NCBI GenBank assembly: GCA_030674475.1
Contig: JAUSCZ010000017.1
Span: 110,755 to 174,754, forward strand
Length of the DNA stretch: 64,000 bases
Source: Candidatus Omnitrophota bacterium
GTDB taxonomy: Bacteria > Omnitrophota > Gorgyraeia > Gygaellales > UBA12090
Direction: 5' to 3'
The translations under genes were made by a program, and so were the position numbers. Within the stretch, counting starts at the first letter, position 1. Each line of letters starts with the position of its first letter. Shown one piece after another: positions 1 through 64,000 of this stretch. The notes under the pieces were generated by a model. That model searched no databases. It worked only from the letters and a program-made list of their open reading frames with translations, and was not told where the DNA came from.

Positions 1-1137
1 AATCGTAAAAATTCTCTTCTAATCCTACTGAAGCCTGCCAGTCCTTCTTTTTCTTATAGCTTATCTTTACTTCCAGGGTTTGTTTTTGATAATCATTAGC
101 CGGCTTTAAATTGTATTTCACCTCTTTATGTTCAATGGCAAAATCCAGCCAGAGCCTTTGCCTTTGGTCATCTAAAAGTTCATAATCCCAGCTATTCTGA
201 AGATAAAAACCCCGGTGGTCTAGGTCGGCGCTAATATAATCCTTGGCGAAATATTGATATTTCAGGTGTGTTTTTAGCTTGGGACTAATTCTATGCTCAC
301 TTTTGGCATAATATTGCCAATATTCAAAATCCATATCTTCATCTCTATCTTCTTCATCTTTCGTATCCCTCTGGCCCCAGTCTAACCTGGAAACAAGCCT
401 ATAAATCCAGGGAAGCTTAAATTGATAATCAAAGCCCGTACCAATTTCCTGTTTAGTCTTTTCACGGTTGGCCTTTTCCTGCTCCAACCGCTCTACCTTA
501 TAAGAAGAAAGCAGGGCTAATCTTTTTTCTAAAAAGTGCTTCTGGGCTCCCAGGCCGGCTAATGTTTTAAATTGGTCCTTTTCTCCTTCGGCTAAATAAT
601 CAAAATTATCCACTCCTAAGTTAAAATCAATTCTATAATTATCCTTTTCCTCAAAGATAAGCCCGGGAACCAGGCCAATCTCATCATATTCGCTCGCCGG
701 GCTGTTTTTGTAACGTCTCTGCCTATTTTTAAGCTTCACATCAAGCCTTATCCACTCTTCCTCAAGCTTCTTTAAGTTATAGAACAAACCGGCCTTAAAG
801 ATTCTGGAAACGTTATCTAAAGAATCCCGGGCTTTATAGTCTTTACGATAAACAAACGAACTAACATCGTAATTTAACGGCTGGGATATCCTTTGTTCAA
901 GCTTGAGATGATAATTCTGATAGCTATAGTCTTCATCCGTATCCTCTTCCGCGAAATCCTCCGCCTGAGACCTCCTGCCCACCTCCCCGTAGCCGCTAAA
1001 AACAAAATCCTCCGCCTTCGCTGAAGCGCCTGCCTGCCGGTCAGGCAGGTTTTCTCCTTCAGTCAAAGCGGAGGAATCCGCCTGGGCCATATAAGGCAAA
1101 AATAAAAATCCCACCGTGAGAATAAAAATTATTTTCA
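1..1137 (-). CDS. Secreted protein, partial (C-terminus lies beyond the window start). N-terminal signal peptide MKIIFILTVGFLFLPYMAQA followed by a D/E/Y/K-rich region; possibly an outer-membrane beta-barrel-like protein.
   Basis: Manual reverse translation gives an ATG at 1137 and an open frame running to position 1. It is absent from the ORF track because no stop lies in the window. The hydrophobic signal peptide is followed by an AQA cleavage-like site. Confidence 0.4.
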
Positions 1138-1177
1138 TCAGGCGGATCTACATACTGCCATACTCCCCCATACACGT

Positions 1178-1699
1178 CTAAATCTCGACTATATCAATCT
1201 TGGCGCCTAATTCACTAGTTATCTTTCTTAAAGTAAGTAAAGAAATATTTTCTCTGCCACTTTCAATCCGGGAAATTATCTGTTGAGAAACTTTTAACTT
1301 ATCCGCCAGCGCGTTCTGGGTAAGATTATTCTGTTTACGCAGTAACCTAAGCCTGCCGCCTACCGATAAACAAAACCCATTAATCGGCTTGGCCTTATTC
1401 CTTAACAATATACCTCTGTTATTCCCGCGGTATTTCTCCAGTATTTTCTCATATACAGCCTGCCAAAATCCTATCCGCGGGCTTTGCCAGGCATCCTTTC
1501 GCATCCTTTTTTTAATCTCATTCCAATGAAGGCAGAAATCCCGAGGTTTGAGATGATCCCGAAAAACTTCCCGGGGAATATTCTTCCTGCTAAGCAGCAA
1601 TGCGGCCAAGACAATAAATTTCGGATGTTCCGGATCGCCTAAAATTTTCTGTGCTTGTTTAGGGCTTATATTTCTATCCCACAACCAATCCTTATTCAT
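1178..1699 (-). CDS. XRE-family helix-turn-helix DNA-binding protein (HTH at the C-terminus). Likely regulator/antitoxin partner of the upstream nucleotidyltransferase.
   Basis: The C-terminal segment LRKQNNLTQNALADKLKVSQQIISRIESGRENISLLTLRKI matches the HTH_XRE pattern. Its start overlaps the upstream gene by 4 bp (ATGA), which suggests translational coupling. Confidence 0.6.
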   Translation of the reverse strand: MNKDWLWDRNISPKQAQKILGDPEHPKFIVLAALLLSRKNIPREVFRDHLKPRDFCLHWNEIKKRMRKDAWQSPRIGFWQAVYEKILEKYRGNNRGILLRNKAKPINGFCLSVGGRLRLLRKQNNLTQNALADKLKVSQQIISRIESGRENISLLTLRKITSELGAKIDIVEI

Positions 1700-2409
1700 A
1701 CTCTGCCTATCTGACTTTCCAAGATACGATCTATTTCAACCTTAAAATGCTTCTCCATTGCCCTATAATCAACTCTATTTTCAGTTTTTAACTCTAGGAT
1801 ACCGCTTTTAATCTCCAGGCGCGGATAGCTTCTGAACCAATTTATCAGTGCCTCCCGCATTGCCGGATTACAATATTTACGGGCGAACACAGACAAATTC
1901 ATAAAGGTATGAGAAAGAAAATACAGGTCATAAAAATCCTTGGCCTCCTGCCGGCCTCCGATTCTTATCTTACGCCCAATCTGGTCAAGGCTTTCCAGCG
2001 TCCCGGAAACCGCGTAAACCTTGCGCAGGTAAATATCCTCCAGCGAAAAAACCTCTATCCCTTTAAACTGCCTTGCCGGTTTTAATCTTTTTATATAATC
2101 CTCTATAAAATCAACCTTCAGCGAATACTTAGGGGATAGGCGCGCGTTAGAAACTAATATGCGAACTTTATCCTTCTTAGGTTGCTCTTTGAGTATTTCA
2201 AAATCCTTGCCTGATTCCTTTGATAAAAACTCAAGCAAAGAAATGATCTCTTTGCGGTTGTATCTCTGGGCAAAAAAGTCTAGATCAAAAGACATGCGGT
2301 GATTAAAATAAAATTTAGACAACGCCGTTCCTCCGCCTAAACAATAGTTATCGAGCCTGCCGGAAAGAATTCTCAAGACCTTATCCTGCCACGATACAAT
2401 CGTCTTCAT
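1696..2409 (-). CDS. Nucleotidyltransferase of the AbiEii/AbiGii toxin family (DUF1814/PF08843-like).
   Basis: The N-terminal motif LGGGTALSKFYFNHRMSFDLDFF matches the GGTAL...R.S.D.D core of AbiEii nucleotidyltransferases. It is first in a two-gene operon with the HTH protein. Confidence 0.65.
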   Translation of the reverse strand: MKTIVSWQDKVLRILSGRLDNYCLGGGTALSKFYFNHRMSFDLDFFAQRYNRKEIISLLEFLSKESGKDFEILKEQPKKDKVRILVSNARLSPKYSLKVDFIEDYIKRLKPARQFKGIEVFSLEDIYLRKVYAVSGTLESLDQIGRKIRIGGRQEAKDFYDLYFLSHTFMNLSVFARKYCNPAMREALINWFRSYPRLEIKSGILELKTENRVDYRAMEKHFKVEIDRILESQIGRV

Positions 2410-2415
2410 AATCTA

Positions 2416-2508
2416 AATATACAACATATATGTTGTAATGTCAAGAATTATACAACTTATATGTTGTAATACACAAAATAATTATAACACGGCTTCTTTG
2501 GCTGTCAA
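2416..2508 (-). promoter_or_regulatory. Promoter region of the AbiEii-HTH operon. Two sigma70-like promoters are overlaid by two copies of the 18-bp palindrome TACAAC(A/T)TATATGTTGTA.
   Basis: The perfect palindrome TACAACATATATGTTGTA is at 2420-2437. The near-perfect copy TACAACTTATATGTTGTA is at 2451-2468, 31 bp centre to centre. On the minus strand, TTGACA-17nt-TATATT has the first palindrome exactly in its spacer. A second TTGACA-16nt-TATAAT lies upstream. Confidence 0.45.
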
Positions 2509-3201
2509 GATTTCTTACACACACAGATAAAAGATATTGCCTTTCTTAAATTGCGGGCTGTTACCGCAAAATCAGCAGTGGTAACCGAATTATAAAATCT
2601 ATTCACCGGCAATCCTATCTTCTTAAGGCGCTGGTAAAGGTGATGCCTGGGTGTTAAATGCAGGCCATAAATCTCAACTCCGGGAAATTGGCTTAACAAT
2701 AATCTTCTCAATTCTTCCAGGATAAATTCCCTGCAATGCGCCGGATTCTTTTTATAGGTCATTGGTGAACCCTTCATTGCGTGTTCTAAATTTAAGGTAG
2801 ACAAATAAAAAGCGCCATCAGGCCTTAAAACCCTCTTTATTTCTGAAAGATACCGCGGGATATCCGGTTCCGGGATATGTTCAATAACCTGAAAGGAACA
2901 GACAATATCAAAAGAACCGTCCTCAAAACACAAGGCCCCCCGCCTCCATAGGGAAGAATTTCAGATTGGGCCTGCCGTATTTAGCCCGCGCCGCGGCGAT
3001 AACCGCCTCGTCGTAATCAAGGGCCGTAACCTCAAAAACCTCCGCCGCCAGATAATCCGCCCCATAGCCATCCCCGCAGCCGACATCCAAAACTTTCTTT
3101 CCACAGGCATCATCTCTCAAGAATTCATAAACCTTGAGATGCTCAGCAAAAAACTTAGGCGCGACCGCCTCCGGAATAATCCTGGTCTCTGGTTTGCGCA
3201 T
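2505..3201 (-). pseudogene. Class I SAM-dependent methyltransferase, split into two ORFs by a frameshift at a C6/G6 homopolymer (2936-2941).
   Basis: ORF 2923..3201 carries motif I, VLDVGCGDGYG. ORF 2505..2933 carries motif II, DGSFDIVCS, in a different frame. The junction lies in the run ggcccccc. Confidence 0.6.
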
Positions 3202-3206
3202 ACTGG

Positions 3207-3383
3207 TTAGGGAATCCTGGACAAGGAAATGACCTTTAACACTTCAAGCGCCTCTTTTTCATCCGCTAAAAAAGCAATAAGGGTAGATGTATCCAGAACA
3301 AAGACTTCTCCATTATGGGGACAATCACCACCTCCAAAAACTACTACAGTAAAGGAAGAGAAATAAGTGTTGCGTTCCCCGAA
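3207..3383 (-). pseudogene. PIN-domain (VapC-like) N-terminal remnant without a start codon.
   Basis: Minus-strand translation gives ...EVFVLDTSTLIAFLADEKEALEVLKVISLSRIP*. The VLDTSxLIAFL pattern is typical of PIN N-termini. The frame opens straight after a TAA and has no ATG, GTG or TTG. Confidence 0.25.
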
Positions 3384-3432
3384 TTACCCGAACGCCACGA
3401 AAGGGCCGGTAGGATTATCCTGTTATGCAGTT

Positions 3433-3741
3433 TTATAAAATTTTAAAACCTTTTTTAATTTCTCTATTGAGAGGATTATCGTCTTGGAAATCTTTCAGGA
3501 CAATAGGGTGGGGTTCTATACGTAAATCAAAATTTCTCCTAAGCCGCATCAGGTTGGAAAGCTCTTTTATCGTATCTTTATACCCTGCCAATACCAGAGC
3601 AATATCAATATCACTGTCATCGCTAAAATGATTCTTTGCGTATGACCCGAATAAAAAAGCCTCCCTTATTTTATAATAATTATGCGCGGCAAGAAAATGC
3701 ACGTAATCACGGGCTAGCTTTAAAGCAGTTTTCTTATCCAT
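3433..3741 (-). CDS. Minimal nucleotidyltransferase (MNT/MntA-like antitoxin-type NTase). It is an orphan, with no HEPN partner.
   Basis: The motif LFGSYAKNHFSDDSDIDIALV matches the GS...DxD nucleotidyltransferase fold. The downstream neighbour is a PIN remnant, not HEPN. Confidence 0.6.
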   Translation of the reverse strand: MDKKTALKLARDYVHFLAAHNYYKIREAFLFGSYAKNHFSDDSDIDIALVLAGYKDTIKELSNLMRLRRNFDLRIEPHPIVLKDFQDDNPLNREIKKGFKIL

Positions 3742-3842
3742 ATCCTAAATTATAACATACTTTAATATTTATACAAGCCAGCCCAATTATTCCCAGCGTT
3801 AAAAATAGAGAAAGCGCTGTCATGAGGCAGAACAAACTATTT

Positions 3843-5075
3843 CTAATATATACTGCTTGCGGGAAATACGGTTGTCTTCGCGTCCAAAGGCATAATATCT
3901 TGCGCGAGAGAGAATATCCACTGCTCTATTATATTAAGCTTGCCAACCTTTGCGGTTTCTAATGCTTTAAAAGATTTCACTTTTGCCATCGCTGACAGCT
4001 TTATTTCAGAGGCGATAATCCCCTCTCCGGTTACACAAAAAAGATCTATTTCCAATCCATCCCTTGTTCTATAAAAATAAAAAGGCGCCTCCTTGCCCCT
4101 ATGCCAATAACTTTTTATCAACTCACTAATAACCCAGTTTTCAAACAATGGCCCAGCCATAGGACCGACGCAGACGGAATGATAATCCCTCCAGTAAGTC
4201 AAATAACATAACAAACCCGTATCCAAAAAATACACTTTCGGAGTTTTTATTTCCCTCTTGTTAAGATTGCTGTGATACGGCTTTAGGATATATATCTGAT
4301 ATGTCTTCTCCAATAAACTAATCCAGGATTTAACAGTATTCAATGCCGTTCCTATCTCAGAGGCAAGAGAGGCCATGTTTAAAAGCTGCGCGCTGCGCGC
4401 GGCTAAAAGCCTTAAGAATGCCTCAAAAGTCCTTGAGCTTCTCACCCCCACCTGACTTCTTATATCCCGTTCCAGATAAGTCTGCAGATAGGATGAATAA
4501 TACTGCTCAATGTCAATCCTGCGGTCAATAACCGGCTTCGGCATAGAACCTCGGAGAATAACTTTAAATAATTCCGGCATATTTAAAACCCGGGTTATCC
4601 TTTTGGTCTTATTCATAAAAAAAGGCTTAAGCTTATCCGAAGCAGAATCGCGCGCATACTCATACAGGGAAAAACCCAATAAATTCATTATCGCCACTCT
4701 TCCCGCCAAAGATTCAGATACATTATCCATTAAGGTAAAATTTTGCGAACCGCTCAGCCAGAACAAACCGTTTGCCGGCTTCAATCTTGTAGTCCTTTCA
4801 TCTACCAGCAGCTTTATATAGGTAAGAAGATTCGGGGCATACTGTATCTCATCTATAAACAGGGGAGGTTTAAACCGCTGAAAAAACAGCTTAGGGTCAG
4901 AAATGGCGAGTTCTCTCACAACCAGGTCATCAAGGCTTACAAAACCCATATCCGGCCTGGCAATCTTTCTTAAAAGCGTTGTCTTCCCGGATTGACGCGG
5001 CCCGGTCAACAAAACAACCGGAAACGAACGCGACGCCTTTAATATATAGCTGGCAAGCAAACGATTAATATACAT
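3843..5075 (-). CDS. AAA+ ATPase of the DUF4143 family (ATP-binding protein).
   Basis: Walker A is LLTGPRQSGKTTL. Length and C-terminal region are typical of the DUF4143 ATPase architecture. Confidence 0.65.
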   Translation of the reverse strand: MYINRLLASYILKASRSFPVVLLTGPRQSGKTTLLRKIARPDMGFVSLDDLVVRELAISDPKLFFQRFKPPLFIDEIQYAPNLLTYIKLLVDERTTRLKPANGLFWLSGSQNFTLMDNVSESLAGRVAIMNLLGFSLYEYARDSASDKLKPFFMNKTKRITRVLNMPELFKVILRGSMPKPVIDRRIDIEQYYSSYLQTYLERDIRSQVGVRSSRTFEAFLRLLAARSAQLLNMASLASEIGTALNTVKSWISLLEKTYQIYILKPYHSNLNKREIKTPKVYFLDTGLLCYLTYWRDYHSVCVGPMAGPLFENWVISELIKSYWHRGKEAPFYFYRTRDGLEIDLFCVTGEGIIASEIKLSAMAKVKSFKALETAKVGKLNIIEQWIFSLAQDIMPLDAKTTVFPASSIY

Positions 5076-5105
5076 ATTGCAAATAATGCATTACAATTGC
5101 ATAAT

Positions 5106-5189
5106 TGTCAAGTAAAATCTGCCTCTGGCTCTTAGATTTTACTTGATTCTGAGCTCTGCGAAGAATCTTATCAGATATAATTTCCTATG
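5106..5189. repeat. Left copy of an 84-bp inverted repeat; the partner is at 52309-52392. It contains an internal hairpin GTAAAATCT-N13-AGATTTTAC.
   Basis: The reverse complement of 5106-5189 matches 52309-52392 at 80 of 84 positions. The copy includes pilO-like last codons (GTCAAGTAA) and pilP-like first codons (ATGCTATCA), then diverges. Confidence 0.7.
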
Positions 5190-5222
5190 CTATCAAGATA
5201 AATTTTTGACTTACCGCGGCTT

Positions 5223-6296
5223 TTACTCACTAACTTCCGGTTTAATAGGATTTGCCATAATCTCATACACATCAATCGGGCCGGTTTTCTGCGCGCGTAT
5301 TAAATCAGGGTTAGGGAATTCTTGAGTGGAATCCTTTCTATCCTTGCTTGATTTTGCTGTTATTTTTAACTTTTTAAATATTTTCATGCCTACCGCGATT
5401 ACTAAAACCACATAAGCAATATTGATTATAAACTCGCTCAACATATCTAAACCCGAAATGAGAGTAATCGCGGTAAAAAGGATACACCACATAAATAAAA
5501 AAATTAATAACTCGCTTAAATCTCCACTGCCCGAAAGAATCTGGGATAGCGCCCCCGGAGCAGAATTCGCTTCATTATATATAATATTCTGCTGGAATTT
5601 ATTTTTTTTAAATAACGCGGTTGCAAGCAAAGGAATTTTGACAATGCTTACAAGAACAAGGCTTATAGTAATAAAGGCCGAGGCGGACATTATTAAACGC
5701 AATTGGCTAAACAATGAGACAAGAAAAATAAAACAAAAAAATAAGAAATAAGGAATATAAGAAATTAGATATAGAGAAAATATTTCAATGTCTAATTTGG
5801 CAAGAAGCAGCGATACAAAATATAATAGAAAATAGACAAGGATGGCAACTATAACAAATTTTAAGAAATTAAAATTTATTTCACTAATAAATTTTGAAGA
5901 GTTAAGCAAAATATAAATATTTTTTGACTTTGTAGCGCCGAAAAAATTCCGTATTTTGACGCTATATTTTCCAGAATCCGATATGTCTAATACGTTTATC
6001 CCCTTTAGCGTATAATCAACTGGCACTATTACATAGGCGACTCGCGTCTCTTCCTTGTTACTCACATAAGAAGGGAACACCTGCCGACCGTTAAAGTATA
6101 TTGCCTTTGGTACTCGTGGATTCCAAATATTTAATATATATGAATCTTTTTCAGGAAGCTCAAATTTCAATTCGGTATCAACATTATTAAATTTTAATGA
6201 AAAAGGATTAAATTTATTATAACTAAAAAAGGTATAAAAAAATGAAATCACTAACGAGAATACAAATAGTAAAAAGAATATATTTTTTTTATGCAT
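5223..6296 (-). CDS. Polytopic membrane protein of unknown function, encoded in an AT-rich island.
   Basis: It has many hydrophobic helices. Its C-terminus (GPIDVYEIMANPIKPE) resembles the C-terminus of ORF 10812..12623 (QIDVYEIVAPALEPN). Local GC is far below that of its surroundings. Confidence 0.4.
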   Translation of the reverse strand: MHKKNIFFLLFVFSLVISFFYTFFSYNKFNPFSLKFNNVDTELKFELPEKDSYILNIWNPRVPKAIYFNGRQVFPSYVSNKEETRVAYVIVPVDYTLKGINVLDISDSGKYSVKIRNFFGATKSKNIYILLNSSKFISEINFNFLKFVIVAILVYFLLYFVSLLLAKLDIEIFSLYLISYIPYFLFFCFIFLVSLFSQLRLIMSASAFITISLVLVSIVKIPLLATALFKKNKFQQNIIYNEANSAPGALSQILSGSGDLSELLIFLFMWCILFTAITLISGLDMLSEFIINIAYVVLVIAVGMKIFKKLKITAKSSKDRKDSTQEFPNPDLIRAQKTGPIDVYEIMANPIKPEVSE

Positions 6297-6301
6297 TCTA
6301 T

Positions 6302-7933
6302 CTAAGATTTATTTGTCAATTTAATTTTATAAAGATACATATAATCATATATTTTATCTTTAAACGCCTCTGCTTCTTGCGTGTTTACTATTCCACTATT
6401 CATCAAACCCATAAAAAAAAGAGGATAGTGCGGCCTCATGGTAGTATCCCTTATTTTTGCAACCAACTCACCATCCACAACCGCATTGTTAGTTTTTGCT
6501 AAAAAATATTCCCATGAACCATAAAAACAAAAACCTACCTTTTCTTTTTGGGCAATTTCATAAACTTCTTGCATGGTATCCGCAGGATACATCTCTACAG
6601 TCATCAAATAAGGATCAATATTTTTATACGCATAGATGCCGCCGGTTTTATAGATAACCAGTTTTGTTACTTTCTGCTCTTTTAATATTTTAGATATCTC
6701 GGGAAAATGACTTTTGATCTCAAAGAGTGTCCTAAGGTGATAAAGGCTGTAAGATACCGCAATAATCAAAAAGAACAGCATTGCCGTTATTCTAAAAAAT
6801 TTAAGCCTTATATTTTTAAATAAGGCGTCAACTCCCAAAGCAATATATAAGAACAAAAACGGCCATGCGCCAAGGCAGTTATATTCTACTTGATGTAACC
6901 GCCTCTGAGCCACCCAATATACATACGGCAGGATAAATAAGGCTGAAACCAGAAAAACTGATTGTGATTTTTTTTCCCTTGATAGAACTGATCTAATGAT
7001 AAAAAACAGACTAACAATAGCCAACAAAGATATAACCGGGCTCTCCAGGCGCCAAAGAACGTTCAAATAGTAACTCGGCTGTATATGCATACCCTGTTGG
7101 CTGACTAAATTTCCTGTTGTCGTATTAAATATCTGCCTGAAATAGCCGCGAGCGCTATAGCAATGAAATATCCTGCCTACGTTTGTCGTTATTTCAAGTA
7201 ATGCCAATGGCAGGAAAAAAGCAGGAATAAATACGGTAATCCGCCGGATGAATTCACTTATATTTTTATGATAAAAATATAAAAAACTCAAAAACTCCGC
7301 GAAAATTATTACTAAGGTAAATAAAAATATCTGTGCATGAAAAAGGAGCCCTATGCCTAAGATAAAGCCAGAAATTGCCAGATTTTTAATCCGGAGATTA
7401 TTCAAGAAATCCAGATAGTAATAAATTGACAAGACTAAAAACAGATAAGTTAAAGCCATTGAAAATCCATTACGGGAGTATCTTAAATAAATAAGTGAAA
7501 AGCTAAATAGAGTGCTTGCGATAATGCCAACGCGTAAGTTAAAGAATTTCCGCCCAACAAAAAATATAGTTACAATTGTTAAAATGCTGGCAACGGCATT
7601 AACAAACAGAATCGTGGAATGCTTATCTACAAATGCCCAGGAGATGCTATTGACTAAATAGAACGCGAATTTCGGAGGATATTGCACTAGCATTTGTAAT
7701 GTTTTATATAGCCCATCTATCTTCTGCCACATTCCGGATGAACAAAATACGGAACTTTTGAATAATTTAATCGCATCATGGCAGACAAGATAATAGTCTA
7801 TTTCATCGCTATGCCATAAGCCTTTTTGGGCTAAGTTATAAAATCTCAGCATCAGATTCGATCCTAATAAAAAAAACAAGAATATGATTTCTCGCCAGTA
7901 AAAAAGAAAATATCTATAGATTTTCTTACCCAT
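6302..7933 (-). CDS. GT-C fold membrane glycosyltransferase, GT39/ArnT/PMT-like (polyprenyl-phosphate-sugar dependent).
   Basis: The protein is 543 aa with 10 or more TM helices. A conserved D/E-containing first loop (WHSDEIDYY) follows TM1. It is paired with a DPM1-like GT2 immediately upstream. Confidence 0.5.
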   Translation of the reverse strand: MGKKIYRYFLFYWREIIFLFFLLGSNLMLRFYNLAQKGLWHSDEIDYYLVCHDAIKLFKSSVFCSSGMWQKIDGLYKTLQMLVQYPPKFAFYLVNSISWAFVDKHSTILFVNAVASILTIVTIFFVGRKFFNLRVGIIASTLFSFSLIYLRYSRNGFSMALTYLFLVLSIYYYLDFLNNLRIKNLAISGFILGIGLLFHAQIFLFTLVIIFAEFLSFLYFYHKNISEFIRRITVFIPAFFLPLALLEITTNVGRIFHCYSARGYFRQIFNTTTGNLVSQQGMHIQPSYYLNVLWRLESPVISLLAIVSLFFIIRSVLSREKKSQSVFLVSALFILPYVYWVAQRRLHQVEYNCLGAWPFLFLYIALGVDALFKNIRLKFFRITAMLFFLIIAVSYSLYHLRTLFEIKSHFPEISKILKEQKVTKLVIYKTGGIYAYKNIDPYLMTVEMYPADTMQEVYEIAQKEKVGFCFYGSWEYFLAKTNNAVVDGELVAKIRDTTMRPHYPLFFMGLMNSGIVNTQEAEAFKDKIYDYMYLYKIKLTNKS

Positions 7934-7936
7934 TCC

Positions 7937-8713
7937 TTACTTCTTCCTTTTCCGAACAAATAGATTCCTAAAGAAATAAACCATAATAAGATTAAGCATT
8001 TTAATAGCGAGAATGAAGGTTTTTGACTTATGCCCGGTGACCGAAGATTTACCAACCCGCTTATAATAATTTACTGGTATCTCCACGAAAGAAAATCCGT
8101 TGAGGATGGTAAGCAGCATTAGCTCAGGGCCAAAATGCTGAGAGCCGACGTTAAATTTATCTTTTATTTTTTCTATCACCTCTTTCTTAAATAATTTATA
8201 GGTACATCCCACATCAGTCAGGCGTGATGTGTTATATAGATTTTGCATAACTTTTGCCGCGGCCACATTGCCACATCTCATAAACATTCCCATATTCGCG
8301 CCTTGCTCAATAAGCGCGATGTTCGTTCTTGTCCCCCATACCGCGTCAAAAGAATCCGAATAAACTAAAAGTTTAAGTATATCCGCTGCCTCGAAAGTCC
8401 CATCCGGTTCACATAAGACTATTAAATCACTAGTGGCCTCCTCAAAGCCGCGGCGAATAGCGTAACCATAGCCTTGCTTTCTTTCAAAAACCTGAATTGC
8501 CCTGGTTTTACCCACTTCTCTATCTGTCCCTTCCCGGGCGTTATTATTAACCACTATAATTTCATCCACATAGCCTGTAGCAAAGAAATCTTCGATAGCC
8601 TCTCTTATTGATTCTTTTTCATTATATGTCGGAAAGATTACTGAAACTCTTCTATTGTTCCACATGTCAGCCTTTCTTAACATTTTTGGCGACAATAAGA
8701 AACTGCCGCGCAA
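7937..8713 (-). CDS. GT2 glycosyltransferase, polyprenol-phosphate sugar synthase (DPM1-like).
   Basis: Motifs VSVIFPTYNEKESI, ...IVVNNNAR and CEPDG are present. The true start is probably M16 (MWNNRR) at about 8668, which removes the overlap with the upstream gene. Confidence 0.7.
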   Translation of the reverse strand: MRGSFLLSPKMLRKADMWNNRRVSVIFPTYNEKESIREAIEDFFATGYVDEIIVVNNNAREGTDREVGKTRAIQVFERKQGYGYAIRRGFEEATSDLIVLCEPDGTFEAADILKLLVYSDSFDAVWGTRTNIALIEQGANMGMFMRCGNVAAAKVMQNLYNTSRLTDVGCTYKLFKKEVIEKIKDKFNVGSQHFGPELMLLTILNGFSFVEIPVNYYKRVGKSSVTGHKSKTFILAIKMLNLIMVYFFRNLFVRKRKK

Positions 8714-10799
8714 ATGGTTTTATTGGCAATCTTAAGTATACCTTAACTAACATGGCGGCTTTAGGTAAATGCGACTTAAGAGTTGCCGGAATAAACTTAG
8801 GAAAACGATGCTCTATCTCAAACCCATTTTGCCGCAAGAAATCCGCCAAGGATATATCGGTAAAAATCTGCCTGTGTGTAGGATCTTCAAAATATTTATC
8901 ACGATAATATCTAAAATTGGGCTGAATGACAATTAGCTTCCCTCCACTTTTTAAAATACGCTTTACTTCGCCAATAACCTTATAAAAATCTTCTTCATTA
9001 AGATGTTCAAAAAAATTGCTGGCAAAAACCACATCAAGATAATCCGAGGGTAAATTAATCCTTTCGGTTGCCGACTGTTTAAATATAGTTATACCTTCTT
9101 TAGCAAGCTTGTCCATATCGTCAAATATATCAAGAGCATATTTTTCTTTAGCCCCTATAGTATTGATAAAATCGCAATAGCCGGCGCCCATATCTAAAAT
9201 TTTTGAATCATGAGGTATAAATCGATTAAGGTAACGCGCTATCACGCTCCATACCACTGCCCTATTCTTATCAAACTTAAGCCTGGTTTCAAAATAACCC
9301 TTTTGCGCTTCTTCTGTTTTATTTTTTAAGTATGAAAAGAAGACATTTTTAAGCATTACTTCTATCGGAAATATGGTAAGGTGCTTCTTAAACCTCAATC
9401 TGGCCAGGGGCCTGTACATCTTTATGAATATTCTTAGTATTTTATATGCTGTTGCACCGGAGACCAGATGAATGTCGAGCTTCTGATCTATAAAAAAGCT
9501 GGTAACATAAAGCGTATTTAACAGGCGCACCATTCTGCTGTTCAGCCAAGGCAAAGAATTAGCGCTATTATCAGGCCCAAAATCACCCCAATCTCTAAGT
9601 GTTCGCGGAGGCCTGTATCCATATTTAGCCGCCATATCAAATAACTCGGAACCGGGATACGGAGTAAACTGATTAAAAAGTGTCATATGGCAAAATGGGT
9701 TATCCTTTAGTAAGCGAAATATTAAGTCCGTGGATTTAAAAACATCCTCCTCAGTTTCCGTGGGTAAACCGGAGAAGAAATTATACGTGGGACGCAGACT
9801 TTTAAAATTACTTAGTTTCTTATTTACGGCTATCGTCTGATCAACGCCTATACCCTTACGCATTAAATCAAGCATGCGCTGCGAACCAGACTCTGCCCCT
9901 ATATGCAGATTCCGCGTCCCTATTCTTTCTAAAAGAGACAGAGTTTCATTATCCATCCTGTATAAATCATCTATACGCACACCCCTGAAATCAAATTTTA
10001 CCTGCCACTTTTTCTTATAAATCTCGTAGAGTATCTTTTTGGCGCGGCCTAAATCTATAAAAAAATCATCATCTAATATGCATATATAGCCGGGGGAAAA
10101 TTTATCAATAACCAATTCCAGGGATTTCATTGATTTATCTACCCCCGCTTTTCTCCATCTGCGCCCTGAGAGAGTCGGCGCGTAACAGAACGCGCAGTTA
10201 TGCGGACAGCCTCTACTGGTTAAAACCGAGATCACTCTTTCATCGTATCCTTCTCGATAATAGTTTGAAATATCTATTAATTCATAAGGCAAATCCGGCA
10301 AAGACTCTAGATCCACAACATCAGCGCATTCGTTATGGAAAATCTCTCCTTGATGTTTATAGCTGAGGCCTTTGATATTTCTTAGAGGTCTCTTATTAAC
10401 TATCGCATCCGTCAATTCACAAAAGGTCAATTCCCCTTCACCTTTGACTACAATATCCACTAAATCATCTCCCAGGGTTTGCTGAGGCATAATAGTCGGG
10501 TGTATACCGCCCCAGACAACCGGAGCAGAAGAATACAATTTTACTATTTTGGATACCTCAAGGGCATATTTTATCGGAGTTCCCGTCATAGCAGAAATAC
10601 CTACGCACACAGGCTCCTTCCTTAATTCATTGATTAATTTTTCCTTCCAGTTTAATTCTACTCTTTGATCAATAATCTTAACCTCATATCCTTTTTTATA
10701 AACAATTGAAGCAACATACAGTAAGCTTAAGGGCAGGTCTTTTATTATCGCGTCATATACGCCGGATTTTGGATACACCAAAACAACTCTATGTGCCAT
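8667..10799 (-). CDS. Fusion of a B12-binding (class B) radical SAM protein with a C-terminal class I SAM-methyltransferase domain.
   Basis: The N-terminal B12-binding region has VVWGGIHPT. The radical SAM cluster is SRGCPHNCAFCYAP. GAESGSQRMLD follows. The C-terminus carries ILDMGAGYCDF (MTase motif I) and FASNFFEHL. Confidence 0.75.
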   Translation of the reverse strand: MAHRVVLVYPKSGVYDAIIKDLPLSLLYVASIVYKKGYEVKIIDQRVELNWKEKLINELRKEPVCVGISAMTGTPIKYALEVSKIVKLYSSAPVVWGGIHPTIMPQQTLGDDLVDIVVKGEGELTFCELTDAIVNKRPLRNIKGLSYKHQGEIFHNECADVVDLESLPDLPYELIDISNYYREGYDERVISVLTSRGCPHNCAFCYAPTLSGRRWRKAGVDKSMKSLELVIDKFSPGYICILDDDFFIDLGRAKKILYEIYKKKWQVKFDFRGVRIDDLYRMDNETLSLLERIGTRNLHIGAESGSQRMLDLMRKGIGVDQTIAVNKKLSNFKSLRPTYNFFSGLPTETEEDVFKSTDLIFRLLKDNPFCHMTLFNQFTPYPGSELFDMAAKYGYRPPRTLRDWGDFGPDNSANSLPWLNSRMVRLLNTLYVTSFFIDQKLDIHLVSGATAYKILRIFIKMYRPLARLRFKKHLTIFPIEVMLKNVFFSYLKNKTEEAQKGYFETRLKFDKNRAVVWSVIARYLNRFIPHDSKILDMGAGYCDFINTIGAKEKYALDIFDDMDKLAKEGITIFKQSATERINLPSDYLDVVFASNFFEHLNEEDFYKVIGEVKRILKSGGKLIVIQPNFRYYRDKYFEDPTHRQIFTDISLADFLRQNGFEIEHRFPKFIPATLKSHLPKAAMLVKVYLRLPIKPFARQFLIVAKNVKKG

Positions 10800-10811
10800 T
10801 CTAAGATATCC

Positions 10812-12623
10812 TCATATGTTTGGTTCTAACGCGGGAGCAACTATTTCATATACATCTATTTGCCCTGTTGCCTGAATACACATTACTCCTTTCCGCGAAC
10901 ATTCCTGGGGCGGAAAACTTTTGACGAATTTAAGGCCTTGGTTTTGGGGAATCCTTTCCATATCCTCTCTATCTTCCACCAAGTCTGTTTTCAAATAATC
11001 ATCTTTATGCACCAGCACATACTTTACCCCCATCCATTTCAAGGTTTTGACTGTATCATATTCTGATAATTTCCTGATAGTCTGGGCCACCTTATTGGCA
11101 TAAGTTCCGGGGATTGTGCCGTTAATGATTTTCTTTTCATGCACCGTTTGGAAGAATTTAAACAGCTCGTTTGGAGAATCCGCATCCAAGGGATACTCAG
11201 CAATCACCTCAACCTGCGGTTGTTCCTTCAACCAATAGTATACCGCCGGCACTTTGGATAAATCAATCACTTTATAGGGCGGCCAATTCCAGAATTCAAA
11301 TAAAACCAATCCGCAGAACAAGGCAGTTAGCGCGAGCTTGGTTTTTTGCGACTTGAATCTTTCTAAGATAAAATTCAACCCAAAGCCTGCCAACACCGCC
11401 ACCGCCAACATTACCACAATCCCAAAACGGCAGTACGCCCGAAACATCGGCAGAATTTTATACAAAAAGAATGACGGCATATACAGCTTAAAGCCAAAGA
11501 TATTCCACCACGGCGGCTGGGAAAAAAACCAGGCCATAACTGCCAGAAACACAAAAAAGCCGATATAAAAACCTTTTTTGTCCGTGATTTGCGGTTCGCG
11601 GCTGGTGGTTAGTTTTTTTCTATTTCTACTCCATCTTCTAAACGCCACAAACGCCAGCACAAGCGGCACCCAGCCCAAATAAAGCGCGTGTTCAGTTAAG
11701 CTCATTCCATATATATCCGTACCTACAAAACCTTTGGCCAGGCCTCCTAAAAACGGATGCTCCGGAGAAGGAAGCAAATAACTTAGAGGCCTCGCGGATT
11801 GGCTGAACAAATCCTCAAAAGGCCGGCGCAAGCTCCACACCGAAACAGCTTTAGCCTGAGGAGCCAGAACTCGAGTCTTTATAAACGGCCAAAGTATTAT
11901 AGCCATTACTGATCCTGTCAAGGCCATGCTTAAGATGATACGCAAAGTCAACTTTTTACTATTCTTTTTATCCGCGATAAGACAATACATCCAGAAAAAA
12001 ACAGTAACCAAAAGCATAAAATACAGATAATAATAATCAAAAGAAGCCACCAGAAATAACGCTAAAGACAAAAATATCGTAGTCCGCAAATTCACATCTT
12101 TTTTCATCTTCAATAAGGCATAGACATACAAAGGAATCCACTGGATATGGGTTAAACCGATATGCTGCCAAGCCCGGGCAAAATGATACGGCGAGAAAGC
12201 GTATATTATGCCGGAAAAAACAGCTACTCTGAAATTCCCAGAGATAAACCGCATTAACCCATACATACACAATCCGGACAAAATGAAGGATAGTATAACT
12301 TCACTATTATAGGCAAAACACTGATTTGTAGTTATTGCCATTACTCTTTTAAAACCCGACCACAACGGATAAAGCTGATCAAGGACAGCGTAATCCTGGC
12401 CAAAAGGATAGGAGATATACCGGCAATCGCCATGATTAATATTATTTGTATGCGCGTATTTTAACCACCAAAAATACCATACAGACGGCTCATCAGTGCT
12501 CGCAAACCCGGCAATGGATTTATTTACAGTAAAAAATAAAGGATACGTCATTGCGAATGTCAACACTACAAACAATATCGTAATCGCAATCAATCCTAAA
12601 GCCTTATAATTTCTTATTTTCAT
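10812..12623 (-). CDS. Large polytopic membrane protein, putative GT-C-type glycosyltransferase (YfhO/DUF-like).
   Basis: The protein is 603 aa with multiple TM helices and a soluble C-terminal domain. It sits within the glycan locus. Family assignment is tentative. Confidence 0.4.
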   Translation of the reverse strand: MKIRNYKALGLIAITILFVVLTFAMTYPLFFTVNKSIAGFASTDEPSVWYFWWLKYAHTNNINHGDCRYISYPFGQDYAVLDQLYPLWSGFKRVMAITTNQCFAYNSEVILSFILSGLCMYGLMRFISGNFRVAVFSGIIYAFSPYHFARAWQHIGLTHIQWIPLYVYALLKMKKDVNLRTTIFLSLALFLVASFDYYYLYFMLLVTVFFWMYCLIADKKNSKKLTLRIILSMALTGSVMAIILWPFIKTRVLAPQAKAVSVWSLRRPFEDLFSQSARPLSYLLPSPEHPFLGGLAKGFVGTDIYGMSLTEHALYLGWVPLVLAFVAFRRWSRNRKKLTTSREPQITDKKGFYIGFFVFLAVMAWFFSQPPWWNIFGFKLYMPSFFLYKILPMFRAYCRFGIVVMLAVAVLAGFGLNFILERFKSQKTKLALTALFCGLVLFEFWNWPPYKVIDLSKVPAVYYWLKEQPQVEVIAEYPLDADSPNELFKFFQTVHEKKIINGTIPGTYANKVAQTIRKLSEYDTVKTLKWMGVKYVLVHKDDYLKTDLVEDREDMERIPQNQGLKFVKSFPPQECSRKGVMCIQATGQIDVYEIVAPALEPNI

Positions 12624-12624
12624 A

Positions 12625-13996
12625 TTATGTTTTTCGCGCTTGTTTTAAGACATAATACCTTAGGTAATAAATAAACAGGTTGAATTTCAGCCTTGCAATT
12701 ATAAATTTAATTTCCTGATAAATATTACGACGATCAAAATAATTCTTAATCTTAAGTAGAAAATTAGTATCAATTTTGCTGGTATTAATTGTTCGTTCAT
12801 AGATAGACCCTACGCCCTCCAAATTGTCATCATAGGTAAAAAGTCTTTATTTATGCAATAATTAAATAATTCTGTCCCGGGATAAGGACGATAAATAGTG
12901 CAAAGCGTTATATAAGGATTAAGACGTTTAACTAATTTTACAGTAGCCATTAAATCATTCTCAGTTTCCGTGGGCAATCCAATCATAAGCAAGGCGCTCA
13001 CTTTAAGCTTAAGCCTACGACAGAGATTAAACACATTGATTATTTGCTCAACAGTTTGGCCCTTATTAAGAAAGTTAAGCACTCTATCTGAGCCGCTCTC
13101 TATTCCAAATTCAACAAGCCGAAGGCCGCATTTAATCTCTGTCTTTATCACATCCTCTTTTACTAAGTTAATCCTTGAAAAATGCGACCACTTAAATTTC
13201 AGGTTATTCTTTTGTAATAAATCGCACAATTTTAGGACACGCTCTCTATTAATATCAAACTCATCGTCATCCACCTGAAAGCCATCAATATGATAGTGCT
13301 CTTTCAAATATTTCAAATTCTCAATTATTTTCTCCGCGCGTATCCCTCTCCAGTTGCCAAGGTGAACTTTAGGCACACAGCAAAAAGAACATTTATACGG
13401 GCATCCTCGGGATGTGTTTATCGTGATTACCCTGCTCGCGTAGAACTTCCTTCTTATATATTTTTCTACTTTAATTAAGTGCCACGCTGGCTGGGGAAGT
13501 TTCTCTAAATCAAAAAAAGATCTTTTAGTATATTTCAACTGCCCGTTATCTTTATATCCAATATTGTTTAAGTCTTCCAAGCGCTTTCTTTTGCTAATAG
13601 CGTAATCCAACAGCCCCGAAAACGCACTCTCTCCATCTCCGATAATAACAAAATCAACAAAGCCGTTTTTTAAAATAGAATCCGGATACAAAGTTGTATG
13701 GATGCCGCCCCATACAATTTTTATCGATAAATCAAATTCCGCACCTCCTTAGAAACAAAAATAGCATCATCTATTGAGGTGCCGGTAAGACAGCCCAATC
13801 CTACCACTCTCGGTTTTAATTTTAGAAAGACCACATCAATATTCTCAGTATCTACATTTCTGTCATAGACTGATATACGATAGCCGCGCTCTATGGCATA
13901 AGATGCAATATAAAGCAGTCCGTGAGGAATAAAAGCCGGTATTGTTTGAGCGCTTATGGGATTAATCAAAAGAGCGTCTACAGGAGCAAGCTTCAT
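12625..13996 (-). pseudogene. B12-binding radical SAM paralog disrupted by two frameshifts; three ORF fragments remain.
   Basis: Fragment 13721..13996 carries the B12-binding N-terminus. Fragment 12810..13691 carries the SRGCPYKCSFC core after a frameshift; the motif IVWGGIHTTLYPDS is in the shifted frame. Fragment 12625..12822 carries the C-terminal ...IYYLRYYV segment in a third frame. Confidence 0.6.
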
Positions 13997-14003
13997 GAGG
14001 CAT

Positions 14004-15464
14004 TTATCTTTCTGATATTTTTAATATCCTGCAGGCATATTCATACATCCGCCATTCTATTGGGAAAATATATAAATCCAAGACCCACCTGATTCTTGCT
14101 GACAAGGTAAATACAAAAAAAGCAATCCAGTACATAGGATTCTTAAAAGGGATGGTGTATTTCAAGCTAAGGCGCTGATTAAAGGAAAAATGAGTAAATA
14201 AAGTAGCTGTCCTGATAACACTCCGGGCTCTCCCCTTTATCCAGGGAAGATTAGCTACCGTATTGTATTGATACTCTGCCCAATCCTCTAATCTGGCTGG
14301 GGGATTAAGCCCGTTTTTTAATGCTTGAGGATACAGCGGGGTGCCGGGATAAGGAGTATAAATACTCAATCCTGAATAAAAGTTTTTGTTTTTCGCGGAA
14401 AGTTTTTTGATGATGGCGAATGTCTTAATTACATCAGCATATTGTTCCCCCGGTAGACCTAACATATAATTCGCGTAAAGCATAAAATCATATTTTCCCA
14501 GAGTTGAAATTACCATTTCCATCTGCTCAGGAGAAATCATTTTATTTATCATTTTTAGTATTTCCGTAGAACCCGACTCACCTCCAAAATTAGGATTAAC
14601 AAAGCCTGACCTTTTGAGCAAATCCCAGAAATCATCGTTTAAGCGCACTGCTGAATCAAAACGCATACTGCCGCTCCACTTAATACCCAATTTCTCATCT
14701 ATTATCCTTTGGGCAATTTCTTTAGCGCGAGGTATACTGGCAAAAAGGTAATCATCGTTTGCCATAAGTATATCCGGCTTGAAAAACTGTAATATATTCT
14801 TAATCTCTAGAATAACCCTATCCACGGACATTGCCCGCCATCTTCTTCTGTGCACGGCTTTTGTATAGCAAAATCCACAATTAAAAGGGCATCCCCGGCT
14901 TGTCCCAATGCTTACAAATGACGGCTTTCTATTAAGCTCAGAATACTTCTGTAAATCTTTTAACAAATAATATGGGACGGTGGGCATTTCATTTAAATCA
15001 ATAAAATCCCTTTCGCTCGTATTGATAATTTCACCATTATTTTTAAAGGTGATGCCTGCGATATCCGCGGGGTTTTTCCCTGAGTCAAGAGCCAAGAGCA
15101 GTTGGCAGAGTGTTTCCTCTCCTTCTCCTCTTACCACATAATCTACAAATTCATTTTGCGCGGTTTCTGCCGCGGTGATAGACGCATGCACGCCTCCCCA
15201 GATAAAAGGTGATGTAACGCCCTGTTTTCTCAGAAAACCCGCGCATTCAAGCGCGCTCCTTATCTGAGGCCCGGTAAACTGCAAGGAAAAACCAAAATAA
15301 TCATACTGTTTAAAATTTATACTTTCTTTATTTTCAACTTGAAGATCGCACACGTCAGCAATAATACCTTTTTTTCGCAAATATCCAGCCACACATAAAA
15401 CAGGATAAGGCATTCTGGCAAACAAACCGCAGGGATGCGGATAAATAAGTAAAATCTTAGGCAT
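14004..15464 (-). CDS. B12-binding (class B) radical SAM protein.
   Basis: Motifs FIWGGVHAS, GTSRGCPFNCGFCYT, GGESGS and YTPYPGTPLY are present. Confidence 0.75.
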   Translation of the reverse strand: MPKILLIYPHPCGLFARMPYPVLCVAGYLRKKGIIADVCDLQVENKESINFKQYDYFGFSLQFTGPQIRSALECAGFLRKQGVTSPFIWGGVHASITAAETAQNEFVDYVVRGEGEETLCQLLLALDSGKNPADIAGITFKNNGEIINTSERDFIDLNEMPTVPYYLLKDLQKYSELNRKPSFVSIGTSRGCPFNCGFCYTKAVHRRRWRAMSVDRVILEIKNILQFFKPDILMANDDYLFASIPRAKEIAQRIIDEKLGIKWSGSMRFDSAVRLNDDFWDLLKRSGFVNPNFGGESGSTEILKMINKMISPEQMEMVISTLGKYDFMLYANYMLGLPGEQYADVIKTFAIIKKLSAKNKNFYSGLSIYTPYPGTPLYPQALKNGLNPPARLEDWAEYQYNTVANLPWIKGRARSVIRTATLFTHFSFNQRLSLKYTIPFKNPMYWIAFFVFTLSARIRWVLDLYIFPIEWRMYEYACRILKISER

Positions 15465-16455
15465 TTTTACTTCCTTTATACCATTTAATGGTGCGGGCGG
15501 TTCCCGCGGCTAAGCCATATTCCTGCGCATAGCCTAACTCCTTAAAAATCCTTGAACCGTCGAAAATTCGTTCGGTGGCAATCGCTATAATACTTTCCTT
15601 GTTTATAAATTCTTTTCTTAAGAAAATTTTAGTTAAGAAGTTTACGATTGAGACACAAAAGAGTATTAACCAAACAGGAATATATATTTTAACCGGCTTC
15701 TGTTTCATGTCTTGGGAAGTAGCGTTTACTAACTCGTTAACCGCGTAAGGCCTGTCATCAGTAGTTATGTATGTTTTATCCGCTGAATCCTTATTCTCAG
15801 CTACGAAAATCGCCTGACTGACTACATTGCCCACATAGGTCAAACTCTGTCTATTCCTACCGGAGCCTACAATAGGCACAAGCCCTCTTTCAATAAAATA
15901 GATAATTTTTGTTAATGCCCCTAATCCTCGCTCGCCAAATACCCCGGGCGGCTGTAGTATGGTAGCATCGATGCCCATCACACTAGCATTACTTCTGATA
16001 ATTTTCTCGGCTTCAAATTTTGCCTTGCCATAAGGATCTACCGGAGACTCCACGGAGACTTCATTATAAACCGATACGCCTTTCCTGTACCCAATCGCAG
16101 CTACACTGCTTAGATACACAAGACGCTTTATCTTGTTAATCCTGCAGGCCTCTAAAAGATTATGAGTTCCCTGAGAATGAAGCGCGTACAATTCCTTTTC
16201 ATATTCCTGCAGACTCTTACCGATAGGCTTAACATTCACCAGGCAAAAAACCATATCTACCCCGGAAAGAGCAGCTTTAAGCGAATCTAAATCCAGAAGA
16301 TCCCCAAACCGTAATTCAACTCCCAAAGATTTGAGAAATTTTGTATCAGAATTATTTCTGAATAAAACAAACACTTTATACCCTTTAGCTATGAGCCGCT
16401 CAACTAAATGGCTGCCAATAAACCCACTTCCCCCTACAACCAAAACATTATTCAT
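15457..16455 (-). CDS. NAD-dependent epimerase/dehydratase (SDR family, nucleotide-sugar modifying).
   Basis: VLVVGGSGFIGSHLVERL forms the Rossmann GxxGxxG motif. A YxxxK-type active site is present (YGKAK). Confidence 0.75.
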   Translation of the reverse strand: MNNVLVVGGSGFIGSHLVERLIAKGYKVFVLFRNNSDTKFLKSLGVELRFGDLLDLDSLKAALSGVDMVFCLVNVKPIGKSLQEYEKELYALHSQGTHNLLEACRINKIKRLVYLSSVAAIGYRKGVSVYNEVSVESPVDPYGKAKFEAEKIIRSNASVMGIDATILQPPGVFGERGLGALTKIIYFIERGLVPIVGSGRNRQSLTYVGNVVSQAIFVAENKDSADKTYITTDDRPYAVNELVNATSQDMKQKPVKIYIPVWLILFCVSIVNFLTKIFLRKEFINKESIIAIATERIFDGSRIFKELGYAQEYGLAAGTARTIKWYKGSKNA

Positions 16456-17908
16456 TCACAACCCTATCGCGCGACCGCAACGATAGCCTATTAAACAGCG
16501 ATTTTATCGTATAGCACAAGGCTTTTGGTTTCATTTGTCGTTTTAAATAATAAATTATAAGCCCAAAATTGAACTCCTTCAAACAAAGAATAGCCTCCTT
16601 GATGGCAAATTTGGCGTAAAAGCTTCTTTGCAGTTTAAGCAGATATTCCGTAGAAACAAAACTCATATTACAGGCTCCGTCTTTCATATGGCTGAAACGG
16701 TAAAACTCACCTTGAGCCTCTAAAGTAGCAGGGACAAAAAAATTCTTATTTTTGGCGCAATAATCATACAGGGGAGTCCCGGGATAAGGCCTATAGATAG
16801 TGCTGATCAGGATATGCGCGGGCAGCCCCTCTACCAAATCTATGGTTTCTTTAAGCTCTTCCTTAGTTTCTGAAGGATACCCTATCATAAACAAAGCCGC
16901 CGACTTTATCCCCACCCGTTTACAGACCTGAAAGGCCTCTTTAATCTGGGCGACATCCTGTCTTTTATTTATCAGCTGGAGTATCCGATCGGAACCGGAC
17001 TCCACGCCATACTCAACATATTTACAGTTGGCGGCCTTTTCCAGCCTTAACATAGCCTCATCACAGTAAATTATATTGGAGAAATGGCTCCAGTTAACCT
17101 TCGCTTCAGAACTAATCATCAGATTACAGAATTCCTTCACCCGGTTTTTATCCGTGTCAAAGCTATCCTCATAGAACTGAATCCCATTAATCCCATAGTT
17201 GTCCTTTAAGCGCATCAGTTGTTTAAATATATTCCCGGCATTCAGAGAACGCCACCTTTGATAAGGCAGCCCCTGATTAAAGCAAAATGCGCATTTGAAA
17301 GGACAACCCCGGGAAGTATTCATTGTAAGAACCCGGCTGGCAAAAAATCGGTTAGCAATATATTTAGGCATATCCACCAAATCCCAGGCCGGCATAGGGG
17401 ATAAATTTAAATCAATAAGACTGTCCTCTACCGGATTAATAAAGATATTTCCCTTATCTTTATATCCTAGATTCCGGACAGAGGGATCCTCCCTGCTCTT
17501 GAGTAAGGCATCCATTAACCTAAAAAGCGCGTTTTCCCCTTCTGCCTGGATAATAAAATCAACTGAATCCTCCCCTAAAACATACTTAGGAAAAAGAGTA
17601 GGATGCAGGCCTCCCCAAATTATCTTTATATCCTTAAACCTGCTTTTGGCCGCGCGGGAGATTTTCAGGGCTTCATTGATGACCGGCCCGGTTAATACTG
17701 ATAAACCAAGGGCTAAAGGCCGATTACGCGCAACCACCTCCAAAGGGTCAGTGGGATCGGTATTAGCGTCAAAGATATCCACCTTAATTCCTTTCCCTCT
17801 CAAGTAACCAGCCAAATATAACACCCCGTAAGGCAGATAAGCCGGGCTGCCGTCACGGATCCAGGAAAAAGGATTAATCAATAAGATATCCGGTTTCTCA
17901 CTCATCAT
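16448..17908 (-). CDS. B12-binding (class B) radical SAM protein.
   Basis: Motifs IIWGGLHPT, NTSRGCPFKCAFCFN, GVESGS and YRPYPGTPLY are present. Confidence 0.75.
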   Translation of the reverse strand: MMSEKPDILLINPFSWIRDGSPAYLPYGVLYLAGYLRGKGIKVDIFDANTDPTDPLEVVARNRPLALGLSVLTGPVINEALKISRAAKSRFKDIKIIWGGLHPTLFPKYVLGEDSVDFIIQAEGENALFRLMDALLKSREDPSVRNLGYKDKGNIFINPVEDSLIDLNLSPMPAWDLVDMPKYIANRFFASRVLTMNTSRGCPFKCAFCFNQGLPYQRWRSLNAGNIFKQLMRLKDNYGINGIQFYEDSFDTDKNRVKEFCNLMISSEAKVNWSHFSNIIYCDEAMLRLEKAANCKYVEYGVESGSDRILQLINKRQDVAQIKEAFQVCKRVGIKSAALFMIGYPSETKEELKETIDLVEGLPAHILISTIYRPYPGTPLYDYCAKNKNFFVPATLEAQGEFYRFSHMKDGACNMSFVSTEYLLKLQRSFYAKFAIKEAILCLKEFNFGLIIYYLKRQMKPKALCYTIKSLFNRLSLRSRDRVVNE

Positions 17909-17916
17909 AATAGCGG

Positions 17917-19470
17917 TTATTTATTCACCGAGGAAGCAAAGGAAAAACTCTTCAATACCTGCGCCACATCCTTAAGCCCTATCTCCCGGGCTTTAAGCAA
18001 ACCAAAACCTATGAAAGCGATATTTATGATATTCGCCATTTTGGCAAAATAGAGCAAATATTCCGGATTATTCCGCAAAAATCTGCTCTTGGATAAACCC
18101 TTAATCAGCCAAGAGGGAATAAACGGTTTAGAGGTCAAGGAAAAAAGGCAATTCCAGAACAGGTTATTTTTATAGCCGTAAATCATTTTCTTGTCCTTTA
18201 ACAAGACATGATTAAGCCTGAGGGCCTCATCCGTTTCCCCTTCTACGTGCTCTTTGCGGATAATCCCGTCCTTAAGCGCCATATTGGTTAAGTCGGTTTT
18301 GGGAAAATAAACCAGTGAATGCATATTCAGCTCAAAAGGCTTGGGTATCTGAAGATAAAAGTTAAGGGTTTCGCGCAGGTCGGTTTCGGTTTCGTAAGGA
18401 TTATTGACAATGATATCAAAGGTCAGCCTTATCCCCGCCCGATGAAAGATACTGGCCAGCTCCATGGTTTTCTCGTTAGAGTGATTTCTTTTATAAAGGT
18501 CTTTTCGTATCCGCTCTGATCCGGACTGCAGACCGGCCCGGCCGTGGGTAAGCCCGGCATCTTTTAACATTCTCACCGCGTCCTCAGTGACCATATTGGG
18601 ATAAAAAAGGGCGGCAAAAGGAAGATGGATTTTCTCTTTATACTTAGCGCAGAATTCCGCGGTCCACTGTTTATTAAAGGCAAACACCTCATCGGCAAAG
18701 ACAATTTTCTTAAGATTCTTAAAATATCTCTTTAAATTAATTATATCGCCGATCACATTATCCACGCTCTTTAGCCGGACGAACTTTTTGTCATTCATTA
18801 TGGCCTTTAAGATATTATTGGTGCAATAAGTACATTTATAGGGGCAGCCACGGGAGGAGAAAACCTCGCCTACAGAATTACCGGCCAAAGGATCTCCGGA
18901 TAAAACCAGATCATTTTCTATATACCATTTATTCCGGCCAGAATAATCTATCGCCGGCAGATTATCTATATCAATAAGCTCATTCATCCGGTTCTTATAA
19001 ATATGGCCGCCGGATTTTACCCATAGGCCGGGGACATCTTTAACCCGGCTTAAATCCTCTGAGAAGCCCCGCAATAAATCCAAAAAAGGATCCTCCCCCT
19101 CTCCCAGGCAAACCATATCCGCCAATTCTATGCATTCCTCCGGAGAAAGTATCGCGTGCGTTCCCCCTATTATAATTTTTACGTCTTTAAGCTCTCTACG
19201 CAGGCGGCGGATGATTTCTACCCCGGTCTTTAAAGATGAAGAACGGATGCTCACCCCCAGAAGCCGCGTATTCAATTCCTTAATCAAGCGGATTAAAAGC
19301 TCAAGTTCATGAGCGGTGTAAGGAAAATTCGCCGGGAAGAGATTCTTAAAGAAAATCTGATTTACCTTACAGCCCAGGCGATCCGCGGCCATACTATCCA
19401 ATGTCCTTATGCCTATGGCATCCGGGTCATACAAAGCTAACAACGTAGTTACAGGAAAACTATCCGTCAT
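17917..19470 (-). CDS. B12-binding (class B) radical SAM protein.
   Basis: Motifs IIGGTHAI, SSRGCPYKCTYCTN, GLQSGS and YFPKT are present. Confidence 0.75.
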   Translation of the reverse strand: MTDSFPVTTLLALYDPDAIGIRTLDSMAADRLGCKVNQIFFKNLFPANFPYTAHELELLIRLIKELNTRLLGVSIRSSSLKTGVEIIRRLRRELKDVKIIIGGTHAILSPEECIELADMVCLGEGEDPFLDLLRGFSEDLSRVKDVPGLWVKSGGHIYKNRMNELIDIDNLPAIDYSGRNKWYIENDLVLSGDPLAGNSVGEVFSSRGCPYKCTYCTNNILKAIMNDKKFVRLKSVDNVIGDIINLKRYFKNLKKIVFADEVFAFNKQWTAEFCAKYKEKIHLPFAALFYPNMVTEDAVRMLKDAGLTHGRAGLQSGSERIRKDLYKRNHSNEKTMELASIFHRAGIRLTFDIIVNNPYETETDLRETLNFYLQIPKPFELNMHSLVYFPKTDLTNMALKDGIIRKEHVEGETDEALRLNHVLLKDKKMIYGYKNNLFWNCLFSLTSKPFIPSWLIKGLSKSRFLRNNPEYLLYFAKMANIINIAFIGFGLLKAREIGLKDVAQVLKSFSFASSVNK

Positions 19471-20977
19471 ATTGATTTATTCCGGCTCTTAGCAAATAAA
19501 AATAATCGGTAATCTATGGCAAAAGAGAATATTTTATGTTTCCATCTCCAGCGCGCGATTACGGATAAAATCATAAACGCCGCGACAAACAAGGCTTTCT
19601 TAATCCGTGATTTTATCCGCTCTTTAACCCATCCAATCGTATCCGAATCCAAGAACATAAATATATAACTGGACAACATCGGGACAAAAAACTCCTGTTT
19701 GCGGGTAATCCAAGGGGTATGTCCTTCATATAAGCTGAAATTTCCCCATTCCTCCAGGCTCCGGGGCTCTTTAAAACCAAGCCTGAGCGCCTCTTGATAC
19801 AATGGCGTCCCGGGATAAGGGCAATAAATAAACATTAAGCCCCGGTGCCGGCTGTCCAAAGAAAGCAATTTATCGAACATATCCACCGTCAACTTAATCT
19901 GTTCGTCTGTTTTACGGGCAATCTCAGTGAAACTAAGATTAGCTATAGGCAATCCGACTAAGGTGGAAAATACCACTTTAATCCCATACTCATGGCATTT
20001 TTGAGCGAATTTTATGGTATCCTCAACAGTAATATCCTTATTAATAATCTTAAGGGCATCCTCATCCCCCGACTCCGCTCCGGTCAGGATACTGTAACAG
20101 CGGGTGGCCGCATAAGATCCCAGAGTTCATCATCAGCCTCAGCCAATTGCTTAGTCCTGCCGTCTATATTGCCCAGTCTGAGTGTCAGCCCCCGTTCCAG
20201 AATCCCTTTTAAAATCCCCTTGGCCCTCTTTATATCCACAAAGAAATTACTGTCATACATAGAGATACCGTTAACCTTAAATACTTTCTCCAGCCGCTCT
20301 AAATCCCGCACCACCGCCTCGGCATTCAAACCTACCCACCTTCTCTGATTGACCGTCTGCTCACAACAGAATCCGCAGCGATAGGGGCAGCCGTAGCTGG
20401 AGACATAATTAACTGTCCGGCCGCCGAACTCCGTCTCAATCAAACACTTCTCCACATCCACCAAATGATATGGAATCGCCGGCATGCCGTCCAAAGCCAT
20501 CAGCGGTCGGTCAGGATTAGAAAAGACGCGCCCGTTTTCTTTCCAATGCACTCCCGGAATACTTTCATAATTCTTTCCGGATTCTATTCTCTTTACTACC
20601 TCATAAAACGCTATCTCCCCCTGCCCCTTGACTACTATATCAATATACGGATTCTCCATGACCTGTTTTGGATACAACGAGGGATGCCAGCCTCCCCATA
20701 TAACCTTAATATCCTTGTTGGCTTCCTTGGCTATCCGGCTGGCCTTTATCCCGTCATAAATCTGATGACCGGTCATTGAAGAAACGCCAAAGACAAAGGC
20801 ATCTTTTGCCTCCCGGGCAATAATCTCAAAGTGATTATCATAGAGATTCTCGCTGATTATTTGAATAGGATAACCATCTTTATCCAGAAAACGGGAAACG
20901 CATAATAATGATAACGGTATGTCTACCGGCTTTAAATGCGGATTAGGCCGGGGATTGTATAGTATAATTTTTCTCAT
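19467..20977 (-). pseudogene. B12-binding radical SAM paralog with a single frameshift between the DDELWDLMR segment and the GAESG motif.
   Basis: ORF 20084..20977 has VIWGGWHPS, SSYGCPYRCGFC and DDELWDLMR, then stops. The out-of-frame continuation ...SILTGAESGDEDALKIINKDITVED... leads into ORF 19467..19976 (YCPYPGTPLY). Confidence 0.55.
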
Positions 20978-21008
20978 CTCAACTTAGTTTCTATGATCCA
21001 TCTTCGCG

Positions 21009-22745
21009 CTATTTTAAGATATTAAGGTCAAACCATAATTCAAACACCAATAGCCTCCAGAGCAGGATTTTATTCTCTAACTCCCGGAGACCGCTTCGCG
21101 GAATAAACAAAGTCCTGATTTTTTCTAACCCTAAGGCGCAGGCTGAAAAACTGTCTTCGCGCAGTAAAATGTCTTCGGCGTATTTCTTAAGCTCTCCGTT
21201 CAACCATTTAGTTATGGGGACCAGGAAGCCGCGTTTTTTCCGGTTTACGATTTCCGAAGGCAGTTTGTTCTCCATAAATTTTCTTAATATATATTTATTA
21301 GTTAAACCCCTCATTTTAAACCCCGCCGGCAAAGCCGCGGCAAATTCTATCAGTTTATGGTCCAAAAACGGGGCCCGTGCCTCCAGGGAATGGGCCATAG
21401 TCATTTTATCCACCTTCATCAGAAGGCAATTGGGCAGGAGATTTTCTAACTCAAAAAACATCATCCGGGATAAGAAATCCCGCCTGCCGCCTTTTAAGTT
21501 AAAACGCTCCTTAAATTCCTTATAGATATCCGGCTGATTTTTCTTCCTGCGGTAAAAAGTATTCAGATAAAAATAAAGGCGGTTCTTAATTGCTCCGGGG
21601 ATAAGCGCAAAACCAGGGCTGGAGAGACGATGCCAGGAATATCCGGCAAATAACTCATCCGCTCCCTCTCCCACCAGAATAACTTTAACATATTGTTTAA
21701 CCACCTCCGCTATCATATAAGTAGCAAAAGCCCCGCCGTCGGCAATAGGCTCATCCATATGCCAGACAATCTTCTTAAGGGTAAGAGCTAAATTAGCCGG
21801 CTTCACAATAAACTCCCGGTGTTCAGTATTAAACTCACCAGAAACTATCCGGGCATATTTAAACTCATCGCTTTCCTCACCGAAACCCGCGGAAAATGTC
21901 CTTATTGATTTTACCCCGCTCCCTGAGATCAAGGCCACGATACTGCTGGAGTCCAGGCCTCCGGAAAGCAAAACCCCCAAGGGGACATCGCTGACTAGCC
22001 TCAAGTTTGCGGACTCTTCCAGGAGATGACCCATCCGATCCATAGCCTTATCCGCGGAAATATCCCCTGTGGAATTGACAATCTTACGGATTGACCAATA
22101 TTCGCGCAGTTTAACCGTGCCATTTTCTGCTATCAGCATATTTCCCGGTGGAACCCGAAAAATATTCTTAACCGCGGTTTCAACCCCCGGGACATACTGA
22201 AAAGCCAGAAAAGAATAAAAACCCTCCATATTCACTTCCCTGGGAATCTCCCGACAGCACAAAAGCGATTTTAACTCCGAGGCAAAAATCAACCTCTCAC
22301 CGTTTTGCCAATAATAAAGCGGTTTCTTACCAATACGATCCCGACAGATAATCAGTCGTCTTTTATTACTATCCCAAAGCGCGAAGGCAAACATCCCTCT
22401 AAAATTATCCACACAAGATAGTCCGTTCTCCTCGTAAGAATGCAGAATAACCTCGCTGTCGGTATGGCTTCTAAAGATATGCCCTTTATTTTCCAACTCC
22501 GCCCGCAAATCCCGGAAGTTATAAATCTCGCCGTTAAAGGCCAGCCAAATAGTATTATCCTCATTAGCCATCGGCTGTCTTCCTTGAGGGCTTAAATCAA
22601 TGATGCTCAACCTCCTATGGCCCAAACTCACCCGCTCATCCTCATAAAAACCCGAATCATCCGGGCCGCGATGGACTAAAACCCCGGCCATTGCTTCCAA
22701 CAACGGCCTATCTTTCATACCATAAAAACCACAAATCCCGCACAC
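21009..22745 (-). CDS. asnB: Asparagine synthetase (glutamine-hydrolysing), AsnB-family amidotransferase.
   Basis: MCGICGF is the N-terminal nucleophile Cys. SGGLDSS is the PP-loop. Length is typical. Confidence 0.8.
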   Translation of the reverse strand: MCGICGFYGMKDRPLLEAMAGVLVHRGPDDSGFYEDERVSLGHRRLSIIDLSPQGRQPMANEDNTIWLAFNGEIYNFRDLRAELENKGHIFRSHTDSEVILHSYEENGLSCVDNFRGMFAFALWDSNKRRLIICRDRIGKKPLYYWQNGERLIFASELKSLLCCREIPREVNMEGFYSFLAFQYVPGVETAVKNIFRVPPGNMLIAENGTVKLREYWSIRKIVNSTGDISADKAMDRMGHLLEESANLRLVSDVPLGVLLSGGLDSSSIVALISGSGVKSIRTFSAGFGEESDEFKYARIVSGEFNTEHREFIVKPANLALTLKKIVWHMDEPIADGGAFATYMIAEVVKQYVKVILVGEGADELFAGYSWHRLSSPGFALIPGAIKNRLYFYLNTFYRRKKNQPDIYKEFKERFNLKGGRRDFLSRMMFFELENLLPNCLLMKVDKMTMAHSLEARAPFLDHKLIEFAAALPAGFKMRGLTNKYILRKFMENKLPSEIVNRKKRGFLVPITKWLNGELKKYAEDILLREDSFSACALGLEKIRTLFIPRSGLRELENKILLWRLLVFELWFDLNILK

Positions 22746-23909
22746 TTAATTTAACCTCTCCAATATTTGCCGGGCGGTTTTCTCCCAGTTGAATGCCTGG
22801 CTTACTTCTTGCGCCTGGAGAGAAATCCTCTCCCTCAAGCTATTATCCGAAAGCAGATCCAAAATCAATTTTGCCAGGCCATTAATATCGCCAATCTCAG
22901 CCTTAAGCATCCCGGCAGGATAAATCTCCGTATAAACCGGAAGCGCGTAAGCCACAACCGGCAGACCGCAGGCCATCCCTTCCGCGGCCGCCATTCCAAA
23001 ACTCTCATAGGTGCTTGGGAAAACCAGCAGTTTTGAAGACTTCAGGACCTGAAACTTGCTGATTCCGGATAAGAATCCCAGAAACTTAATGTTAGAGGAT
23101 AATCCTTCCTCCCGAACTCTCTTCTTCACCGCGTCCATATTAGTATCCGTGCCGATAATGGCTAAAAGCGCATCCGGCAGGTTAGCGCGGACTATTTTCC
23201 AGGCCTCTACAAGATCAAAAAATCCTTTTTGTTGATGAAATCTGCCTATATAGCAGGCGCTGAACTCTTCTTTTTGCTTAAGCGCGCTGTTTATAGCCGG
23301 CCAATCCACCGCCCCATAGGTCACTAAAACCTGCTCCGGAGAGAATCCCCGCTTCAGCAGGAATACCCGGTCTAAAGAGTTAGAAACCATAACCAGACTG
23401 ACATACCTGCGCATAAAAAATAAGACTAACCGCTGGCTAAGATAATAATATACGTTTTTAATCTCCGGGAAGATAACCCCGCCGGAAGATATCTTTCTAA
23501 AACCCTTGAACGGATTAGGCGCAATTAAATGCAGTCCGGATATCCATTTCAAAGAGGGTAACCTCAACTTACTATATAAGGCCGGGATACTGTCTGGAAG
23601 TAAATCAGAAGAAGAATAAATCACCCCTTCCCGGATCCCCTTTTCCTTCAGCTTGCGGAATAACATACCTGAGGTCTTAAATGCCCTCCAGAGATATACC
23701 CCGGCTATCAACACCACGCTCTTAACCAAACTCTTAGAAGTTATCCAGCATTCCAATCCTTCATATCTTTTCCGGCCAGACTCAGGGATAATCATAGTCA
23801 CCAGATGTCCGTAAGAAACGAATATCCTGGCCCAGGATAAGGCCCGCTGGTCAGAGCCGCTCATCCCTTGCGCGTTCAGCAAACCGTTATTAAGGATATA
23901 AAACTTCAC
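22746..23909 (-). CDS. GT4-family (GT-B) glycosyltransferase.
   Basis: The C-terminal motif FPSTYESFGMAAAEGMACGLPVVA matches the GT4 E-x7-E region. Confidence 0.7.
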   Translation of the reverse strand: MKFYILNNGLLNAQGMSGSDQRALSWARIFVSYGHLVTMIIPESGRKRYEGLECWITSKSLVKSVVLIAGVYLWRAFKTSGMLFRKLKEKGIREGVIYSSSDLLPDSIPALYSKLRLPSLKWISGLHLIAPNPFKGFRKISSGGVIFPEIKNVYYYLSQRLVLFFMRRYVSLVMVSNSLDRVFLLKRGFSPEQVLVTYGAVDWPAINSALKQKEEFSACYIGRFHQQKGFFDLVEAWKIVRANLPDALLAIIGTDTNMDAVKKRVREEGLSSNIKFLGFLSGISKFQVLKSSKLLVFPSTYESFGMAAAEGMACGLPVVAYALPVYTEIYPAGMLKAEIGDINGLAKLILDLLSDNSLRERISLQAQEVSQAFNWEKTARQILERLN

Positions 23910-25419
23910 TTTTGTATATCTTGGCCCGGATTTTTCCGGCCAGCAGGGTCTTTAAATAAAACAACTCGTTATGAATTACCGTAAAGAAAACAAAACCCGT
24001 TCCCGCGCGGATATTCAAGATGAATTTAACTAATAAAATCACTGCCGAAGGCAGCCCTAATAACATTCTCCTAAAAATATTATCTTCTATTATCTTAGCG
24101 GCAAAACGCTGCGGCAAAATCGGCAATATCGTAAATAACAAGGCATAGCGGCGATAGTCTCCGCGGGAATCCAATTGAATATTGATATAATTGGCGGCTA
24201 AGCCGCGGTTGATTAAATCCCGGGAATCCTCCCTAAGCGCCCCGGCCCTTATGCCGTGTTCTATAATCTTTGTATTCGGGAAATAAGCCAGGTTGAAAGA
24301 ATGTATCATATTTGGGCGCAATTCATTATAAAAACTAAAGGATTCCTTAATCGTGTCCGGGGTATCAAAAGGGATATTCAGAATATTATCCAGGGAGAAT
24401 TTAAGTTTTGATTCCTTGAGGAATCCTACCGCCTTACGGTATTCCTCATTGCTCTCCGGACGATCCAATATCTCCCGGCGGATCCGTTCACAGCCGGACT
24501 GCAGGCCCAACAATACCAGGTTACAATAAGACAATTTAAGCAGACTACAAGTCTCCTTATCCAAAAAACGCGTATGGGTAAGACAGCTATACGGCAGGTG
24601 GATATCCCTGGCATAACTCAAAGCGAAATCCGCCAGCCAATCCTTATTAAAAGTGAATAAATCATCCATAAATAATATATACTTCGGCGCATATCTTGAT
24701 TTTATCTCTTTAAGCTCGGCAATCACGCTATGCGGGCTTCTGCGCCTTAAATAACTTCCCTTATCCTTATACACCTGGGATATGGCATTATTGGCACAAT
24801 AAGCGCAGCGGTAAGGGCAGCCGTAGCTGGTAAGCATAATCGGATACTTGCTATAGGAACGCGGCAGTTGGGCGTATAAAGACCACCTGTCCGGAAAAGG
24901 GAGAGCATCCAAATCTTGAGTTAAAAGCCGGATCTCATTTCTGATAACCCTGCCTGATTCCTTAAACCAGATATTCCTTATGGTGTAGTTCCTATTTTTG
25001 TCCTTTAGCCCCCGCAATAACTCTAACAGCGGACCCTCGCCTTCCCCCACGCAGACCATATCAACCGCGGATTCTTTAATCACCACTTCCGGAACCAGGG
25101 TCGCGTGGATCCCTCCGAAGATAACCGGCACATCCATATTCCTCTTGATTTCTCCGGCCATTCCCAAAGCCCACTGATAATTGGAAGTAAAAACTGAAAA
25201 TCCGATAATATCCGGAGAAAACTCTTTTAGCCGGCTAAGAATCAAACCTCGCCGACTAAAGAGTTCCGATAAATATTTATTATTCGCGTAGGCCTTGCCG
25301 AATTGCTTAGGGTCAAAAATAACCTTGACCTCATGCCCGTTTTTCTTCAAAAACGCCGACAGGCAGGCCACGCTCAAAGAAAAATCTTCCGCGCAAAGTA
25401 AGGCTAATTTCATAATCAA
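23890..25419 (-). CDS. B12-binding (class B) radical SAM protein.
   Basis: Motifs IFGGIHAT, TSYGCPYRCAYCAN, GLQSGC and YFPNT are present. Confidence 0.7.
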   Translation of the reverse strand: MIMKLALLCAEDFSLSVACLSAFLKKNGHEVKVIFDPKQFGKAYANNKYLSELFSRRGLILSRLKEFSPDIIGFSVFTSNYQWALGMAGEIKRNMDVPVIFGGIHATLVPEVVIKESAVDMVCVGEGEGPLLELLRGLKDKNRNYTIRNIWFKESGRVIRNEIRLLTQDLDALPFPDRWSLYAQLPRSYSKYPIMLTSYGCPYRCAYCANNAISQVYKDKGSYLRRRSPHSVIAELKEIKSRYAPKYILFMDDLFTFNKDWLADFALSYARDIHLPYSCLTHTRFLDKETCSLLKLSYCNLVLLGLQSGCERIRREILDRPESNEEYRKAVGFLKESKLKFSLDNILNIPFDTPDTIKESFSFYNELRPNMIHSFNLAYFPNTKIIEHGIRAGALREDSRDLINRGLAANYINIQLDSRGDYRRYALLFTILPILPQRFAAKIIEDNIFRRMLLGLPSAVILLVKFILNIRAGTGFVFFTVIHNELFYLKTLLAGKIRAKIYKSEVLYP

Positions 25420-25420
25420 T

Positions 25421-26533
25421 CTACAACCGGTTTAACAATGTCTTTTTATTCAGATTTCTTAATATAGTCATCTTATCTCTGCTCTTTAATATCCAGCGCG
25501 CCACATCCCAGGGAGCCACAATCGCCGAAGAGCTCACCTCGCATTCACACCAACACTTGCAGCTATTAAGCTTCTTGCGCAGTTCCCAGGCCTGCCGGTT
25601 AATTACCATGTCCCTAAAGGCCTTACCCTTGATATTACCAAAAGCCTCATTCCTCAAGATGCAGGGATGCACCTCGCCATAAGGATCAATCACATACGAG
25701 GTATATCCGGAATAACAAGGAAGCGCGCGCTTTGACTCACCGGTTATTTGCCGGCGCAGGTTATCCATAAAGTAATGATACTGAAAATCACGCAGTTCTT
25801 CGGTAATCACCTTAAGCTGTTCCTGGGTAAACTGTTTTTTCCTATCCGGGTTGCCGAAATACTCGCAATTCTCGGCCATAAAACAAGAGAATTCACAGCC
25901 CATGGCCTCCACCTGCTTAGCCACTTCTCTGATCTTATTAAAATTAACCGGGGTTAAGGTCATCCCGCAGGTAATTCCGCTTATGCCCAGCTCCTTAGCA
26001 TATTGAATAGTGGTAAGAGCTTTAGTATACGCGTCTTTAATTCCCCTTACTTCGTTATGTACATCTCCTATCCCATCCAAAGATACCGCTATCTTAAAAT
26101 TAGGGTAGAAACTTAATATCTCCCGCATCTTAGCCCTTATTATATCCGGCAGCAGGCCATTAGTCTGCACACCCATATCCACCCAGGGCAATTGCGAATG
26201 CACCACCTTGATTATTTCCACTATGTCTTTTCTTAAAAAGGCCTCTCCGCCGGTAAACCCGATACTCTTAATATCCGATAAAAACTCTTTATTTCGTTTA
26301 ACAAAACCGGTAATATCGTTAAGAGTAAGCTCATCAGCAATATTTTTCTTAAACCTATCGCTATCTTTATCGTATTTTTGCCAAATATCGCACATAATGC
26401 ATTTAGAATTACACATATAGGTCACAATGAAATTTATAAACAGCGGCTTTACCGGCTTCTTAAGACCACGGCTTAGCTTATAGCCCAAGGAAGAAAATAG
26501 GCGTCTTTTGGCCAACATAAACAACTTTATCAT
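25421..26533 (-). CDS. Radical SAM protein with a C-terminal Cys-rich SPASM/twitch-like domain.
   Basis: The CxxxCxxC cluster is VTYMCNSKCIMCDIW. Further cysteines lie at the C-terminus (PCYSG...HPC...SCKCWCEC). Confidence 0.65.
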   Translation of the reverse strand: MIKLFMLAKRRLFSSLGYKLSRGLKKPVKPLFINFIVTYMCNSKCIMCDIWQKYDKDSDRFKKNIADELTLNDITGFVKRNKEFLSDIKSIGFTGGEAFLRKDIVEIIKVVHSQLPWVDMGVQTNGLLPDIIRAKMREILSFYPNFKIAVSLDGIGDVHNEVRGIKDAYTKALTTIQYAKELGISGITCGMTLTPVNFNKIREVAKQVEAMGCEFSCFMAENCEYFGNPDRKKQFTQEQLKVITEELRDFQYHYFMDNLRRQITGESKRALPCYSGYTSYVIDPYGEVHPCILRNEAFGNIKGKAFRDMVINRQAWELRKKLNSCKCWCECEVSSSAIVAPWDVARWILKSRDKMTILRNLNKKTLLNRL

Positions 26534-26544
26534 ATCTGCTTTTC

Positions 26545-27375
26545 CTATTCTTTAATTGCCTTTACTAAAATTGCCGCGCAAGACCTTTCTTTAGACTGTG
26601 AATCATTGCCTCTGTCAATAATCTCTAAAATCCGATAACCCAGGCGGATCAACTTGGACTGTTTATCTTTCGCGGCGGAGAATTTATCCGAGGTATTACT
26701 CATACCTTTCGGCAACACCCCGCTTAAAAGCAATTTCTTTAAACCGTACAGGATAATATGATTAAAAGGCACGCAGTAATGGGTCAAAAACTCCGCGGCC
26801 TTAACCTTGAATCCGGCCTGCCGGATTAAGGCCTCAATTTCCTCCCTATAATAAAGCCGAAGATGCATATTCCATATCCCGGCCCAGAATCCTGATTTTA
26901 TGTGTTTGTCCAGACAACGCTCAAGCATCCAGTTGAGCGGATCCCATAAAAACGGATAGTTATGATTGGGCACCGTAATAATAAGCATGCCTTCCGGCTT
27001 AAGTATCCTTAATATTTCCTTGAGAGCGCCGAGATCATCTTCAACATGCTCCAGTACTTCCGTAGAAAATATCTTACTGAAGGAATTATCCTTATATGGC
27101 AAGGCCCCTATGCGGCCTTGGACCAGAGGCACGCCCATATCCTTCGTATACCCCTGGGCCAGTCTTAAAGACCCTCCATTTAAATCAAAACCGAAAATAG
27201 CGACCCCGAAGAGTTCCTTTATTGTCTTTAAATATAATCCGTCGCCACAGCCACAATCAAGTATAGAATCAAAAAGACTTATATTCAAACCCTTAACAAT
27301 ACTCAACACCCTTCTTTTAAGAGCCATATCCCCGATATTCGCGGTCAAGGATCCCAGTTTTTTAAGATCTGTCAT
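26545..27375 (-). CDS. Class I SAM-dependent methyltransferase.
   Basis: Motif I is ILDCGCGDGLYL. The post-I acidic residue is GFDLN. Confidence 0.7.
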   Translation of the reverse strand: MTDLKKLGSLTANIGDMALKRRVLSIVKGLNISLFDSILDCGCGDGLYLKTIKELFGVAIFGFDLNGGSLRLAQGYTKDMGVPLVQGRIGALPYKDNSFSKIFSTEVLEHVEDDLGALKEILRILKPEGMLIITVPNHNYPFLWDPLNWMLERCLDKHIKSGFWAGIWNMHLRLYYREEIEALIRQAGFKVKAAEFLTHYCVPFNHIILYGLKKLLLSGVLPKGMSNTSDKFSAAKDKQSKLIRLGYRILEIIDRGNDSQSKERSCAAILVKAIKE

Positions 27376-27380
27376 TTGGT

Positions 27381-28532
27381 TTATCTTGAAATATAAGCAT
27401 CCGTGATAATCCGGGCATTAGCCACTCCGAACCTCTTTAAAGCGTAAGCGCGACAATTATCTTTAAGTGCCTTCAATTTTTCCCGATCATAGAACAATTT
27501 CAGTATGGCAGACTTAAAGGCTTGGACATCCGGCTCAACCAGCACACCCACAGTCTCATCCACCGCCTCCGGGATGCCTCCTCTATCAGAAGCAACTACC
27601 GGTGTTCCGCAAGACAAAGACTCCAATATGACCCTACCAAAACCTTCATCATATTTAGACGGAACGCATACAATATCAGCGGCGGAATAACAAGCCGGCA
27701 AGTCCTTATTATCAACTTTCCCTAGGTACTTAACATTAATCAGCCCTATTGAAGCCTTTCTTACGATTCCCTCAAATGGCCCGTCCCCGGCAAAAACAAA
27801 AGCAATATCTTCCCTAATCTGCTCTGCCGCCTCAAGGAGGATATCCGCCCCTTTCTTTTCAATTAATCTTCCCGCGAAAAAAACAGTAAATTTATCCGGC
27901 CAGCCTAAGCTATTTCTCGCCGCTTCCCGCAAAATAGGAAAAAAACGCCGCTGGTCAACCCAATAGGTATAAACGCCAATAAGTTTATCCTTCAAGCCGA
28001 TTCTGACTAATTCTTCTTTAGAGGCTGATGATAATGTAAGCACCTTCCCGGCGCCAGATAGCGTCCATTTAATTAACTTGGACAGCCTTGAAAAAGGTTT
28101 AAGATTATATATGGCGTGTATGCTGACCACCAGCCTTTTAGAAAAAAGCGGCGACAGAAGACGGCCGATAAAAGCGGCATTAAACCCCTGGGCGTGGATT
28201 ACAGTTATGCTCCGGCCGCGAACTAACAATAAAATAAAGGCATTAAGAAATAACAGTGGGGTAAGATATAGAAACTCCAGTATGGGATAAGGTTCTAACT
28301 TATGGAATAAATTATACCCTGCCCAGGGTATTCTTATTATCCTTAAACAACCGTTATTCTCAAATACCGGAGCTTTGGCTTTCGTGGTAAGCGGCTGATA
28401 AGTTAAAACAAAGATTTTATATTCACTGGCTGAGCGCAGATAATCAGTCAGATCCTTTAAGTGGGTCTCAACGCCTCCGGTATTAGGCTCATAAAAAGGG
28501 GTTAAAATCAGTATCCCGGTTTCTTTAGACAT
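27381..28532 (-). CDS. GT4/GT1-family (GT-B) glycosyltransferase.
   Basis: The C-terminal region is VPSKYDEGFGRVILESLSCGTPVVAS. Confidence 0.65.
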   Translation of the reverse strand: MSKETGILILTPFYEPNTGGVETHLKDLTDYLRSASEYKIFVLTYQPLTTKAKAPVFENNGCLRIIRIPWAGYNLFHKLEPYPILEFLYLTPLLFLNAFILLLVRGRSITVIHAQGFNAAFIGRLLSPLFSKRLVVSIHAIYNLKPFSRLSKLIKWTLSGAGKVLTLSSASKEELVRIGLKDKLIGVYTYWVDQRRFFPILREAARNSLGWPDKFTVFFAGRLIEKKGADILLEAAEQIREDIAFVFAGDGPFEGIVRKASIGLINVKYLGKVDNKDLPACYSAADIVCVPSKYDEGFGRVILESLSCGTPVVASDRGGIPEAVDETVGVLVEPDVQAFKSAILKLFYDREKLKALKDNCRAYALKRFGVANARIITDAYISR

Positions 28533-29428
28533 AACCTTACGGGCTGACTTCCAACTCCCGCTCCAGGATTAAACACGTAAGCCAATCCTACCGACAAACG
28601 CAAGAAATACATCGCCAGAGCTAACAATGGACGCGAGAATAAACGCCGGGATTTACCTTTTTCCATAAAAACCCCAAAATACCGGTAGCCCATCCCCATT
28701 TGTCTTTTTATTATCCTGTCCTGCTTGCCCCATTTACGCGCGTAACGCTCAAAATCCCGGGTGTAATAAAGTTTTTTCTCCATATATTTTTTTAAATCGA
28801 AATTATCTTCATTATGATAAAGGCAGGAGTTAATTACCGCTGTTTCTCCAGCAGAGCTTATCCTGCGGTCAAAATCCCAGTCCTCGGGACCGGTGAGGGC
28901 TTCATCAAAACCTCCGATTTCCTGAAACTTGCCTTTCCTTACAAACCTCACCGCGTCAATGCAGGTGGCGTTGTAGAAACCGCGCTCAAAATCTCTTACC
29001 TTTATCCAGAAACCCTCGCCGACGATTCTTTCGGGGATATACAAAGCAATATAATTGCCGGATTCACACTTATCCACACACTCCTTAATAACATCCGGGG
29101 ATAAGACCATATCCGAATCAAGATAAAGGATATATTTCCCTTTTGCCTGCCTGACTCCAAAATTACGCTGCGCGGAACGCTCCGGGCCAAAATTAAATAC
29201 TTTATCTGTATATTTAAATGCGCTTTCTTTTGTCTTATCTTGTGAATTATTATCTACTACAATTATCTCTATTTTATCCCGCGGGTAGCTTTGTTTTCTA
29301 ATTGAATTCAAGCATTCCGTGATATTTTTTTCTTCATTTCTGGTAGTAACTATCACGGAAATATCAATGGGAACCATCTTGATTGTTAAGAGAGGGGTAG
29401 AATGTGCTTTATATGCCTTATCCGTCAA
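28508..29428 (-). CDS. GT2-family glycosyltransferase.
   Basis: Motifs ISVIVTTRNEEKNI and YLDSDM (DxD) are present. The true start may be the internal Met (MVPIDIS). Confidence 0.65.
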   Translation of the reverse strand: MTDKAYKAHSTPLLTIKMVPIDISVIVTTRNEEKNITECLNSIRKQSYPRDKIEIIVVDNNSQDKTKESAFKYTDKVFNFGPERSAQRNFGVRQAKGKYILYLDSDMVLSPDVIKECVDKCESGNYIALYIPERIVGEGFWIKVRDFERGFYNATCIDAVRFVRKGKFQEIGGFDEALTGPEDWDFDRRISSAGETAVINSCLYHNEDNFDLKKYMEKKLYYTRDFERYARKWGKQDRIIKRQMGMGYRYFGVFMEKGKSRRLFSRPLLALAMYFLRLSVGLAYVFNPGAGVGSQPVRLCLKKPGY

Positions 29429-29500
29429 AGCCTGTACTCGGAATCCTCAAGGGCAATTCGCCGGACAATTCCGTGAACCTGGTAGCCTTTTTCTAATATG

Positions 29501-29555
29501 ATAAACCCTATTCACCCCCGAGAAACAGTAAAAACTGCACATCGGGGGTGTTTAA
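29501..29555. repeat. Copy 1 of a 55-bp palindromic hairpin element (CACCCCCGAG-loop-CTCGGGGGTG), terminator-like.
   Basis: It is nearly identical to 33052-33106. It lies immediately 3' of the stop codon of ORF 29560..30030. Confidence 0.45.
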
Positions 29556-29559
29556 GGGT

Positions 29560-30030
29560 TCATTTAGACTTCTCTTCCCGTTCCAGAATTTTCTCTAACA
29601 GTTTTTTTATCAACGCGCGCTGGGTGGCGAACATAGTGATCGCTTCCCAGCGAAAGTTTAGGTAGCGATGCGCGAGACGATTTCTCTGTAGAGCTAATTT
29701 AGCTAAATTTTCCTGTTCTTCATTAGAAAAACCCAGCTTTTTGGCGGATGCGCTGAGAACCTGGACATAACTTTCTGTAGAGATGCCTTCCTGAGTAAGC
29801 AATGTGCCGCATACCTCAATAAGGGCGGTAAGGATATTTTCCACCGTCCGGTCCATCAACTTCTGCAATTTTCTATCTTCAAGATAGTCTGTCCGGCTCT
29901 TAGGCGAGTAATCCTGCTCAAACTCTTTTAATTCCGCCATAATAAATTGCAAAGATTCCGCGATCCTTCCTTGCGCGTATTTAAATTCAGCCATAGAACA
30001 CCTCCCGCATAATTTTTCTGGAGACATCAT
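29560..30030 (-). CDS. HEPN-domain protein (HepT-like toxin of the HepT/MntA pair).
   Basis: The Rx4-6H motif is QRNRLAHRY. It overlaps the upstream MNT gene by 44 bp. Confidence 0.6.
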   Translation of the reverse strand: MMSPEKLCGRCSMAEFKYAQGRIAESLQFIMAELKEFEQDYSPKSRTDYLEDRKLQKLMDRTVENILTALIEVCGTLLTQEGISTESYVQVLSASAKKLGFSNEEQENLAKLALQRNRLAHRYLNFRWEAITMFATQRALIKKLLEKILEREEKSK

Positions 30031-30427
30031 TCTGCCACTTAACCCCGAAAATCCGGAAATCTTCCATTTGAAAAAGTGCCTCCAGCCTCAGGCTCAGGAA
30101 TTTATCATTGTCTTTTATGTATAAAGGCAACCCAAAGATTATTATATTATAGTATAGCATCGGATGGTCAAAATCAGGATTAATATTGACGATATTAACT
30201 TCTTTCTTCAGCTCCGGGGTTAGCTTATATGAAATATCGGTAATCAAAGAGTGAATCTTAAAAAGATCCTTAACTCTTTGGCCAAAAAGTATTCCCAAGT
30301 CAATATCCGATTCTATCTTAGGATATCCACCCGCGAATGAGCCATACAAAAAAACCATCTCTAGATCAAACTGCTCCGCCTTTTCCAGAAAAAAAGCGCT
30401 TAGTTTAGAAACAATAAAATCTTTCAT
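29987..30427 (-). CDS. Minimal nucleotidyltransferase (MntA-like antitoxin).
   Basis: The motif is LYGSFAGGYPKIESDIDLGI (GS...DxD). Confidence 0.65.
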   Translation of the reverse strand: MKDFIVSKLSAFFLEKAEQFDLEMVFLYGSFAGGYPKIESDIDLGILFGQRVKDLFKIHSLITDISYKLTPELKKEVNIVNINPDFDHPMLYYNIIIFGLPLYIKDNDKFLSLRLEALFQMEDFRIFGVKWQNDVSRKIMREVFYG

Positions 30428-30599
30428 TCTTAATTTTGGTTTCTTTAAAGTTCTGGGTGGGTCAATTCATTCGTTGACCGCAAAGCCACTTTTTTACCCC
30501 TCCCCGCCTCCCCTTGGTAAGGGGAGGATTTCAAATAACTTACCCTCTTGAAATTCCAAAGAGCCAAAACTTCCTCGCGTTCAACATTAAGGTAACATT

Positions 30600-31529
30600 T
30601 TAACCAGCGTATAATTCAATATCTAACAGATCTAATACGCTGGCGATAGGATTCAGGATGGTTATCTGCTCGGAGCCGGCGAAGAGGAGGCCTACGGCGC
30701 GCTGTTTCATATCCAAGACTAAAGAGCCGGAGTCGCCGCCTTGAGACATATTGGTGGCGATGATTTGGTTGCGGAACAAGGCGACCTGATTGTCGTAATT
30801 AACCTTTACGGTGGCGCTGATGTCTTTGATTTTACCGGTGGTGTAGCCGGTGGTGCGGCCGGATTTCTGAATCGGCATTCCCAATTTTGCTTTAGCAACG
30901 CCTTGGGGTGAGCCGATCAACATAATCTCGGGCTTCACATCGCCGGCATTCTTAGGCCTGGCCAGGGCGGCATCTATCAAGTTGACCTCTTTGCCGAATC
31001 CAATCTCAATCCAGTTTTCTAAATAGCCAATTATGTCTTTAGGCTTCTTGCCGCCATCGTAAGGGCCGGGCTGGAGGATGGGGTCGCCCTTTTTAGCCTT
31101 ATTGGAATTGGCCAGGACGTGGTTATTGCTTAAGATAAAAACTTTTCCGCTCTTTTTGTCTTTTACCAGACAACCCAGGGTTCCGGCGGTTATCTGGTAA
31201 TGGCCGAGGGATACTCCACCTGGGGCCGGACGGAAGCGTCCGGAATTACCTTGTGGTGAGCGCGGTCGAACCACCTGGGCAACGATTTTACCAACTTCTT
31301 CCACATCGGTTTCAATACGCGCGATTTCCTGAGGGATGAGTTCTTTCTTGGCTAACTTTTTCGCGCTGAGCTTTTTCTGCACATAAATCTTCAGGCATAA
31401 TCTGCCTTGAGAAAAGCCGCCTCTGATCTTTTCGCCGATGCCCACGCCAACCACATTGGATTTGGCTAATAATTCGTCTTCGCTTTGCCTTAAGGCATTA
31501 GCTACAACTTGGTTAGTAATTTTTTCCAC
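30600..31529 (-). CDS. Chymotrypsin-fold (S1 family) serine peptidase with an N-terminal domain of about 85 aa of unknown function (pro-domain-like). It has a GTG start.
   Basis: Catalytic triad candidates are SNNHVL (His), IDAAL (Asp) and GDSGS (Ser). An RBS, AAAGAGGAG, lies 8 nt upstream of the GTG. Confidence 0.55.
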   Translation of the reverse strand: MEKITNQVVANALRQSEDELLAKSNVVGVGIGEKIRGGFSQGRLCLKIYVQKKLSAKKLAKKELIPQEIARIETDVEEVGKIVAQVVRPRSPQGNSGRFRPAPGGVSLGHYQITAGTLGCLVKDKKSGKVFILSNNHVLANSNKAKKGDPILQPGPYDGGKKPKDIIGYLENWIEIGFGKEVNLIDAALARPKNAGDVKPEIMLIGSPQGVAKAKLGMPIQKSGRTTGYTTGKIKDISATVKVNYDNQVALFRNQIIATNMSQGGDSGSLVLDMKQRAVGLLFAGSEQITILNPIASVLDLLDIELYAG

Positions 31530-31547
31530 TTGAAAATCTCCTCTTTA

Positions 31548-31650
31548 GTGCGATAAATCGCACCGCTACGCGACACGAATGATCCTATCTCTATTTTCAT
31601 GCTCATTAGTGCCCCGCCTCTGACGGGGCATGACTGTTTCATTTTATTTT
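31548..31650 (-). repeat. Family-1 intergenic element (about 100 bp) that contains the palindrome GTGCGATAAATCGCAC. Copy 1 of 5.
   Basis: It is about 85% identical to 36478-36572. The palindrome sits about 20 nt upstream of the protease start codon. Confidence 0.55.
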
Positions 31651-31728
31651 CTTTTAATGCGGGAATATTGCTTCGTCGCAAAAAACGCTCCTCGCAAAGA
31701 CACGAGATACCCTTGCTATGCTTGTTAT

Positions 31729-31992
31729 TCACAGAACTTTTGACACTACTTGGGCTTTTAATCTGCCTACTTCTTCCACGTCTGTTTCTATGCCGTTTAG
31801 CTTTTGAGGAATCAACTCATTTTTTTTCAATTTGCTTTTGGGTATCTTTTTCCGGACGTAAATTTTAATGCATTGTCTTTGGGTGGAAATACCTTTTATT
31901 ATTTTAGTGCCAATTCCCACTCCGACCACATTGGGGTTAAGAAGCAATTCTTCCTCATACTGCTCCTTAACCCTTTGAATATTCATTCTCAC
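31729..31992 (-). CDS. Stand-alone paralog of the N-terminal domain of the S1 peptidase encoded at 30600..31529.
   Basis: Its NVVGVGIG...IKIYVRKK...ELIPQ...GIETDVEEVG aligns with residues of about 25-95 of the peptidase (NVVGVGIG...LKIYVQKK...ELIPQ...IETDVEEVG). Confidence 0.45.
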   Translation of the reverse strand: MRMNIQRVKEQYEEELLLNPNVVGVGIGTKIIKGISTQRQCIKIYVRKKIPKSKLKKNELIPQKLNGIETDVEEVGRLKAQVVSKVL

Positions 31993-32034
31993 TTAAAGAT
32001 AAATTCCATCCTGGATAACTCAAAACCTTATTCA

Positions 32035-32256
32035 TCAAAGAAGCATCTTTTTATCTATCATTTTACGAAAAGGACGGCGGATATGGCCGATAAAATCATT
32101 ATAATCGTTTAAAAAATCAATAAATTTATCCAAATCAACAACGCCGTGGACTAAAAAAGGATTGTGGCGATTACCGGCCATTATTCTAAAATCCTCCCGT
32201 ATCCGCTCAGAATGAGCCATTTCCAGCAACTCTCTCTTATCTTGGTCGCTAAGCAT
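32035..32256 (-). CDS. Hypothetical small protein (73 aa counted from the internal Met MLSDQDKREL...), coupled to the upstream nucleotidyltransferase-like gene.
   Basis: The ORF-track start at 32319 overlaps the upstream gene by 71 bp. The internal Met gives an 8-bp overlap, typical of a TA-like pair. Confidence 0.3.
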   Translation of the reverse strand: MLSDQDKRELLEMAHSERIREDFRIMAGNRHNPFLVHGVVDLDKFIDFLNDYNDFIGHIRRPFRKMIDKKMLL

Positions 32257-32788
32257 AGTATTTATTCTTATATTCCTGATATTTATGTCCCAAATCAAAC
32301 AAGGTAAAATACTCCTCAAGCAACGGCCAGTCTAAATTCTTCTTATAAAGCCCAAGCAAAGATTCTATGTCAAAATATTCCTGGGAAGTCCTGGTTTCGT
32401 CATTGGCTAAGGCCTGTATTTTTAATCCGATTACATCTTCCGGCCTTAACACTTTTACTGTCCGGGAAAATATCTCTTTGTCTTGAGCCCTCTCCAACAT
32501 CTTATAAGAGATATTCCTATGCGCCAAAATAAAGTCTATTTCACCAAAAATCTTTGCCTGGCAAACGTATTGGGCTACCTCATCGCTTTTATATACACAC
32601 TGGTAACCGTGTATCCGCATAATCTTATCCACCTTTTCCAAATCGCCGCGGTGGATAATAAAATCCAAGTCAATGGTTGCCCGGTGAACTCCTAATGCCC
32701 CCAAAGCGAATCCGCCTATCAACGCCCAGCGGATATTTTCTCTGGAGAAATCCTCTTCTATCAATCTTAAGACTGCCCGAAAATCCAT
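32249..32788 (-). CDS. Nucleotidyltransferase-fold protein (AbiEii-like/DUF-type NTase).
   Basis: The motif ALIGGFALGALGVHRATIDLDFII matches the GG...R.T.DLD nucleotidyltransferase signature. Confidence 0.45.
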   Translation of the reverse strand: MDFRAVLRLIEEDFSRENIRWALIGGFALGALGVHRATIDLDFIIHRGDLEKVDKIMRIHGYQCVYKSDEVAQYVCQAKIFGEIDFILAHRNISYKMLERAQDKEIFSRTVKVLRPEDVIGLKIQALANDETRTSQEYFDIESLLGLYKKNLDWPLLEEYFTLFDLGHKYQEYKNKYYA

Positions 32789-33066
32789 TATGCGGTTCGT
32801 CTGTATTTGTAATACAAAAAGAGCGCGCTTAAAAGCGTGAGCAAGGTAACGGCATTAGCCAAAATAATGATATAATCTTTCAAATATATCCCGTATATCA
32901 TCCAAAGGCTCACCCCCAGGGAAAGCTGAATTAAGGTTACCAGGCTTATATCTTTAGCCGACTTGGTGGTATGCATCTTTACGACCTGGGGTATAAAGGC
33001 GAAGCTGGTCAGGCCAGCGGCTATCACGCCAATCAGTTTCCAGAACATTTTGTAAACCTCATTCAC
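32788..33066 (-). CDS. SemiSWEET / PQ-loop (MtN3-like) small sugar transporter.
   Basis: It is 92 aa with 3 TM helices and the PQ motif (FIPQVVKMHTTKSAKDIS). Confidence 0.5.
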   Translation of the reverse strand: MNEVYKMFWKLIGVIAAGLTSFAFIPQVVKMHTTKSAKDISLVTLIQLSLGVSLWMIYGIYLKDYIIILANAVTLLTLLSALFLYYKYRRTA

Positions 33067-33106
33067 CCCCGAGGAGCAGTAAAAACTGCACCTCGGGGGT
33101 GTTTAG
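33052..33106. repeat. Copy 2 of the 55-bp CACCCCCGAG...CTCGGGGGTG hairpin element. It overlaps the last about 12 codons of ORF 33063..34583.
   Basis: It matches 29501-29555. The hairpin encodes the C-terminal HPRGAVFTAPRG of the radical SAM ORF. Confidence 0.45.
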
Positions 33107-34583
33107 ATCTATGCCTAAAGTCAAAGATATGACCGAAAACCCTGGGAATGGCACGTAGGAAATAGTTCGCGTCAGCTAAGCTAGATATTGACCTTAAGCG
33201 GTTATAGATAAATTCCGGATTAAAGGCGATTCCGTAGAGTGAGCGCACTAAGCGCATAATTTTCTCATCTCCTATCGGATTAGTCATTACCGGCTGTTTC
33301 ATATCATATTCCTGCCAGTCTAAGGTTTTCAACCAGCCATTGGTCTTACATTCTTCAAATAAGGGCGAGCCCGGATAAGGAATCACCACTGTGGACTGCA
33401 CGGTGTAGGCATAGCCTTTTCTCAATAGATACTTTCCTAATTTTAAGGTATTTAGAGCCTCCGGATAGGTCTCCCAAGGATAGCCGAACATAATGGTAAT
33501 ATGGGGATAAAGCCCGCATTTACGCGCCGTCTTACAGGATTCAATTATATTCTCTACCTGGACATTCTTGTTTATCCTATTCAGGGTATTTTGATTGGCT
33601 GATTCTATGCCGAACAATAAAAGGCGAAAACCCGCCCTTTTCATCAGGCGATATTCATCCGCGGATAAAGCCCCGAAGCGCATATTACAGTCCAGATTTA
33701 CCTTACGGCTATAGCCCCGCTCGATCATCCCCTCACAAAAATCCCTTAACCACTCGCCGGCCGGAAAGGTGCCGGAGTCATCCATAATTTCTTTTACCGC
33801 GCATTTATCTATCAATTCTCCAATTTCATCCAGGACATTGTTTACCGAACGGCTGCGGAATTTATTATACAAGGTCGGCCAAGAACAAAAACTGCATTTT
33901 CCCCACCAACAGTCCCGGCCAGACATAATGTAGGTACCGGGAACGCGCTTGTAATTACCATTCTCATAGGCATAATTCTGCCATTTGGTCAGGTCCCGGT
34001 CAATAAAAGGGACGTTGTCTAAGTCGTGGTTTAGCTGGAACTTGCCGGTGTTTCTAACCTGTCCATCTCCGCGATAATAGATTCCAGGCTCTAATTTGGT
34101 TGATAGTTGATAGTTGATAGTTGATATCTTAGATTCGTTTAAAATATTACATAGATTTAATAATAAGAAGTCATAATCCCCTCCGGTAAGCACATAGTCA
34201 ACCTGGCTGTTCTGAAAAGACTCTTCTGATAAGGCAGTGACATGGTCACCAAACAGAACACACTTGAGATTTGAGATTTGAGATTTGAGACTGTTAATTA
34301 TCTGCCAATGCTCTTGGACTACCGGGGTTTTGGTTTCAAAGGCTACTACATCGGGCTTTTCTTTAGCGATAAATTGATAAAATTGTTCCTTAGTCCATCC
34401 TTCAGCAATGCAGTCCTTCCAAATCACCTCATAACCGGCTTGTTTTAAAAGGGTTGCCGCGCTGGCCGGGACTACCGGATAAATATAGGTGGGTTTCTTA
34501 AAATACTGAAACTGGCGGTTTTGGGATAATAAAGGAATGCCTTTGGATGTACCTAACGGCGGATATCCGATAAAAATCTTCAT
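33063..34583 (-). CDS. B12-binding (class B) radical SAM protein.
   Basis: Motifs FGDHVT, MSGRDCWWGKCSFCSW, GIESAN and IPYPGSPLF are present. Confidence 0.65.
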   Translation of the reverse strand: MKIFIGYPPLGTSKGIPLLSQNRQFQYFKKPTYIYPVVPASAATLLKQAGYEVIWKDCIAEGWTKEQFYQFIAKEKPDVVAFETKTPVVQEHWQIINSLKSQISNLKCVLFGDHVTALSEESFQNSQVDYVLTGGDYDFLLLNLCNILNESKISTINYQLSTKLEPGIYYRGDGQVRNTGKFQLNHDLDNVPFIDRDLTKWQNYAYENGNYKRVPGTYIMSGRDCWWGKCSFCSWPTLYNKFRSRSVNNVLDEIGELIDKCAVKEIMDDSGTFPAGEWLRDFCEGMIERGYSRKVNLDCNMRFGALSADEYRLMKRAGFRLLLFGIESANQNTLNRINKNVQVENIIESCKTARKCGLYPHITIMFGYPWETYPEALNTLKLGKYLLRKGYAYTVQSTVVIPYPGSPLFEECKTNGWLKTLDWQEYDMKQPVMTNPIGDEKIMRLVRSLYGIAFNPEFIYNRLRSISSLADANYFLRAIPRVFGHIFDFRHRSKHPRGAVFTAPRG

Positions 34584-34601
34584 ATAGAAATATCCTCGTA
34601 A

Positions 34602-34660
34602 GTGCGATAAATCGCACCGCTACTTTGTCTGGTGCCCTGGCAAGCCCTATTCACTGACAC
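34602..34660 (-). repeat. Family-1 element copy 2 (GTGCGATAAATCGCAC palindrome about 20 nt upstream of the radical SAM start codon).
   Basis: GTGCGATAAATCGCACCGCTAC is conserved; the internal part is divergent. Confidence 0.5.
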
Positions 34661-34664
34661 ATTA

Positions 34665-35735
34665 TCATTCTTCCTTTAATCTCCAAGAAGACAGGCCTTT
34701 TATGAAATAAATTCCGTAAACTAAATGACTAAATATTATACCCCAAAAGACCAGGAAAATCAAACGGAAGTCTTCTTTTATAGTAGGCGCCCAACTATCA
34801 AAAGAAACTCGCGCTACTCCCCCTCCCCTGGCCCCTCCCACAAGGGGAGGGGAAATTTGGAAAGAGGGTTTGCTCCGGATAACTAAAGGATTACCTTTTA
34901 TAGTAAAAACAAGTACGCTAATAAGATAAAAAGATAGTAATAAAAAATAGGGATAGGTTAAGGTGGGATTTAATAAAGAAACAACTCTGCCGAAAAATAA
35001 TCCTAAAACAAAAAAAGACGGCAGAAAATAAGTAAACTTAAATGAAGTCTCTGGGAATCTTTTTACGAAATATCCCCGATGCAAGGCGTAATTGGCAATC
35101 TGTTTTAGGTGCCCTTTAAACAGGCTGCGGCGATGATGATAGACTAAAACCCGCGGATCGTAGATGATTTTCTTTTTTAAATCCCGGACGATTTTCAGGC
35201 ATAAGAAGGTGTCTTCGCCGGGCCAGAACTTAGTATTAAAACCTCCTAACGCGAGCATTATTGATTTGCGAACCAAGAAATTGCAAGACGGATAATCATC
35301 CACAAATCTTTGCGGGCGGGGTAAGCAGCGGTAAACATACTGGCCGCTCATTAGATATGAGCTGTATACCCGGCCGCTGGCCTTCTGCATCAGGGAATCT
35401 GTTTCCGGGGTGACTGCCGGCCCGCCTACCGCTGCGATTTCAGGATTGGTAAAATGCTTTAGCGCTAAAGATAACCAGTCTTCAGCCGGATAGGCATCGT
35501 CATCGAGAAAGGCTATTATCTCACCCCTGGCCTGGGATAAAGCCAGATCTCTCTTTATGGGTGGAGTTACCACGCCGGTAGGGATAACTCTGGTTTTGGG
35601 ATAATTTAGGATTAATTCATTATCCGGCAAAACCAAAATCTCAAAATCGGGATAATCTAACCTAAGGCAGTTTTCAATGCACTCCCTAAGATTGGGATTA
35701 TCCCCTTTTACGGCGACGATAATCGAAACGGTCAT
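34665..35735 (-). CDS. GT2-family glycosyltransferase with a C-terminal membrane anchor.
   Basis: Motifs VSIIVAVKGDNPN and FLDDDA (DxD) are present. C-terminal TM helices follow. An in-frame GC-rich palindromic insert lies at 34820-34856. Confidence 0.6.
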   Translation of the reverse strand: MTVSIIVAVKGDNPNLRECIENCLRLDYPDFEILVLPDNELILNYPKTRVIPTGVVTPPIKRDLALSQARGEIIAFLDDDAYPAEDWLSLALKHFTNPEIAAVGGPAVTPETDSLMQKASGRVYSSYLMSGQYVYRCLPRPQRFVDDYPSCNFLVRKSIMLALGGFNTKFWPGEDTFLCLKIVRDLKKKIIYDPRVLVYHHRRSLFKGHLKQIANYALHRGYFVKRFPETSFKFTYFLPSFFVLGLFFGRVVSLLNPTLTYPYFLLLSFYLISVLVFTIKGNPLVIRSKPSFQISPPLVGGARGGGVARVSFDSWAPTIKEDFRLIFLVFWGIIFSHLVYGIYFIKGLSSWRLKEE

Positions 35736-36459
35736 AGTATCTTAAGATATAAGCCCTATACCAAACAGCCATAGTGTCCCGCCAGGTAATCCAGATAGAA
35801 TTCATACCTATCCTGCCATAGCGCTGAGTATCCAGCACAATCGGGGCCTCGGCAATCCGATAACCCAACTGGTGCACATTGACCAAAATCTCCAGGTCAT
35901 AACCAAAGGCCTTAACCAGAATCCGGGGAAAAACTCTTTGCAATACCTCATACTTAAATAATTTCAAGCCGGTCTGGGTGTCCCTTATGGGCAGGCCGAA
36001 GAATATCTTAATTAGAAAAAAATAGACGCCGCTGATAATTCTGCGGTCTAAGGGATAATCCAGCCGGGAATTGGGATGGCGCTTGGAACCGATTACCACA
36101 TCGGCATCATCCAAACGCATAATGTCAAAAAAAGTCTGCAGCTGCGCCGGATGCAATTCCATATCCGCGTCTAAAAATACCACATAATCCCCTGAGCACT
36201 GCCGAAAACCAACCTTGAGCGCCCGGCCCTTGCCCCGGTTAGTTTTGAGCTGTTTGACAATTATGTTCGAATGTTGCCTTGAAACCTTTAAGGCATTTTG
36301 AAAGGTATCATCACTGCTTCCGTCATCAACTACGATTAACTCATATTTACAGCCGAAATCATTAAAAACCCGGATGGTCTCATTAAGGCTTTCCGCGATA
36401 ACGCCGGCCTCGTTATAGGCCGGAATAATTACCGAAATCTTTCCTTTAATGTTTTTCAT
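35698..36459 (-). CDS. GT2 glycosyltransferase, polyprenol-phosphate sugar synthase (DPM1-like).
   Basis: Motifs ISVIIPAYNEAGVI and FLDADM are present, and the protein is about 250 aa. Confidence 0.7.
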   Translation of the reverse strand: MKNIKGKISVIIPAYNEAGVIAESLNETIRVFNDFGCKYELIVVDDGSSDDTFQNALKVSRQHSNIIVKQLKTNRGKGRALKVGFRQCSGDYVVFLDADMELHPAQLQTFFDIMRLDDADVVIGSKRHPNSRLDYPLDRRIISGVYFFLIKIFFGLPIRDTQTGLKLFKYEVLQRVFPRILVKAFGYDLEILVNVHQLGYRIAEAPIVLDTQRYGRIGMNSIWITWRDTMAVWYRAYILRYYDRFDYRRRKRG

Positions 36460-36477
36460 CCGAAAATCACCTTACAG

Positions 36478-36652
36478 GTGCGATAAATCGCACCGCTACA
36501 CGACACGGACGATTCAAACTCTATTTTCATACTCATTGGTACCGCGCCTTTGGCGGGGCATGACTGTTTCATTTGAAAATCCCCTTACCGGTGCGATAAA
36601 TCGCACCGCTACGCGGCTACCACGCCTTTGTCTGGGCATGACTGTTTCATTT
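36478..36652 (-). repeat. Family-1 elements, copies 3 and 4 in tandem (36478-36572 and 36590-36652).
   Basis: Each has GTGCGATAAATCGCACCGCTAC...GGGCATGACTGTTTCATTT. Copy 4 has an internal deletion. Confidence 0.55.
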
Positions 36653-37878
36653 TAGGCTTTTTGATATAATGCCGACCTTAGGTTTAAGCCAAACATCACA
36701 ACCGAGCCTGCCAGCATAATTCCTAAGACCCAAATGGTTGTGGTATGAAAAAGGCAAATCGCGATAATCTGCGCGAGCGCGATTATTACTAATGGCCGGA
36801 TAAAATTATACCTCTCAACCGATAACTGATACACAAATAAAACATTGCTTAAGGCGTAAAAAAGCATCGCCAAGCTAAAGAACCTCCCCAGGAGCACTAT
36901 TTCTTTAGTGGCCTGTCCGGTGAGCAGGCCGAATATTACTTCAGGAAATAAATTATATATGACCACCGCGGAAAAACTTAAGACAAAGGTATAAAACAAG
37001 CTACGTTTTAAGATTTCCTGGGAGCTGGTTTTGAGCGCGTGCAGGCCGGATACCCGCGAAAACATTACCGCGTAGATTACCCCGGGCAAAAAAAGTATAA
37101 TTTTTCCGATCATCTGGGCAATCGAATAATCCTGAACTTCAGTTAAAAAGAAATGTTTCACCAAAACCAAATCAATATTGGTAACCAGGGTGAAACATAA
37201 AGAAACCATCAAAACCGGAAAAATATACGCGTAGAGCTGTTTGGTTTCTATCTTCTCTTTTGACCTGCCCTTGATTAAGAATCTTAGCGGCCACAGGCAC
37301 AATACTATGCCTATTGCCGTGGAAAGAAGAAAACCGGTTAAGCCGGCCAAGAGCGTATCGCTTATACTTTTTATCAGGGCAACTGAAAAGAGCAGTTTTG
37401 AAAAACCGGCCACAACCCCGATTATAGCCAGCCATTTGAATTTTTCTAAGCCCTGCAAGCCCCCGGTTACTACCGAAGATAGGCAGACAAGAAAGAAGAT
37501 CAGACTTAAAATAGTAATACTTCCCAGGGAATCCAGATGTAAAAATGAAGCGATATTCCTCCTCAAAAGAACAATCAAAATAAATACAACCAGACTAAAA
37601 CAAAACGTATCCGCGGCTATTTTTCGCCAAACCGCCTTTAGGTGTTCCAGCTTTTTTCGGGCATTATAAGCGGAAACGTGCTTGGTAACCATAGTAGTAA
37701 AAGCCGCCGCGGGAACCGCGATAATAGCTAATAATGCTATCAGAGAATTTAAAGAGGCGAACTTATCTTTAGGCATCAGTCTAAGCATAGTCAATTGATA
37801 AAGCAGGTTAAAAAAGGAAGAAATGCTGGAGGCGGCAAACATAATGATGGTATTTTTGGCAAAGCTGTCTAAGCGCAT
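36652..37878 (-). CDS. Oligosaccharide flippase (Wzx/MOP-superfamily polysaccharide biosynthesis protein).
   Basis: The protein is 408 aa with about 12 TM helices and sits within the glycan locus. Confidence 0.55.
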   Translation of the reverse strand: MRLDSFAKNTIIMFAASSISSFFNLLYQLTMLRLMPKDKFASLNSLIALLAIIAVPAAAFTTMVTKHVSAYNARKKLEHLKAVWRKIAADTFCFSLVVFILIVLLRRNIASFLHLDSLGSITILSLIFFLVCLSSVVTGGLQGLEKFKWLAIIGVVAGFSKLLFSVALIKSISDTLLAGLTGFLLSTAIGIVLCLWPLRFLIKGRSKEKIETKQLYAYIFPVLMVSLCFTLVTNIDLVLVKHFFLTEVQDYSIAQMIGKIILFLPGVIYAVMFSRVSGLHALKTSSQEILKRSLFYTFVLSFSAVVIYNLFPEVIFGLLTGQATKEIVLLGRFFSLAMLFYALSNVLFVYQLSVERYNFIRPLVIIALAQIIAICLFHTTTIWVLGIMLAGSVVMFGLNLRSALYQKA

Positions 37879-38052
37879 ATTTTTATATTAAGAATTAAGG
37901 AAGGAGAAAACGGGTATGTTGTATACCTTTGCGTAATTTAAGTGTCCTTCACATTGTGCCGCGATACACTTTTTTTACAGATAGGCGGGACTTTCCTGTC
38001 CCGCATCGTCGAGGCGGGGTTAGAAAACCCCGCCTATCCTAAAGGATATATA

Positions 38053-39222
38053 TTAATCCTGAACGACCTTCAGGAAGCGTCTGCTTCCGGCCTTGATAAT
38101 CCCGGAGACGGAAACCAGAAAGTTTTCGTCGGTTATTTTTTGCTCATTAAGGCTTACCGCGCCCTGCTGGATAAGCCGGCGGGCTTCGTTTCGGGATTTG
38201 ACTAAATTACTTAGGTGTAAAAGCTCAAGGATTTTAATCGGCTGATTTATTTTGTATTCAGGAATATCCGAAGGTGCTTCTCTGCTTTTAAAAACCTTAG
38301 AGAATTCATCTTTCGCCTTTAAGGCCTCGGATGGGCCGTGGTATTGGCTGACCAATAAAGAGGCTAATCTTTCCTTGGCCTCTTTAGGGTGCGCGGCCCT
38401 CACTTGCCCCAAGTCTTCATCAGTAAGCAGTTCATAATACCTATACATCAACTCATCGCTTATGGACATCACCTTGCCGAAGATTTGACTTGGGCCTTCG
38501 CTTATCCCGATATAATTGCCTAAGGACTTACTCATCTTATTGACTCCGTCGGTGCCTTCCAATAAAGGAAGCATTATCACCACCTGCTCCGGCTGGCCAA
38601 AGTCGCGTTGAAGCTCCCTTCCTAAAAGCAGATTAAACTTTTGGTCTGTCCCGCCCAGTTCCACATCCGCTCTTAAATGCACCGAATCATAGGCCTGCAG
38701 AAGAGGATAAATAAACTCACTGGTTCGGATATCTATGTTTTGCTTAATGCGTTTTTTAAAATCCGCCCGGGCTAAGATCTGGGAGGCTGTTGAATGTTTA
38801 AGTAATTCAAACACATCATAAATAGACATCTTGGAAAACCAATCATTATTGAAGACTACTTCGGTTTTAGCGGGGTCCAGGATTTTATACACCTGGGATT
38901 TGTAGGTTGAGGCGTTTTTTTTGATCTCCTCATCGGACATCGGGGGGCGGGACTTATTTTGACCGGTAGGATCCCCTATCCGGGCGGTAAAATCGCCGAT
39001 AAGGAATATGACGGTGTGGCCTAAATCCTGGAATTGACGCAGTTTTCTTAAGAGGACAGTGTGGCCTAAGTGCAGGTCGGGGGCGGTAGGATCAAAGCCG
39101 GCCTTTATTTTCAAAGGCCGGCTTTCTTTAACGCTTACTTCAAGCTTATGTTTTAGCTCTTCTATACTGATTATCTCGGAGGTGCCGCGTTTTATTCCAG
39201 CCAACTGGCCCAAGACATCCAT
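38053..39222 (-). CDS. tyrS: Tyrosine--tRNA ligase.
   Basis: The HIGH motif is [15 protein letters not shown] is present. There is a C-terminal S4-like domain. Confidence 0.85.
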
Positions 39223-39223
39223 T

Positions 39224-40768
39224 TTAAATCTTGGCGGATAAACCTATCTTTGCCTGCTCGACATCAACCTTGATAACCTTGGCTTTTATTACATCGGAAG
39301 GCTTTAATTTATCGGCAATCTCTTTATCTATCTCGCTGGCATAGATAAGCCCCTCAAGATTATCATCTATCTTTACAAAAACTCCGAAAGAAGCCTGTTG
39401 CACCACCTGGGTTTCTATCACCGTATCCAAGGGATACTTTTTGGCAATCTCCGCCCAAGGGTTAGGCTCCAGCTGTTTCAAGCCTAAAGATATCCTGCGG
39501 TTTTGTCCGTCAACAGAAAGCACGGTTACCTCCACCTTTTGGCCTTTTTTCAGGACATCCTGTGGGTGGGCCACCCTCTTGGTCCAGGACATATCCGAGA
39601 CATGAATCATCCCTTCCAGGTTATTATCCAATTCCACAAACGCGCCGTAATCGGTAAAACCTCTCACCTTGCCGCTCACCTTGGAGCCGGCCGGATATTT
39701 AGCCTCAGCCTCAAGCCAGGGATTAACCTCTAATTGTTTCACGCTTAAGGAAATCCTGCGGGCGTCTTTATCTATGCTTAGTATCTGCACCTCCAGGATA
39801 TCTCCCACGGCAAAGATGCTTTGCAGATTAGTTACCCGCTTGGCCCAGGAAATCTCCGAGACATGGATAAGCCCTTCAATTCCCTTCTCCAGTTCAACAA
39901 ACACTCCGTAAGGGAGAATATTTACCACTTTACCTTTTACCTTAGAGCCGACTAAATGTTTATTCGCTATCTCCAGCCAGGGATCCTGGAGCCTCTGCTT
40001 AAGCCCTAAAGAAACTTTACCTTCCTTGCGGTCAAGATTCAGGACCATTACCTCTATCCTATCGCCTACTGCTACTGCCTCCGAGGGATGGCTGATTTTG
40101 GACCAGCTCATATCGGTAATATGCAAAAGCCCGTCCACTCCGCCTAAATCTATAAACGCCCCGAAATCAGTAACGCTCTTTACCAGGCCATTTTTGATAT
40201 CGCCTATCTTTAAAGACGTCCAGAGCTTCTCGCGGCTTTCTTCCTTCTCCTTATACACGGCATCCTTACGCGAGATAATTACGCTATGGCGCAAATTATT
40301 CATCTTAACCATTTTGAACTTAAACTGCTTGTTCATTATCTCATTATCCGACATATTCCGGAAGCTGGATAAAGAAACCGGCAGGAAACCTTCAATGCCT
40401 AACACATCAACCAGATAACCGCCTTTTATCTTCCTTCTTATCGTGCCTTCCACTAAATCGCCTTCGCGGAAATTGCGCCCGATTTTATCCCAGCCCTGCA
40501 CCTTGGCCGCTTTTTCCTTAGAGAGAGTAAGCATTCCCGCGTCATTCTCCACGGATTCCACATACACGTCTACCTCTCTACCCACCTCAAGCTCGTTGCG
40601 GGAAAACTCCATCAAGGGTATAATCCCCTCAGACTTATATCCGATGTCAATCATCACCTCTTTTAAGCCGATAGAGATAATTTTACCCTTAACCACCTGA
40701 CCTTCTTTAATCGCCTTAAAATTCTCCTGGTAAAGCTTCTCAAAATCCATCATCTTCTCTTCAACCAT
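39224..40768 (-). CDS. rpsA: 30S ribosomal protein S1.
   Basis: Multiple S1 repeats are present (GxVxG...FGAFV motifs repeated at least four times). Confidence 0.85.
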
Positions 40769-40807
40769 TAAACGCCACTCTCCTTTTTTTTATTTTAATT
40801 TTATATA

Positions 40808-40975
40808 GTTACCACTGAAAAAGTGGTAACTACTGGGGGATTTTAAGGGGGTTGCAGGCAACCCCCTTAAGGGGTAACAGTGAGTTCCGACAGAGTCGGA
40901 ACGAACGCCATAGGGGCGTGAGCCCCTTTGGAAACGATTACCGCGGAAAAACAAGAGTTTTTCAGTGGTAATCGT
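40808..40975. other. Densely structured intergenic region with at least five consecutive perfect hairpins; candidate rpsA 5' leader or small RNA.
   Basis: Hairpins: GTTACCACT-GAAAA-AGTGGTAAC; AAGGGGGTTGC-AG-GCAACCCCCTT; GTTCCGAC-AGA-GTCGGAAC; GGGGC-GTGA-GCCCC; AACGATTACC-N24-GGTAATCGTT. Confidence 0.3.
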
Positions 40976-41002
40976 TATATTATCCCTCTAAATCTGTTAT
41001 TG

Positions 41003-41596
41003 TCAACAAGAATCGCTTAAACCCTGTATCTGCCCCACAACTTCCCGGGCTACAACTTCATAATCCCGTCTATTCCCTACATCTACCGGCCTTCCAAAAA
41101 TCACCCTTATCTTTACCGGCTTAATAAACCTGCTTCCCTTGCCCCAGGCCTTCCAGGAGCCCGAAATCCAAACCGGGATTATGGGAACTCTTGCCTTGGC
41201 CGCCAGCATAACAAAACCGCTGGTAATATCGCGGATATTTCCGTCTTGACTGCGGGTCCCTTCCGGAAACACCAAAAGGCCGGCATTATTTTTCAGCCGG
41301 CGCACCGACTCCTTAACCGCGGACAAGTCAGCTGACCAGCGCTTAATCGGAAAAGAACCCACCTCGGCAATAAGCCAGCCAAATAATTTATTCCGAAAAA
41401 GGCTCTCCCGGGCGGCAAAATTCAAAACCCGCGGACAGGCGGTGCCCACCAGAATCGGGTCAAGAAAGCTGGCGTGATTAGAAGCCAGGACAAATCCGCC
41501 TTTCTTGGGGATAAAACCTTTGCCTCGGACCTCTAAATGAAAAAACAGCTTACATGACCAGATCAAGAAAAACCTGAAAAACCGATACAAAAACAT
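41003..41596 (-). CDS. plsC: 1-acyl-sn-glycerol-3-phosphate acyltransferase.
   Basis: The HX4D motif is NHASFLD. The PEGTR motif is FPEGTRS. Confidence 0.7.
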   Translation of the reverse strand: MFLYRFFRFFLIWSCKLFFHLEVRGKGFIPKKGGFVLASNHASFLDPILVGTACPRVLNFAARESLFRNKLFGWLIAEVGSFPIKRWSADLSAVKESVRRLKNNAGLLVFPEGTRSQDGNIRDITSGFVMLAAKARVPIIPVWISGSWKAWGKGSRFIKPVKIRVIFGRPVDVGNRRDYEVVAREVVGQIQGLSDSC

Positions 41597-42972
41597 TACT
41601 GCAATTTATGGATGATCTCGCGGCCTAGCTTCAACAGGCCGCTTGAGCGCTTAAGGGTTCTTGCCTCACTATATAAACGCATCACGGCCTCGGTTCCTGA
41701 GGCCCGAAACATCAGCCAGCTTTCATCCTCACAAACCAGTTTTATCCCGTCGTAGTCTTTCACCTGGACCACCTTTTTTCCCAGCAGTTCACCGGGGAGG
41801 TCTTCCTTCTTCGGCTCTATCCTTTTCTCAAGATGCAAATCATCCCTAAGATAATAATACCTGCCGAACTGCCTTTCCATCTCTTGAAGTATCTTTAGGA
41901 TAGGCTTACCACGAAAGGCCATCATTTCTAAAAGCAAGAGCCCGGCTACTGAGCCGTCGCGCTCCGGGATATAGCCTTTAACCCCCATCCCGCCGGCCTC
42001 TTCGCCTCCGGTGAGGATATCCTCCTTTTCCATCAGATTAGAGATGTATTTAAAACCCACCGGGGTCTCATAAAGCTTGACCCCAAGAAACCCGGCAATA
42101 TTATCTATCATTGTAGTCCCGGCAGTAGTCTTGACAATGCCGCCACTCCATTTTCTGTCCTGATTTAGATGTAAGGCCAACAACCCAAGTATTTTCTGGG
42201 GATGAATATAGCTCCCGTCTCCGGAGACCGCGGCCAGGCGGTCGGCATCTCCGTCCAAGGCAATCCCTAAGTCAAATTTACCCTCTCTTACCCTCTTCTT
42301 TAACTCCCCTAAATTTTCCTCTAATGGCTCAGGCTGATGGCCTCCAAAAGAAGGATTGACGCTGCTACGGATAAACTCCAGCCGTATCTTAGACCCCTTC
42401 AATACCTCGGCGATAAAGCTGTCTCCAGAACCAAACATCGAATCCACTAAAACCTTAAAATTCTTATTCTTTATACTCTTAAAATCAATGTAGGAACGGA
42501 TAAATTTTACATACTCCTTGCTCAAATCTTCGGTTATAATTTTATCCTTGGCTCGCGAAAAACACTTAACCGGAGATTTTCCCAGATAACTCTCCACCTT
42601 CCGGGTAACTTCCGGGCCGGCCGCTCCTCCGCTGGTAGTCTTGATTTTAAAGCCGTTATACGCGGCCGGGTTATGCGAGGCGGTTATCATAACCCCCAAA
42701 TCCAGCTTTCCGGCTCTTACCGCCAGGCTTACCGCCGGGGTGGGTATGGCCCGGTCCGAAAGCACTACGGATATGCCGTTACTGGCAAAGACCTCCGCCG
42801 AGGCCTGAGCGAATTCCTTGGAAAGAAAACGGGTATCGTAACCCACCGCTATCTTTTTTCCCTCGCCTAAATAATCCGCCACCGCCTGACTGACTATCTT
42901 AAGGTTTTCAAAGGTATAATCCTGAGCAATAATGCCCCGCCAGCCATCGGTTCCAAATTTTATATTAAGCAT
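41596..42972 (-). CDS. Phosphoglucomutase/phosphomannomutase (alpha-D-phosphohexomutase).
   Basis: The active-site Ser loop is TASHNP. GGEEAGG and GDGDADR are present. Confidence 0.8.
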   Translation of the reverse strand: MLNIKFGTDGWRGIIAQDYTFENLKIVSQAVADYLGEGKKIAVGYDTRFLSKEFAQASAEVFASNGISVVLSDRAIPTPAVSLAVRAGKLDLGVMITASHNPAAYNGFKIKTTSGGAAGPEVTRKVESYLGKSPVKCFSRAKDKIITEDLSKEYVKFIRSYIDFKSIKNKNFKVLVDSMFGSGDSFIAEVLKGSKIRLEFIRSSVNPSFGGHQPEPLEENLGELKKRVREGKFDLGIALDGDADRLAAVSGDGSYIHPQKILGLLALHLNQDRKWSGGIVKTTAGTTMIDNIAGFLGVKLYETPVGFKYISNLMEKEDILTGGEEAGGMGVKGYIPERDGSVAGLLLLEMMAFRGKPILKILQEMERQFGRYYYLRDDLHLEKRIEPKKEDLPGELLGKKVVQVKDYDGIKLVCEDESWLMFRASGTEAVMRLYSEARTLKRSSGLLKLGREIIHKLQ

Positions 42973-43606
42973 TTCTTAGCTCCTCTATCGCTGATTGCTT
43001 ATCTTTGGCCTTAAAAATATATGTCCCGCAGGCCAGTATATTCGCCCCCGCCTTAACTGCCAATTTAGAATTATCCCCGTCTATCCCTCCGTCAACGGCT
43101 ATATCCCCGGGATAAAAAGAGCGAATCTGAGAAATCTTAGGCAGTACCTCTGCCATAAATTTCTGCCCCCCGAAGCCGGGCTGGACCGTCATCACTAAAA
43201 CCATATCCGAAAACTTAGAGACATTTTTTATGGCGCCGGGTTCGGTTTCCGGATTAAGGGATATGGCTATTTTAATTCCTTGCTGACGCAATCTTTTGGC
43301 CGCGGTAATAAAATCCTTCTCCTTTATTGTCTCAATATGTAAGGTAACAATATTAGCGCCGGCCTGAATAAAGCTATCAATATACTTAAGCGGCTCACTG
43401 ACCATTAGGTGGGCCTCAAACGGAAGCTCGCTGTAGGGCCTGATAGCCTTGACCACTGCCGGGCCGATGGTGATATTGGGTACAAAATGCCCATCCATTA
43501 TATCAATATGCAGGAAATCTATCTTGTATCGGCTGATGTCTTTGACTTCCTGGCCTAATTTAGAGAAATCCGCGGATAAGATGGAAGGAGCGATTTTGAT
43601 GTTCAT
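42965..43606 (-). CDS. rpe: Ribulose-phosphate 3-epimerase.
   Basis: Motifs HIDIMDGHFVPN and VMTVQPGFGGQKF are present. Confidence 0.8.
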   Translation of the reverse strand: MNIKIAPSILSADFSKLGQEVKDISRYKIDFLHIDIMDGHFVPNITIGPAVVKAIRPYSELPFEAHLMVSEPLKYIDSFIQAGANIVTLHIETIKEKDFITAAKRLRQQGIKIAISLNPETEPGAIKNVSKFSDMVLVMTVQPGFGGQKFMAEVLPKISQIRSFYPGDIAVDGGIDGDNSKLAVKAGANILACGTYIFKAKDKQSAIEELRNA

Positions 43607-43707
43607 TTTTTAGCTCTCAGCTGTCTGCTGTCTGCTTTCTGCTTGCGCCGTAGGCGCATCCGCCTGCGGCGGAGAAAGCCGAATGCGGAAAGCTGACAGC
43701 TGAAAGC

Positions 43708-44307
43708 TTATTTATAGAATCCGTTTTTTACAATATAACTATACACTTCCTTAGGCAAATAATAGCGTGTGGACTCACCCGCCTTAAGGCGCTGGCGCAG
43801 CCTAAAACCTGAGATATCTACAGACTCAATTGCCACGGGAAGGACATTTTTGGGCAGGTTCTTTAGAGGATAATTAGGACGCAAGGCCACCACCAGCTTT
43901 GCCAGCTTCATCACCTGATCAATATCCTTCCAACTGCTTAAGTAACCCAAGGCGTCCGAACCCACAATAAAAAAAAATTTATCCCGCGCCGGATATTTCT
44001 CCCGCAGGCTCCTTAAGGTATCTATAGTATAAGATTTGCCTTGGCGTTTAACCTCAATATCCGAGGCCTCAAAACAGGGATTGCTTTTAAGTGCCATCCG
44101 GACCATCTTTAATCTCTCAGAGGCGTAAAGCAAGTCCTTCTCTTCCTTATGCGCCGCCAGATAAAGAGGAATAAAGATAATTTTATCTAACTTTAGCTTC
44201 TCCCGGACCTCATCAGCCAAAATCAGATGGCCGATATGGATAGGATTAAAACTTCCCCCTAATATGCCGATTTTCATCTTAAAATAAATTGCGCACCCTT
44301 CTTGCAC
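43708..44307 (-). CDS. nadD: Nicotinate-nucleotide adenylyltransferase.
   Basis: GGSFNPIHIGHL is the (H/T)xGH motif. Confidence 0.8.
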   Translation of the reverse strand: MQEGCAIYFKMKIGILGGSFNPIHIGHLILADEVREKLKLDKIIFIPLYLAAHKEEKDLLYASERLKMVRMALKSNPCFEASDIEVKRQGKSYTIDTLRSLREKYPARDKFFFIVGSDALGYLSSWKDIDQVMKLAKLVVALRPNYPLKNLPKNVLPVAIESVDISGFRLRQRLKAGESTRYYLPKEVYSYIVKNGFYK

Positions 44308-44326
44308 CTACGAGGTGCAGGAAAGG

Positions 44327-45568
44327 TTAGTGGCGGATTTGCCCGCTGCCGAAAATCATATATTTATAACTGGTCAGCTCTTGTAAGGCCATCGGGCCGC
44401 GGGCGTGGAGCTTATCGGTAGAAATGCCTATCTCCGCGCCCATGCCGAATTCGTATCCGTCGGTAAAACGGGTTGAGGCGTTCACATACACGCAGGCCGA
44501 ATCCACTTTATTCAGGAACTCGCGGGCATTATTATAATTCTCGGTAATAATACTATCGGAATGATGCGATCCGTAATGATTTATACGCGTGATTGCCTCA
44601 TCCAGGCTGTCTACCACTTTTATTGATAAAATAAGGTCAAGATACTCCGTGGACCAATCCAGCTCTTTGGCCTTTTTTATCCCGTGGGCTAACTTTACAG
44701 TTTTATCACAGCCGCGGATCTCTACCCCGGCCTGCGTATATCTTTTAATCATTTCCGGCAGGAAATCACAGGAGGCCTCATTATGCACCAGAAGGGTTTC
44801 CATGGCGTTACATACCCCCGGCCTTTGCACCTTGGCGTTAAAACAGATATCCTCTGCCATTTTTAAATCCGCGTATCTATCCACATAGGTATGACAAACT
44901 CCCTTATAATGCTTAATCACCGGAATCTTGGAATACTTCTGGACAAAACTAATCAGCCCTTCGCCTCCCCGGGGAATAACCAAATCTATGGAATCGGATA
45001 AACCTAAAAGTTCAGTTAAGGCCTTACGCTCCACGGTGTCCACAAAATTTATTGCTTCAGCGGGAAGGCCGGATTCAACAGCCGCATTCTTTAAGATATG
45101 ATAAATTACCCTATTGGTATTGATAGCCTCTGAGCCCCCTTTAAGAATACAGGCATTGCCGGATTTTAAACACAACCCGATGCAATCGCTGGTGACATTG
45201 GGCCGCGACTCGTAAATTATGGCCACCACTCCGATAGGAACTCTGACCTTTTGGATCCAAAGCCCGTTTGGCCTTAAGGCGCCCTCAATCACCTCACCCA
45301 CCGGATCCTTAAGCCCGGCCACTGCTAAAAGAGAATCCGCCATCAGCTTTATCCGCTGTTCATTCAAGCTCAAACGCTCTCGCGCCGCCTTAGGCAAATC
45401 CTGAGCTTTAACCAAATCTTGTTTATTGGCTGAAAGTATTTCCTTGGTTTTAGCTTTAAGCGAGCCGGCCATCCTCACTAAGGCCTTATTCTTTATCACG
45501 CCAGATAAAACCGCCAGTTCATAAGATGCTGTTTTTGCCGCTTTAGCCTGCTCTTTTATGTTTCGCAT
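44327..45568 (-). CDS. proA: Glutamate-5-semialdehyde dehydrogenase.
   Basis: It belongs to the aldehyde dehydrogenase fold and lies immediately downstream of proB. Confidence 0.85.
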   Translation of the reverse strand: MRNIKEQAKAAKTASYELAVLSGVIKNKALVRMAGSLKAKTKEILSANKQDLVKAQDLPKAARERLSLNEQRIKLMADSLLAVAGLKDPVGEVIEGALRPNGLWIQKVRVPIGVVAIIYESRPNVTSDCIGLCLKSGNACILKGGSEAINTNRVIYHILKNAAVESGLPAEAINFVDTVERKALTELLGLSDSIDLVIPRGGEGLISFVQKYSKIPVIKHYKGVCHTYVDRYADLKMAEDICFNAKVQRPGVCNAMETLLVHNEASCDFLPEMIKRYTQAGVEIRGCDKTVKLAHGIKKAKELDWSTEYLDLILSIKVVDSLDEAITRINHYGSHHSDSIITENYNNAREFLNKVDSACVYVNASTRFTDGYEFGMGAEIGISTDKLHARGPMALQELTSYKYMIFGSGQIRH

Positions 45569-45570
45569 TT

Positions 45571-46638
45571 TTAAAGTATCACCAAATCATCCCGGTGGAT
45601 AACTTCTTCTTCCAGGCGCCGGCCTTTTAAGCGCCTTAAATCCTTGGCTGAAAAATTCACCTTTCCCCGGGCAAATTCGTTGCGGTCTTTATCTGCGATA
45701 CTGACGGTATCATCCGCCTTGAAATCCCCTTCTATTTCCTCTATTCCTACCGAAAGCAGGCTCTTTCCGGCTTCAACCAGGGCTTTTTTTGCCCCGGAAT
45801 CCACAATAAGCCTTCCCCTTGTTCTCACCCCATAAGCAATCCAGGATTTCTTCGCCTTAAGACAAGGCTTATGAGGGGCGAAAAATGTGCCTATTTTTTC
45901 CCCGTAAACTGATTTCAACAAGCTGTCTTTAGCCCGGCCATTGGCAATAATCGCGGGTACACCAGCGCCGCAGGCAATCTTTATCGCCTCAAGCTTGCTG
46001 GACATCCCCCCCACGCAGCCCGGCTTGTCCGTCTTACAGCAAAAATTAGTTATTTCCGGAGTGATCTCATCCACCCTCTCAATAACCTGTTTTTCCGGCA
46101 GACGGTATAAGCCGTCCACATCGGATAAAATTAATAGCAAATCCGCCCCAATCAAATTAGCCACCATAGCCGAAAGCCGGTCATTGTCGCCGAAACGGAT
46201 TTCGTCGGTGGATACGGTATCGTTCTCGTTGATAACCGGAAGCGCTTTATTTTTTAACAATGTCCTCAGGGTGGCGCGGACATTAAGATAGCGATTTCTA
46301 TTTTCAAAATCATCCCAGGTAAGCAGCAGCTGAGCGCAAAGACGATTCTTTTCCTTAAGCAGGCGCCGGTATATGGCCATCAGCTCATTCTGGCCGATAG
46401 CCGCCGCGGCCTGAAGGCTGTCCATATCCCGGGGGCGTTCCTTTAAATTCAACAAAGACATTCCGCAGGCCACCGCTCCCGATGAAACCAGCACCACTTC
46501 TTTATTATCCAGCCAAAGTTTTTCTATCTGCTCAATCAGCGCCTTAAGATATTTTAGTTCGATCGCGCTTGCCCTGGGGCTGATTAAGCTGGAGCCAACC
46601 TTAACGACAACCCGGGAAAAGCTCTTTCTGGATTGCAT
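45571..46638 (-). CDS. proB: Glutamate 5-kinase (with C-terminal PUA domain).
   Basis: VVKVGSSLI marks the amino-acid kinase fold. A C-terminal PUA region is present. Confidence 0.85.
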   Translation of the reverse strand: MQSRKSFSRVVVKVGSSLISPRASAIELKYLKALIEQIEKLWLDNKEVVLVSSGAVACGMSLLNLKERPRDMDSLQAAAAIGQNELMAIYRRLLKEKNRLCAQLLLTWDDFENRNRYLNVRATLRTLLKNKALPVINENDTVSTDEIRFGDNDRLSAMVANLIGADLLLILSDVDGLYRLPEKQVIERVDEITPEITNFCCKTDKPGCVGGMSSKLEAIKIACGAGVPAIIANGRAKDSLLKSVYGEKIGTFFAPHKPCLKAKKSWIAYGVRTRGRLIVDSGAKKALVEAGKSLLSVGIEEIEGDFKADDTVSIADKDRNEFARGKVNFSAKDLRRLKGRRLEEEVIHRDDLVIL

Positions 46639-47593
46639 TTAACAAAACCTTTAGGCCTTGAGATTCCAAGGCTGAAATGGGAATAATTTTCTTTCTGACC
46701 TTTTTCTTAAAATCCGCCAGGTTCTTTTTGGCCTGGGGTAAATCCATTTTATTGGCTACTAAGATTCTTGGTTTTTTAAAGACCTCATGGCTATAAAATT
46801 TTAATTCATCATTGATGACAAAATAATCGTCCAAGGGGCTTCTTCCGTCTACACCGGCCATATCTATCATATGGACAATAACCTTAGTCCTCTCGATATG
46901 GCGCAGAAACCTATCCCCTAAGCCTTTTCCCAGGTGCGAATCCTTGATCAATCCGGGGATATCAGCAATAGAAAAAAAGGCTTCTTCGTTGATAGTAACT
47001 GTTCCTAAAGCCGGCTTTTTGGTGGTAAAAGGATAATTGGCAATTTCAGGATGGGCATTGGATATTTTAGAGATTAAGGTAGATTTTCCGCTGTTGGGAA
47101 AACCCGCCAGGCCAACATCGGCAATCAGCTTTAGGTCTAATGTTACTATCCTTTCTTCACCCGGAGCTCCCGGAAAATCATCCTCGCTCTTAGCATGCAC
47201 GCTCCCCTTGCCCCCGGGTCCGCCATAAGCCGCGATAAATTCTTCCCGGTCGCTCACCAATTCCCTTAAACGGCAGTTGGTCTGGGCATCGGTAATCAGG
47301 GTTCCGCAAGGCACGGTTATAACCAGGCTTTCGGCATCAAAGCCTTTTTTGCGGTTAGAAGAGGCGTTGCCGCCGCGAAGCGCGCTAAAATGCTGGCGGT
47401 ATTTAAAGTCATAAAGGGTGAGGAGATTTTTATTCGCGCGAATAACGACATCTCCGCCTTTACCGCCGTCTCCTCCGTCCCGGCGGGGATAGCGGGTATA
47501 CTTATCCCGGTATAAACTATTACAGCCGCCTCCGCCATTACCGGCCTTGATCATAATCCTGGCATTATCAACAAACATAATCAAATCTTTCAA
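46601..47593 (-). CDS. obg: GTPase Obg/CgtA.
   Basis: An N-terminal Gly-rich Obg fold is present. G motifs are GFPNSGKST and DIPGLI. Confidence 0.85.
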   Translation of the reverse strand: MKDLIMFVDNARIMIKAGNGGGGCNSLYRDKYTRYPRRDGGDGGKGGDVVIRANKNLLTLYDFKYRQHFSALRGGNASSNRKKGFDAESLVITVPCGTLITDAQTNCRLRELVSDREEFIAAYGGPGGKGSVHAKSEDDFPGAPGEERIVTLDLKLIADVGLAGFPNSGKSTLISKISNAHPEIANYPFTTKKPALGTVTINEEAFFSIADIPGLIKDSHLGKGLGDRFLRHIERTKVIVHMIDMAGVDGRSPLDDYFVINDELKFYSHEVFKKPRILVANKMDLPQAKKNLADFKKKVRKKIIPISALESQGLKVLLNAIQKELFPGCR

Positions 47594-47654
47594 TGATCAA
47601 TAACCAAGCACCCAAATAACATTGAACACCGAACAAGGAATATCGAATGAAAAA

Positions 47655-47740
47655 GTAGTGGTCAGCGTCCGCTGACCTCAACATAATCTCGTGGTTCGAC
47701 TAGGCTCACCACAAGTTGCCTTACGGCAACCGCTACTTCG
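47655..47740. repeat. Family-2 REP-like double-hairpin element, copy A. It occupies the position where rpmA would be expected between rplU and obg.
   Basis: It has the hairpin GGTCAGCGTCCGCTGACC, then GTTGCCTTAC...GGCAACCGCTACTTC. It shares its core with 48162-48234 (reverse orientation) and 60641-60727. Confidence 0.5.
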
Positions 47741-47802
47741 AAATTCGTTATTCTGTTATTCAATACTTGTTATTTGTCTGCCACAGACAGGGTTATTAAC
47801 CA

Positions 47803-48117
47803 TTACTCAACGGCGATTTCCTTAATCCTCACGACGGCTAACTGCTGACGGTGGCCTTTTAGGGTTTTGCTGTTTTTTCTCCTGCGGAATTTAAAGGATG
47901 TTACTTTTTTAGCTTTGAGGTCACGCAGTTTCTCGGCAATAACCTTTGCTCCCTTTAAATAGGGAAAACCCACCTTGACTTTCTCACCCTCCACGGTTAA
48001 CAAGACATTACTAAATATGATTTCATCTTTAGCCTTACCGTCTAATTTTTCGACCTGGACCACATCGTCTTTTTCCACCTTATACTGTTTACCGCCGGTT
48101 TCAATTATCGCATACAT
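47803..48117 (-). CDS. rplU: 50S ribosomal protein L21.
   Basis: The N-terminus is MYAIIETGGKQYKV... Confidence 0.85.
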   Translation of the reverse strand: MYAIIETGGKQYKVEKDDVVQVEKLDGKAKDEIIFSNVLLTVEGEKVKVGFPYLKGAKVIAEKLRDLKAKKVTSFKFRRRKNSKTLKGHRQQLAVVRIKEIAVE

Positions 48118-48161
48118 TACTTCGCTCCTTTTTGTTTAGTTGCTTCAATTTCAATTTCATA

Positions 48162-48234
48162 CAGCAGCGGTTGCCGCCTGCTCAGCAGGCAGGTAAGGCA
48201 ACGATATTACAGGGTCAACGGAGCTGACCCCTAC
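48162..48234. repeat. Family-2 element copy B (reverse orientation), immediately upstream of rplU.
   Basis: Its reverse complement reads GGGGTCAGCTCCGTTGACCC...GTTGCCTTACCTGCCTGCTGAGCAGGCGGCAACCGCTGCTG. Confidence 0.5.
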
Positions 48235-48262
48235 TATTATTCATATTGCCCATTTCTATTGT

Positions 48263-49708
48263 TTATACTATTTTTACTTCTTCAACATGCGCGTTGGGCT
48301 CTATAGTGAAGCTGATTTTTGTCCGATAGCGCCTCTCTATGGTCTTAATGTGCTCTTCGTTTTCTTTGAGCAGATAATTCAAGAGATTAGGATTAAGGCT
48401 GACATGAAGCTCTCGCTTATCCGGATGTTCCGTAAGGGTTCTTTTCAATTCCTTGAGCACATACACGCACATAGCCGCGTTTGACTTTACCTTGCCCCTG
48501 CCCCGGCAATATGGGCAAGTCTCATAAGAAAGGCTCTCGATCGCCCGATAGACCCTTTCCCGGGTCATCTCTACCACCCCGAACTTAGAAATGCCGATGA
48601 TTTCGTATTTGGCCTTATCGTCCTTAAGGGAATTTTTTAATATCCTCAGGACTTCCCGGCGGTGGTCTTCCCTTTCCATATCAATAAAATCAATCACGAT
48701 AATCCCGCCTAAATCTCTTAATCTTAACTGCCTAGCGATTTCACCCGCGGCCTCGCTGTTAACCGCGAAGGCCATATGCTCGGGATCGTATTTCTTGCGG
48801 AATCTCCCGGAGTTGACATCAATCACCACCAGCCCCTCGGTCGGCTCAATAACCAGATACGCCCCGGATTTCAAATAGACATTGCGCTCATAGATTTTAT
48901 CCACCTGCTTTTCAATGCCCTTCTCGGTAAAGAGTTCCAGCCTTCCCCGGTGTAATTCTATATTTTTCAGCAGGTCGCGGGAAAAAACCTTCAAGAAATT
49001 ACATATCCGTTTAAACTCCTCTTTGGAATCAACAATCAACTTTGAAACTTCATCGTCAAACGAATCCCGGATTACCCTTAAGACTATGTCATAATCTTCG
49101 TAAATCAAGGCGGGGGCGGTGTTTCTCTGGGCAAAAGAGCTGATCCTGCGCCAAAGCTTAAACAGGAATAAGACATCGTGGTGCAGTTGGCGCTTATCTT
49201 TGCCTTCGGCCACGGTGCGAATAATATACCCTATGTCGGTAGGAAGTTTTATCTCCTCAAGCAGGCCTAAGAGCCTGGACCTTTCTTGCCTGTCCTCAAT
49301 CCGGCGGGAAAGCCCGCGATGGTCATCCTGAGGCATCAGCACTAAGTATCTTCCGGCCAGGCCGATATGGGTGGTTAGCCGCGGGCCCTTGGTGCTGATC
49401 GGCTCTTTAACCACCTGGACCAAGACCTCTTCCCCTTTTTTAAATTCTCTTTTTTTAGTCTCAACCGGAGCAATGGGCTCAATCGGCTCAACGATATCCG
49501 AGAGATAAAGAAAGCCTTTCTTCTCTAAGCCAATCTCCACAAAGGCCGCCCCGATTGAGGGCACAATACTATCAATCCTGCCCTTATAGATGTTGCCCAC
49601 GATTGTTTTATAAGAAGGCCGCTCAATATAATACTCATCAAGTATGCCATCCTTAACAATAGCCGCCCGCTTTTCCTGCATTTCCGTGTTAACTAAAATT
49701 TCTTTCAT
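48263..49708 (-). CDS. rng: Ribonuclease G/E-family endoribonuclease (Rng/CafA-like; S1 domain plus catalytic domain).
   Basis: An N-terminal S1 domain is present (GNIYKGRIDSIVPSIGAAFVEIG). Length is 481 aa, and a C-terminal Zn-link CPxCxGxG is present. Confidence 0.75.
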   Translation of the reverse strand: MKEILVNTEMQEKRAAIVKDGILDEYYIERPSYKTIVGNIYKGRIDSIVPSIGAAFVEIGLEKKGFLYLSDIVEPIEPIAPVETKKREFKKGEEVLVQVVKEPISTKGPRLTTHIGLAGRYLVLMPQDDHRGLSRRIEDRQERSRLLGLLEEIKLPTDIGYIIRTVAEGKDKRQLHHDVLFLFKLWRRISSFAQRNTAPALIYEDYDIVLRVIRDSFDDEVSKLIVDSKEEFKRICNFLKVFSRDLLKNIELHRGRLELFTEKGIEKQVDKIYERNVYLKSGAYLVIEPTEGLVVIDVNSGRFRKKYDPEHMAFAVNSEAAGEIARQLRLRDLGGIIVIDFIDMEREDHRREVLRILKNSLKDDKAKYEIIGISKFGVVEMTRERVYRAIESLSYETCPYCRGRGKVKSNAAMCVYVLKELKRTLTEHPDKRELHVSLNPNLLNYLLKENEEHIKTIERRYRTKISFTIEPNAHVEEVKIV

Positions 49709-50001
49709 ATAACTCCTATCTTAATGCCTTCCGGAAGCTGTTTTTGAAATCTTTCTTTGAATTCTTCGGGTTTCATATATTCACTCAAGGCGATTTTCGC
49801 CTCTTCATTTTCACTGGTCAGGCCCAATTTTAAGGCCCGCTTAATCACAATCTTAGGGTGTTTGCTGAAACCTTCGGAGACCGCGAAAGGAAGGTCCGCC
49901 CGGCGCAAGGCCCGGCCAAAAAGCCGGATCAGGTCAAGATGGGATATAAATCTGCTTAGACCTAATTTGGTAAAAGTAAATTCTGCTTGATAGATCATCA
50001 A
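49705..50001 (-). CDS. Small conserved hypothetical protein, possibly a DUF2344-like (radical-SAM-linked) fragment. It is co-located with rng.
   Basis: It is 98 aa and overlaps the rng start by 4 bp. The family call is tentative and from memory. Confidence 0.3.
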   Translation of the reverse strand: MMIYQAEFTFTKLGLSRFISHLDLIRLFGRALRRADLPFAVSEGFSKHPKIVIKRALKLGLTSENEEAKIALSEYMKPEEFKERFQKQLPEGIKIGVI

Positions 50002-50260
50002 ACTAACCTTCCAGCGAGCCTGCGAGGTTCGTATGGTTCAAATTTAACTAAGGTAGCTTCTTAGGATTTTATTACGGCAAGATACTAGATAGTTAACGCT
50101 GAAAAACCCGTCATTCAGACTGTATCACAATAGTAAAATGCGTGTCATTGCGAACCTCGAAGGGGTGAAGCAATCCCGTTTTTTGAGATTGCCGCGTCGC
50201 CTAACGGCTCCTCGCAATGACACAAAAATGGGGGTTTTCAGTATAAACTAAATAGGCGGA

Positions 50261-51910
50261 TTATTTCTTAGTCTTTTTCTTCTTTTTTGGTTCAAACGTA
50301 TTCAGTCTTTCCTCTAAAGTCGCGATATAGGCGTCGCTAAATTCTTCCTCCCTTATAACCCGCGCGGTAATAAATATTAAAAGGTCTATCTTTTCAGTAT
50401 CATTGGTCTCGCGTTGAAAAAGCAGTCCCAATAAAGGAATCTTTCCTAAAAACGGGACTCCTATCTTGCTTTTGGTCTTGACATCTTTAAGCAGTCCGCC
50501 GATGACTACAGTTTCCCCGTCTTTAAGGAGTATCTGGGTTTCCACCTCGCGGGTATTTATAATCGGATACTTAGATAACACAACCCCGGACTCTGTCTTG
50601 GACTCCACATTCTCATTGGAAGAAGTTACCGCGGGATGGATTATCATATTAATGTAATCCTTATCACATATCTGGGGCACCACATTAAGCTGGATTCCGA
50701 TATCCTGATACCTATCCAGGGTTGAGCCGGTAACCTGGTTGGTTTGAGTCGAAATACTGGTAGTGATTAAGGGGAATTTTTGCCCAACTAAAATCGTTGC
50801 CTCCTGGTTATTCAGGGTCATAATCCGGGGAGCGGACAAAATATTAGTGTCCACGTCTTCCTCCAGGGCGTGCAGAATTATCTCAAGCTGGGACCCGGTC
50901 AATTTTCTATAAGCCAGTTTTAAGCCGGTATTTGCTGAGGTAAGGCTGGTCTTAGGAGTAAAAGTTGTCGGAGTAACTAAGTCGCTTAACACATGCCCGC
51001 CGATCCGGCTGTTATCAAATCCACCAGCGTTTTTTCCCACGGGGACATAACTAAGCGTCGAGCTGGAGGCCCCGCTTGAACCGGTTCCCCAATCAATGCC
51101 GAGATCCCTGAGGTGATCCTTATTAGCCTCAATAATCTTGGCCTCAATCAATACCTGCTGAGGCTTGACGTCTATAGCAACTATCATCTTCTTTATTTTA
51201 TCTATGACCGGAGGCACATCGGTAATAATAACCGTCTTGGAGAGGGAAATTCTGTCATCCTTAGACCTTTTCCTCTTTCCGGTATCATCTGTCTTGCCAA
51301 ACGCCCATCCGGCCTGTCCGGTAGTCTCCAGAACCGTAATCTGGCCCCGGGAGGAAAGCTGAGGCTCAATCGCGTTTTTGGCATCCTGGGCATCGATGTA
51401 TTTAAGGGTAAATACCTCGGTCGCCGTAGGCTGAACCTGGTTGAGCTCCACCTCCTGTTTTTTCTGTTCGGTCAATTTCTCCAATGGCGCGACCATAATA
51501 ATATTTTCCCTCTGCTCATACCCATAGCTGTAAGCACTGATAATTGTCTTCAGAGCGTCTTTCCAGGAAACATCAACTAAGCGGATAGTTACTGTCCCGG
51601 TTACCTCGGGACTAGTAACTATATTTACTCCGGCTTTTAAGGCAATCACCTTGAGCACATTGTGGATATCCGCGTCTTTAAAATCAATGGTAATTTTGCC
51701 GGGAAGAAGCTCTTCTTTTACCGGAACAACTGTAGATTGAGCAATGGCGGGGATAGTATTCTCTGAATTGGGGCTTGCTGGCGCAACCTGCGCCGCTAAA
51801 GGCTCCTGCGCGTCCACAAAACCGATTAAGCGCGCCAAAAACGCCGCGCCTAAAGCGAGCATAACGACTAACACTCTTTTCACCACTATTATACCGCGCT
51901 CCTTCATCAA
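50261..51910 (-). CDS. pilQ: Type IV pilus secretin PilQ.
   Basis: There is a signal peptide. The secretin C-domain contains LNNQEATILVGQKFP. There is an AMIN/N0-type N-terminal region. Confidence 0.75.
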   Translation of the reverse strand: MMKERGIIVVKRVLVVMLALGAAFLARLIGFVDAQEPLAAQVAPASPNSENTIPAIAQSTVVPVKEELLPGKITIDFKDADIHNVLKVIALKAGVNIVTSPEVTGTVTIRLVDVSWKDALKTIISAYSYGYEQRENIIMVAPLEKLTEQKKQEVELNQVQPTATEVFTLKYIDAQDAKNAIEPQLSSRGQITVLETTGQAGWAFGKTDDTGKRKRSKDDRISLSKTVIITDVPPVIDKIKKMIVAIDVKPQQVLIEAKIIEANKDHLRDLGIDWGTGSSGASSSTLSYVPVGKNAGGFDNSRIGGHVLSDLVTPTTFTPKTSLTSANTGLKLAYRKLTGSQLEIILHALEEDVDTNILSAPRIMTLNNQEATILVGQKFPLITTSISTQTNQVTGSTLDRYQDIGIQLNVVPQICDKDYINMIIHPAVTSSNENVESKTESGVVLSKYPIINTREVETQILLKDGETVVIGGLLKDVKTKSKIGVPFLGKIPLLGLLFQRETNDTEKIDLLIFITARVIREEEFSDAYIATLEERLNTFEPKKKKKTKK

Positions 51911-52311
51911 TCCTCCTTTTTTAATTCAATCTCAAGCTTTTCACTACCCTTTAGAAATATGACCTTTTCCGGATGTATTTCTAAAACTTGATAACCGCCG
52001 CTAGTATCCCCAACCTTTATAACCTCTCCGCTAACCACAGCGTAAGATGAACCGCCAGCCTCATAGATAATTCCTTCTATCTGAGGCCTTCCTTCACTGC
52101 CCTTAACAATTTGCGGCTCTAAGACCCGGCCGTCAGGACTAACCAAAGGCAAGAATGGGTCTCTTCTATCTTGAGCCTCATACACAAAAACCTTGCGCTG
52201 TTCAGGCTCCGCCGCCAGACAAGCCTTGGGTAAAAATGTGGCCGCGTAAAGATATGTAATTATAGCAAAAAAACGCCTAAAAAAGAAGCACTTATTTTTA
52301 TCTGATAACAT
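51907..52311 (-). CDS. pilP: Pilus assembly protein PilP-like.
   Basis: The conserved RDPFLP motif is present. It has a lipoprotein-like N-terminus, and its position is between pilO and pilQ. Confidence 0.5.
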   Translation of the reverse strand: MLSDKNKCFFFRRFFAIITYLYAATFLPKACLAAEPEQRKVFVYEAQDRRDPFLPLVSPDGRVLEPQIVKGSEGRPQIEGIIYEAGGSSYAVVSGEVIKVGDTSGGYQVLEIHPEKVIFLKGSEKLEIELKKED

Positions 52312-52392
52312 AGGAAATTATATCTGATAAGATTCTTCGCATAGCTCAGAATCAAGTAAAATCTAATTGCCAGAGGCAGATTTTATTTGACA
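52309..52392. repeat. Right copy of the 84-bp inverted repeat. It is the native pilO-pilP junction, running from the pilO stop to the pilP start codon.
   Basis: It is the reverse-complement match of 5106-5189 at 80 of 84 positions. It starts exactly at the pilP ATG (CAT on the plus strand) and ends within pilO's last codons. Confidence 0.7.
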
Positions 52393-52958
52393 TATACCCT
52401 CAAGGTAAGCGATGTCTTTTGTTTGGCGAGGTCCAAATTATCCCGAACTATCTTTAAACCCGAAACCGCGATTAAAGGATTCTCTTCCAGCCGACTCAAA
52501 AATTTTCCCAACTGATGATACCCCGAACTAAGTTCTGTCTTTAATTCTATAGGCTGAAGTTTAAATCCGGAAATTTCAGCTGATGGCTCCGTCTTATCCT
52601 TGCTGAGAGAGGCTTGAGATTGCGGATTAATCTGGAGAATCTTTACTCCGCAAAGATGCGCCTTTCGCGAAATATCATCCAAAAGTAAAGACATATTCGC
52701 GTCCCCGAAAACCATATTCTCCATAATCAGGCTTTTTTCCTTTATTGCCTCCAAATCATTTTGCAGGCCCTGCGTATCAGCTCCATATCCTTTATACTCA
52801 GCCAAGTCCTTTTTCGCGGTTTTAAGTTTGGCGGAAATACTTTTAAGGCTTTTAGTTTGAGAACCCAGGATAAAAACGCAATCTATATACAAAAATAACG
52901 CTATGCCGAGGGCAATCAAAATATTCTTTTTCAGCTTCGGGCTTAATTCTTTAGGCAT
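52383..52958 (-). CDS. pilO: Pilus assembly protein PilO-like.
   Basis: It has a single N-terminal TM helix and a coiled-coil region. Its position is between pilN and pilP. Confidence 0.5.
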   Translation of the reverse strand: MPKELSPKLKKNILIALGIALFLYIDCVFILGSQTKSLKSISAKLKTAKKDLAEYKGYGADTQGLQNDLEAIKEKSLIMENMVFGDANMSLLLDDISRKAHLCGVKILQINPQSQASLSKDKTEPSAEISGFKLQPIELKTELSSGYHQLGKFLSRLEENPLIAVSGLKIVRDNLDLAKQKTSLTLRVYVK

Positions 52959-52960
52959 AG

Positions 52961-53581
52961 CTATTTTGATTTCTTTTTTTTGTTGGTCTCTTTTTTCTTG
53001 ACCGGGGGATCAACCTTGGGTTTTTTTGAATTTATATTCCACTCGGCTATTTCCGTGGGCCCGAGTTTTTTTCTCTGAACCGAACCCAGCTCTAAACTGC
53101 TAAAGGCCCGGGCCGAGTCCTTATTGGATTTAAGGACATTCAGGAATTGGCCGATTTGAGTCATCTCTGATGAAGAAACGGAAAAACATTTTCCTTTTAT
53201 TTCCCAATTCTCTCCGGAAAAAAGAACTTCATCCAGCCATACGCCTTGCGGCAGACCGTCGCTTACCGCGTTTAATTTGGGAGCGATACTAAGCCGAGAT
53301 GAATACATACCGGAAAATAACTTCTCCAGCGCTTTATGCTTGGCGCTCTCTTCTCTTATCCGGTCAATCTGCTTTCTTTGGGGGGCAATATTGTCCAAGG
53401 CTTTGCTAGCCTGTTTTAGCCTTAGGCTCTTGGCAAGGACAAGCGCGGGAATAAGTATGTTAGGCAGAATAACTACAGAAATACCTAAGGCAACTATTTT
53501 CTTTAGAAACCCCTGGGGAAGATTGAACGCGGTTTTTTGGCCGCGGCGTAATTCTTTGGGTAGAAGATTTATCTCAATCAT
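52961..53581 (-). CDS. pilN: Type IV pilus assembly protein PilN.
   Basis: The N-terminus is MIEINLLPKELRR, and there is a single TM helix. Confidence 0.65.
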   Translation of the reverse strand: MIEINLLPKELRRGQKTAFNLPQGFLKKIVALGISVVILPNILIPALVLAKSLRLKQASKALDNIAPQRKQIDRIREESAKHKALEKLFSGMYSSRLSIAPKLNAVSDGLPQGVWLDEVLFSGENWEIKGKCFSVSSSEMTQIGQFLNVLKSNKDSARAFSSLELGSVQRKKLGPTEIAEWNINSKKPKVDPPVKKKETNKKKKSK

Positions 53582-54510
53582 CTTAACGCGAGGCCTAAAG
53601 CTACGGTAAAAATATTTTTCTTAGGTTTAAATTCTTCTAAATTCAGATTCTGATCAACCGCTACTCCGGAAAGGATATCAAAACTATCCACCGGTAAATT
53701 CAACTGATGACTCAAAAAATTCAACGTATCCTGAGAATAACTTCCCCCCCCGCTTAACAATAACTTCTCCACCGGCCTGCCATTTTGATTTTCATAATAA
53801 TCAATAGAAGTGGTGATTTCAGCAGACAGGCCGGCCAGGGCCGAGCCCTTCACCCCAAAGGAAATATCCCGGCTAAACCTCAAGGCTCCGCTGTCAATAA
53901 TCGCCATATTAGTAGTCTGGGCCCCGATATTAAGCAAGGCTATGGTTTTTTCTTTGACTGAAGCATCCGAGACGCGATAGCTTTTAGCAAAGATGTTAGC
54001 CAGGCAAAAACAATCTACATCAATAATTTTAGGGACAAATCCGGCCTTCTCTAATAAGCCCAGACGCTCCTGAAGGATTACTTTCTTGATTGCCGCCAAG
54101 ACAATCAGCATCTTGCTATTTTCAAAATTATCTTTTATTATGGCGCAGTCTAAAACCACTTCCTCCAAAGGAAAAGGAATATATTCTTTGGCCTCAAATT
54201 GCATCGCGTTTTTAAGCTCATTCATAGTCATCCTGGGCCAGCTAAGATAACGCGTTACCACCGACTGTCCGGAAACCGAAATATTAACCTGGCGTCCGGC
54301 TAATTTCTGGGATTTTAAAAAATCGCTGAGTGAGTTTCCCAAATCCGCGCCCGGGGTCAGCTCCACATAAGAAAATCTCTTGAGAATCTTTTCTTTGCCT
54401 TTTTTTTCCAACTCAATCAACTTAAGGCTGGAACTTCCGATGTCTAAGCCGATGGAAGGCTCCTGTTTAAGCAAAAAATCGGGGATTTTAATTTTCTTTA
54501 AGAAATCCAT
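53578..54510 (-). CDS. pilM: Type IV pilus assembly ATPase-fold protein PilM.
   Basis: An actin-like fold is present, with the N-terminal IGLDIGSSSLKLIE motif. Confidence 0.75.
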   Translation of the reverse strand: MDFLKKIKIPDFLLKQEPSIGLDIGSSSLKLIELEKKGKEKILKRFSYVELTPGADLGNSLSDFLKSQKLAGRQVNISVSGQSVVTRYLSWPRMTMNELKNAMQFEAKEYIPFPLEEVVLDCAIIKDNFENSKMLIVLAAIKKVILQERLGLLEKAGFVPKIIDVDCFCLANIFAKSYRVSDASVKEKTIALLNIGAQTTNMAIIDSGALRFSRDISFGVKGSALAGLSAEITTSIDYYENQNGRPVEKLLLSGGGSYSQDTLNFLSHQLNLPVDSFDILSGVAVDQNLNLEEFKPKKNIFTVALGLALR

Positions 54511-54589
54511 TTCATAAAATTATACGCTGATTGCCGCTTTAACGCAAGGATTTTCATAAGTAATCTCGGGATAGCGGCATAAATGCCGC

Positions 54590-54795
54590 CGCTACCTATG
54601 CCTGTAGCGGTGCGATTTATCGCACCCTTAAGCCGCTTAGGCAAGCTGTATAAATTTACAGTTCGGATAGGCTGGACATTCTTGTCGTGCCACCGGGGCG
54701 GGGTTACCTGCCTTGCCGACAGGCAGGGAAAACCCAGTCTATCCGGCTTTCAATATAGGGGCAGGTTCTGAACCTGCCCCTACTGAACGATTATT
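54590..54795 (+). ncRNA. Candidate small structured RNA. A family-1 palindrome at 54606-54627 is followed by nested stems and a terminator-like hairpin AGGGGCAGGTT-CTG-AACCTGCCCCT followed by a T-rich run.
   Basis: GGATAGGCTGG at 54662-54672 pairs with CCAGTCTATCC at 54745-54756. The inner hairpin is ACCTGCC-TTGCCGAC-AGGCAGG. The terminal hairpin is at 54759-54783, followed by ACTGAACGATTATTTT. Confidence 0.3.
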
Positions 54796-54801
54796 TTAGA
54801 A

Positions 54802-55818
54802 TTAATCAAGGCCATAGGGATTCTGGGTGTCATCCCAGGAGGTTATCTGCGGAGTGCCCACCAAATTCAGAGCCTCTATCGCGTCCATATAGGCCTGATT
54901 ATAGGTAACATTGGCGTTTCCGTTTAGCTCGGCTTCTTCTCCCGCCCAAACCCCGCCGTTTACGTTTAAATTTCCCGCTCCTCCGTTAACATCAAAGTCA
55001 CCGCGGGTGTAAATCACGCCTTCAATCGTCCCGACTCCATTAACGCTGGCTTCTTCCACGGCATCCGGATTAGTAAGCACATCACCAACCACCACAAAAA
55101 AACCTCCCACGGTTCCGATGTTTCCATTAAGGCTTAAGTCTCCCTCAATATACACAATATTAGGCACTCCGGCCGAATACCAAAAAGAACTGGGGAAGGC
55201 TTCACTTCCGGTTGCCTGGTTAACCAGTTTAGGGCCGTCTTCCACATACACATTATTCTGGGCACTGCTTAAATCGCGCAGCTCCTGAAAATCAAAACGA
55301 GCCAAAGGGGTTATTGAAGAATCTTCGGTTACTGTTCCGGTTATATGATTTTGCGAATACTCAAGCTCATCTCCATAAATCACATTTCCGTTAACCGTAT
55401 AGGAGTTTCCATTTAAATCCACCTCTCCTGCCGAGTAGATGGCGTTATCGTAAAAATTAGCAGGGATGTCTTTGGATATTTCTACCTGAATCGCCCGGCT
55501 GGAGCGCGGAGCGCCGCCGGAAGGAACCTCGCCGGTTGAGACCACAATTTTATCCGAGCCACTAGTGCTTATCTGCGCGGAGAACTCCCCGGCTCCGAGT
55601 TCAGTGGCGCTGACCGAGGTAGCGTCATAATCATTTCTTAGCGCGTATAATGCCTGGTTTACGCCGGCCTCAGCCAGCCAAAAAGCCTGGGTAGACTCAA
55701 CATACTGCTGGGCCAAAGAGCGTTCAGAAACGCTTTTATTAAATATGGCCACACCCAAAATGGTTAATACCACTATAACCAAAAAGATATAGATTAAAAC
55801 CGCTCCTTTTTTATCCAT
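54802..55818 (-). CDS. PilX N-terminal domain-containing pilus assembly protein.
   Basis: The N-terminal TM helix plus ...AFWLAEAGVNQALYAL matches the PilX_N pattern. Confidence 0.55.
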   Translation of the reverse strand: MDKKGAVLIYIFLVIVVLTILGVAIFNKSVSERSLAQQYVESTQAFWLAEAGVNQALYALRNDYDATSVSATELGAGEFSAQISTSGSDKIVVSTGEVPSGGAPRSSRAIQVEISKDIPANFYDNAIYSAGEVDLNGNSYTVNGNVIYGDELEYSQNHITGTVTEDSSITPLARFDFQELRDLSSAQNNVYVEDGPKLVNQATGSEAFPSSFWYSAGVPNIVYIEGDLSLNGNIGTVGGFFVVVGDVLTNPDAVEEASVNGVGTIEGVIYTRGDFDVNGGAGNLNVNGGVWAGEEAELNGNANVTYNQAYMDAIEALNLVGTPQITSWDDTQNPYGLD

Positions 55819-56365
55819 TTCTTAACCTCACCTGTTCTTTGAGGGAAAAATTCAAATCCGCGCCGTAAACCGATTTTCCCAAATCCAACTGAATAATAAG
55901 GACATCACCGCTCAGAGAAAAATTAACCGTTTCCACATCCCCGGACAATATCTTTTCAGTTCCCGCGGGATATTCCCGGATAAGTTGATTACTTTCTAGA
56001 TAATAACTAATCGTTCCCCCTGCCTCAACTGTGGTAAAGTCTAATTGCGCGCTATTGCCGCCGTCAGCAGGCTGGGTAATGCCCGCGGAACTGCTCTCCC
56101 TGACTTCCCGAATCATTCCATCCATAGCCAGGCGCGCCTGCTGTTGAAGCTCAACCTTACCCACATCCGAATGCCAAGCCTTTTGTCCGATGGTAAGCAC
56201 TGATAAAATAGCCATCGCCAATATGCTGAAGATCAAAACGCTGACCATAGTCTCGGCAAAGGTAAACCCCGTTAGAGATAGGTCGCCTTTAGGCGACCGT
56301 CTATAGCTACCCGTTATCTCTAACGGGGTAAAACCTTTATTCGTGATTTGTATTTTAGGCATCAA
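55811..56365 (-). CDS. Minor pseudopilin (prepilin-type N-terminal cleavage/methylation domain) with a duplicated cleavage motif.
   Basis: Both KGFTPLEI and LSLTGFTFAE precede the hydrophobic helix. They are encoded by the arms of an inverted-repeat cassette at 56258-56345. Confidence 0.55.
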   Translation of the reverse strand: MMPKIQITNKGFTPLEITGSYRRSPKGDLSLTGFTFAETMVSVLIFSILAMAILSVLTIGQKAWHSDVGKVELQQQARLAMDGMIREVRESSSAGITQPADGGNSAQLDFTTVEAGGTISYYLESNQLIREYPAGTEKILSGDVETVNFSLSGDVLIIQLDLGKSVYGADLNFSLKEQVRLRNG

Positions 56366-56912
56366 TATCGGTAAAAAGACTGGTTAAGCTTATAGTTTGG
56401 GCTCCCCCTAAGCGGTCCTGCCAGGAAACAGTTACTAAGACCCCCGCGGGATCCCCGGAAGCAGAAACTGTTGTTTCAATAGCCTCACTCTTTAAGACCG
56501 GCAGATTTTCGTTTTCTATTTCTGTCTCATCCCAATTCCAATTCCCGGCATTAATATTAGTCTCAATAGCATCAAAATTCGTATTTTTTATCTCCTCCAG
56601 CACAAACTGGGCCTGAGCTATGGCTGTAGCGCGATTACGGCTGGATTCATTCAAAAGCATACAACTGATAAAAAGAGACAGCAGTCCGGCTAAAGCGAAT
56701 ACCAAGATCGCCGCGGCCAAAATAACCTCAGCCAGGGTAAACCCCGTTAAAGACATCCTATCGCTTGCTAATTTCACTATAGTCTTTAATGGGGTAAACC
56801 CCGTTAGAGATAGGTTGCTAAAGGCAACCGTCGGACACCTTCGGTGTCCTATCTCTAACGGGGTGAACCCCTTGTTATTCAGCAAGTTACGCAAATTAAG
56901 CCTCTTATTCAT
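56355..56912 (-). CDS. Minor pseudopilin (prepilin-type N-terminal domain) with a triplicated cleavage motif.
   Basis: KGFTPLEI, SLTGFTPLKTI and SLTGFTLAEV precede the TM helix. They are encoded by repeat arms at 56744-56871. Confidence 0.55.
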   Translation of the reverse strand: MNKRLNLRNLLNNKGFTPLEIGHRRCPTVAFSNLSLTGFTPLKTIVKLASDRMSLTGFTLAEVILAAAILVFALAGLLSLFISCMLLNESSRNRATAIAQAQFVLEEIKNTNFDAIETNINAGNWNWDETEIENENLPVLKSEAIETTVSASGDPAGVLVTVSWQDRLGGAQTISLTSLFTDIDA

Positions 56913-57027
56913 AGTATATAATTATACGCTGAACACTCCATTCCGGCAAGGATTTTTAAACAAATGGGGGAGCTTGCGCCCCCCCACCTACACTGCTCTG
57001 CTATTGACAAAAAAAATCAAATCAACT

Positions 57028-57501
57028 CTAGGCACAATCAGCAGCGGTACAGATTTCAATCGCACCACCGGTGTTTACCTCATAACCATCATCTCCAGTA
57101 GTTGGCCTACTAACAGGATTTGCCAGAAGCTGGTAACCGGTCGCGGCGAATGTACAAGTAAAAGTATAACCACTGATATCATTACCGCAGAGTCTTGTTC
57201 CGGTAACGCTGCCCAGGGTATCTGCATCGCCTGTAGCAGCCACATCAACTGGGTACAATCCACCAGCTCCTTGCGCAGCAAAAGTCTCTGCCTCAGTAGC
57301 TATGGTTTTAAGATTTGCCTGGGCTGATGCCTGATTGGCTGCCCTTCTGGCATTAAGCAAACTGGGTATACCTACCGCGGCCAATAAGGCAATAATGGCC
57401 ACCACAATCATAATTTCGACTAAGGTAAAACCACTTCTTTTATTTTTGATAAACATAGTAATCCTCCCTCTTTCTTGCGAAGCTCTCCGAAGTATGTTCA
57501 A
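57028..57501 (-). CDS. Type IV pilin / GspG-like major pseudopilin.
   Basis: The motif KRSGFTLVEIMIVVAIIALLAAV is present. The true start is probably the internal Met (MFIKNKRSGFTL) at about 57456. Confidence 0.65.
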   Translation of the reverse strand: MNILRRASQERGRITMFIKNKRSGFTLVEIMIVVAIIALLAAVGIPSLLNARRAANQASAQANLKTIATEAETFAAQGAGGLYPVDVAATGDADTLGSVTGTRLCGNDISGYTFTCTFAATGYQLLANPVSRPTTGDDGYEVNTGGAIEICTAADCA

Positions 57502-57667
57502 AAAATGTGATTTTTTGACTTTGAAAATTCGGAGTATTTTTTTATATATAATAGATATAATAGATTGAACCCTTTGCTTCTTCTTTCCCTATCCTCCTTT
57601 CTGCCTTAAAGTAAGGCAATATATAACCATACTATTATCAACCCTGCGAAAAACCTTGTCAAGAGAA

Positions 57668-57774
57668 ATTTTAGGGTGAAATTTTAGGGTGGGTTTAGAA
57701 CCCTATTTTAGGGGTGGGTTTAGAACCCACCCCTACATGGGACAAATAAAAATGCCTATTGGCGCGCCAATAGG
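57668..57774. repeat. Tandem-repeat and hairpin region: (AAATTTTAGGGTG)x2, (GGGTTTAGAACCC)x2, and the 20-bp perfect palindrome CCTATTGGCGCGCCAATAGG at 57755-57774.
   Basis: Direct inspection shows the AGGGGTGGGTTTAGAACCCACCCCT hairpin at 57706-57730. The region lies in the rsmA-pilin intergenic gap. Confidence 0.4.
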
Positions 57775-57955
57775 CTCAGATGTTATTTATCACCCTTTGG
57801 CAACCCGGCTGTCCTTCGGCTTATTTTACGGTGAGGACCCTTGGCTTTGCGCCCCATCCTTACGGATGGTTTACTCTTATCAGTAGTGTATCTTTAATCA
57901 AAGTATACCACATATTCCCTAAAATGCAAATTTTTTTACCGCTGGGTCCACTTTG

Positions 57956-58750
57956 TCAATACTGGTTAACACGGTTCGCCAATCTGGCAAAATCGGCCAG
58001 GGATAAATCTTCGGCCCGTAGGTTTGGTTTGAGCTTGGCTGATTTTAAGCAATCCTTAAGTAAAGGCTCAGGCAGTAATGAACCCAGGCTGTTTTTGAGG
58101 GATTTGCGGCGCTGATTAAAGGCACAGCGGATAAGCTTAAAGAATAATTGCTCATCACTCACCCTTACTTTAGGTTTAGAGAGTATTTTTAACTTCAGAA
58201 AACAGGAATCCACCTTGGGCGCCGGCCAAAAAGAGGTATTCTTGATAGGAAAAAGAATCTGGGCATCAGAATAAAATTGGATAAAACAACTAATTGAGCC
58301 GTATTCCTTGCTTCCCGGCCCGGTGGTTAAACGCGAAGCCAATTCTTTCTGCAAGGTGAGGTACATCTCTTTGATTACTTCTCTATGCTCAAACAGATGG
58401 GTGATAATCGGGGTGGAGATATAATAAGGCAGGTTGGCGATAACTTTAAGTTTTTTATCATTTTTGATAAAATCGCGGATATCGAACTTTAAGATATCCT
58501 GATTAATCAGCTCAAAATTCTGATAGCCGGAAAATTTATCCCTTAAAATCGCGCAAAGAGATGAGTCTATTTCAACGGCAATAACTTTTTTGACCTTCTC
58601 CAAGAGGAACGATGTCAGCTCCCCCCTTCCCGGTCCTATCTCTAAAACAACATCGCTTTTTTTGAGATTACCCGACTGGATTATCTTTTCTTGGATATTT
58701 TTATCAACTAAGAAATTCTGGCCTAAGCTTTTCTTAGGTTTTGGGCGCAT
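57956..58750 (-). CDS. rsmA: 16S rRNA (adenine1518/1519-N6)-dimethyltransferase RsmA/KsgA.
   Basis: Motifs VLEIGPGRGELT and ANLPYYISTPI are present. Confidence 0.8.
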   Translation of the reverse strand: MRPKPKKSLGQNFLVDKNIQEKIIQSGNLKKSDVVLEIGPGRGELTSFLLEKVKKVIAVEIDSSLCAILRDKFSGYQNFELINQDILKFDIRDFIKNDKKLKVIANLPYYISTPIITHLFEHREVIKEMYLTLQKELASRLTTGPGSKEYGSISCFIQFYSDAQILFPIKNTSFWPAPKVDSCFLKLKILSKPKVRVSDEQLFFKLIRCAFNQRRKSLKNSLGSLLPEPLLKDCLKSAKLKPNLRAEDLSLADFARLANRVNQY

Positions 58751-59679
58751 TGGATGGCGGTCTTAATGGCTTGAATCAGGGATTCGGCGGAGGCGGCGTT
58801 CTTTCCGGCGATATCAAAGGCAGTGCCGTGGGCTGTGGAAGTGCGCGCGAAAGGCAGGCCTAAGGTGACATTGACCGCGCCCTTAAAGCCGGTAAGCTTT
58901 AAGGGAATAAGCCCCTGGTCATGATACATCGCTATTATACAGGCAAATTCTTCAGCCTTTAAAAAAATGGTATCCGCGGGATACGGGCCGCTCACCGAAA
59001 TGCCTTTAGCTCTGGCCTTCTTTATTGCCGGGATAATAATCTGCTTTTCTTCTTCACCGATTGCGCCGTTATCAGAGGCGTGAGGATTTAGCCCGCAGAC
59101 GGCAATCTTGGGATGATTAATCCCGAATAAGCCGGCCAGGCCTTCGGCTGTCCCTAAGATAATTTTAAATATCTTCTCTTGGCTTAAAGATCCGGGAACA
59201 TCTTTTAAGCTGATATGTTGGGTAACTAAGGAAACCCTGAGTTTACGATTAAACAACATCATCACTTCATCCTTTACTCCAAAGTATTCCGCGATGTATT
59301 CGGTATGCCCCCGGTAACCACATCCGGCCAGCTTAAGCGCTTCTTTATTAATAGGACAGGTAACTAAGCAATCCGCTCTTTTTGCCTTAATCAATTCTAA
59401 AGCCTTTTCTAAATATTCCCAGGAAGCCCGGCCGTATTCAGCCCGGACCTTACCAAATTCAAAATTCTTCCTGGGAACATTCTCTAAATCTATGATTTTG
59501 AATTTTTGATTTTTCCTGCCGGACGGCAGGCTGGGATTTTTATTAAACGCCCAGGCGTCCCCGATAACCGTCCAATCCGCCAAACTTTTTACCTGCGGAC
59601 TGCTTAAAGCCTTAACGATAATCTCAGGCCCTATCCCGGAAGGATCCCCCATCGTTATCAGACATCTTATCTTAGGCAT
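58723..59679 (-). CDS. pdxA: 4-hydroxythreonine-4-phosphate dehydrogenase.
   Basis: The PdxA fold is present with HTEY and TAHGTAFDIAG motifs. It sits between surA and rsmA, conserving the surA-pdxA-ksgA synteny. Confidence 0.8.
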   Translation of the reverse strand: MPKIRCLITMGDPSGIGPEIIVKALSSPQVKSLADWTVIGDAWAFNKNPSLPSGRKNQKFKIIDLENVPRKNFEFGKVRAEYGRASWEYLEKALELIKAKRADCLVTCPINKEALKLAGCGYRGHTEYIAEYFGVKDEVMMLFNRKLRVSLVTQHISLKDVPGSLSQEKIFKIILGTAEGLAGLFGINHPKIAVCGLNPHASDNGAIGEEEKQIIIPAIKKARAKGISVSGPYPADTIFLKAEEFACIIAMYHDQGLIPLKLTGFKGAVNVTLGLPFARTSTAHGTAFDIAGKNAASAESLIQAIKTAIQCAQNLRKA

Positions 59680-59681
59680 AA

Positions 59682-60587
59682 TTATTCCGGTTTAATCTGA
59701 ATATAGGATTTTTCTTTTAAGCCCTCAATCCACTCCAGCATAGCCACGGCAAACTTCTCCTCAGAAAAATAGCTGTATATTCTGTCGTGAACCTCGGATA
59801 GGCCCTGAACCTTGGGAGGGAGTATCTCAAGAATCTTAAATATATAGTAACCGTTTCCCGCTTTGGCGGGATCGGATATTTCAAGGGCCTTCAGGCCGGA
59901 AAAACCCTCTTGAAGCTCAGGCCTAATCTGCTCTTTAGAAATAGTATCCTTGGCGTAGGCGGACTTATAAAGTTTAGCCGCCTCTTGAAAATCCATCCCG
60001 TTTTTTACGGCTTCGCTTAAATTGGCCAGCATAGCTTCATTTTCAATATAAAGGGTCTCTACGGTGCGGGTTTCCGTCAGGTTAAACAGCTCGGACTTAT
60101 TTTTCTCGTAAAACTTAGTTACCTCATCCGGGCTGACTACGATCTTATCCCGCACTTCTCTTTCAACCACCTCGCGCATTATCATCTGGTCGGCAACCTT
60201 ATCTTCCATATCCTTAACGGTCAGGCCTTTTTGTTTCAGGCTGTTCTCAAAATCAGTCTCTGAAGCGAAAGCGGCCTTCATCTGCGCTATCCTCTCTTTT
60301 ACTCTTTCAAGTCTGGCTTGATAGCCTTTGCGTTTAGCCTCCTGGAGAATAATTTTATCCTCCACCATCTTAGAAATAAGCTGTTCTTTCTCTTCCTTCA
60401 TTCTCTCATCCAGCTCTATTCCTTTATATTGCTGACCAAGCTGTAAGGATATTATACTTAAATATACATCCGCCTCAGACTGGGTGATGGTATCCTGATT
60501 GACTACGGCGATTATCCTGTCTACGGCGGATGAGTTAGAAACAAATGCTAAAAAAAGATAAAAAACAAAAAAAAGTCTTGCCAACAT
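59682..60587 (-). CDS. SurA N-terminal domain-containing periplasmic chaperone (SurA-like, short).
   Basis: A signal peptide and a SurA_N-like helical region are present. It is immediately upstream of pdxA. Confidence 0.55.
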   Translation of the reverse strand: MLARLFFVFYLFLAFVSNSSAVDRIIAVVNQDTITQSEADVYLSIISLQLGQQYKGIELDERMKEEKEQLISKMVEDKIILQEAKRKGYQARLERVKERIAQMKAAFASETDFENSLKQKGLTVKDMEDKVADQMIMREVVEREVRDKIVVSPDEVTKFYEKNKSELFNLTETRTVETLYIENEAMLANLSEAVKNGMDFQEAAKLYKSAYAKDTISKEQIRPELQEGFSGLKALEISDPAKAGNGYYIFKILEILPPKVQGLSEVHDRIYSYFSEEKFAVAMLEWIEGLKEKSYIQIKPE

Positions 60588-60640
60588 CTAAGCCTCCGGC
60601 TATGAATAACAAACAAAAAATGTTGAATAATAAAGTATCA

Positions 60641-60727
60641 GTCAGCGTGTAGGGGTCAGCGTCCGCTGACCTTACAATATTCGTTGCCTTACCTGCCTGC
60701 CGGCAGGCAGGCGGCAACCGCTACTTC
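60641..60727. repeat. Family-2 element copy C.
   Basis: Sequence: GGGGTCAGCGTCCGCTGACC...GTTGCCTTACCTGCCTGCCGGCAGGCAGGCGGCAACCGCTACTTC. Confidence 0.5.
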
Positions 60728-60765
60728 TTCATTCATCATTCCTGGTTCGCCATTCAATATTCTTC

Positions 60766-62703
60766 CTAATTATTTACACCTTTAGTTTTAAGGAAATCCA
60801 CTGCTTCTTTCAACAGGCGGCAGTAAAGGTCAAAACCCACGGCCTGGATATGGCCGTGCTGCTGGGTGCCCAGCAGATTTCCCGCCCCGCGAATCTCCAA
60901 GTCCTCCATTGCTATCCTAAAGCCTGAACCCAACTGAGAATATTCTTTTACTGCCTCTAAGCGCTTGCGGGCCTGCGGATTCAAGGGTTCATTCTTAGGA
61001 ATAAGAAAATAACTATAAGCCTTGCGGTCAAACCTGCCCACCCGTCCCCTGAGTTGATGCAAGTCGGACAAGCCAAAGGTGTGGGCATTATTAACTATTA
61101 TGGTATTGGCCCCGGGCACATCTATACCCGATTCAATAATAGCAGTAGAAACCAAACAGTCAATCTCTTTATCTAAAAACCTGACCATGACCTCTTCAAG
61201 CTCATGCTCGGGCATCTGTCCGTGGGCAGACACCACCCGCGCCTTGGAATCCGCTAAACTTCTCACCCTTTCACAAACCTCATCTATATCGTGCACCCGG
61301 TTATGCACAAAAAATACCTGGCCGCCTCTCTCTAATTCCCTCTTTAAGGCATAAGAGATAATCTCTTCATCATATTCAGCCACATAAGTAGCCACCGGCA
61401 TACGATTTTGCGGCGGGGTATTGATTGCTGAAATATCTCTCAACCCCATCAGCCCCATATAAAGAGTGCGCGGAATAGGGGTAGCGGTAAGGGTCAAAAC
61501 ATCCACATCGGTTTTTAAAGATTTGATCTTTTCCTTGTTCCTGACTCCGAAACGCTGCTCCTCATCAATAATCAAAAGCCCTAAATTCTTGAAAACGATA
61601 TCATCAGAAAGCAGGCGGTGGGTTCCGATGATTATATCCACGCTCCCCTTTTTTATCCCTTCTATGATTTCTTTTTGTTGGCTATCCGAACGGAATCGGG
61701 AAAGCATTTCCACGGCTACCGGAAAATCCTTAAGCCGGCGCCTGAAATTCTGATAGTGCTGTTCAGCCAGGATTGTAGTCGGCACCAAAATAGCCGCCTG
61801 CTTATTATCCATCACCGCTTTAAAGACCGCGCGCATAGCCACCTCGGTCTTGCCGTATCCCACATCGCCGCATAAAAGCCTATCCATCGCGCCAGGCGAC
61901 TCCATATCTTTTTTTACCTCTAAAACCGCCTTTTTCTGATCTGGGGTTTCGTGGTAAGGAAAGGTATTTTCAAAATCCGCCTGCCACTGAGTATCTTTAC
62001 TAAAGGCGAATCCTCCTAAGGCCAGCCTTTGGGCCTGCTGTCTCAGAAGGCCTACGGCAACCATAGCAATTGCCTTCTGGGCCCGGTTTTTTATTTTCTG
62101 CCATTCCTTGGTCCCTAAGCGATTAATTTTTGGCGGCCGGCCTTTTAAACCGATGAATTTCTGGATGAAATGAATATTTGAAGCAGGAACAAATAGCTTT
62201 TCTTTATTAGCGTATTCTATGACAAAAGCGTCCTGGAGGCCGCGGGCGGTCTTAATTTTCTCTAAGCCCAGATACCTGCCTATGCCGTGCTGGACATGCA
62301 CCACATAATCCCCTTTTTTCAGCTCAATAAATAACTCCAGAGGAATTTCCTGGTTGAACTTTATGGCCGGGGTCGTGGATTTAAGGTCAAAGCGGTTAGA
62401 AACGACTATTCGCGAATGATAGGCTTTATGCTTAGGAAGGATGATTACCGCGTTATGCGGGCCGAGGATTCTATTGGCCGCGATATCAATGCTGGAAACA
62501 GACTCTATTTTATTAAAATCAAATACCAGCCTGATCGGACACTCAAAAGAGGCAGGATAGATATCCATAACTTCTCCCCGCAAGGAGAAATCCCCTTCTT
62601 CCGCTACCTGTTCCTGACGGGAATATCCAAAACCCGCCAAATCCGAAGCTAACTGCTTAGGGTCTATCTGCTGGCCGACATAAAGTTTGAGGGATTTGAA
62701 CAT
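60766..62703 (-). CDS. mfd: Mfd-like transcription-repair coupling factor, short form (645 aa). It lacks most of the N-terminal UvrB-homology module and the C-terminal D7.
   Basis: A CarD/TRCF RNAP-interaction domain is present. Helicase motifs are DVGYGKTEVAMRA, DEEQRFG and QLRGRVGR. The protein ends about 95 aa after motif VI. Confidence 0.65.
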   Translation of the reverse strand: MFKSLKLYVGQQIDPKQLASDLAGFGYSRQEQVAEEGDFSLRGEVMDIYPASFECPIRLVFDFNKIESVSSIDIAANRILGPHNAVIILPKHKAYHSRIVVSNRFDLKSTTPAIKFNQEIPLELFIELKKGDYVVHVQHGIGRYLGLEKIKTARGLQDAFVIEYANKEKLFVPASNIHFIQKFIGLKGRPPKINRLGTKEWQKIKNRAQKAIAMVAVGLLRQQAQRLALGGFAFSKDTQWQADFENTFPYHETPDQKKAVLEVKKDMESPGAMDRLLCGDVGYGKTEVAMRAVFKAVMDNKQAAILVPTTILAEQHYQNFRRRLKDFPVAVEMLSRFRSDSQQKEIIEGIKKGSVDIIIGTHRLLSDDIVFKNLGLLIIDEEQRFGVRNKEKIKSLKTDVDVLTLTATPIPRTLYMGLMGLRDISAINTPPQNRMPVATYVAEYDEEIISYALKRELERGGQVFFVHNRVHDIDEVCERVRSLADSKARVVSAHGQMPEHELEEVMVRFLDKEIDCLVSTAIIESGIDVPGANTIIVNNAHTFGLSDLHQLRGRVGRFDRKAYSYFLIPKNEPLNPQARKRLEAVKEYSQLGSGFRIAMEDLEIRGAGNLLGTQQHGHIQAVGFDLYCRLLKEAVDFLKTKGVNN

Positions 62704-62706
62704 TGT

Positions 62707-62849
62707 AACCGCAGAACCGCAGAGAACGCAGAATGATTTTTAAAAATAAATGTTTCCGCAGAAGCGCAGAGTAATTTATCTTATTAATTCAGCGCTTCCG
62801 CGTTTGCAAATTCAGCGCCTCTGCGGTTCTGCGGTTCTGCGGTTCAGCG
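62707..62849. repeat. Inverted heptamer-repeat array: AACCGCAGAACCGCAGAG ... CTCTGCGGTTCTGCGGTTCTGCGGTT flanking an AT-rich spacer of about 85 bp.
   Basis: The 62707-62735 arm and the 62819-62849 arm are inverted repeats built from CGCAGA(A/G) heptamers. More copies lie in the spacer (TTCCGCAGAAGCGCAGAG). Confidence 0.45.
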
Positions 62850-64000
62850 TTTCTTAGACCAGGCTAAAACTAACGGCGAAGCGATATAGACCGTAGAGTA
62901 TACGCCGGAAACAAAACCCACCAATAGGGTGAAGGCAAAATTATGCAAAACCTCACCTCCCCAGAAAAACAAAGCAATAACCATAAACAGGGTTACACCG
63001 CTGGTAAGGATAGTCCGGGATAACATCTGGTTCACACTCAGGTTAATAATCTCCGCCAAGTTGAGTTTACGCATCGCGCGCATATTCTCCCGCACCCGAT
63101 CATAGATAACAATGGTATCATTGATAGAATAACCGGCAATGGTCAAAAGCGCGGTAACTATCAAAAGGTCAATCTGTTTTCCGGTCAAAGCCAATACGCC
63201 CACGGTAACCAAGATATCATGAAAAAGGGCAATCACCCCGGCGATTCCAAAATTAAAATGCTTAAACCTAGAAGCCACATAGGCCAATATGCCTAACAAT
63301 GATAGCACCAAAGCCCAAACCGCTTTTTTGCTCAATTCCTTGCCTACTACCGGCCCCACCATTTCCACCCGCAGGATATTAAAAGGATTATCTTTAAAGC
63401 CTTCTTTTAGCTTATCCGCGAGGGCCTCTGAACTGTCAGCCGAGGTGCGAATCAGCACTATTTTAGGGTCTTCCTTAAACTGCTGGATTGAGGCTTCGGC
63501 AATACCGGCATCCTTAAGCACCCGGCGCATCTGATCAAGAGAAACCGGCTGAGTAAAACTAAATTCCTGAATTTTACCGCCGGAGAAATCTATCCCGTAG
63601 GCCTCTTTTCCTTTTGAGAAGAATGACCACAGGCCTACCGCTATCAGGATACAGGACAAGGCATAAAATATTTTTCTCTTGCCGATAAAATCCAGTTTTG
63701 TTTCGCCCATTATCTTAAGCATGGGAAGATTCTTAAAATTACGGTTCGACAATAATGTCTCAAAGATGGTGCGGGTAACGAATATGGCGGTAAACATACT
63801 GGCCAATAAACCCACGGTCAGGGTGAGGGCAAATCCGCGGATAGGCCCGGTGCCGAATTGAAACAAAAAGAAGGCCGCGATTAAAGTAGTAACATTAGAA
63901 TCAAAAATCGCGCTAAAGGCCTTGGAATAACCGTTAGTTATTGCCGCGTAAAGAGACTTACCTATTTTTAACTCCTCCCGGATACGCTCATTAATCAGCA
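62844..64000 (-). CDS. secDF: SecDF fusion protein translocase subunit, partial (N-terminus lies beyond the window end).
   Basis: The ORF-track Met (MFQFGTGPIRGFA) is internal. The frame stays open upstream to the window end (...LIAAFFLFQFGTGPIRGF), which is the SecD C-terminus. A SecF-like half follows. Confidence 0.7.
   Translation of the reverse strand, partial: LINERIREELKIGKSLYAAITNGYSKAFSAIFDSNVTTLIAAFFLFQFGTGPIRGFALTLTVGLLASMFTAIFVTRTIFETLLSNRNFKNLPMLKIMGETKLDFIGKRKIFYALSCILIAVGLWSFFSKGKEAYGIDFSGGKIQEFSFTQPVSLDQMRRVLKDAGIAEASIQQFKEDPKIVLIRTSADSSEALADKLKEGFKDNPFNILRVEMVGPVVGKELSKKAVWALVLSLLGILAYVASRFKHFNFGIAGVIALFHDILVTVGVLALTGKQIDLLIVTALLTIAGYSINDTIVIYDRVRENMRAMRKLNLAEIINLSVNQMLSRTILTSGVTLFMVIALFFWGGEVLHNFAFTLLVGFVSGVYSTVYIASPLVLAWSKKR

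Follow-up and report, generated by a model that had tools for sequence, protein, structure and literature searches.

Three inverted-repeat cassettes in two adjacent minor pseudopilin genes

Within a 64,000-nucleotide stretch of a Candidatus Omnitrophota contig (hereafter the window), two adjacent minor pseudopilin genes carry three inverted-repeat cassettes in their 5' coding parts, which we term elements A, B and C (Table 1). The upstream gene (56355..56912) houses elements A and C in tandem in its leader, and the downstream gene (55811..56362), whose start ATG at 56362 overlaps the upstream gene's stop, houses element B. A first-pass annotation, made from the sequence alone, had reported inverted-repeat hairpins in the 5' coding parts of ORFs 55811..56365 and 56355..56912 (minus strand); the hairpins, both ORFs and the quoted translations were confirmed, as was the inner hairpin GGTCGCC-TTTA-GGCGACC. 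The arm coordinates given for that cassette held only in part, with the second arm lying at 56314-56338 and not at 56322-56345.

Table 1. Coordinates of the genes, cassettes and associated features in the window
Feature	Position	Strand	Details
GspI/PilV-like minor pseudopilin gene	56355..56912	-	ORF and translation; N_methyl match, residues 57-78
GspJ/PilW-like minor pseudopilin gene	55811..56362 (ORF 55811..56365)	-	ORF and translation; N_methyl match, residues 33-54
Promoter-like site TTGCCG, 17 nt, TATAAT	56921..56949	-	Ends 8 nt upstream of the ATG at 56912; consensus match only
Element A, 65 bp	56799..56863		Terminal repeats 56799-56811 and 56851-56863; 39-nt interior with two 7-bp hairpins (56813-56829, 56833-56849)
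TAAA common to elements C and A	56795..56798		Right duplication of C and left duplication of A; outer copies TAAA 56738-56741 (C side) and TGAA 56864-56867 (A side, 3/4 match)
Element C, 53 bp	56742..56794		Diverged terminal repeats CCCCGTTAAAGAC (56742-56754) and GTCTTTAATGGGG (56782-56794)
Predicted prepilin peptidase site of 56355..56912	56739..56744	-	Gly(-1) codon 56744-56742, Phe(+1) codon 56741-56739; cleavage inferred
Element B, 62 bp	56267..56328		Terminal inverted repeats CCCCGTTAGAGAT at 56267-56279 and 56316-56328; inner hairpin at 56281-56298
Target-site duplication of element B	56263..56266		TAAA on the plus strand, TTTA on the coding strand; second copy 56329-56332
Predicted prepilin peptidase site of 55811..56362	56264..56269	-	Gly(-1) codon 56269-56267, Phe(+1) codon 56266-56264; translation and N_methyl alignment; cleavage inferred
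Inverted repeat I2 (element A)	56791-56814 / 56848-56871		92% complementary
Inverted repeat I4 (element C)	56735-56754 / 56782-56801		85% complementary
Inverted repeat I8 (element B)	56266-56280 / 56315-56329		100% complementary

Profile searches with Pfam and NCBIfam place the prepilin N-terminal motif of both proteins at the residues listed in Table 1, with the downstream ORF resembling GspJ/ComGF-type and the upstream one GspI/XpsI-type proteins, all below curated cut-offs (N_methyl scores of 14.9 and 14.7 bits against a Pfam cut-off of 21.2, and TIGR02532 matches likewise below cut-off). Both proteins meet the class III signal criterion of Gly(-1), Phe(+1) and Glu(+5) followed by a hydrophobic helix (SLTG|FTFAETMVSVLIFSILAMAIL and SLTG|FTLAEVILAAAILVFALAGLL), and the Gly(-1) codon of the downstream gene comes from element B's terminal GGG. 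The criterion of a short basic leader is not met as encoded: the predicted leaders are 32 aa in 55811..56362 and 57 aa in 56355..56912, and they fall to 10 aa (MPKIQITNKG|FTFAE) and 15 aa (MNKRLNLRNLLNNKG|FTLAEV) only after the elements are taken out in silico. By the standards of type IV pilin-like proteins, both encoded lengths are long. A promoter-like site, recognised by consensus match only, suggests that transcription of the minor-pilin genes begins at the original start codon or shortly ahead of it.

The cassettes end in 13-nt terminal inverted repeats (YCCCGTTAGAGAT / ATCTCTAACGGGR), which are 100% complementary in elements A and B, and a 4-bp direct repeat TTTA flanks B and C. Counting one target copy with element B, the insertions add 66 nt (22 codons) for B, 69 nt (23 codons) for A and 57 nt (19 codons) for C, all multiples of three (3n) and without a stop in the frame used; element C additionally holds an in-frame ATG (56756-56754, minus strand) that would give MSLTG|FTLAEV. 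When we searched the window for TCTCTAACGGGGT at up to 2 mismatches, we found 6 occurrences in 64 kb, all within one 600-bp stretch, where 1.14 were expected (1 of 100 shuffles reached 6); an exact match to the 13-mer CCCCGTTAGAGAT occurs 4 times, every time at these cassettes, and allowing 3 mismatches revealed no arms in the window beyond the six. RNA folding, which the first-pass annotation had proposed as a check, showed both cassette regions to be far more stable than shuffled sequences (-87.5 and -51.1 kcal/mol, z = -5.6 and -4.6; 0/200 shuffles as stable), and an Rfam search of 54000-58500 at E values up to 10 returned nothing on the cassettes, its sole overlap being a chance-level Ysr100 match.

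Orthologous genes with empty and filled sites

We compared the downstream gene with 20 orthologues, which are collinear with it from G|FTFAE on and whose leaders hold 0, 1 or 2 cassettes at the same G-F-T codons, a cassette-free example being MKINNKG|FTFAE. The site is filled in the window and in related locus L123, and empty in L124, where it reads AAGGGGTTTACCTTTGCC with a single TTTA. The mature part of the gene compared with L123 has a dN/dS of 0.11 (dS 0.49) with the cassette present, and the host genes therefore remain under purifying selection. Element B is identical to the L123 copy at 62/62 positions, and the adjoining mature coding sequence is 87.7% identical. Such identity across lineages that differ at 12% of host-gene bases may reflect recent spread, and it could also reflect strong constraint on the cassette sequence, hinting at a function.

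Orthologues of the upstream gene in L123, L055 and L120 each carry one element, of another type or in another orientation. For instance, the interior of element A and that of the copy at the orthologous site in L123/L055 lie in opposite orientations (6 mismatches when compared inverted vs. 13 when compared directly), and the distal flank at this site reads TTCA in the window vs. CCTG in L123/L055. Elements also reuse prepilin G-F-T sites in L025 (2 copies), L055, L057 (3 copies), L081, L086, L097, L105 and L118.

A family of short elements across bacterial phyla

Short elements with these ends number at least 126, in at least 119 loci from many phyla, including Omnitrophota, Patescibacteria and Planctomycetota. 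Across the 126 copies conservation of the terminal repeat extends to 13 nt, and the 4 nt outside the repeats form a direct repeat in 78 of 124 copies and an inverted one in 1, with a flank consensus T-N-N-A weakly preceded by G and followed by C (G-TNNA-C). The elements are 53-78 bp long, with interiors of 18-48 nt that have no coding capacity and are mutually unrelated (a two-hairpin type, a 33-nt pyrimidine-rich type and others) and bear no relation to pilin sequence; the inner hairpins of the cassettes' element type still pair, despite changes in both arms, in 12 of 14 pairs.

Insert length is a multiple of three in 85 of 126 copies (p = 6e-15), and elements deep inside long ORFs are found among 24 of these 85 3n copies vs. 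0 of 41 non-3n copies (p = 4e-5). The repeat leaves two stop-free frames in either orientation, and 22 of the 24 deep-ORF copies sit in the two codon phases where it lacks a stop. Host ORFs of in-gene copies include uvrA, ychF and ybeY, and other copies lie in intergenic DNA of many phyla. Only one viral contig carries an element, and phage was rejected as the vehicle on this ground. Among longer elements with the same ends, the examined loci held only cases of 122, 231 and 290 bp, the last of which led to the nuclease gene described below.

An 86-residue GIY-YIG nuclease gene between the same ends

In many bacterial phyla the same 13-nt ends bracket a unit of about 279 bp that codes only for an 86-aa GIY-YIG nuclease (PF01541, E = 1.2e-14 for the gene in related loci), whose C-terminus (..SLTG) is encoded by the terminal repeat itself. 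The association of nuclease and repeats was seen in L064, L119, L127, L128 and L136, and of 80 metagenome loci, 75 have a repeat on either side of the ORF, the most frequent length being 279 bp. The repeat-encoded SLTG is present in 105 of the 120 closest homologues and terminal in 74, and 71 of the 120 are exactly 86 aa long. Of 57 variant repeat positions, 42 show the same change at either end. The unit is 74-86% identical across phyla, and the best solved relatives of the nuclease are the UPF0213 proteins 1zg2 (E = 9e-8) and 1ywl.

We found no GIY-YIG gene in the 64-kb window, so a partner in the same genome is not shown. A perfect 4-bp direct repeat flanks only 14 of 70 nuclease-bearing copies, and their right flank is mostly TGA or TAA, supplying the stop codon; the short elements have interiors that do not obviously derive from the nuclease unit by deletion. 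To our knowledge, no GIY-YIG nuclease alone performs insertion with target duplication.

Small mobile elements in prepilin leaders as a proposed explanation

Based on these findings, we consider it likely that the cassettes are copies of a very small, non-autonomous mobile element residing in prepilin leaders and mobilised by the nuclease; both leader removal and mobilisation are inferred, and neither translation through the cassettes nor the mature N-termini have been shown. Each copy would have inserted into the TTTA within GGN-TTT-ACC (Gly-Phe-Thr) of a prepilin cleavage site, duplicating the TTTA. Given a target GG|TTTA|CC and element ends CC...GG, both junctions re-create Gly-Phe-Thr: the distal one reads GFTPLEI and the proximal one SLTG|FT, so that the apparent tandem cleavage motifs arise because such ends were joined into such a target. 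With 3n lengths and no stop in the frame used, the pilin genes stay open. The extra 22, 23 and 19 residues, all upstream of the last G|F site, would on translation extend the leader to an unusual length, and prepilin peptidase would remove the elements with that leader to leave a normal mature pseudopilin. The leader may thus serve as a tolerated "safe harbour", and GG-TTTA-CC is also near the element's preferred target, G-TNNA-C. By analogy with the Ssn nucleases of Neisseria compared below, the 86-aa nuclease would recognise the repeat, probably as a single-stranded DNA hairpin, and would mobilise itself together with the short elements.

A bolder reading, which in our judgement is slightly more likely to prove wrong than right, is that these sequences form a family of ultra-small mobile elements, spread across phyla and not described so far, that depends on an Ssn-like GIY-YIG nuclease as its driver and in which an autonomous unit of about 280 bp is accompanied by non-autonomous copies of 53-78 bp that find a refuge in the leader; mobilisation and removal of the peptide are again inferred. 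The autonomous unit would consist of the 13-nt ends and one 86-aa gene with its C-terminus encoded by an end, and the short copies, being 3n long and free of stops in two frames whichever way they lie, would be shaped for life inside genes. If this reading is true, systems of the Ssn kind would for the first time be directly seen to transpose, by virtue of the 4-bp duplications and the occurrence of both empty and filled sites.

The mobile-element explanation accounts for an odd gene structure and carries a caution for annotators, namely that long pilin leaders in these phyla may be insertions. It also points to a possible survival route for selfish DNA in dense genomes, that of occupying a stretch of peptide that the host discards in any case. 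Target duplications and empty sites make the mobility of nuclease-hairpin pairs directly testable, and the nucleases are of practical interest as site-specific cutters of single-stranded DNA, here with a new and sharply defined recognition sequence in the family, although cutting is inferred.

Alternative explanations

The cassettes could instead be cis-regulatory RNA hairpins of the minor-pilin messages, acting on translation, mRNA stability or temperature response, with the real starts downstream. Such a role would fit the high stability of the folded regions (-87.5 and -51.1 kcal/mol), the short canonical-looking leader (MSLTG|FTLAEV) offered by the in-frame ATG of element C, the pairing kept in 12 of 14 inner-hairpin pairs, and the identity of element B in two diverged lineages. 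However, 55811..56362 has no ATG, GTG or TTG from the cassette to the G|F site, the upstream gene in L123 and L055 has no start codon after the cassette, and close orthologues lack cassettes or carry unrelated ones. The same elements also occur in uvrA, ychF, ybeY and intergenic DNA of many phyla, their 3n length bias points to translation, and no Rfam family matches them. We therefore regard a regulatory role as unlikely; the first-pass suggestion of downstream starts with 5' regulatory hairpins is unsupported given the absence of such starts in 55811..56362 and the conservation of the pre-cassette leader (MNK.LNLRN.LNN.G) among orthologues. Even less credible, and in our view very improbable, is a role of the inverted repeats in diversifying the pilin N-terminus by programmed DNA inversion or recombination, or in providing alternative prepilin-peptidase sites. 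The reversed two-hairpin interior that L123 and L055 carry at the matching site, the fact that either orientation is open in frame, and the three serial G-F-T-x-x-E-like motifs could be taken in its favour. Yet a flip would alter leader residues only and leave the mature protein untouched, the differing distal flanks (TTCA vs. CCTG) fit separate insertions and not a flip, the upstream pseudo-sites (GFTPLE) precede charged residues and not the hydrophobic pilin helix, and the duplication of the motif follows mechanically from target and end sequences. The first-pass proposal of alternative processing sites or N-terminal variation is thus unsupported: the mature protein is unchanged and the duplicated G-F-T is a mechanical by-product.

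A local origin of the palindromes, by template switching or inverted duplication of 5' pilin sequence without any mobile DNA, draws on the nearly palindromic nature of GGGGTTTACCCC itself and on the overlap of the arms with the pilin motif. It is all but ruled out by identical 13-nt ends and 4-bp direct repeats at more than 119 loci, which span many phyla and lie in intergenic DNA as well as in unrelated genes, by the nuclease gene bracketed by the same ends, and by interiors unlike pilin sequence. What did hold of the first-pass annotation was its proposal of a frame-preserving insertion of foldback or MITE-like type, as seen in the polymorphism of cassette presence and number, the empty site in L124, the terminal inverted repeats, the 4-bp duplication and the spread over unrelated genes and phyla. 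The finding that it had named as a refutation, all orthologues carrying the same duplicated leader, was looked for and not met, with cassettes numbering 0, 1 or 2.

Comparison with known systems

Several element classes were tried and rejected as the identity of these mobile elements. IS200/IS605 and REP/RAYT systems have no target duplication and a different enzyme. Integron attC sites follow the consensus 5'-RYYYAAC ... GTTRRRY-3', and here both strands read GTTAGAG ... CTCTAAC, with the core-site order reversed. Tn3-type ends start with GGGG, whereas the present ends start with CCCC, and a tRNA-like fold and hammerhead-type small ribozymes were dropped, as the stems are too long and lack conserved junction bases. 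In the literature searched (on the repeat sequence, on MITEs in pilin leaders or candidate phyla, and on GIY-YIG genes with terminal repeats) the element family is undescribed.

REP/REPIN-RAYT systems share with the present elements short dispersed palindromes that also flank a small nuclease gene thought to move them (a comparison also drawn in PMC11893778), and their doublets form long hairpins. REPs are extragenic, have a GTAG head and no target duplication, and depend on an HUH/Y1 enzyme, whereas the present elements are intragenic, with a 4-bp duplication and a GIY-YIG gene, so that the REP/RAYT criteria are unmet. Features shared with bacterial MITEs such as Correia elements, RUP and Coxiella QMITE (PMC10969869, PMC5896051) are terminal inverted repeats and target-site duplication, numerous copies that lack coding capacity, polymorphic insertion and, now and then, fusion in frame. 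The MITE criteria are met by terminal inverted repeats (126 copies), the 4-bp duplication (78/124), the empty site in L124 and at least 119 loci; an autonomous partner is suggested by the GIY-YIG gene bracketed by the same ends in 75/80 loci, but its product is a nuclease and no known transposase, and a perfect direct repeat is present in only 14/70 copies. The present elements also differ from MITEs in being much smaller, with a strong 3n bias and mutually unrelated interiors, and in a candidate partner encoding a GIY-YIG nuclease in place of a DDE transposase.

Rickettsia palindromic elements (RPEs; Ogata et al. 2000, 2002, via PMC10969869), of about 100-150 bp and known only in Rickettsia, are likewise palindromic repeats lying in frame in unrelated protein genes, adding a peptide and leaving the gene intact, as do the 3 window copies and the 24 of 85 3n copies deep in ORFs. 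The RPE size and host criterion is unmet, as our elements are 53-78 bp and occur in several phyla; they further differ in having a defined 13-nt end, a 4-bp duplication and ends common to a nuclease gene, and in occupying, within pilin genes, a segment expected to be cleaved off.

Ssn nucleases cut single-stranded DNA site-specifically next to a hairpin that they recognise, as described for SsnA with its NTS/dRS3 repeats in Neisseria meningitidis (Chenal et al. 2025, PMC11893778), a 94-aa, single-domain GIY-YIG protein in which residues Y6, Y17 and E64 were mutated. The same study remarks that the repeat-gene-repeat architecture resembles an insertion sequence, leaves the mobility of nuclease-hairpin pairs open, and finds NTS inside genes in only 2% of cases. 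Our 86-aa nuclease is similarly a single-domain GIY-YIG protein of about 90 aa, its residues Y5, Y16 and E62 are spaced much like the catalytic residues mutated in SsnA, and its gene lies between hairpin-forming inverted repeats (75/80 loci) that are also dispersed in many copies. In contrast, the present repeats are true terminal inverted repeats, one of which encodes the nuclease C-terminus, and 4-bp direct repeats lie beyond them; their short non-coding derivatives often lie in genes and in frame, as NTS rarely do; the hosts are Omnitrophota, Patescibacteria, Planctomycetota and others; and the repeat sequence differs, since neither the window nor any of 73 nuclease units, taken with 60-nt flanks, matches the published degenerate pattern of Ssn-related motifs (SRM), HGTCWYN(0-2)YYVSBRHN(0-5)WNVSBRGN(0-2)RNCYNB. 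Among known systems, the Ssn/SRM pairing of nuclease and hairpin in Neisseria and the palindromic elements inserted in frame in Rickettsia come closest.

Cassettes in minor pilin leaders are insertions

Repeat arms of the 13-mer family occur six times in the 64-kb window, all within one 600-bp stretch, and the cassette regions fold with z = -5.6 and -4.6; arm clustering and folding scores together place the inverted repeats far beyond chance. The first-pass annotation had reported these repeats in two minor pilin genes and had mainly interpreted them as an insertion keeping the frame. The repeats held, with one coordinate range off by ~8 nt, and the interpretation is supported. In silico removal of each cassette plus one TTTA leaves short leaders of ordinary prepilin type, MPKIQITNKG/FTFAE in the GspJ-like and MNKRLNLRNLLNNKG/FTLAEV in the GspI-like protein (in peptides, the slash marks the predicted prepilin cleavage site).

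We compared 20 GspJ-like orthologues (42-100% identity), which are collinear from G/FTFAE on, with leaders that are cassette-free (MKINNKG/FTFAE, MSINFKINKYGG/FTFAE) or contain one cassette, or two (GFTPLE..SLTGFTPSE..SLTGFTFAE). In DNA, the site is empty in locus L124 from another genome (AATAAGGGGTTTACCTTTGCCGAG) and filled in the window (AATAAAGGTTTTACC[CCGTTAGAG...CTCTAACGG]GGTTTACCTTTGCCGAG), while locus L123 carries two tandem elements at that very point. This comparison of orthologues bears out the cassettes as real insertion history. The GspI-like gene holds two elements (A and C) in the window and one each in L123 and L055, in both cases of the two-hairpin type like A with the interior reversed (6 mismatches inverted vs. 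13 direct), and L120 carries a different element with ends CCCCGTTAGAAGC; this site has thus been struck repeatedly.

We also observed other features of GspJ-like orthologues. The leader in L120 (~4085-4115), long and of another sequence (MFKKAFSRERLTYSQNRVYSKMLSAIRYPLSAKEG/FTFAE), contains the heptamer GCTATCC four times in tandem, as do L121 and L122; gain or loss of a heptamer would put the gene out of frame, making phase variation of this leader conceivable. Another unrelated extension, VVRNSAIFPSPFSSPRRGRGQGEGDFRN, is found in proteins P0006 and P0012, and the leader of this gene seems to accumulate various kinds of insertion. Five orthologues (P0011, P0013, P0014, P0016, P0017) have long C-terminal tails of nearly all Asp/Glu/His/Gly (...DDDDDDHGHGHDD...), absent from the window protein.

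Pilin cluster and host gene function

Genes of the pilin cluster, identified by translation and Pfam/NCBIfam profile searches, lie on the minus strand throughout, and a Candidatus Omnitrophota MAG encodes a hypothetical protein with exactly the GspJ-like sequence.

Features of the pilin gene cluster and its cassettes (window positions)
Feature	Position	Strand	Remark
c-di-GMP-I-GGC riboswitch aptamer match	57795-57884	-	58.2 bits vs. gathering score 59, E = 2.7e-12; ~300 nt upstream of major pilin gene
Intrinsic-terminator-like hairpin	57775-57754	-	follows aptamer match
Major pilin gene	57501..57028	-	start probably at MFIKNKRSG/FTLVEIM
Terminator-like hairpin	56967-56985	-	just 3' of major pilin gene
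Promoter-like TTGCCG-17-TATAAT	56921-56949	-	ends 8 nt before ATG 56912 of GspI-like gene
GspI/PilV-like gene	56912..56355	-	after major pilin gene
Element A	56799-56863		65 bp, in GspI-like leader
Element C	56742-56794		53 bp, in GspI-like leader
GspJ/PilW-like gene	56362..55811	-	after GspI/PilV-like gene
Element B	56267-56328		62 bp, in GspJ-like leader
PilX/GspK-like gene	55818..54802	-	after GspJ/PilW-like gene
pilM, pilN		-	after PilX/GspK-like gene
Antisense ORF	56620-57327	+	235 aa, crosses cassettes

The promoter-like site and the terminator-like hairpin 3' of the major pilin gene agree with use of the original GspI-like start codon, a possibility at this stage. Given the position of its TATAAT, the GspI-like message is possibly leaderless, and with the hairpin the minor pilins may form a separate transcription unit. 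Separately, the aptamer match raises the possibility that c-di-GMP controls pilus expression in this organism. The antisense ORF, in which the repeats read as NPVRD and ISNG, is almost certainly spurious, though gene callers might annotate such an ORF.

For the mature part of the GspJ-like protein, comparing the window with L123 (element B present in each) gives dN/dS = 0.11 (dS = 0.49) and comparing it with L120 gives 0.14; for the GspI-like gene the values are 0.34-0.40. These values indicate continued purifying selection on the host genes despite the cassettes. No alternative start lies between the cassette and the G/F site of the GspJ-like gene. The simplest reading, which we infer and consider likely, is that the cassettes are translated and the long leaders cut off by prepilin peptidase.

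An element with ends CC...GG that inserts into GG-TTTA-CC and duplicates TTTA gives a left junction GG-TTTA-CC-CCG-TTA-GAG (G F T P L E) and a right junction ACG-GGG-TTT-ACC (T G F T). Tandem prepilin sites result from target and end geometry, with no selection for extra sites required.

Element B is identical between the window and L123 (62/62 positions), against 87.7% for adjoining coding sequence, and the chance of zero differences at the gene-wide rate is 3e-4. The copies may postdate the lineage split, the site being a hot spot for renewed insertion or for conversion, or the cassette may be under sequence constraint.

A widespread family fitted to coding DNA

Scanning one genome per species with the pattern CCGTTAGAGAT-N18-48-ATCTCTAACGG identified at least 119 loci with 126 elements, in Omnitrophota, many Patescibacteria lineages, Planctomycetota, Nitrospirota, Elusimicrobia, Cloacimonadota and others. 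From the flanks, the terminal repeats are two bases longer than the pattern (13 nt, YCCCGTTAGAGAT), with the extra positions complementary in 122/125 and 118/125 copies. The 4 bases outside the repeats form a direct repeat in 78 of 124 copies and an inverted one in 1/124, with consensus T-N-N-A (most commonly TTTA), a weak G before and a weak C after; this is a target-site duplication. Three contigs bearing elements (L008, L034, L042) come from one MAG, JAIWAR01, labelled Methanosarcinales archaeon, which could reflect a true archaeal host or mis-binned bacterial contigs.

Interiors of short elements fall into several unrelated types, including two 7-bp hairpins and a 33-nt pyrimidine-/purine-rich type, one orientation of which encodes a Lys/Glu-rich peptide. 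In the two-hairpin type, both sides of the inner hairpins have changed in 12 of 14 pairs, and 88.5% of cells pair, compared with 68% in shuffles and 35-45% with slid partners, with the caveat that these sequences had been selected for folding. Either structural selection or copying of one arm from the other could account for this pairing.

Counting the element plus one duplication, insert length is a multiple of three in 85/126 copies (p = 6e-15). After in silico excision, 24 of these 85 copies lie deep within ORFs (>25 codons inside an ORF of >=150 codons), compared with none of the 41 others (p = 4e-5), and 22 of the 24 occupy one or other of the two codon phases that keep the repeat free of stops, the third reading CCC-CGT-TAG. 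Genes hosting elements include uvrA (L100), ychF (L102), ybeY (L030) and miaA, at its start (L032). Length bias, ORF placement and stop-free phases together make adaptation to coding DNA likely.

Other prepilin genes carry a further 11 copies at their G-F-T codons (L025, two; L055; L057, three; L081; L086; L097; L105; L118), and two of the window's three prepilin-type genes are occupied, with no element copies elsewhere in the 64 kb. The prepilin cleavage site is strongly over-represented among insertion sites, an excess we attribute to its fit to the preferred target G-TNNA-C and to a leader position that makes insertion tolerable.

A GIY-YIG nuclease unit with the same ends

In locus L064, a GIY-YIG protein (PF01541, E = 1.2e-14) is encoded by a 290-bp element that shares the ends of the short elements and has TTAA duplicated around it, and L119 holds a second case at the locus edge. 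Homologues comprise 5769 clusters at E <= 1e-5, of which the best 120 (WOR-3, Planctomycetota, Scalinduaceae, Omnitrophota, others) are 74-86% identical, with exactly 86 aa in 71, an ..RFLSLTG ending in 74 and SLTG present in 105; among proteins of solved structure, UPF0213 members match best. The terminal repeat itself encodes SLTG (TCT-CTA-ACG-GGG), and the stop codon comes mostly from the flank, the right flank starting TGA or TAA in 49/70 copies. Repeats lie on both sides of the ORF in 75/80 metagenome loci (modal length 279 bp); their positions 2-10 hardly vary, with four changes that each affect one end, variation is found at positions 1, 12 and 13, and over the whole repeat 42 of 57 variant positions show the same change at both ends. 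Nuclease and ends thus probably belong together as a unit moving between phyla.

This unit is the obvious candidate partner for mobilising the short elements, a possibility that remains inferred. Its weak points are that no such nuclease gene lies within the 64-kb window, that a perfect 4-bp direct repeat surrounds only 14/70 nuclease-bearing copies, and that simple deletion within the unit does not account for short-element interiors.

Eight nuclease loci from different samples (L153, L158, L163, L164, L165, L169, L193, L198) share a left flank, TAGG(G/A)TTGGA, with differing right flanks, and may represent a unit inside another repeat or a preferred landing sequence. In L166 (970-1268), the inverted repeat is 10 nt longer than the usual 13 (GTGCCATTCA...TGAATGGCAC).

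Comparison with known systems

The closest described system to the nuclease unit is the Ssn family, a likeness on paper only. SsnA of Neisseria meningitidis, a 94-aa single-domain GIY-YIG protein, requires single-stranded DNA to bind its hairpin repeat, NTS (a subset of dRS3), and cleaves a few nucleotides upstream; such repeats lie on either side of ssnA homologues, an architecture the authors liken to an insertion sequence (PMC11893778). However, the nuclease-unit repeat gives 0 matches to the published pattern for Ssn-related motifs (SRM), and NTS repeats are seldom intragenic. In-frame palindromic insertions are also known among Rickettsia palindromic elements (RPEs) and occasional other MITEs, but these are larger and lineage-restricted, unlike the present family. 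The literature searched describes neither the repeat nor its nuclease unit, nor any mobile element in a prepilin leader, but its incomplete coverage makes this no more than an absence of evidence.

Collectively, the family resembles MITEs, Ssn and RPEs. Removal by prepilin peptidase and movement by the GIY-YIG nuclease, both inferred, would go beyond 'inserted and tolerated'. What is unusual is the tiny size, frame-preserving design and cross-phylum spread of these elements, together with a repeat that codes part of its own nuclease and a preference for prepilin cleavage codons.
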